From the NCBI GenBank assembly GCA_964507075.1, contig CAZDOL010000004.1:13730-39032 (forward strand): 25,303 bases of DNA. Reading direction: 5' to 3'. Positions 1 through 25,303 of the stretch are shown here, one piece after another; the stretch's first letter is position 1; every line of letters starts with the position of its first letter. The DNA is from an uncultured Gammaproteobacteria bacterium. GTDB lineage: Bacteria > Patescibacteriota > Patescibacteriia > UBA2591 > UBA6264. Under the pieces are notes generated by a model that worked only from the letters and a program-made list of their open reading frames with translations, did not search any database and was not told the DNA's origin. The translations under genes were made by a program, and so were the position numbers.

Positions 1-145
1 ATAACAACCTCTCCTCACTTTGTTCGTCGAGAACGTTGCTATTCGCTATGCTCATTATAACAACCTCTCCTCACTTTGTTCGTCGAGAACGTTGCTATTC
101 GCTATGCTCATAGTAAGAACCTGCTCGCTGTGCTCGCAGAACCTT
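1..145. repeat. Tandem intergenic repeat. It has two 56-nt units (1-56 and 57-112) that differ only at the last base, plus a third diverged unit (113-145). The window starts inside the array.
   Basis: Direct reading shows 'ataacaacctctcctcactttgttcgtcgagaacgttgctattcgctatgctcat' twice. The third unit keeps the flanks (ataAGAACCT...AGAACCTT) but has a different core (gctcgctgtgctcgc). It belongs to the same family as 4574-4650 and 14830-15092, in reverse orientation to the latter. Confidence 0.9.
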
Positions 146-198
146 CCTGCCTGCCGGCAGGCAGGGAAATTAGATACTCGTTACACGAGTATCTAATT
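146..198. other. Two adjacent strong hairpins: a perfect 20-nt GC-rich palindrome (146-165) and a 13-bp stem with a 5-nt loop (168-198).
   Basis: 'cctgcctgccggcaggcagg' is self-complementary. 'aattagatactcg ttaca cgagtatctaatt' forms the second stem. No function could be assigned. Confidence 0.7.
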
Positions 199-237
199 AT
201 AACAAAAATAGAACAAAAAACAAGGCAATTTAACTTG

Positions 238-299
238 AAAAAGAGTAGCTATTGCTCCTCTTTTTCAAAAAAGTTTGGTGGCCGAGCCACCAAACTTTT
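238..299 (-). terminator. Two stem-loops downstream of the 319..1641 gene. The second (267-299) is a bidirectional rho-independent-type terminator.
   Basis: The first stem is 'gaaaaagag..ctctttttc' (9 bp). The second is 'aaaagtttggtgg ccga gccaccaaactttt', whose stem is flanked by A/T runs on both sides. It lies 20 nt past the stop at 319. The same 31-nt hairpin recurs at 19334-19365. Confidence 0.7.
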
Positions 300-318
300 G
301 CTTCAAATATACTTTAAT

Positions 319-1641
319 TTATATCTCATCTTCTAATCTTTCTTCCAATCTTTCTTCCAAAACAATATTAAATTCCATTTCTTCTCCTTGTCTGAGAACT
401 GTCAAATTAATTTGATCCCCTGGAAATTTTTCTTGAACCAAATAAGTCAAATTCTGCTCTGGTCCCAGAATAATGCCATCTGCTTTAATAATAATATCTG
501 CATTTTTGATGCCCGATCTGTCAGCTGGACTATCCGATAAAGGCGGACCATAAACAATCACTCCATAAGTTAAATCTTTAAAATAATTATTTAATAGTCC
601 TGGTGCCTCTTCGGACCTAATATAATCAATGCCCAAATACAATCTTCTTATTTTCCCTTTCTCTAAAATATGATCTAAGCAATTTGGAATATGCCATACT
701 GGAACGATTTTGTCGTTGGAAACTAAACCTAACAAAGAGCCCTTTGCATTAAACAATAAACCGTTGGGAAAAGACAAAATTGATGTCTCTTTGTTCAAGC
801 GCAAATAGTCAGAAAATTTATCTGCGGAACGAACTAAATCTTCTGTCTCATAAACAATGGTCGCTGTAGGGTTGCTTACCTCTGTTAAGTGCAAATTCCT
901 AAACTTATCAAAAATTATAACCTTTGCGAACGGAAGAGCTTCTTTTGTTTTGGCCAAAGCTATAACTGGCAAATCCTGAGCTGTAATTTTTAAAAAATTG
1001 ACTTTACTAATTGGATCTAAAATAATCTGCTCAATTGGCAAAATTTTATTATTTTGATCTAATGCCACATAATTCTGTCCTTCTATTAAATCAACTGTAG
1101 TCATTAGCCATCCATCTGAGCTTAAAACAGCCCCCAACCCTAATGTTTGCCATGGGGCATAAATTTGTTCCAAAAAACCCAAAGCGGTTTGCTCAGAAAC
1201 AATTTTAGCCGGGAATATTCTAACCACTTTATTCTGCAATTCCGTTCTTAAACCAGTTAAATAGTCCTCTGATGTGATGGTTATATTCTTTTCTTCTGTC
1301 ATTTTCTGTTCTTGGTTTGAAGAAAATCTTCCTATATCTATTTTAATTCCAAAGGGAAATTCTATTTTCTGGCGTTGCAAGATAAAAACAGTACTAGCAA
1401 AGCCGGCAATTAATCCAAAAATTATCGCTATCACCAATACGCCCGCCCATCCTAAACTTTTGTTCTGTGGTCTATCCATAGAGCTAAATTTTTGACTGTT
1501 ATAAAATTCGTCAACATGATCATTAACAGTGTGTTGATGTTTTTCTAGGGATTGAGAACGACTGCTCTTCTTTATGTTTACTCCATCAACATTTTCTTTT
1601 TCTTCAATATTAATAACAATTTTTTTCTTTTTTGCTGGCAT
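319..1641 (-). CDS. Membrane-anchored HtrA/DegP-like protein with a C-terminal PDZ domain. The catalytic His and Ser positions appear substituted, so it is probably a pseudoprotease.
   Basis: The ORF is 440 aa with one TM helix (GWAGVLVIAIIFGLIAGFASTVFIL). The central region resembles the trypsin-like fold by eye, but has 'GWLMTTVDLI' where HtrA has 'TNxHV' and 'FNAKGSLLGLVS' where HtrA has 'GNSGGPL'. The C-terminus is PDZ-like ('GVIVYGPPLSDSPADRSGIKNADIIIKADG...INLTVLRQGEE'). Confidence 0.6.
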   Translation of the reverse strand: MPAKKKKIVINIEEKENVDGVNIKKSSRSQSLEKHQHTVNDHVDEFYNSQKFSSMDRPQNKSLGWAGVLVIAIIFGLIAGFASTVFILQRQKIEFPFGIKIDIGRFSSNQEQKMTEEKNITITSEDYLTGLRTELQNKVVRIFPAKIVSEQTALGFLEQIYAPWQTLGLGAVLSSDGWLMTTVDLIEGQNYVALDQNNKILPIEQIILDPISKVNFLKITAQDLPVIALAKTKEALPFAKVIIFDKFRNLHLTEVSNPTATIVYETEDLVRSADKFSDYLRLNKETSILSFPNGLLFNAKGSLLGLVSNDKIVPVWHIPNCLDHILEKGKIRRLYLGIDYIRSEEAPGLLNNYFKDLTYGVIVYGPPLSDSPADRSGIKNADIIIKADGIILGPEQNLTYLVQEKFPGDQINLTVLRQGEEMEFNIVLEERLEERLEDEI

Positions 1642-1668
1642 AGAATATTAAATTTAAAAAATCTAAAA

Positions 1669-2325
1669 TTAAATTTTTGCTTTAGATAAATTAAGATAAG
1701 TATTGGTTAAAAGGAAAAAAACAGAAATAATCAAAGCGTTAACAAAGGTCCCTAACGGCAAAAAACTTAAACAGATATAAATTTCTATTAAAACTAGAAC
1801 ATGAATTAATAATTTTGACCAGGGAATACTGCCAAGCGGAGAGATTAAAAAAGGATAAACACCCATCCAGAAGAAAAAAAACCCAAGCAGTAAATAAGAT
1901 AAACCCGTATTCATCAAGAATCCCATTGCCGAACAGACCCAATAACTTAAAACAAAATTTAACCAAATGTTTATTCTTTCAATTCTAAAAGGCTTATATA
2001 ATCTCGGCTTATTAAAAAGCTGATAAAAATTAAAGAAAAGCAGACCAACTATAAAACTGAAAAATAAAATAAAAACAAGAATCCAACCAGAAGTATCCAC
2101 TACCAACAAAAAAGCTAAAGAACTAACTGTGCAAACTAAGATATGTAAAATAAACGGCCAACGATTTTTTATTTGCCCCTCAATTAGCAGGAAAGCCCCC
2201 GTTAATAAACAAATTCCTATTAAAGAATAACCTATGATTATTCTTAAAGGATTAGGATTTTTAAAAACAAAAGCTAAAAGAAAAAAAACGACGATTGGCA
2301 AATAAAAATAAACCCTTGTTCTCAT
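1669..2325 (-). CDS. Polytopic integral membrane protein of unknown function.
   Basis: The ORF is 218 aa and almost entirely hydrophobic, with roughly 6 predicted TM segments. Its start overlaps the upstream gene's stop by 4 nt, which suggests an operon. Confidence 0.55.
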   Translation of the reverse strand: MRTRVYFYLPIVVFFLLAFVFKNPNPLRIIIGYSLIGICLLTGAFLLIEGQIKNRWPFILHILVCTVSSLAFLLVVDTSGWILVFILFFSFIVGLLFFNFYQLFNKPRLYKPFRIERINIWLNFVLSYWVCSAMGFLMNTGLSYLLLGFFFFWMGVYPFLISPLGSIPWSKLLIHVLVLIEIYICLSFLPLGTFVNALIISVFFLLTNTYLNLSKAKI

Positions 2326-2675
2326 TCTATCCCCATTGTTTCTGGGCGCACTTCAGTCCATTCGTCTTGGAGATCACTCTTTTTGTAAATATTAAATTTC
2401 AAAACTTCGTCAGTGTCAGAGTAAACAAAATCAACTGCGACTTTACCGCCTATTCTTTTGCTACTCAGCACTTTTTGGTCAATAACACGCGGTCGTGAAA
2501 TTTTTTCCAATTTCATTAAACCAAGTGGGCCCTTGAATTCAATAATTTCTTTTTTGCCCATAATCTTTTGACCATCTTGTTTCTCTGTAACCTCGAAACT
2601 TTCTGTATATTGTTTTTCAATTCCAAAATTTTCTTCAACTTTAAAAATTAAATTTTCCCATTTCCGCGAATTCAT
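2322..2675 (-). CDS. Hypothetical soluble protein.
   Basis: The ORF is 117 aa, fits the gene-dense minus-strand context and overlaps the downstream gene by 4 nt. I recognise no motif. Confidence 0.45.
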   Translation of the reverse strand: MNSRKWENLIFKVEENFGIEKQYTESFEVTEKQDGQKIMGKKEIIEFKGPLGLMKLEKISRPRVIDQKVLSSKRIGGKVAVDFVYSDTDEVLKFNIYKKSDLQDEWTEVRPETMGIE

Positions 2676-2684
2676 AGTAATATT

Positions 2685-3215
2685 TTAACCTTTTTTGGAA
2701 AAAACACAACCACAATAATTTTGTCTGTAAAAATTGTACTCTTTGCCCAAAATTATACTCTTTCTAAATCCTTCTTTCTTTTTAAAATCGGCCATATAAA
2801 ATTGTGAACTATATTTCTTGCCTAAAGACGCGCCAATACAATTAATTACTTTAGCGTTTTTCTGGGGACCAGTGCTTAGGGTTGTTCCCCAATAATCAAA
2901 ACCATTTTTTTGTGCAAATTGCGCTGTTTTATCTAGTCGCATATTAAAACAAACCTCGCATCTCTTCCCTCCCTCTGATTCTTCATCTAATCCATTAGCT
3001 AAGACAAACCACTTCTCAAAATCATAATCATTTAGAATTAAATCCAAGCCATAAATTTTAGCTAATTTCTTAACGTCTTTTAAACGTTTTTCATATTCGT
3101 GAACAGGATGGATATTGGGATTATACCAAAATAAAGTTAAATCGAAATTTGACAATAACTTCTCTGTAGCTGTGATTCCGCAATTAGCGCAACAAACATG
3201 CAGAAGAAATTTCAT
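2685..3215 (-). CDS. queH: Epoxyqueuosine reductase QueH (DUF208 family).
   Basis: The ORF is 176 aa. It has the N-terminal 'HVCCANCG', the 'FWYNPNIHP' segment, 'CEVCFNMRL' and the C-terminal 'YRQNYCGCVFS', which match the conserved Cys pattern of QueH. Confidence 0.8.
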   Translation of the reverse strand: MKFLLHVCCANCGITATEKLLSNFDLTLFWYNPNIHPVHEYEKRLKDVKKLAKIYGLDLILNDYDFEKWFVLANGLDEESEGGKRCEVCFNMRLDKTAQFAQKNGFDYWGTTLSTGPQKNAKVINCIGASLGKKYSSQFYMADFKKKEGFRKSIILGKEYNFYRQNYCGCVFSKKG

Positions 3216-3216
3216 G

Positions 3217-4374
3217 TTAAAAAACGTTAATCAACAAACTTGCCATAGCGGCAATAGGAAAGGCAACCTTTAAGCCAACTAAACTTATCAACCCTATAAG
3301 ACAAAGTCCCATTATTGCTCTGCCGAAATTACTAGACATTTCGCGTAAAACAGTATATTCGTCAAGATAGGTTCCGCGATCAGTAAACTGCTCATAACTA
3401 AAAGCATCAAAAGGAGTGCGAAGAACAATATATCCCAAGCTATGAAAGGTTCCAATAACAAAAATTTGAAAGGCAGTAATAACAAACATTTTAGCCATCC
3501 AGCCAATAGCATAAATAAACGAACCAAAGCGCATCAATTTCTTTTTTGAAAACTTATCTGTATAACTACCCACCAATAATTGACAAATAATTGTCCCAAT
3601 AACAACCAAGGCAGTAACAGCTCCAACGGCTAAATACTGCCCTTTTAAAATTTGATAAATAAAAATTGGCCAAATAACCACCCCCACTAAACCCTGAGCT
3701 CCATCAGCAAGATATACTGTGCGTAAGCGTTTGTTGGCCTTTTTAAATAATTCCCGGAAAGATTGAAAATAAGAAAATTCAAATTTTACTTGGCTTTTAC
3801 TTAATTTTGTTAACGGAATAATAGCTATTGTTAAAATTACTATTGTGATAATAAAAAGTGTACTAAAACTACTTTGAGTCAACAGAAATCCAGCTAAAAG
3901 AGGAGAACCAATACCAACCAAATATCCTAATGCAGCTAAATAAGCCATTTGTCGTCCCCTGTACTTGCCACTTGTAAATTTAGCGAGGTCAACATGATAT
4001 GGCACCCAATAAAGAAGCCTGAACATAACTAGGTTAAAATTTGCTAAAATAGCAAAAAGTATTGGATTGCTATGCAGAAAATAAAGACAGATATAGAAAA
4101 TAATATTAAAACAGCGGGCAATAATCATTAACTTTTTTAATCCAGCTTTTTGCATTAACATTGCTCCAAAGGGAACCAATAAGCCATAAAGTAAATGCCC
4201 AACAGCATAAAAAACAATTACCCAGTAAACCGAATTGCCAAATTCTTTCAATAAAAATATTGGCAAAAACAAACCCAACATACCGCTTGCTAATGCCACA
4301 ATACACTGATGAGAGCAAAGCGCTTTAAAATCTTTAGATAATTTTACAGAACTAGTTAAGCGAAATATAGACAT
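3217..4374 (-). CDS. MFS-type transporter.
   Basis: The ORF is 385 aa with roughly 10-12 hydrophobic helices. Basic loop motifs ('YTDKFSKKKL', 'SGKYRGRQ') sit at MFS motif-A-like positions. No substrate can be inferred. Confidence 0.55.
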   Translation of the reverse strand: MSIFRLTSSVKLSKDFKALCSHQCIVALASGMLGLFLPIFLLKEFGNSVYWVIVFYAVGHLLYGLLVPFGAMLMQKAGLKKLMIIARCFNIIFYICLYFLHSNPILFAILANFNLVMFRLLYWVPYHVDLAKFTSGKYRGRQMAYLAALGYLVGIGSPLLAGFLLTQSSFSTLFIITIVILTIAIIPLTKLSKSQVKFEFSYFQSFRELFKKANKRLRTVYLADGAQGLVGVVIWPIFIYQILKGQYLAVGAVTALVVIGTIICQLLVGSYTDKFSKKKLMRFGSFIYAIGWMAKMFVITAFQIFVIGTFHSLGYIVLRTPFDAFSYEQFTDRGTYLDEYTVLREMSSNFGRAIMGLCLIGLISLVGLKVAFPIAAMASLLINVF

Positions 4375-4388
4375 AAATTACTATTTAA

Positions 4389-4567
4389 TCGGGGATGCCG
4401 GATTCGAACTGGCGACCTCAGCTCCCCGCCTAAATTTTCCAATCGGGGTAGGCGGAATTGAACCGCCGATCTCACCGTCCCGAACGGTGCGCGATACCAC
4501 TTCGCTATACCCCGAAAATTTGGGCGGGCGGACCGAGGCGTGCACGCTACCACTGCGCTAATCCCCG
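4389..4567 (-). tRNA. Interrupted tRNA-Pro-like gene. The 5' half (4567->~4532) and the 3' half (~4423->4389) are separated by about 105 nt that contain a complete tRNA-Pro(CGG).
   Basis: On the minus strand the 5' half reads CGGGGAT-TA-GCGC-AGTGGTA-GCGT-G-CACGC-CU-CGG. The 3' half reads GA-GCTG-AGGTC-GCCAG-TTCGAAT-CCGGC-ATCCCCG-A. The acceptor strands pair perfectly over 7 bp. The T stem has one A/C mismatch, and the anticodon-stem 3' strand is 1 nt short. Confidence 0.5.
4443..4514 (-). tRNA. tRNA-Pro (anticodon CGG); no CCA is encoded.
   Basis: The minus strand folds into a full canonical cloverleaf: CGGGGTA-TA-GCGA-AGTGGTA-TCGC-G-CACCG-TTCGGGA-CGGTG-AGATC-GGCGG-TTCAATT-CCGCC-TACCCCG-A. 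Confidence 0.9.
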
Positions 4568-4573
4568 AATTGA

Positions 4574-4650
4574 ATAAGAACCTTTCCTCGCTTTGCTCGT
4601 CAAGAACCTTGAAATTAATATTATTGTATAAAAATTATTGTGTTTTAATT
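4574..4650 (-). repeat. Single copy of the intergenic repeat family (A type), lying between tRNA-Val and the tRNA-Pro locus.
   Basis: 'aataAGAACCT ttcctcgctttgctcgtca AGAACCTTGaaattaatattattgtataaaa...' matches the reverse complement of units 14830-14988 in its flanks. The core differs. Confidence 0.8.
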
Positions 4651-4660
4651 ATAAAAAAAA

Positions 4661-4732
4661 TGGGCTCGAATGGGTTCGAACCATCGACCTTCCGCATGTG
4701 AAGCGGACGCGCTACCACTGCGCCACGAGCCC
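4661..4732 (-). tRNA. tRNA-Val (anticodon CAC).
   Basis: The minus strand reads GGGCTCG-TG-GCGC-AGTGGTA-GCGC-G-TCCGC-TTCACAT-GCGGA-AGGTC-GATGG-TTCGAAC-CCATT-CGAGCCC-A. All stems pair, with one G-T wobble in the T stem. Confidence 0.9.
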
Positions 4733-4748
4733 CTCACTTGAAAATTAT

Positions 4749-5960
4749 TTAAAAGGCTGAAGAAAGTTGATACATAGGCAGTAAAATAGAAATGGCCATA
4801 CCAGCCACAACTATACCTAAAAAAATAATAATAATCGGTTCCAATAAAGTGACTAATTTGGATAAAAGACCCTCAACTTCGCGAGAATAAAAATTAGCAA
4901 TTTTTTCTAGGATTTCATCTAATTTTCCAGTCTGCTCTCCAATGCTCATTAAACGAGGCAACATAGCTGGAACCGAAGAATGATTTAAAAAGGCATTGCT
5001 CGCAGAATGCCCACCCTCCACATCAACAATAGACTGTAAAATAATGTTCTTGTAAATAACATTACCAACTACATCCGAAACTATTCTCAAAGCGCTAGTC
5101 AAAGGAATTCCACCCACCAATAATGTTGATAAACTACGAGCAAAGCGCACTAAATAAAATTTTTGAAAAAGCTGACCAAAAACAGGTAATTTTAAAATTA
5201 CCCTATCCAAAAAAAGTTTGCCTTGTTTGCTTTTAAATAAAATTCGCAGGATAATACCTAATATTAATAAAACTATAATTATCAACCAATAAAAATTTTT
5301 AGAAAAATTACTTACACTAATAAGAATTTTGGTGGGCAATGGTAATTCAACGCTCGATTGAATTAGGATGCCAGTTAATTGAGGAATAACAAAAACCATC
5401 ATTAAAACCATAACTCCAATAACAGTAGCGATAACAAAAATTGGATAAACCATAGCCCCTTTAATCTTGCTCATTAAATCAAAATTTTTCTCCTGTTCAT
5501 CTGCCAAATATTGTAAAACTTCATCAAGATTTCCGGCCGTTTCGCCAGCACGAACCATATTGATGAAGAAATCATCAAAAATTTTAGGATACTTAGCTAA
5601 TGCAGAAGAAAAACGAAGTCCTCCCTGAACATCTTTAGATATATTTTCTACAATTTTCCCAAGATAAACATTATCAGTCTGCTCTTTTAGAACATTTAAA
5701 GAATCCACTAATGGTAAGCCTGCCGCGACCATAACAGAAAGTTGGCGAGACAAAAAAACTAAATCTCGTAAGTTAGCTCGATTTACAAAAGGAATATTAA
5801 TTTGTCGACGCCAAAAGGGCACTTTACTGGAATCTTCTAGCGACAAAACAATCATCTTCTCGTCAGTTAGGAGCTTTAAGGCAGCATCCTGACTCATGGC
5901 CTCAATAGTCCCTTCTACTGTCTCGCCTGTTTGATTTTTTGCTCTATAAGAAAATAACAT
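4749..5960 (-). CDS. pilC: Type IV pilus platform protein PilC (GspF/T2SS-F family).
   Basis: The ORF is 403 aa with the duplicated T2SF architecture: two cytoplasmic helical domains ('FSRQLSVMVAAGLPL', 'FARSLSTLLVGGIPL') and 3 TM segments. It sits in the pilB/pilT cluster. Confidence 0.9.
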   Translation of the reverse strand: MLFSYRAKNQTGETVEGTIEAMSQDAALKLLTDEKMIVLSLEDSSKVPFWRRQINIPFVNRANLRDLVFLSRQLSVMVAAGLPLVDSLNVLKEQTDNVYLGKIVENISKDVQGGLRFSSALAKYPKIFDDFFINMVRAGETAGNLDEVLQYLADEQEKNFDLMSKIKGAMVYPIFVIATVIGVMVLMMVFVIPQLTGILIQSSVELPLPTKILISVSNFSKNFYWLIIIVLLILGIILRILFKSKQGKLFLDRVILKLPVFGQLFQKFYLVRFARSLSTLLVGGIPLTSALRIVSDVVGNVIYKNIILQSIVDVEGGHSASNAFLNHSSVPAMLPRLMSIGEQTGKLDEILEKIANFYSREVEGLLSKLVTLLEPIIIIFLGIVVAGMAISILLPMYQLSSAF

Positions 5961-6022
5961 ACCAAATTTGTCTAAATTTACGAGTTACGAAGTAACGAAG
6001 AAAATTTCGTTACAAATTTGAG

Positions 6023-6082
6023 TACCCTGTTAAATAAAATCTTCGATTTTAATTTGCTTTTGGCAAATTATTTAACAGGGTA
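6023..6082. other. Long intergenic hairpin (15-bp stem, 30-nt loop) between pilT-like and pilC. Two smaller 8-bp hairpins flank it.
   Basis: 'taccctgttaaataa...ttatttaacagggta' forms the long stem. The smaller ones are 'gtaacgaa gaaaat ttcgttac' (~5990-6012) and 'aagatttt gttgctga aaaatctt' (~6083-6106). Confidence 0.6.
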
Positions 6083-6141
6083 AAGATTTTGTTGCTGAAA
6101 AATCTTCACCCTACGAGTTTGATTTTGTCAGACAAAAACCT

Positions 6142-7215
6142 TTATCTCCTCAACAACGCTCTAAATAACTCTTCGTCAACACAATACTTAACAGCTTCTT
6201 CAACGGTTACTTCACCAGAAGAAATTAAATCTGCTAAATATTGATCCATAGAAACTGCTGTATCTCCTTCACTGGTTTGTAAGACACTAGTCAATTGATG
6301 AAATCTTCCGTTAGAGATAATAGTTTTAACTGCTGGCGTAGCTGACAAAACCTCCAATGCTCTAATTCGTCCACCACCAATTCGTGGAACCAAACGGGAA
6401 GAAATAATTCCTGCTAAATTTTCGCTCAAAAAATATCTAATATTTTCCTCTTCAGAAACAGGGAAAAAATGAAGAATTCTTTTAATAGTCTTTAAAGAAG
6501 AAGTGGTGTCCATGACGGCAAAAACCAAACTTCCTGCTTCAGCAATAGCAAAAATTTCCTTAAATATGGCAGCGTCATTAATTTGGGAAAGCATTACTAC
6601 GTCCGCGTTTCTCTTTCTAATATAAGATAAACCGCTTAAAAAAGAATTAACATCCTTTCCAACTTCTCTCTGTTCAACAACGCTTTTCGCTCCCATTAAA
6701 ACAGCTTTAATTGGTTGTTCAATTGTGGAAATAAATTTAGATTGATTTTTATTTATATAATCCAACAAAGAAATAGCTAATGTTGCTCTTCCAGAATCAC
6801 GAGGGCCAGTAATTAAAACTAATCCGCGCAAAACATTGGCAAATGATTTAATTACTTTGGGTAATCCTAAGCTATCAAGATCTTTGATCTCCTGCGACAA
6901 TAATTTAACCCTCAAAGACAAGTTGCCTTTCTGAAAATAAATACTAATTTGAGAATTACCGATTTTTCCTATTTTTCTAACAATATCAATCTGCTTCTCT
7001 TCTTTAAGGGTGTCTTGTTCTTCTTTGCTTAAAAAAACAGGAATCAAATCATTAATAAAAGAAATTGACAAAATGCTTTCTCCTACCAATACTTCCATTT
7101 TTCCATCAACTCTAATAAATGGCATCTGAGCGGGAATTATATAAACTTCTGCCGCTTTCTTTTCGGCGGCTTTAGAGCATATTCTGTTTAAAATAATTTC
7201 TATTTGAGTAGACAT
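6142..7215 (-). CDS. pilT: PilT-family hexameric ATPase homologue in which all catalytic motifs are substituted; predicted ATPase-dead.
   Basis: The ORF is 357 aa and collinear with PilT. Walker A is 'GPRDSGRAT' (canonical GPTGSGKST). The Asp box is 'IEQPIK' (IEDPIE). Walker B is 'DVVMLSQIND' (DVILVGEMRD). The His box is 'AGSLVFAVMDTT' (TGHLVFGTLHTT). Confidence 0.8.
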   Translation of the reverse strand: MSTQIEIILNRICSKAAEKKAAEVYIIPAQMPFIRVDGKMEVLVGESILSISFINDLIPVFLSKEEQDTLKEEKQIDIVRKIGKIGNSQISIYFQKGNLSLRVKLLSQEIKDLDSLGLPKVIKSFANVLRGLVLITGPRDSGRATLAISLLDYINKNQSKFISTIEQPIKAVLMGAKSVVEQREVGKDVNSFLSGLSYIRKRNADVVMLSQINDAAIFKEIFAIAEAGSLVFAVMDTTSSLKTIKRILHFFPVSEEENIRYFLSENLAGIISSRLVPRIGGGRIRALEVLSATPAVKTIISNGRFHQLTSVLQTSEGDTAVSMDQYLADLISSGEVTVEEAVKYCVDEELFRALLRR

Positions 7216-7225
7216 AATAAATTGA

Positions 7226-7320
7226 TTAGTTAATTAGGTAATTAGTTAATTAGGTAATCGGGCATATTGATTACTATCCGCTTTTCTTAATCCTGATTAC
7301 CCAAGTACCCAAGTACCCAA
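7226..7320. repeat. Octamer-based short tandem repeats flanking the pilB/pilT-like intergenic region in inverted orientation.
   Basis: The 16-mer 'ttagttaattaggtaa' occurs twice (7226-7257), and 'ttacccaa gtacccaa gtacccaa' lies at 7297-7320. The arms GGTAATC and GATTACC can pair. Related octamers 'ttgggtac ttaggtaa ttaggtat' occur at 12918-12941. Confidence 0.7.
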
Positions 7321-7323
7321 AAT

Positions 7324-9075
7324 CTATTCCCGAGAAACCCGTAAAACTTCTTCCATTGTTGTTTCTCCTTTGAGGGCCTTAACAAAACCATCTCTTACAA
7401 TTTTAACCATTTGTTGGCGCTCAAGCTCTTTTTCCGCTTCTGCTTCTTGACAACCACTTGTAATAATATCTTTCATTTCATCTGTCATAGATAATGCCTC
7501 AAATATTGCCAGTCGTCCTTTGTATCCCTCTTGATTACAGCGAGAACAACCTTTGCCTCTGTAAAATTTTAAATGACCAGTTTGAGAATCACGATATTTT
7601 TCCAAGCTAAAACCCTCTATTTTATCATCTTTGAAGGCCTTTTCTACATCTCTCTCTATGTTTTCAGATAAAATTATTTGCTCGCGACAATGAAGACAAA
7701 TCTTGCGAACCAATCTTTGGGCAACAACCACATTAATAGAAGAAACAATCAAAAAAGGAGCCACTTTCATGTCTATCAATCTAGGAATAGCCCCAAAAGC
7801 ATCGTTGGCATGAAGCGTAGAAAGTACTATATGACCAGTTAAGGCGGCATGAACAGATAACTCCGCTGTTTCATTATCGCGAATCTCTCCAACCATAATT
7901 ACATCTGGATCTTGACGAACAATAGAACGCAAACCAGAAGCAAAAGAATATCCAATATCCGACTTAACCTGCGATTGATTTACTCCTTGCAAAACATATT
8001 CAATTGGGTCTTCCAAGGAAACAATATTAACTGTAGTTTTGTTCAATATCTTTAACAAAGCATATAGAGTAGTTGTCTTTCCTGATCCAGTTGGGCCTGT
8101 GACTAAAACCATACCGTGAGGCTTAGATAAATTATCTTGAATAACCTTTAAGCCCGAACCCCAAAAACCCAAATCATCTAAGGTAAAAATTCTACGTGTA
8201 GGATCCAAAATTCTCATTACCGCTTTTTCACTATCAAGTAAAGGCATGACTGAAACTCTTAAATCTATTTTCCTTTTAGAAATCATTACCCTAATTCTTC
8301 CTCCTTGTGGAACGCGAGTTTCGTCTAATTTTAAATTGGACATTACCTTAATGCGAGAAATAATTGCCGAATGCAAATATCCGGGCAACATGGCTGTTTC
8401 TCTTAAAACACCATCAATACGATAACGGACCCGACTTTTGTCGGCAAATGGTTCAATATGAACATCAGAAACCTGATTATCTACCGCATACCTAAGAATA
8501 GAAGCTACTAATTTTGATATAGGAGCCGATTTACTCATTCCCTCTGTACTTAATTCTGGTATACCTATACGTCCTTTCGTAACCGGCGCAAATCTTGATT
8601 CTGCAGAATCAACAGCAGCTTCCACTTCAACATCTAAACTGCTGTATTGCGCTAAAGCCTTAATAAAAGCTAACTTAGGAGCCGCAAAATATTCTGCTTC
8701 CAGGCCCTTTTGCCGAGCTACAAAATTTACTGCTTCCCGAGCGCGAAAATCGCCAGGGTTTAATATGGCGACTTTCAAAATATTTTTATCTTTAGCGAAA
8801 GCTAATACAAAATAATTTTCGGCTACATCTTTGGGAATAATATTCAAAATCTTCCTGTCAATCGTCAAACCATAAATATCGGCAACCGACAAAGAATATA
8901 ACTCTCCCTTAACAAGGGCTATGTCGTCTTCAGAAACAATTTTTTTACTTTCCAAAAATTCATCTGGAGATAAATTTGCTTCCTTGCTCTCTACTAAAAT
9001 CTTCTTGCTTTGAGCTTCTGAAATCTTCCCCTTCTCCAACAGAGAATGAATAATTTTATCCTTATCTTGAGGCAT
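7324..9075 (-). CDS. pilB: Type IV pilus assembly ATPase PilB (GspE family).
   Basis: The ORF is 583 aa with an N-terminal T2SSE_N-like domain. Walker A 'GPTGSGKTTT', Asp box 'EDPIEY', Walker B 'DPDVIMVGEIRD' and His box 'TGHIVLSTLHAND' are all intact. The tetracysteine motif 'CLHC...CSRC' is present. Confidence 0.95.
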   Translation of the reverse strand: MPQDKDKIIHSLLEKGKISEAQSKKILVESKEANLSPDEFLESKKIVSEDDIALVKGELYSLSVADIYGLTIDRKILNIIPKDVAENYFVLAFAKDKNILKVAILNPGDFRAREAVNFVARQKGLEAEYFAAPKLAFIKALAQYSSLDVEVEAAVDSAESRFAPVTKGRIGIPELSTEGMSKSAPISKLVASILRYAVDNQVSDVHIEPFADKSRVRYRIDGVLRETAMLPGYLHSAIISRIKVMSNLKLDETRVPQGGRIRVMISKRKIDLRVSVMPLLDSEKAVMRILDPTRRIFTLDDLGFWGSGLKVIQDNLSKPHGMVLVTGPTGSGKTTTLYALLKILNKTTVNIVSLEDPIEYVLQGVNQSQVKSDIGYSFASGLRSIVRQDPDVIMVGEIRDNETAELSVHAALTGHIVLSTLHANDAFGAIPRLIDMKVAPFLIVSSINVVVAQRLVRKICLHCREQIILSENIERDVEKAFKDDKIEGFSLEKYRDSQTGHLKFYRGKGCSRCNQEGYKGRLAIFEALSMTDEMKDIITSGCQEAEAEKELERQQMVKIVRDGFVKALKGETTMEEVLRVSRE

Positions 9076-9094
9076 AATTATTTTCTAAAATTAA

Positions 9095-9200
9095 CCTGCC
9101 CGCCAATCGCCTAACGGCTCAAGGCATCTGACAGGCGGGCCCGCTCTACATCACCACGCTAAGCGGGGCTTCACCTTTGATTCGGATGAAAGCGAGCCAG
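9095..9200 (-). ncRNA. GC-rich structured element of unknown class, either a cis-regulatory leader of pilB or a small RNA.
   Basis: About 105 nt are far more G+C-rich than the surroundings and fold into three consecutive stem-loops. These are gcccgcc(9098-9104)/ggcgggc(9134-9140) with an inner atgcct/aggc(g)at stem, cccgc/gcggg (9140-9167), and ggct..ttcatc/ggtgaa..gcc (9167-9198). No ORF is present. The strand is assumed from context. Confidence 0.4.
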
Positions 9201-9208
9201 AAAAAATT

Positions 9209-9496
9209 TCATTCTTTCTTTTCTAAGACAAAGGGCATAAAAGGATTTACTCGGCCCTTTTTCTCGACTAATACTGGGTCAAAAAAAGATTGGATATATT
9301 TCATTTCTTGAAATTTCGGATTATTTATAATAACTTCCAACTCTTCCAAATGAGGAATTGGCTCCAAAAGATAAGCTGGTCTGGCGTCAACAACTGTAGG
9401 CGCTGATCTCTGACCACTGTTTGTCAAAATATAAGCAGTAAAAACTATAATCACCAATAAAAATAAAAATAAAATATAATCTTTTCTAATTTTCAT
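9209..9496 (-). CDS. Small membrane-anchored pilus-operon protein, possibly a PilP-like accessory component.
   Basis: The ORF is 95 aa with an N-terminal TM helix (ILFLFLLVIIVFTAYIL). It has a C-terminal 'GRVNPFMPF' motif of the R-x-PF type seen in pilus alignment-complex accessory proteins. It overlaps the end of pilO by 11 nt. Confidence 0.45.
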   Translation of the reverse strand: MKIRKDYILFLFLLVIIVFTAYILTNSGQRSAPTVVDARPAYLLEPIPHLEELEVIINNPKFQEMKYIQSFFDPVLVEKKGRVNPFMPFVLEKKE

Positions 9497-10052
9497 GATT
9501 GTTCAAATAATAAGTTTTAATCTTTAAGTTAAGAACATTGCCAACATCCTGAAAGCTTAATTCATGGATATCCATCACCCTAATATTCGTTTCTATCTGC
9601 TTAATAAACTTTTTCATTTTTTGATATGTTCCGTCCATAAAACTGAGAGATAAATTTATAATCCCATCACTAAAATCTATATTCAATCCCGTTAGCTCTA
9701 AACCTGACTGTTCAGCTAAAGCATTAATATGATTTAGAATTGAGGGAAGATAAGCCTCTTGAGCTAAAACATAATCTAATTTATTCATTTCTGTCTGATC
9801 TATTTTATCAGCTTTGCTTTTAAAATTTTTTAATTTTTCCAAATATATTACCTGCTCATCTAAAATATTTTGGTAATAATCAACGTCCATGGGTCCATTA
9901 TTGTGAGTTTCTGCTAATTTGGGCTTAAAAAATAAAAAATAATTAATAGAAAAAAGTATGATTATAAAAACAAAAATTATCAACCCCGAAAACTTAACCA
10001 AAACTAAATGATACCATTTGGTTCTTGATTTTTCTTGTTTTATTTTTGCCAT
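9486..10052 (-). CDS. pilO: PilO-like pilus alignment protein.
   Basis: The ORF is 188 aa with an N-terminal TM helix, a coiled-coil segment, and then 'LPSILNHINALAEQSGLELTGLNI', which is typical of the PilO core. It is translationally coupled to pilN by a 13-nt overlap. Confidence 0.65.
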   Translation of the reverse strand: MAKIKQEKSRTKWYHLVLVKFSGLIIFVFIIILFSINYFLFFKPKLAETHNNGPMDVDYYQNILDEQVIYLEKLKNFKSKADKIDQTEMNKLDYVLAQEAYLPSILNHINALAEQSGLELTGLNIDFSDGIINLSLSFMDGTYQKMKKFIKQIETNIRVMDIHELSFQDVGNVLNLKIKTYYLNNHEN

Positions 10053-10930
10053 ATACCCTCAATTAAAACTAAATCAAAAAAAGCGCTCACTCTTTCTTCA
10101 AGTTTCTGAATATTAGAAACATTGACCTCTTTAATAAAATCAGGAGCATTATTGAAAACTACAATCTGCTGAGCTAAAGACATTAAATTACGACTAGTAG
10201 CCATAAGTTTAATGCTTCCTTCTGCCTGAGCACTAAAATCACCAAAGTAAACATCTGGAACTGTATAAACCTCTAAAAAATTAAAAAAATTAGTCCAATA
10301 AATATGATTGTTTAGAACTTTCTGTACTTTAGCCGCCTTATTAGTAAGTGCTGCTATATTATCTCTATCCTCTAAAAAAGGAGCACTTTGAGCTTCTAAT
10401 AGCACTATTTCTCTTTTCAGATACTCAACCTGAGACTCTAATTTATTAAAATGCCAATTGCCATACAAACGAGAAATAAAAAAGAGACCCGAAACAATAA
10501 TAATAGCTACTATCAAAAATAATAAACGAGAACGAACAACCCGAGAAATTACCATTGTATGCCGAGGCATTAAACTAATGCCAAAACCTGGTGAAACCCC
10601 TTCTTCTCTTCTTTTGGTTGTTTTTTCAACCTTCACTTCCTCTTTTTCCCCCTGATCTTTGGGTGTGAATGGGGCATCTTTGGGTAGAGTATCTTTTGGC
10701 GGGGTATCTTTTAATAATTTATTTTTTTCCTTTTTTTTCCTTTTTTTAAAAATAAAACCCCAGGGCTTTGAGGAAGAAACCCGGGTTTTCTTTTGTTTTT
10801 GGGGAGATTCATCTTTAATGGGAGTGGTCATTGCTATATTTTCTGCCTTTCCTTTTTCTTCTTTTGGAACCTCAAAGCCTTTATCCTCTTTCTCCCCCTT
10901 TTTCATTTCTTCTGGCAACAGATTAACCAT
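10040..10930 (-). CDS. pilN: PilN-like protein with a long K/E/P-rich insertion between the PilM-binding N-terminus and the TM helix.
   Basis: The ORF is 296 aa and starts 'MVNLLPEE', matching the conserved PilN 'NLLP' motif. About 125 aa of low-complexity sequence follow ('KDTPPKDTLPKDAPFTPKD'). Then come the TM helix 'LLFLIVAIIIVSGLFFI', a coiled coil and a C-terminal domain. Confidence 0.7.
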   Translation of the reverse strand: MVNLLPEEMKKGEKEDKGFEVPKEEKGKAENIAMTTPIKDESPQKQKKTRVSSSKPWGFIFKKRKKKEKNKLLKDTPPKDTLPKDAPFTPKDQGEKEEVKVEKTTKRREEGVSPGFGISLMPRHTMVISRVVRSRLLFLIVAIIIVSGLFFISRLYGNWHFNKLESQVEYLKREIVLLEAQSAPFLEDRDNIAALTNKAAKVQKVLNNHIYWTNFFNFLEVYTVPDVYFGDFSAQAEGSIKLMATSRNLMSLAQQIVVFNNAPDFIKEVNVSNIQKLEERVSAFFDLVLIEGIWQK

Positions 10931-10951
10931 AAATAATTATTTAAATATATT

Positions 10952-11995
10952 TTACCTCAGACCTCTTAGCCCGAGACCGATCGCTACAGCAAAGCGTGGC
11001 GCGACTTCATATAAAGCTGGTTTTAATTCTTCAGGATAAGAAATTCTGGCCCAAGGGTCGCCAATTAAGACTTTAATGTCTACGGCTTTAGAAAAATGAT
11101 CAGTCAAGTTTGGCAGATAAGCCGATCCGCCAGAAAGAATAATCTGTTCTATGATTTTGCCCGATTGGTCTTGGTATAATTTTTTAGAATAATTCATTTC
11201 ATCAATCACTGGTTTTAATATCCCGCTAATAACCTCTGGAATTTTGGAAGAACCAGACATGCCAATATCCCTTTTAAACTGTTCTGCTCTGTCAAAACTA
11301 ATTTTGAGACTATTAGCAATAGCTCGAGTAATCGTAATTCCGCCAACATCAATACTTCGATTCAATGCTGGTACCCCTTTGTCAGTAATAATAATATCAG
11401 TTGTAACGGCGCTAATGTCAATAATCATGGTTGTGGCCTGACTTTTCCCTAACAGAGATCTGGTTAATGCAAAGGCCTCTGTTTCTAAAGACAAAAGCTG
11501 AAGATCTGCTTTTTTAAAAATTTCTACATATCTTTGTACTAAACTTTTTGCAGCTGCTGTTAGAAGAATGCGATAATGTTTCTTTTTTTTACTAATTTCT
11601 ATTTGGTCTATAATTCTCCAGTCAAGAATAACATCCTTCATTGGCAAAGGAACAAATTTTTTAGCCTCCCAACGTACCGCAGAATCTAACTCTTTTTTCT
11701 TCATCATTGGCAGAGTAATCACTGAATTAAAAACAGAAAAATTGGGTAAAGCAGTTACTGCTTTGTAAGAATGAATACCACACTGATTATATAATCTTTT
11801 CAAAAGAGCTGCCACTTTATCTAAAATAGCCTTGGAATCGTCTTTGGCAATATCGGCTACCGCTCGTTCGGCATAACCATAAGTAACAAGTTTGGGCACC
11901 CCTCTCTCAGTAGTAAATTCTACCAACTTAAGGCTAGTTGTGCCCAAATCAACGCCTAAAAAATTATTTTTCTTTCCTAATCCGAGAATTGCCAT
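10952..11995 (-). CDS. pilM: Type IV pilus assembly protein PilM (actin-like ATPase fold).
   Basis: The ORF is 347 aa. 'LGVDLGTTSLKLVE' is the phosphate-1 motif and 'IDISAVTTDIII' and 'ILSGGSAYLPNL' are actin/FtsA-like motifs. It is the first gene of the pilMNO order. Confidence 0.9.
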   Translation of the reverse strand: MAILGLGKKNNFLGVDLGTTSLKLVEFTTERGVPKLVTYGYAERAVADIAKDDSKAILDKVAALLKRLYNQCGIHSYKAVTALPNFSVFNSVITLPMMKKKELDSAVRWEAKKFVPLPMKDVILDWRIIDQIEISKKKKHYRILLTAAAKSLVQRYVEIFKKADLQLLSLETEAFALTRSLLGKSQATTMIIDISAVTTDIIITDKGVPALNRSIDVGGITITRAIANSLKISFDRAEQFKRDIGMSGSSKIPEVISGILKPVIDEMNYSKKLYQDQSGKIIEQIILSGGSAYLPNLTDHFSKAVDIKVLIGDPWARISYPEELKPALYEVAPRFAVAIGLGLRGLR

Positions 11996-12251
11996 ATTAT
12001 CTTATTATATCTTTATGTTATAATAACTGGTGTCAAGAACATAACGCAATGGTTATGTCAAGTAATGTCTTGTCTGAGTAATTTGGCATTTAGTCATTTG
12101 ACATTCATTTGTTATTTGGAATTTGTCATTTGTTATTTTTCTATTCCTTGTTTCTTGTCCTAAACTCAACAATCAATAATCATCTGTTGGTATAGCAATT
12201 TGAACCTACCATGTATATTATACAACAAAAGAGCATTTTCAACAACAATCA

Positions 12252-12917
12252 ATGTGGATAAATAAACTAAAATCTTTTTTATTAAATACCATATATCCTT
12301 TAAAGTGTTTGGGCTGTGAAAAACCAGGAATTTTAATATGTTCTCAATGCTCTCAAAAATTAATATCTCTGTCCAATGGGCCTATTTATCAACAGACACC
12401 TTACTTTAAAAAAATAATCATTGCACTTGATTATAAAAACCATCTAGTTAAGAAAATAATTAAAACTTTTAAATACCCGCCTTATATTAAATCTCTGAAA
12501 AAAAATTTGAGTTTTGCGCTAATAACAGCCATTAAAAAATTCCCAAATGATATTTCTTATTTAAAAAAAAATAATTTTGTCTTAATTCCAATTCCCCTCT
12601 CTAAATTAAAATTAGCTCAACGGGGATTTAATCAATCTGAACTAATCTCTACTGAATTATCTCAAAAATTATCATTAAAACATCGGCCTCAACTTCTTAA
12701 AAAAATTAAAAATACCAAATCACAAACAAATTTGAGCACTGAACAAAGAAAAAAAAACATTCATGGCGTTTTTAGTGTTAAAAATAATAATTGCCCACTT
12801 AATATTATTTTGGTTGACGATATTTATACTACCGGAGCAACTTTGCAAGAATCAACTAGAATTTTACGCCAAGCAGGAGCTAAAGAAATTTGGGCATTTG
12901 TGTTAGCAAAAGGATAA
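12252..12917 (+). CDS. comF: ComF-family protein (ComFC-like phosphoribosyltransferase-fold competence protein).
   Basis: The ORF is 221 aa with an N-terminal 4-Cys motif 'CLGCEKPGILICSQC' and a C-terminal PRT motif 'ILVDDIYTTGATLQE'. It is the only + strand gene and is divergent from pilM. Confidence 0.85.
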   Translation: MWINKLKSFLLNTIYPLKCLGCEKPGILICSQCSQKLISLSNGPIYQQTPYFKKIIIALDYKNHLVKKIIKTFKYPPYIKSLKKNLSFALITAIKKFPNDISYLKKNNFVLIPIPLSKLKLAQRGFNQSELISTELSQKLSLKHRPQLLKKIKNTKSQTNLSTEQRKKNIHGVFSVKNNNCPLNIILVDDIYTTGATLQESTRILRQAGAKEIWAFVLAKG

Positions 12918-12940
12918 TTGGGTACTTAGGTAATTAGGTA

Positions 12941-13741
12941 TTATTTACATTTCTTTTTTATTTTACGCAACATACTAATTCCAAATATAATAGCCAACAC
13001 AGCAAATATTTGTCCAAACCTCAGCCCCAACAATACTGGCTCATGGTCAGTTCTTAAAAATTCCAAAGAAAATCTCACTAAAGCGTATAAAATAAGATAC
13101 CAAGAGAAAACCATTCCTGAGAAAGGAATAGTTTTTTTAATTTGTGACTTTAATAATAGAAACAAAAAGATAAAGATAAAAATACTCAAAATAGATTCAT
13201 AAAGAAAACAGGGATGGAAATATTGAAAATTTAAAAATTCCAAAGGTCTATTGGCTATATCAATGGGAATGCCCCAGGGTAAATTAGTGGGTTTGCCAAA
13301 AATCTCTTGATTGAAATAATTCCCCCACCTACCCAAAGCCTGTCCCAAAATCAAAACTGGGGCAATTAAATCAGTTAAAGATAGAAAAGAAAGTTTATGT
13401 TTACGAGCATACAAAAATAAAGCTAAACCTCCACCGATTACTGCTCCATAAATCCCCAATCCGCCTTCCCATATCTTGAAAATCTCTAAAGGATGAGCCA
13501 AATAATGTGGGAGTTCATTGAAAATATAATAAATTCTAGCTCCAATAAAACCAAAAACAATAATATTGAAAATAATATTTTGAAAATGTGGTTTATATTT
13601 GGGGGCTATTTTTATAATCAAAAATAATCCTAAAAAAATAGCCAATGCTATTAAAAGTCCATACCAATGGATATTCCAAAACCCCAACCTAAGAAGAACA
13701 GGCTGGGGTCTATAATTATGTAAAAAATCAATTAAAAACAT
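12941..13741 (-). CDS. lgt: Prolipoprotein diacylglyceryl transferase.
   Basis: The ORF is 266 aa and polytopic. It has 'HWYGLLIALAI', 'GGLGIYGAVIGG' and the 'GRWGNYFNQEIFGKPT' Lgt signature. Confidence 0.9.
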   Translation of the reverse strand: MFLIDFLHNYRPQPVLLRLGFWNIHWYGLLIALAIFLGLFLIIKIAPKYKPHFQNIIFNIIVFGFIGARIYYIFNELPHYLAHPLEIFKIWEGGLGIYGAVIGGGLALFLYARKHKLSFLSLTDLIAPVLILGQALGRWGNYFNQEIFGKPTNLPWGIPIDIANRPLEFLNFQYFHPCFLYESILSIFIFIFLFLLLKSQIKKTIPFSGMVFSWYLILYALVRFSLEFLRTDHEPVLLGLRFGQIFAVLAIIFGISMLRKIKKKCK

Positions 13742-13765
13742 TAATTTTTATAATTCGTTTATTTT

Positions 13766-14794
13766 TTAATCGCAAGAACCTTCACTGCCAACAGCTGTGC
13801 CGGCACCAAAACTGGGTACAGGAGTTTCAGTAGAAAGAGTTTCTAAACATTCTTCGGGCTGAACATTAAATGCTTGACAAACGAAAGCTTTATAATTTTC
13901 GGGAGTACGAGGACTAATATTAACGGTTTGACCATTAATAACTATAGTTGGTGATCCTCCAACATTATATAATTCATTAAGATCATTTTCTATATTAAAT
14001 TTAGGATATAGTCCTTGTAACCAAGTGCTCTTATCTTCATAGTCAGCAGTTATATTATATTCGTTATCTAATTCTGAAATACAAGAGTCTAACGCGCCTT
14101 GGTCAACATTTGCGTTCAATAAACATTTATCTGAATCACCATCATTAACAAAACAAGATAAATAATTTCTATATTTTTCTGAAGACTCAGATTGAATACA
14201 ATATTGTATCAAGTTCTCATCAATCTCTGGTTTGTCGTGCATAATATAATTAACAAAACGTACATTAATATTTGCTTTGTCTTTTAATAAATCATAAACT
14301 GGCAACATAGTTTTCTGCGCTTGAAGTCCAAATGGGCAATATGTCATTACAAACAAATCAACGTCTGGCTTGTCTGTTTTGACCATTTCTGTGGTTTGTG
14401 GTGGCATGTTACTTTGTGCTTCTGCAGCTTCCAGTGCCTCAGCCATTTTAATGACATCTGGAAATAAATATTTTCCATCTTTAGAAACAAAAGAATCATA
14501 AGCTTTGTCTGCAATCTTTATCTGAAATTTAGTAACCTCAATATTTTCTTTAAAATCTACGCCCTCTAATGTTGCAGCAGAACCTGGAGGTAATAATTCG
14601 TCATTAATAAAGGTCATAGCATTGTCAATAATTTCTTGGCTAGCCCCCTCTTTTACTAATAATCCTTTAATTCCAAATCCATTGGTAAAAATTGAAACAA
14701 CTAATAAAGCGAGTAATACAATCCAACCAATTTTAGAACAACTTGGACATGTACATTTTTTTACTTTTTTAACTTTATTCAATGTGTCTTCCAT
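13766..14794 (-). CDS. Membrane-anchored DsbA/BdbD-like thioredoxin-fold protein with a single-Cys CPFG site.
   Basis: The ORF is 342 aa with an N-terminal 'CTCPSC' and then a TM helix. The thioredoxin-fold region has 'VMTYCPFGLQ' in place of CPxC, and a cis-Pro motif 'VGGSPTIVINGQ'. Confidence 0.6.
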   Translation of the reverse strand: MEDTLNKVKKVKKCTCPSCSKIGWIVLLALLVVSIFTNGFGIKGLLVKEGASQEIIDNAMTFINDELLPPGSAATLEGVDFKENIEVTKFQIKIADKAYDSFVSKDGKYLFPDVIKMAEALEAAEAQSNMPPQTTEMVKTDKPDVDLFVMTYCPFGLQAQKTMLPVYDLLKDKANINVRFVNYIMHDKPEIDENLIQYCIQSESSEKYRNYLSCFVNDGDSDKCLLNANVDQGALDSCISELDNEYNITADYEDKSTWLQGLYPKFNIENDLNELYNVGGSPTIVINGQTVNISPRTPENYKAFVCQAFNVQPEECLETLSTETPVPSFGAGTAVGSEGSCD

Positions 14795-14829
14795 AAAAAT
14801 AATAAATTAATTAATTAAAATTTAAAATT

Positions 14830-15092
14830 AAAATACCTTAATCTTTGTACAATAATATTTAATTTCAAGGTTCTGCGAACTGCGAACGCAGTGAGCAGGT
14901 TCTTATAATTAAAACACCTTAACTTTTGTACAATAATATTTAATTTCAAGGTTCTGCGAACTGCGAACGCAGTGAACAGGTTCTTATTATGAGCAAAGCG
15001 AATAACAAGGTTCTGTGAACAGAGTGAACAGGTTCTTATTATGAGCAAAGCGAATAACAAGGTTCTGTGAACAGAGTGAACAGGTTCTTATA
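14830..15092 (+). repeat. Tandem array of the intergenic repeat family, with two A units (14830-14910, 14911-14988) and two B units (14989-15040, 15041-15092).
   Basis: All four units end in 'CAAGGTTCT-[core]-AGGTTCTTAT'. The cores are 'gcgaactgcgaacgcagtga(g/a)c' in the A units and 'gtgaacagagtgaac' in the B units. The B-unit leader 'atgagcaaagcgaataa' matches the reverse complement of the repeats at 1-112. Confidence 0.9.
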
Positions 15093-15145
15093 TAAAAAAA
15101 TATAATAGAAAAATTATAACATAAATATAAAATAACCGTCAACCA

Positions 15146-15170
15146 TAAAAAACCAACCCGACTGGTTGAT
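15146..15170 (-). terminator. Rho-independent terminator after gatA.
   Basis: On the minus strand, right after the stop, 'ATCAACC agtcg GGTTGGT' forms a 7-bp stem with one G-T pair. The run 'TTTTTAT' follows. Confidence 0.6.
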
Positions 15171-16588
15171 TATGGTATAATTTTAGCGATTTGTAAAATC
15201 TTATCATCTTCTAAATAATTGCCGATGATTTGTAATCCTGCTGGCAAGTTCTTAACCTTGCCCACTGGCAAAGAAATGGCAGGCAAACCAGCTAAATTCA
15301 CTGAAGCTGTGCAAATATCAGACAAATACATAGCCAAAGGGTCGTCAATTTTGTCTCCTAAAGAAAAAGCAGTGGTAGGAGTGGTAGGAGTGATTAAACA
15401 ATCTAAACCACTTTCAAAAACTTTAGTAAAATCTCTCTTAATTAAAGACCTTACTTTTTGAGCACGCAAATAATAATCTTCTTTATGTCCTGCTGACAAG
15501 CTATAAGCTCCCAACATAATACGACGTTTTACTTCTTCGCCCAAACCCTGAGAACGGGAATCTAAATAGACATCAAGTAAATGCTTTGATTTTTTAAAGC
15601 TGGAAAGCCCGTACTTTATTCCGTCATATCTGGCCAAATTAGCTGAAATCTCTGCGGGCATAATAATATAATAAACAGCCAAAGCGTATTCAGTGTGTGG
15701 CAAACTCACTTCTTTTATGATCGCCCCCTGTTTTGCTAAATCATCAATTTTTTTCATGATAATAGATTTGATCTGAAAATCTAGTCCCCTTTGAAAATAT
15801 TCTTTAGGAATCCCTATTTTAACCCCTTTTAAATTTTTAATATTAGACTGAGGCAATAAAAATGATTTTTTAATGCTGGTAGAATCTAAAGTATCATAAC
15901 CCTTAATTGCATCTAAAATTATTTTCGCTCCTTCTGCTGTTTGAGCTAATGGACCAATTTGATCCAAAGAAGAAGCAGTAGCAATTAATCCATAACGCGA
16001 AACCAAACCATAGGTTGGTTTAAATCCCACCACTCCGCAAAAACTGGCTGGCTGACGGACAGAACCCCCTGTATCAGAGCCCAAGGAACCTAAACACATC
16101 TGACTAGCAACTGCTGCTGCAGAGCCACCAGAAGAGCCACCTGGAACACAATTTAAACTGTGAGGATTTTTAACTGGACCAAAATATGATGTTTCATTAG
16201 AAGAGCCCATAGCAAACTCATCCATATTAGTTTTGCCGATTAAAACTGCGCCCGCTTGTTTCAATTTTTTGATTACAGTAGCATCATAAGTTGCTTTATA
16301 TTTTTCTAAAATTTTAGACCCAGCAGTACATGGTATGTCTTTTACTAAAATATTGTCTTTAATTGCTATGGGAATACCTGCTAAAATATTTTTTTTAAAA
16401 CTTTTTTTTGCATCCACTTTCTTAGCTTGTTGCAAACTTTGTTTTTCTAAAATAGTGATAAAAGCATTAATCTTTGAATTCTTGCTTTTAATAATTTTAA
16501 GACAACTTTTCACTAATTCTTCACTAGAAAAATCTCCGTTCTTTAATCCTTGGTTGGCTTGTTTAATTGTTAGGGTATTTAATTCCAT
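15170..16588 (-). CDS. gatA: Glu-tRNA(Gln)/Asp-tRNA(Asn) amidotransferase subunit A.
   Basis: The ORF is 472 aa and carries the amidase signature 'GGSSGGSAAAVA...GSDTGGSVRQPASFCG'. It lies directly downstream of gatC. Confidence 0.95.
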   Translation of the reverse strand: MELNTLTIKQANQGLKNGDFSSEELVKSCLKIIKSKNSKINAFITILEKQSLQQAKKVDAKKSFKKNILAGIPIAIKDNILVKDIPCTAGSKILEKYKATYDATVIKKLKQAGAVLIGKTNMDEFAMGSSNETSYFGPVKNPHSLNCVPGGSSGGSAAAVASQMCLGSLGSDTGGSVRQPASFCGVVGFKPTYGLVSRYGLIATASSLDQIGPLAQTAEGAKIILDAIKGYDTLDSTSIKKSFLLPQSNIKNLKGVKIGIPKEYFQRGLDFQIKSIIMKKIDDLAKQGAIIKEVSLPHTEYALAVYYIIMPAEISANLARYDGIKYGLSSFKKSKHLLDVYLDSRSQGLGEEVKRRIMLGAYSLSAGHKEDYYLRAQKVRSLIKRDFTKVFESGLDCLITPTTPTTAFSLGDKIDDPLAMYLSDICTASVNLAGLPAISLPVGKVKNLPAGLQIIGNYLEDDKILQIAKIIP

Positions 16589-16591
16589 ATA

Positions 16592-16882
16592 TTATTGCAA
16601 AGGGTTTTTAGTTTTAATAAAACGATCATATTTCTCTGGTACTTCTTTTAAAAGCCTTGGGTTTGTTTCTGGATCAAAGGTCAATGACTTGTCTTCTCTA
16701 AAAACATTTTTTGAACCAATCAAATCTTCATAGGGCTCTATTCCCTGTATTTTCGCCTTTTTTAAATGGTCCACATAATCCAAAATACTTCCCAACTGTT
16801 TTTGGTATTTTTTAACATCAGAATCAGTTAATTTTATTTTAACCAATCCGGCAATATGCTGAATTTGTTCCTCGTCAATCAT
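16592..16882 (-). CDS. gatC: Amidotransferase subunit C.
   Basis: The ORF is 96 aa. 'HIAGLVKIKLTDSDVKKYQKQLGSILDYVDHL' is the typical GatC N-terminus. It overlaps the ligA stop by 4 nt. Confidence 0.9.
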   Translation of the reverse strand: MIDEEQIQHIAGLVKIKLTDSDVKKYQKQLGSILDYVDHLKKAKIQGIEPYEDLIGSKNVFREDKSLTFDPETNPRLLKEVPEKYDRFIKTKNPLQ

Positions 16883-18912
16883 CTTATTTTATCTTTTAAA
16901 AATTGTAAAAATTGAGGCTCAGAAAGTGTTTTTATTTTTGCTTTTTTTGCTTTTTGATATTTAGCTCCTGAATTTCGTCCATAAACCAAAAAATCTGTTT
17001 TAACGCTAACGTTTCCAGAAACTTGCCCCCCCAAATTACGTATTTTCTGAGTTACTATTTCTCTGGTCATACCCGACAAAGAACCAGTTAAAACAAATTT
17101 CTTTCCTTGTAATGCTTGATTAGATTTCCTTTTGGCATAGATTATCTTTAAGCCAGATTTTTTTAATCTTTCTAAAAATTCAATATTATTCGCGTCTTGA
17201 AACCAATTAAAAATACTCCCCCCCATTTTAGGACCAATATCAGAAATGCTAATTAAGAAATCTTGTGAAATTTTCTTTAACTTCTCTAGATTAACAAAAT
17301 AACTAGCTAAGTCAATGCTAGTTTGTTCTCCTATGTGCCTAATGCCTAAGGCGTAAATAAAATTGGAAAAACTAATTTTTTTGCTTTGCTCAATGGCTTT
17401 AATTAAATTGTCTGCTGATTTTTCAGCAAAACGCTCCAAAGAACTTAAATCCCCTATTTTTAAAGTAAAAAGGTCTGATGCGTCTTTAATTAAACCGCCA
17501 TTCATCAGCTGGATTACAATTTTGGGACCCAGGCCATCAATATTAAAACCTTTTTTAGAAACAAAATGATTAATAGTGCGCAAACGAATTGCAAAACATT
17601 TTTTATTTGGACAATAATGAGCAACTTCGCCTGAATGACGCACCACCCTACTCTGACAAATTGGACACTCATTGGGTATACGAAATTTTTTTTCTTTTCC
17701 TGTTCTTAAATTTTTTAAAACCTCAACTACAGCTGGAATTATATCACCTGCTTTTTCAATGATTACTGTATCTCCTATCTTTATACCTAAACGAATAATC
17801 TCATTTTCGTTATGTAAGGTCGCACGCGAAACAATAGAGCCAGCCAATTTAGTGGGCTTTAACACTGCTACTGGGGTCAAAGCGCCAGTTCTGCCTACTT
17901 GAATTACAATGTTTTCCACTACACTGGTGGCCTGTTCTCCTGGGAATTTATATGCCCTGGTCCAACGAGGAGATTTTCCTATTGCCCCTAAAATATTTTG
18001 TTGAGCGATATTATTTACTAAAACTGCCACTCCGTCATAAGCAAAAGAAGCAGTTGGCCTTTTCTTTAATTGTTGATTATAATATTCCTTAACCTCTTTT
18101 AAATTCTGAGAATATTTTGTTGCAATGTCAGTTTTAAAACCAAGCCCCTTCAAGATTTGATGAACTTCTTGATGGGTTTTTTGTCCTATATCATTAATAA
18201 TTTCAAAAATATAGCAATCTAAACGACGATTAGCCGTCACCTTAGAATCTAATTGACGAATAGACCCTGCCACTAAATTACGCGGATTAGCAAATAAAGG
18301 CAGTTTCTCTTTAGTTCTTTCTTTGTTTAATTTTTCAAAACTCTTTTGACTCATGAAAATTTCTCCTCTAACTATGATGTCAATGGATTTTTTTAATTTT
18401 AAAGGAATGGCTCCAACTGTTTTAATGTTCGTTGTTACGTCCTCCCCTATTAAACCATTGCCCCTGGTGGCTCCTTGAATTAAAATTCCTTTCTTGTATG
18501 TCAAAACAATATCTACTCCGTCTATTTTTCTCTCGCAATAATAACTGAATTTTTGTGGAACTTTTTCAGGGCCTGCCGTCTTCTTCCTTAAATAATCTTG
18601 CATATAGTTCTCCCAATCTTCTAATTCAGAAAAACTAAAAATGTCGCCAATAGAGAGTATTGGTTTGAAGTGATTAACTTTTGTAAATTTTTTTAAGGGT
18701 TCGCCCCCCACTCTTTGAGTTGGAGAATCTGGGGTTACAAAAGACGGATGCTGTTTTTCCAACTCTTGTAATTCATTTTTTAAAGAATCCCAAGCAGCGT
18801 CAGAAATTTCTGGTTTATCTAAAACATAATAAAGATGGCTGTGATAATTCAGCTCTTTACATAATTTAATAATTCTTTTTTGAGCATCCTTTTTATTAAT
18901 AATCTCAGACAT
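16879..18912 (-). CDS. ligA: NAD-dependent DNA ligase.
   Basis: The ORF is 677 aa with the adenylation motif 'CERKIDGV', the zinc finger 'CPICQSRV...HYCPNKKC', HhH repeats and a C-terminal BRCT domain ('GKKFVLTGSL'). Confidence 0.95.
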   Translation of the reverse strand: MSEIINKKDAQKRIIKLCKELNYHSHLYYVLDKPEISDAAWDSLKNELQELEKQHPSFVTPDSPTQRVGGEPLKKFTKVNHFKPILSIGDIFSFSELEDWENYMQDYLRKKTAGPEKVPQKFSYYCERKIDGVDIVLTYKKGILIQGATRGNGLIGEDVTTNIKTVGAIPLKLKKSIDIIVRGEIFMSQKSFEKLNKERTKEKLPLFANPRNLVAGSIRQLDSKVTANRRLDCYIFEIINDIGQKTHQEVHQILKGLGFKTDIATKYSQNLKEVKEYYNQQLKKRPTASFAYDGVAVLVNNIAQQNILGAIGKSPRWTRAYKFPGEQATSVVENIVIQVGRTGALTPVAVLKPTKLAGSIVSRATLHNENEIIRLGIKIGDTVIIEKAGDIIPAVVEVLKNLRTGKEKKFRIPNECPICQSRVVRHSGEVAHYCPNKKCFAIRLRTINHFVSKKGFNIDGLGPKIVIQLMNGGLIKDASDLFTLKIGDLSSLERFAEKSADNLIKAIEQSKKISFSNFIYALGIRHIGEQTSIDLASYFVNLEKLKKISQDFLISISDIGPKMGGSIFNWFQDANNIEFLERLKKSGLKIIYAKRKSNQALQGKKFVLTGSLSGMTREIVTQKIRNLGGQVSGNVSVKTDFLVYGRNSGAKYQKAKKAKIKTLSEPQFLQFLKDKIR

Positions 18913-18955
18913 AATATTATTTTAACATATTTCCTCCTTTAAAACCATAATTTGT

Positions 18956-18994
18956 AAAAAGAAAAAAGGAGCAGCGTGTTCCTTTTGCTGCTCC
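18956..18994 (-). terminator. Rho-independent terminator upstream of ligA.
   Basis: The minus strand reads 'GGAGCAGC aaaaggaacac GCTGCTCC TTTTTTCTTTTT', an 8-bp GC-rich stem followed by a T-run. A second hairpin, 'CCCTCTC..GAGAGGG', lies at 19026-19046. Confidence 0.8.
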
Positions 18995-19065
18995 TACAAA
19001 ATTGCCCATATTTTGGCCGCCCATCCCCTCTCTCTAAAGGAGAGGGATTCAATTAAAGTTTCATA

Positions 19066-19221
19066 TTAACAACCATTGATGTTGAGACTCAGACAGGTAG
19101 CGCCTAAGCTCTTGCTTATAACATGTGAAGACGACTTTGAGAAGCTACTTCTCTTTTGTCGTGAGATTAAGCTGAAATAAGAAGAAAGACGAAAACACGG
19201 CGGTGAATGTACCTTTTTCAT
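19066..19221 (-). CDS. Candidate 51-aa small protein. The region could instead be a structured sRNA.
   Basis: An internal ATG of the 66-aa track ORF is preceded by 'AAAGGAGATTCCC'. The product would be MKKVHSPPCFRLSSYFSLISRQKRSSFSKSSSHVISKSLGATCLSLNINGC. It has its own promoter-like and terminator elements. A second ORF overlaps in another frame, so coding is uncertain. Confidence 0.3.
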   Translation of the reverse strand: MKKVHSPPCFRLSSYFSLISRQKRSSFSKSSSHVISKSLGATCLSLNINGC

Positions 19222-19302
19222 GGGAATCTCCTTTCTGTATTTTTTCCGTCTTCTGACGACGGTCAAAAACGGTCAAAAAAACAACCTCCATATAATAAAA
19301 TT

Positions 19303-19331
19303 AGTATATATGTCCAAGTCAAATCCGTCAA
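19303..19331 (-). promoter_or_regulatory. Sigma70-like promoter for the orphan unit.
   Basis: The minus strand has TTGACG (19331-19326), a 17-nt spacer and TATACT (19308-19303). It lies just downstream of the HD-gene terminator. Confidence 0.4.
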
Positions 19332-19333
19332 GC

Positions 19334-19365
19334 AAAAAGTTTGGTGGCTCGGCCACCAAACTTTT
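19334..19365 (-). terminator. Terminator of the HD-domain gene. It is the same hairpin as 267-299 in inverted orientation.
   Basis: 'aaaaagtttggtgg ctcg gccaccaaactttt' begins 1 nt past the stop at 19367. It is the exact reverse complement of 'aaaagtttggtggccgagccaccaaactttt' at 267-299. Confidence 0.75.
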
Positions 19366-19366
19366 A

Positions 19367-19924
19367 TTATAATCCTAAATCAGTAGCAATTTCCTGCATG
19401 GCCTTAAGCCCTATATCTAAAAATTTTTCTAAATCCATATTAAAACTAGAACAAGTAATTATAGCTTCTCTTCTAGCACCCATAGCAAATCTGCTTTCTT
19501 TAAATCTTCTAAGTAATGATTTTAATTTTAAATCAACTAATTTTCTACTAGGTAAAACCAAAGTAGAAGCAACTATTAAACCGGTTAAAGGGTCGGTGGC
19601 ATAAAGACATTTCTCTATTAATTTTTCTGGAGTTTTTCCGGTCTTTTCGTTATGAGCGCGGATGGCATCTGTTATTCTTTTTTCAATTCCCAAAATATCT
19701 AACTCATCAGCACTTTTGTTTCCATGTTTGCAGGGGTCGCTAAGACATTCTTCATCTTCCATATCTAAATCATGCAAAAGTCCTGCTAAGCCCCAAATTT
19801 CTGGGTCTTCTTTGAAATTAATAGCCAAAGCTCTCATAATAGCTTCTGTGGCTAACATATGTTTAATAGAATTTGGATTCTTAACTCTTTCTTGAATTAA
19901 TTCTAGGGCCTCTTCTCTGGTCAT
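19367..19924 (-). CDS. HD-domain (HDIG-type) metal-dependent phosphohydrolase.
   Basis: The ORF is 185 aa. 'KHMLATEAIMRALA...GLLHDLD' supplies the H...HD motif, and 'IRAHN' supplies a downstream His. Confidence 0.8.
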   Translation of the reverse strand: MTREEALELIQERVKNPNSIKHMLATEAIMRALAINFKEDPEIWGLAGLLHDLDMEDEECLSDPCKHGNKSADELDILGIEKRITDAIRAHNEKTGKTPEKLIEKCLYATDPLTGLIVASTLVLPSRKLVDLKLKSLLRRFKESRFAMGARREAIITCSSFNMDLEKFLDIGLKAMQEIATDLGL

Positions 19925-20004
19925 ATTAATATTTTATTATATAAATTAAGGTAATTTAATTATAACACAATTAAATTATTGTTTATTCGTAAATGTTTTT
20001 GATA

Positions 20005-21132
20005 TTACAAAACAAAATTTTTTAAATTTTCTTTTGTGATTAATTTATAAGAATTGAGCCATGATATCTCTTTTTTCTTGCCATTTCTTTTAGGAGAACC
20101 CCACTTAAACTCGTATCCATATAACCCATTAGTTTCCTCTTCAATCAAATCAATCTCATTCCCGTCATATGTTCTCCAAAAATATTGGCTTATGTCATAT
20201 TTATGACAAAAACGAAATTTCATCCTCTCGGAAATTATAAAATTTTCCCACAATACTCCTGTGTCATTCCTGCTATCAGTAAAATTAAAATTATTTATAA
20301 CAGCGTTTCTTATGCCCGTATCATAAAAATATATTTTTTTTAATTTAGATATTTCCCTTCGTTTATTCTTGGTATATGGGTTGAGTCTAAAAACAATATA
20401 ATTTTTCTCTAAAATATCAATATATCTTTCAACTGTTTTTTTGTCTATTTTAACAGTTTTAGAAAGTTCATTATAAGAAACCTGACTACCTATTTGTAGA
20501 GCTAACGCTTTTAATAGTCTATTCAAAACATCTGGACTTTTAACTCCTTGAAAACCAAAAATATCTTTGTATATATAGCTTGAAGACAGTTCTTTGACCA
20601 ATTCTTTCTTGTTAGCAAATGATTTCTGCGACACAATATCTGGATAACATCCAAAAATCATCAAGCTTTCTAATCCTTTAACTAATTTTAAATAATTTTT
20701 GTCAGGATAAATTTCTTCCAAGCTTAAAGGAAAAAGCTGAAAAACATACTTTCTGCCCGTTAATGGCTCTTGAGTAGAATGCAATAAATTAAAACTGGAA
20801 GAGCCAGTCACTATGATTTGCTTTTTATCCTTATAATAATCTACCAACAATTTTAATGTTTGCCCGATATTTTCAACTTTTTGGGCTTCATCAATAAAAA
20901 TTATTTCACTATCACCCACTAATTGTTTTAAATAATCTAAATCTTTATTGATCAATTGTTCTCTATCTGTAGGATTATCACAATTAAAAGCCAGAAGTTT
21001 AGATTGTGAAACATTTTTTATCAAATCTAAACTAAGGGTTGTCTTTCCTGTTTGCCTAGCTCCAACTATAATTAGAATTTTACCCTTAAAAAACTTACTT
21101 TTTATATTTTTTGTTAATAATCTTTTATACAT
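20005..21132 (-). CDS. AAA+ ATPase of the AAA_14/DUF4143 (COG1373-like) type.
   Basis: The ORF is 375 aa with Walker A 'GARQTGKTT' and Walker B 'IIFIDEAQ'. The C-terminal half resembles the DUF4143 region ('GIRNAV...LWENFIISE'). Confidence 0.75.
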   Translation of the reverse strand: MYKRLLTKNIKSKFFKGKILIIVGARQTGKTTLSLDLIKNVSQSKLLAFNCDNPTDREQLINKDLDYLKQLVGDSEIIFIDEAQKVENIGQTLKLLVDYYKDKKQIIVTGSSSFNLLHSTQEPLTGRKYVFQLFPLSLEEIYPDKNYLKLVKGLESLMIFGCYPDIVSQKSFANKKELVKELSSSYIYKDIFGFQGVKSPDVLNRLLKALALQIGSQVSYNELSKTVKIDKKTVERYIDILEKNYIVFRLNPYTKNKRREISKLKKIYFYDTGIRNAVINNFNFTDSRNDTGVLWENFIISERMKFRFCHKYDISQYFWRTYDGNEIDLIEEETNGLYGYEFKWGSPKRNGKKKEISWLNSYKLITKENLKNFVL

Positions 21133-21407
21133 AATTAGCTTAATTTAGGGATTACATTCCCTATTTTACGCTTATATTTTATATTGTCAATTATGAAACT
21201 GTGGATAACCCAATTAAACAAAAAAGCGAGAAACCTCCTCACTTTTTATTCATCTTGGCTCCCTGCACCTGTCCAGAACCTTAAAGAATCAAACCCAGAT
21301 AGCGTTCCCGAGGATAAAAATACTGGTCTTAATGACGGACCTCGGTCGGGGTTAAACAGAAATTGACACTCTTTTCTACTGACATCTTTATTACTATTAA
21401 GGATGAT

Positions 21408-21839
21408 TTAATCATGTAAATTAGGAAATTTTTGAATTTCTTTACTAATTAAAGTTATTACATCATTTATAACAAATAAAACTTCTCCTTTCTTGTCTGT
21501 GTCGATTTTTAAATAAATTTTTAAACCTTTTTTTGAAAAATCTTCAGATTGGCAATTGTCAGAATAAGAACAAGATACATGATGGATAATACAATTACAA
21601 AATTCTCTAAGGGTCTTTGATCCATTTTTTACTGGAAGAGATATATCATCAATCATTTCGTATTCCAAACAAAGTCTTAACAAAATACAAAGAATTGCGA
21701 GTTTTACATATAAATAATAAATTTTATCATGGTCTCTCTTGTCGTTCCAAACTTCCAACCATCTACTAAAAAGTTCTTCAAAATCGCCTTTAATATCTTT
21801 GAATTCTTTTTTAGTTCTAGAATATAAATAATCTTTCAT
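21408..21839 (-). CDS. Hypothetical protein with a Cys/His cluster.
   Basis: The ORF is 143 aa and contains 'REFCNCIIHHVSCSYSDNC' (C-x-C-x3-HH-x2-C-x5-C). I recognise no family. Confidence 0.5.
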   Translation of the reverse strand: MKDYLYSRTKKEFKDIKGDFEELFSRWLEVWNDKRDHDKIYYLYVKLAILCILLRLCLEYEMIDDISLPVKNGSKTLREFCNCIIHHVSCSYSDNCQSEDFSKKGLKIYLKIDTDKKGEVLFVINDVITLISKEIQKFPNLHD

Positions 21840-21919
21840 AAATATTTCTTTTAATGTTTAAAAATAAAATCTCTGCAGCTCAAAAGAGTCACCGAGATAA
21901 ACTTCTAATTTTAACTACT

Positions 21920-22192
21920 CTAAACATAAGTAGTTTTTAGTTTTATTAAAGTATCCCTCAATATTAGCTTTAGGGTCTTTTTGCCTTTGGTAGTTTTGAA
22001 ATATCTTTCCCTTCTCTTGGCGTCTTTTTCTGAAATAAAAGCTTCGTAATAGATTAATTTCAATGGTCTTCTATGGCTGGTACTTTTTGTTCCTCCTGTA
22101 TTATGATTATCTAATCTTTCTTTTAAGTTGCTGCTATATCCAATATAAAATTTATGATCTTTTAGGCTAAGAAGAATATAAGCATAATACAT
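21920..22192 (-). CDS. Small GIY-YIG nuclease-superfamily protein (UPF0213-like).
   Basis: The ORF is 90 aa. 'YYAYILLS..HKFYIGYSSNLKERLDNHN' gives the GIY...YIG motifs with the conserved Arg, and 'YYEAF...A..RE..FK' gives the catalytic Glu region. Confidence 0.85.
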   Translation of the reverse strand: MYYAYILLSLKDHKFYIGYSSNLKERLDNHNTGGTKSTSHRRPLKLIYYEAFISEKDAKRRERYFKTTKGKKTLKLILRDTLIKLKTTYV

Positions 22193-22261
22193 ATTGGTAT
22201 TATTTTAAAGCGGCCATAAACCACGTGGGGTTTACGGCCCTGAACCCTATGTGGTTCAGGG

Positions 22262-22332
22262 CTCGGGGGCAGGGATTCGAACCCCGATTCCCAGGACCAA
22301 AACCTGGTGGCCTACCATTAGCCGACCCCCGA
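22262..22332 (-). tRNA. tRNA-Gln (anticodon UUG).
   Basis: The minus strand reads TCGGGGG-TC-GGC-TAATGGTAG-GCC-A-CCAGG-TTTTGGT-CCTGG-GAAT-CGGGG-TTCGAAT-CCCTG-CCCCCGA-G. The cloverleaf is complete, with a 3-bp D stem. Confidence 0.9.
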
Positions 22333-22375
22333 ACGTATAAAATCATCCTAACATATATTATTATAATTATCAAGA

Positions 22376-22407
22376 ATAAAAAAAATGGCGGACGCAAAGG
22401 GTCCGCC
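22376..22407 (-). terminator. Rho-independent terminator upstream of tRNA-Gln.
   Basis: The minus strand reads 'GGCGGAC cctttgc GTCCGCC ATTTTTTTT', a 7-bp GC stem followed by a T-run. Confidence 0.8.
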
Positions 22408-22443
22408 ACAAGAAAAATAAGAGGGGGGAAGACTACTATTATA

Positions 22444-22575
22444 CTAACTAAAGGAAGATTGAAAATATTTTCTTCTCGCTTTTGTGGCTCTCAGGAAAGA
22501 AAAAACGAGAGACCAGAAAGAGAAAGAAAGAAACACAGATGTAGCAATTTCTTGCCAAAGGGTTAGCTTCTTCAC
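22444..22575 (-). CDS. Candidate 43-aa small membrane protein with a GTG start.
   Basis: 'AAGGAGG' (22582-22588) lies 6 nt upstream of GTG. The product would be (M)KKLTLWQEIATSVFLSFSFWSLVFSFLRATKARRKYFQSSFS, with one hydrophobic helix and a basic tail. It sits between the post-murJ hairpin (22592-22614) and the terminator at 22376-22407. It is below the ORF-track size cutoff. Confidence 0.35.
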   Translation of the reverse strand: MKKLTLWQEIATSVFLSFSFWSLVFSFLRATKARRKYFQSSFS

Positions 22576-22621
22576 CCTAAACCTCCTTTCTACTCCAGGG
22601 TCGGACCCTGGAGTAATGTTT

Positions 22622-24208
22622 TTAGTTAATTTGTTGTTTTATTTTTCTTTTTCTTTTAAAAAATTGTTTAAGTATTTCCACTTCGGGAAAATGGAGAAGT
22701 AAACTAACCACGAAGTAAAACAAAAGCCCAGCCATTACTGCTGTAATAGTTTGAATTGAAACCCCAATAAAAGTTTGCATATTAACTAAAGAACCAACCA
22801 AACCTTTGCTTAGTTGAATAACCATCAACATTATCAGAGAAAGTCCCATAGCCCTTAAAAAACTTCCTCCCATATCTTTGTTAGGCAAAGGTAATGCTTT
22901 TTTGTGAAAGAAATAATATAATAAAATTAAATTGACAAAAGAAGCTAATGAAAAAGCTAAAGCTAACCCACTAATACCCATTAAAGAACCTAAGACCAAA
23001 CAGCCAATTATATTAACAATAAAACTAACAACCGCTATCTTAACTGGCGTTAAAGTATTATGGGTAGCGTAAAAAGCCTTAGAAAAAAGTGGAATTAAGC
23101 TTTGGGCTAAAAGAGAAATTGAGAAAAATCCCAATGCGTTAGCAGTTAAAACAGTATCACGCCAAGAAAAAACACCAGCTCCTAAAATTAAACGAACTAT
23201 CTGGGTCCTCAAAGCAAGATAGATGGCAGTAATAGGAATGATTAAATATAAAATACGACAAATTGTTTTTGATAATTGAGAAACAAAAACCTTTTTATCT
23301 CCATCAGCAAAGCTCTTACTTAGAACTGGAAAAATAGAAATGGCTAAGGAAATGCCAAAAATGCCAACTGGAACATTAAACAAATTAAAAGACAAACTAT
23401 AAATGGCCACCGCGCCAATAGTTATGGTGGAAGCAATTAAAGTTGTAACCACAAAATTTAATTGACTAACCGCTAATCCAAAACAACGAGGCAACATCAA
23501 GGTAATTATTCTTTTAATTGCTTTATGAGACTTAATGATTGGTTGCCAGCGATAACCAGTTTTCAACAAAGCTGGAACCTGGATTAAAAAATGACCAGCT
23601 GCCCCCAAAACAACCCCCCAAGCCAAACCATTTAAACCCAAAGAAGTTTTGGGAACTAAAAAAACAATTCCAAAAATAATACCCAGGTTATACATTAAGG
23701 GAGCTAAACTATAGGCCAAAAATCGCCTAAAAGAATTTAAAACACTACTAGCAATATTACTACAAGTAAAAAACAAAATGCCAATTAGCATTATTCTGGT
23801 AAAAGAAATTGTTAAAGATTGAGTTCCTAAATCAAAACCTGGAACTAAATATTTAACAACCGAAGGAGCAAAAACAAAAGCTATTAAACCCAAAACCAAA
23901 ACAATCAGAAACAAAATATTAAAAACAGAATTTGTAATCCTCCATGCCTCTTCCTTGTTCCTGTTCCAATACTTTAAAAAAATAGGAATAAAAGCTGAAG
24001 ACAGGGCACCTAAAATCAATGTATTAAAAATTAAATCCGGCAATCTAAAAGCCGCATAATAAGCATCTAATGTTTGGCCAGCCCCAAAAGTACTGCTTAA
24101 TAATCTGTCTCTAAAAAGGCCCAATAAACGACTCAAAATAGAAAAAAGAGCAATAATCATTGCTCCGCCAGCAATAGTTTTCTGTAATTTAGAAATTTTC
24201 GCCATCAT
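22622..24208 (-). CDS. murJ: Lipid II flippase MurJ (MviN/MOP family).
   Basis: The ORF is 528 aa with about 14 TM segments. The N-terminus 'SRLLGLFRDRLLSSTFGAGQTLDAYYAAFRLPDLI' is the MurJ signature region. Confidence 0.9.
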   Translation of the reverse strand: MMAKISKLQKTIAGGAMIIALFSILSRLLGLFRDRLLSSTFGAGQTLDAYYAAFRLPDLIFNTLILGALSSAFIPIFLKYWNRNKEEAWRITNSVFNILFLIVLVLGLIAFVFAPSVVKYLVPGFDLGTQSLTISFTRIMLIGILFFTCSNIASSVLNSFRRFLAYSLAPLMYNLGIIFGIVFLVPKTSLGLNGLAWGVVLGAAGHFLIQVPALLKTGYRWQPIIKSHKAIKRIITLMLPRCFGLAVSQLNFVVTTLIASTITIGAVAIYSLSFNLFNVPVGIFGISLAISIFPVLSKSFADGDKKVFVSQLSKTICRILYLIIPITAIYLALRTQIVRLILGAGVFSWRDTVLTANALGFFSISLLAQSLIPLFSKAFYATHNTLTPVKIAVVSFIVNIIGCLVLGSLMGISGLALAFSLASFVNLILLYYFFHKKALPLPNKDMGGSFLRAMGLSLIMLMVIQLSKGLVGSLVNMQTFIGVSIQTITAVMAGLLFYFVVSLLLHFPEVEILKQFFKRKRKIKQQIN

Positions 24209-25302
24209 AAACTATTTTCCTCTAAACGTTCTTGAACAAAATTCTTTATATCTTTTTTGAATTGCTTTTTGCTGAATTTCTCAGCGTGCTCGCGAATCTT
24301 TTCGGGCTTAATTTTGTTTAAATTAAGCTTAAGAACTGCCTCCATTAAATCTTCCGTTGTTTGGTTCTTAAAAAATTTACCAGTCAAACCATCAACCACC
24401 GTCTCTAATGCTCCTCCCCTTTTATAAGCAATAACTGGTCTTCCAGAAGCCATAGCTTCAATAGGAGTAATACCAAAATCTTCTTCTTGCGGAAAAATGA
24501 AAGCTTTACAATGCGATAAATATTTAGCTTTTTCTTTATCAGAAACAAAACCTAAAAATTCTATATTAGGACCAGCTATTTTTCTTAAAGATTTATCTTC
24601 ACCTGTTCCAATAATTTTCAAGGGCATCTTCAGTTTATTAAAAGCTTTAATAGCCAAATCCACTTTCTTGTAAGGACATAAACGAGAAATAATTAGATAA
24701 TAATCTTGAATCTTGTTAGCAATACTAAATTTTGTCATTTCCACTGGCGGATAAATAACACGACTATCTCTTTTATAATAATGTTTAATTCTTTGAGCTA
24801 CAAAACCAGAATTAGCAATTATGTGATTTGGTCTTTGTGCTGCAATTTGATCCCAAATACGCAAGCGCGTCAAAATCGGAGCCAAAAACTTGCTAACCAA
24901 CTTCTCTGCTCCTTTTAAAGAATCAATGTATTCATAGGCATCAGACCAAAGATAACGCGTAGGAGTATGTAAGTAAGAAATGTGCATTGTCCCAGGTTTA
25001 GTCAAAACTCCTTTACTGTAAGCCGAACAATCAGAAATAACTAAATCAAATTCACTAAGATTAAAACGTTCAATAGCGCTCGGCATAAACGGTAAATACC
25101 AACGATATTTTTTGGCCCCAAACGGAAGATTCTGAATAGGAGAAACTTTGATATTGCAATCTTTAAAATAGCCACCCATCATTTTAGGGTCATAAAACAA
25201 GGTAAAAATTGGGGCTTGAGGCCAAATTTCATGAAAGGCCTCTAAGACTTTTTCTGCCCCACCATACTGTGTTAAAAAATCGTGAACTAAAGCAACGCGC
25301 AT
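24205..25302 (-). CDS. GT4-family (GT-B fold) glycosyltransferase.
   Basis: The ORF is 365 aa. It has the N-terminal 'MRVALVHDFLTQYGGAEKV' and the C-terminal 'EDFGITPIEAMASGRPVIA...GGALETV' EX7E-type motif. It overlaps the murJ start by 4 nt. Confidence 0.85.
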   Translation of the reverse strand: MRVALVHDFLTQYGGAEKVLEAFHEIWPQAPIFTLFYDPKMMGGYFKDCNIKVSPIQNLPFGAKKYRWYLPFMPSAIERFNLSEFDLVISDCSAYSKGVLTKPGTMHISYLHTPTRYLWSDAYEYIDSLKGAEKLVSKFLAPILTRLRIWDQIAAQRPNHIIANSGFVAQRIKHYYKRDSRVIYPPVEMTKFSIANKIQDYYLIISRLCPYKKVDLAIKAFNKLKMPLKIIGTGEDKSLRKIAGPNIEFLGFVSDKEKAKYLSHCKAFIFPQEEDFGITPIEAMASGRPVIAYKRGGALETVVDGLTGKFFKNQTTEDLMEAVLKLNLNKIKPEKIREHAEKFSKKQFKKDIKNFVQERLEENSL

Positions 25303-25303
25303 A

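Follow-up and report, generated by a model that had tools for sequence, protein, structure and literature searches.

Integrase-driven islands and prophages reportedly integrate at anticodon-loop or T-loop sublocations of tRNA genes and regenerate the gene they enter, as Williams is said to have described in 2002; such tRNA-targeting elements span kilobases, include an integrase gene, and bring along just part of a tRNA, identical in sequence to their target. Anticodon loops of bacterial tRNA genes are also occupied by group I introns, which possess a conserved ribozyme core (P3-P8), are usually at least 200 nt long, and whose homing into intron-less alleles yields the same site in different alleles. 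In phage T4, the homing endonuclease SegB is said to assist the inheritance of phage tRNA gene regions between co-infecting phages. In archaea and eukaryotes, tRNA introns as well as split and permuted tRNAs with complementary leader and trailer helices have been described (PMC4090602, PMC3978253), and small non-autonomous hairpin repeats include MITEs, REP/REPIN elements, Rickettsia palindromic elements and yeast mitochondrial GC clusters (PMC4478555). Within the bacteria of the Candidate Phyla Radiation (CPR), rRNA genes carry intervening sequences (IVSs) and insertions; short non-intron insertions at two 23S sites were read as probable RNase III-cleaved IVSs, and IVSs of this kind elsewhere leave the fragmented rRNA unligated (PMC11270868). 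In the literature we found no report of one tRNA gene nested within another, nor of bacterial hairpin repeats that carry a tRNA.

In this work, we analysed a 25,303-nt stretch of Patescibacteria DNA (the window), in which an earlier note, made from the sequence alone, had pointed out a complete tRNA-Pro(CGG) within a second tRNA-Pro-like gene. This arrangement is real; its exact parts were mapped (Table 1), and relatives with the outer gene intact were identified. The minus strand of positions 4389-4567 (179 nt) comprises, in this order, the outer 5' half, an 18-nt arm, a 72-nt tRNA-Pro(CGG), a further 18-nt arm and the outer 3' half, the insertion thus amounting to 108 nt (18 + 72 + 18) between nt 36 and 37 of the outer gene. 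The 179 nt are the wreck of the lineage's resident tRNA-Pro(CGG) gene, hereafter type A, split by a 108-bp insertion that bears a tRNA-Pro(CGG) of another allelic type, type C.

Table 1. Coordinates of the nested feature, its neighbours and related repeats in the window.
Feature	Position	Strand	Sequence	Remarks
Outer tRNA-Pro(CGG) type A pseudogene, 5' half	4533-4567	-	CGGGGATTAGCGCAGTGGTAGCGTGCACGCCTCGG	nt 1-36: acceptor, D arm, anticodon-stem 5' strand, CU, anticodon CGG
Left arm	4515-4532	-	TCCGCCCGCCCAAATTTT	contains inverted-repeat copy 4515-4528
Inner complete tRNA-Pro(CGG), type C	4443-4514	-		Rfam, ARAGORN
Right arm	4425-4442	-	TTGGAAAATTTAGGCGGG	contains inverted-repeat copy 4425-4438
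Outer pseudogene, 3' half	4389-4424	-	GAGCTGAGGTCGCCAGTTCGAATCCGGCATCCCCGA	G37 to A73
Val / outer-gene spacer	4568-4660	-	AAGGTTCT-N18-AAGGTTCTTAT	dispersed AT-rich repeat unit
tRNA-Val(CAC)	4661-4732	-		upstream partner of the Val-Pro pair; ARAGORN, Rfam; conserved in all orthologous loci
Hairpin repeat Y	9095-9141	+	CCTGCCCGCCAATCGCCTAACGGCTCAAGGCATCTGACAGGCGGGCC	'empty' copy, intergenic upstream of pilB; hairpin fold
GC palindrome P, perfect, 20 nt	146-165	.	CCTGCCTGCCGGCAGGCAGG	P also flanks type D tRNA-Pro in L026

The gene order pilC - tRNA-Val - tRNA-Pro - MFS is conserved among relatives, and at the orthologous position of loci L006-L011 an intact type A gene is found, called as Pro(CGG) by ARAGORN and scored at 68.8 bits by Rfam. 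The outer gene of the window corresponds to this type A gene with the insertion and three further changes, T38A, delG41 and G52A, all of them private to the window lineage. The outer halves were aligned pairwise with type A half by half; a whole-region MAFFT alignment put type A onto the inner gene. Against either intact type A gene (L006, L009), the 5' half agrees at 34/35 positions and has no private change, and the 3' half matches at 34/37 aligned columns, the three private changes being its differences, which bears out the claim that both outer halves are tRNA-derived. With delG41 the outer gene loses one anticodon-stem base and with G52A one T-stem pair; these two stem-breaking changes are, relative to the intact allele, what the earlier note had seen as a 1-nt-short anticodon stem and a T-stem A/C mismatch, and its proposal of a decaying pseudogene is supported by the three private changes of the 3' half, two of them harming stems. 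The difference between no private change (5' half) and three (3' half) is not significant, and no decay is yet visible in the 5' half; T38A and delG41 adjoin the junction and could have arisen at insertion instead of by later decay. In the segment 4300-4800, ARAGORN called only the inner Pro and the Val, with no call for the outer gene in either intron (-i) or pseudogene (-ps) mode, and Rfam returned no match to the outer gene even at E<=10, which leaves it outside RF00005. A cloverleaf requires G41 and G52, and the outer gene has lost both. Among 700 excisions enumerated in silico, ARAGORN reported a 'tRNA' in 481, of many isotypes; these calls are lenient and non-canonical, and the program is too lenient for this use.

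Regarding the inner gene, ARAGORN calls a Pro(CGG) at 4442-4515 and Rfam assigns 4443-4514 to RF00005 (66.7 bits; gathering score, 29), which makes it a member of the tRNA family. The identity elements C1-G72, A73, G35, G36 and G37 were read from the sequence, and the CCA end is not encoded. All 72 of its 72 nt are identical to an uninterrupted tRNA-Pro(CGG) at the same locus in three contigs (L018, L021 and L022), where type C is a stand-alone gene; PilC of L018 and L021 is 80% identical to that of the window. Compared with its outer target, the inner gene is identical at 53-55 of 72 positions (~73-76%). It is intact and presumably the working gene of the nested pair, and the outer 5' half would now constitute its 5' leader. 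Since the outer gene is intact at the orthologous locus and the inner one is the stand-alone gene of relatives, the suggestion of an insertion that brought its own replacement copy holds. Type C has other flanks in these contigs: those in L018/L021 and those in L022 bear no relation to the arms of the window. Scans of a genome-contig and a metagenome-contig collection with the 3' part of type C gave one locus each, with type C uninterrupted and other flanks; both collections are incomplete for this lineage, the window's own contig not being among the matches. A phage origin of type C was considered and rejected: a 35-nt core matched two jumbo-phage-like contigs, but the acceptor and T arms differ, and the match thus reflects a common tRNA-Pro core and not a source. 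Searched against phages by BLAST, the 179 nt matched nothing beyond tRNA-Pro sequences at 76-78%.

At this syntenic locus we distinguished four allele types of tRNA-Pro(CGG), A to D, which are ~70-76% identical to one another. Type B occurs with PilC identities to the window of 92, 86, 85 and 82%, type A with 91 and 89%, and type C with 80%; the allele types do not track PilC relatedness, which points to allele turnover. In L024 (JGI 3300032737), where the MFS DNA is 97.7% identical to that of the window and the 3' flank is alike, the last 18 nt of type A alone are kept, with a complete type D tRNA-Pro(CGG) ahead of them and the junction located in the T loop; judging from this remnant, the outer gene is dispensable. 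In L026 and L027 the order is a C-like tRNA-Pro fragment ending at the anticodon CGG, repeat Y directly after it, the left half of Y, and a complete type D gene; hence the left junction of the window's insertion is the same phosphodiester (36/37) as that of the Y insertion in the different tRNA-Pro allele of L026. Type D appears to lie at the apex of a Y hairpin, as judged from two contigs that contribute one arm each. Moreover, the Val-Pro spacer is 97% identical to that of L006 and the flanking genes only ~82-86%, which indicates recent recombination and a mosaic locus. The AT-rich repeat of this spacer is present in L006, absent from L008 and L009, and occurs in two copies at 14821-14955; a promoter scan of the spacer returned a weak promoter-like site at 4620-4648.

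The arms that delimit the inner gene confirm the imperfect 14-nt inverted repeat reported previously, its two copies being complementary at 13/14 positions, with one mismatch and no copies elsewhere in the window. By our own arithmetic, 43 of the 4^14 possible 14-mers differ from a given one by at most one base, and a reverse-complement match of this quality, symmetric about the tRNA, would arise by chance with a probability of ~1e-6. The arm-tRNA-arm module folds as a hairpin with a cloverleaf cap (z-score -5.0 as DNA), and a 186-nt RNA fold gave a z-score of -3.7. The 14-nt repeat is equivalent to the terminal inverted repeats of MITEs, with four extra nucleotides (TCCG) outside its left copy. 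No clear target-site duplication was found at the insertion junctions; the only candidate is a CGG repeat that overlaps the right arm, where the junction could be shifted by up to four G.

The termini of these arms match GC-rich hairpin repeats, Y, W and P; these, like the repeats X and Z, are present or absent between close relatives. The 7-mer GCCCGCC of the left arm is also found at the left end of Y, and the right arm plus the next four bases of the outer 3' half (TAGGCGGGGAGC) is similar to the right ends of Y and W, and also to the type D flank in L024. Y and the type C module are closed by one and the same stem, GCCCGCC/GGCGGG. When joined, the arms on either side of type D aligned to Y with a score of 52 (0/2000 shuffles as good), this type D module being a composite of two contigs, L026 for the left arm and L024 for the right. 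Shuffles as good as the alignment of the type C arms to the type D arms numbered 18/2000, and the type C arms and Y have the terminal 7-mers alone in common, their global alignment not being significant. The Y copy of the window is 91% identical to the Y inside the tRNA-Pro anticodon loop of L026, and the intergenic region bearing it measures 133 nt, versus ~20 nt in L021. Y, W and P, with matching termini, are dispersed, and the type C module was seen once: no second copy of it or of the exact arms was found in the window, the 27 loci, the viral contigs or the single scans of the genome-contig and metagenome-contig collections. Scans of the viral contigs for the inverted-repeat module, repeat Y and repeat X gave 0 matches. 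The 25-kb window contains no transposase, integrase or RAYT-like gene.

Other features of the window were also surveyed. Rfam revealed no RNA families beyond tRNA in 4300-4800 (E<=10) or in L009, L022, L023 and L024 (E<=1); matches to HPnc0260 and Plastid-ycf2 were discarded as below-threshold tRNA antisense look-alikes. On the window map, a small GIY-YIG ORF (21920-22192) adjoins a tRNA-Gln, ~17 kb from the nested feature. TIGR arrays consist of alternating 8-12-nt repeats and 9-nt spacers; the repeat array at 14815-15091 was rejected as one of them, its units being of 52 and 81 nt and the 52-nt units 100% identical copies. Searches of Pfam, NCBIfam and PDB gave no match for the adjoining 342-aa ORF.

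Among the described systems, the insertion resembles small hairpin repeats of the MITE, REP/REPIN, Rickettsia palindromic and GC-cluster type in being short (~20-110 nt), non-coding, hairpin-forming and GC-rich where the genome is AT-rich, and in being related to sequences dispersed in intergenic DNA and able to enter genes; it differs in having a complete, presumably functional tRNA gene at the hairpin apex, in lying inside the anticodon loop of a gene for the same isoacceptor, and in the lack of a cognate transposase or RAYT in the 25-kb window. With tRNA-gene islands and prophages it shares the target (the anticodon loop in the window and in L026, a T-loop junction in L024), the presumed preservation of tRNA function after insertion, and the tRNA fragments that remain. 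It does not belong to them, as it is 108 bp long, contains no ORF, has no integrase within 25 kb, and its cargo is a whole tRNA of another allelic lineage. Group I introns share the anticodon-loop location, and their homing would likewise account for one site in different alleles; however, the insertion has no ribozyme core and no Intron_gpI Rfam match, 72 of its 108 nt are tRNA, and no homing endonuclease is encoded in or beside it, which places it outside this class. The SegB case is similar in that a block of tRNA genes spreads at the cost of a relative's homologous region, but an adjacent endonuclease gene is needed there and none is adjacent here. The rRNA insertions of the CPR occur in the same bacterial radiation and within structural RNA genes; nevertheless, that report covers rRNA genes only, the word 'tRNA' being absent from its text (PMC11270868), and rRNA in fragments can remain functional; a tRNA severed in its anticodon loop, by contrast, is not expected to.

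With a probability of roughly 0.7, we consider that the resident type A gene was split by a hairpin-bounded cassette carrying type C and of an origin related to Y, W and P, the inner tRNA serving and the outer gene being discarded. The Val-Pro locus would be transcribed as one precursor from the resident Val-Pro tRNA promoter or promoters, the outer 5' half and left arm forming the leader and the right arm and outer 3' half the trailer; the inner tRNA would then be freed by RNase P, by trimming of the 3' end and by the CCA-adding enzyme. This tRNA would provide all tRNA-Pro(CGG) function, and the outer halves would be discarded and evolve roughly neutrally. The insertion would be a small hairpin-bounded cassette related to the dispersed GC-rich hairpin repeats (Y, W, P) of these AT-rich genomes, a family whose members may insert in or beside tRNA genes, with at least two cargo alleles putatively found between such arms, C in the window and D in relatives. 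The net effect would be the disruption and replacement of a resident isoacceptor gene in one step, and spread could occur by transposition in trans, or by transformation and recombination in which the tRNA halves act as regions of homology.

The main competing explanation is a single, isolated patch of foreign DNA: type C with its native flanks would have come from a related Patescibacterium and been joined into the resident gene by illegitimate or microhomology recombination, or been captured at a break. We regard it as distinctly less probable, about a one-in-five prospect. Under it, the inverted repeat would be incidental or a product of fold-back repair synthesis and no mobile cassette family would exist, and the outcome would be unchanged, with a dead outer and a working inner gene. 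Such a patch is consistent with the exact module having been found at this locus only in everything searched, with the mosaic locus and its 97% identical spacer amid ~82-86% identical genes, with the target CGG(G) occurring again as microhomology at the right end of the insertion, and with a type IV pilus, of the kind used in DNA uptake, being encoded. Against it, the known type C flanks are unlike the window's arms, the 36/37 junction coincides with that of Y in another tRNA-Pro allele, the arm termini match dispersed hairpin repeats, and illegitimate recombination would not usually give a symmetric 18 + 72 + 18 insertion without any loss of target.

A functional nested gene, in which RNase P and RNase Z would release the inner tRNA as an 'intron' and the outer halves would act as a split tRNA or be ligated (e.g., by RtcB), is very improbable. 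The tRNA-in-tRNA layout pointed out in the earlier note stands; the insertion lies at 36/37 and not at the canonical 37/38 intron site of archaeal and eukaryal tRNAs. The resemblance to those introns and to split tRNAs consists of an intervening sequence in the anticodon loop and a GC-rich helix able to join the halves; in addition, the outer acceptor strands pair perfectly, the arms can zip the halves together, and the 5' half is unchanged relative to intact alleles. The host, however, is a bacterium (NAD-dependent LigA, type IV pilus genes, QueH), and no EndA- or RtcB-type domain was found among the ORFs scanned in the 25-kb window. The bulge-helix-bulge (BHB) motif (two 3-nt bulges with 4 bp between them) is absent from the exon-intron junctions, the minimum-energy fold placing the 5' junction in an unbroken helix whose irregularities are of 1 nt only. 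If excision took place at the tRNA ends, the 18-nt arms would stay within the anticodon loop, as the insertion is at 36/37, and no precise excision restores a 5-bp anticodon stem, since G41 is deleted. The outer gene is also unrecognised by ARAGORN intron mode and Rfam, and in the near-identical sister strain L024 only 18 nt of it are left; together with the two stem-breaking changes of the 3' half, this sets it apart from split tRNAs of the Nanoarchaeum type. Finally, the inner gene is itself an intact copy of this isoacceptor in the genome, a situation that the earlier note had named as a refutation; it already provides the identical anticodon and leaves no selection for the outer one. An assembly or chimera artefact, also raised initially, is refuted in practice: independent assemblies from four separate samples (JGI 3300028276; GCA_000405165.1, ASNW01000012.1; Logan SRR29904085; Logan SRR8437218) agree at every base of the 374-nt intergenic region, the flanking PilC protein is found on 24 contigs, and no point in favour of an artefact was found.

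Returning to the hairpin-bounded cassette, the loci compared suggest, but do not prove, that small hairpin cassettes disrupt and replace isoacceptor tRNA genes. More tentatively, and with the odds against it, they may represent an undescribed class in Patescibacteria of tiny non-autonomous 'kill-and-replace' cassettes, i.e., Y-family hairpins with a tRNA-Pro(CGG) at the apex that home to position 36/37 and cause successive allele displacement. Homing would destroy the resident tRNA-Pro(CGG) gene while providing the same function, the alleles would displace one another (A to C, C-like to D, A to D) in the manner of a tRNA gene drive, and the 'empty' Y hairpins would be relics or the mobile backbone.

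At the least, the locus is a clean natural example of bacterial tRNA gene replacement, with the old gene in mid-decay and its successor in its anticodon loop, and sister genomes show the 'before' state (intact type A) as well as other 'after' states. It also constitutes a warning for annotation, as tRNA finders detect the inner gene alone and the locus could naively be taken for a split tRNA or a tRNA intron in a bacterium. Should the cassette reading be true, it would represent a new selfish element, a hairpin repeat carrying the gene it destroys; it would account for tRNA-Pro(CGG) alleles as little as ~70-76% identical at one syntenic locus whose neighbouring proteins are 80-92% identical, and it would offer a testable model of how tRNA alleles turn over rapidly in CPR bacteria, whose genomes are reduced and AT-rich.

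The window has a G+C content of 33%. Its type IV pilus genes specify ATPase and platform proteins of the T2SSE and T2SSF families, PilM and PilO, and it also encodes QueH, an NAD-dependent DNA ligase, GatC, Lgt and MurJ; the Amidase-family protein adjoining GatC is probably GatA. From this gene content, and from the Patescibacteria label carried by close homologues of its T2SSF protein (here PilC), it follows that the host is a CPR bacterium and not an archaeon. Orthologous loci of relatives (contigs among L006-L027) were retrieved via PilC homologues, and the synteny pilB-pilT-pilC, tRNA-Val, tRNA-Pro, MFS, queH was kept across all of them.

Features of the nested tRNA-Pro locus and related repeats (window coordinates unless a contig is named)
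Feature	Position	Strand	Remarks
Palindrome P	146-165		
MFS transporter gene	3217-4374	minus	
Outer 3' half	4424-4389	minus	GAGCTGAGGTCGCCAGTTCGAATCCGGCATCCCCGA
Right arm of insertion	4442-4425	minus	TTGGAAAATTTAGGCGGG
Inner canonical tRNA-Pro(CGG)	4514-4443	minus	Rfam 66.7 bits; ARAGORN call
Left arm of insertion	4532-4515	minus	TCCGCCCGCCCAAATTTT
Outer 5' half	4567-4533	minus	acceptor, D arm, anticodon-stem 5' strand, CU, CGG; CGGGGATTAGCGCAGTGGTAGCGTGCACGCCTCGG
tRNA-Val(CAC)	4661-4732	minus	between pilC and the MFS gene, as is the nested feature
pilC (T2SSF gene)	4749-5960	minus	
Copy of repeat Y	9095-9141		91% identical; upstream of pilB
Tandem array	14815-15091	plus	81 nt x2 + 52 nt x2.3; units AAGGTTCT-[15-22 nt]-AGGTTCTTAT
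tRNA-Val(CAC) split by X	L022 4647-4867	minus	X of 74-76 nt
tRNA-Val(CAC) split by X	L023 3727-3950		X of 74-76 nt

The earlier note had described a tRNA-Pro(CGG) lying inside the halves of another tRNA-Pro and bracketed by a 14-nt inverted repeat, and this description proved accurate when the parts were read from the sequence and the inner tRNA was called by Rfam and ARAGORN. The repeat is complementary at 13 of 14 positions and has no other copy within the window, and folding of the 108-nt insert gives a hairpin with a cloverleaf cap (z = -5.0). An assembly artefact, also considered in that note, is refuted, as every base of the 374-nt pilC-MFS intergenic sequence is alike in contigs from four separate samples (one JGI metagenome, NCBI assembly GCA_000405165.1 and two Logan assemblies from different runs).

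At the orthologous locus, the tRNA-Pro gene is uninterrupted in L006-L008 (PilC 91%) and L009-L011 (PilC 89%), with an allele here named type A (CGGGGATT[A/G]GCGCAGTGGTAGCG[T/C]GCACGCCTCGGGTGCGTGAGGTCGCCGGTTCGAATCCGGCATCCCCGA) that ARAGORN calls Pro(CGG) and Rfam scores at 68.8 bits. The outer 5' half agrees with type A at 34/35 positions, each difference being a polymorphism common to the window and one of the two relatives, and the 3' half matches in 34/37 aligned columns, with three changes private to the window; therefore, the outer gene is type A carrying a 108-nt insertion between G36 and G37. The private changes comprise T38A in the anticodon loop, delG41 in the anticodon stem and G52A, which breaks the T-stem pair 52-62; judged from the sequence, a standard anticodon arm is no longer possible. 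Three changes in 71 nt are roughly what neutral drift permits (for scale, the window and L006 differ at ~30% of pilC third positions), thus fitting decay of the outer gene, short of proof given so few sites, and the two junction-adjacent changes could date from the insertion event itself. In L024, whose MFS DNA is 97.7% identical to that of the window (96% at third codon positions) and whose 3' flank TTAAATAGTAATTT is the same, only the final 18 nt of type A remain (CGAATCCGGCATCCCCGA), downstream of a ~105-nt GC-rich spacer and a complete tRNA-Pro(CGG) of another allele, type D; a near-identical strain can therefore do without the outer gene.

The inner tRNA, type C, is identical at 72/72 positions to the sole tRNA-Pro at the same locus in L018 and L021 (PilC 80%; MAG JAIPGN010000003) and L022 (JGI Ga0208904_1007732), where it is uninterrupted and its flanks are unrelated to the window arms. 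A third allele, type B, occupies the locus in L012-L017 and L025, and type D is found in L024 and L026/L027. Pairwise identity among the four alleles is about 70-76% and their distribution does not mirror PilC relatedness, which argues for repeated replacement of the tRNA-Pro(CGG) gene at this locus. Type D (L024 6-79; L026 about 1531-1604) has an odd D loop without GG (AGTAGCC[T/C]A) and a T loop TGCGAAT with G at position 55, still scoring 63.8 bits; these oddities may be compensating changes in the tertiary contact between the D and T loops. The Val-Pro spacer (window 4568-4660 vs L006 3802-3915) is 97% identical, and the flanking pilC and MFS genes only 82-86% (at third codon positions, 70% and 67%); the tRNA region was probably swapped by recombination more recently than its neighbours. 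Two high-GC, jumbo-phage-like IMG/VR contigs (L019 and L020, 249 and 191 kb) carry tRNA-Pro(CGG) genes whose central 35 nt, from D arm to anticodon arm, equal type C and whose acceptor and T arms differ; by eye, other tRNA-like sequence lies near that of L020 on both sides.

A tRNA acting as an intron, or a split tRNA, had been offered as another reading of the arrangement, and was rejected. The predicted structure holds no bulge-helix-bulge (BHB), and its 5' junction falls inside a helix; were the inner tRNA cut out precisely at its termini, the anticodon loop (site 36/37) would keep both 18-nt arms. Of the three private changes, two impair stems. Moreover, there is no selection for the outer gene, since both anticodons are the same, and the L024 remnant likewise speaks against this reading. 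The proposals that a mini-insertion bounded by an inverted repeat killed a tRNA-Pro gene while bringing its replacement, and that the outer copy is decaying, are together well supported by the uninterrupted type A and type C genes of relatives, the private changes and the L024 remnant.

Across relatives, the locus is littered with tRNA fragments and small hairpins rich in GC. In L026/L027 (GCA_021161245.1; PilC 88%), the 400-nt intergenic region 1263-1662 holds, after tRNA-Val, an A-like stretch of Pro nt 1-17, the two-hairpin element X (74 nt) in the D loop, a C-like stretch of Pro nt about 20-36 up to CGG, the 47-nt hairpin repeat Y, a Y left half, a complete type D and two 20-nt P palindromes before MFS; no outer 3' half is left there. 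Y begins at 36/37, exactly the insertion position of the window, with a different outer allele and inserted sequence. Y is a dispersed repeat, and its copy in the window lies in an intergenic region of 133 nt vs ~20 nt in L021. The L026 sequence directly 5' of type D (CCTGCCCGCCATAGCCTGAGC) and the L024 sequence directly 3' of it (TTTAGGCGATGGCAGGCGGGG), when joined, align end to end with Y (score 52, 0/2000 shuffles as good), so type D appears to occupy the place of the Y apical loop. The closing stem of Y (GCCCGCC ... AGGCGGG) is common to the window arms, which resemble the D arms (18/2000 shuffles as good), and the right arm with its next four bases (TAGGCGGGGAGC) is like the right end of an inserted repeat, W (GCGTAGGCGGGAGC), of L009 and L022. 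In L022 and L023, tRNA-Val(CAC) is likewise interrupted by X, at the equivalent point of its D loop (...AGTG|X|(G)TAGCGC...). No more than its 3' 54 nt stay intact (28.3 bits in Rfam, just below threshold), and a foreign complete tRNA-Val(CAC) is found directly upstream in both; this is a second case of a broken gene with a same-anticodon replacement. Taken with the window and L026/L027, a broken resident tRNA stands beside or around a complete same-isoacceptor gene at least three times at this locus, and the junctions seem to hold members of one repeat family.

Other repeats were observed in the window. The tandem array has an AT-rich leader in front, and single units lie at about 100-145 and at 4568-4660 (minus), the latter making up the Val-Pro spacer immediately before the outer tRNA and absent from L008 and L009; a TIGR array was rejected because the layout does not fit, and the adjoining 342-aa ORF (13766-14794) matched nothing in Pfam, NCBIfam or PDB. 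At the edge (1-122), beside palindrome P, lies a tandem repeat with a 56-nt unit, present in 2.2 copies at 95% identity. A small GC hairpin family, Z (CCCCGCTTAGCGGGG), occurs at L006 3864-3892, as a spacer insertion with CAAAG duplication, and at window 9141-9175, where a related piece adjoins Y. Two identical 31-nt terminator-like hairpins (AAAAGTTTGGTGGC...GCCACCAAACTTTT; 269-299 and 19335-19365) lie 19 kb apart.

Sequence comparison thus establishes that an insertion entered a gene once intact, that its cargo is the same as a working allele present elsewhere, that the outer gene has been damaged and that related arrangements recur in relatives. A promoter scan found a weak promoter-like site in the Val-Pro spacer. 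A long precursor would yield the inner tRNA via RNase P, 3' processing and CCA addition, the latter because no CCA is encoded; the arm helix would stack beneath the inner acceptor stem, and may be a mere footprint of the insertion mechanism. As origin we prefer a hairpin-bounded Y-family cassette, which would be mobilised in trans or, alternatively, spread by DNA uptake and recombination with the tRNA halves as homology. Counting against the cassette, no second copy of the exact arm-tRNA-arm module was found in the sequences searched, a target-site duplication is not clearly recognisable, the window showed no mobilising enzyme, and the D module was pieced together from two contigs (L026 and L024); a single patch of illegitimate recombination would be the chief alternative. 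Directly downstream of tRNA-Gln(UUG) (22259-22333, minus), and separated from it by two GC-rich hairpins, lies a 90-aa GIY-YIG/T5orf172-type nuclease ORF (21920-22192, minus) that weakly matches group I intron endonucleases, a possible candidate agent of tRNA-gene turnover.

Full-text literature searches gave no report of a bacterial tRNA gene nested in another or of bacterial hairpin repeats carrying tRNAs, and a survey of CPR rRNA-gene insertions does not mention tRNA (PMC11270868). BHB introns, group I introns, split tRNAs and integrase-borne islands were each rejected on their defining tests. The feature resembles MITE or REP-type hairpin repeats and, in that tRNA function is kept after insertion, tRNA-targeting integrative elements. 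Self-replacing tRNA cassettes on a hairpin repeat are a possible reading, and the feature itself is a fresh variation on already known kinds of event.
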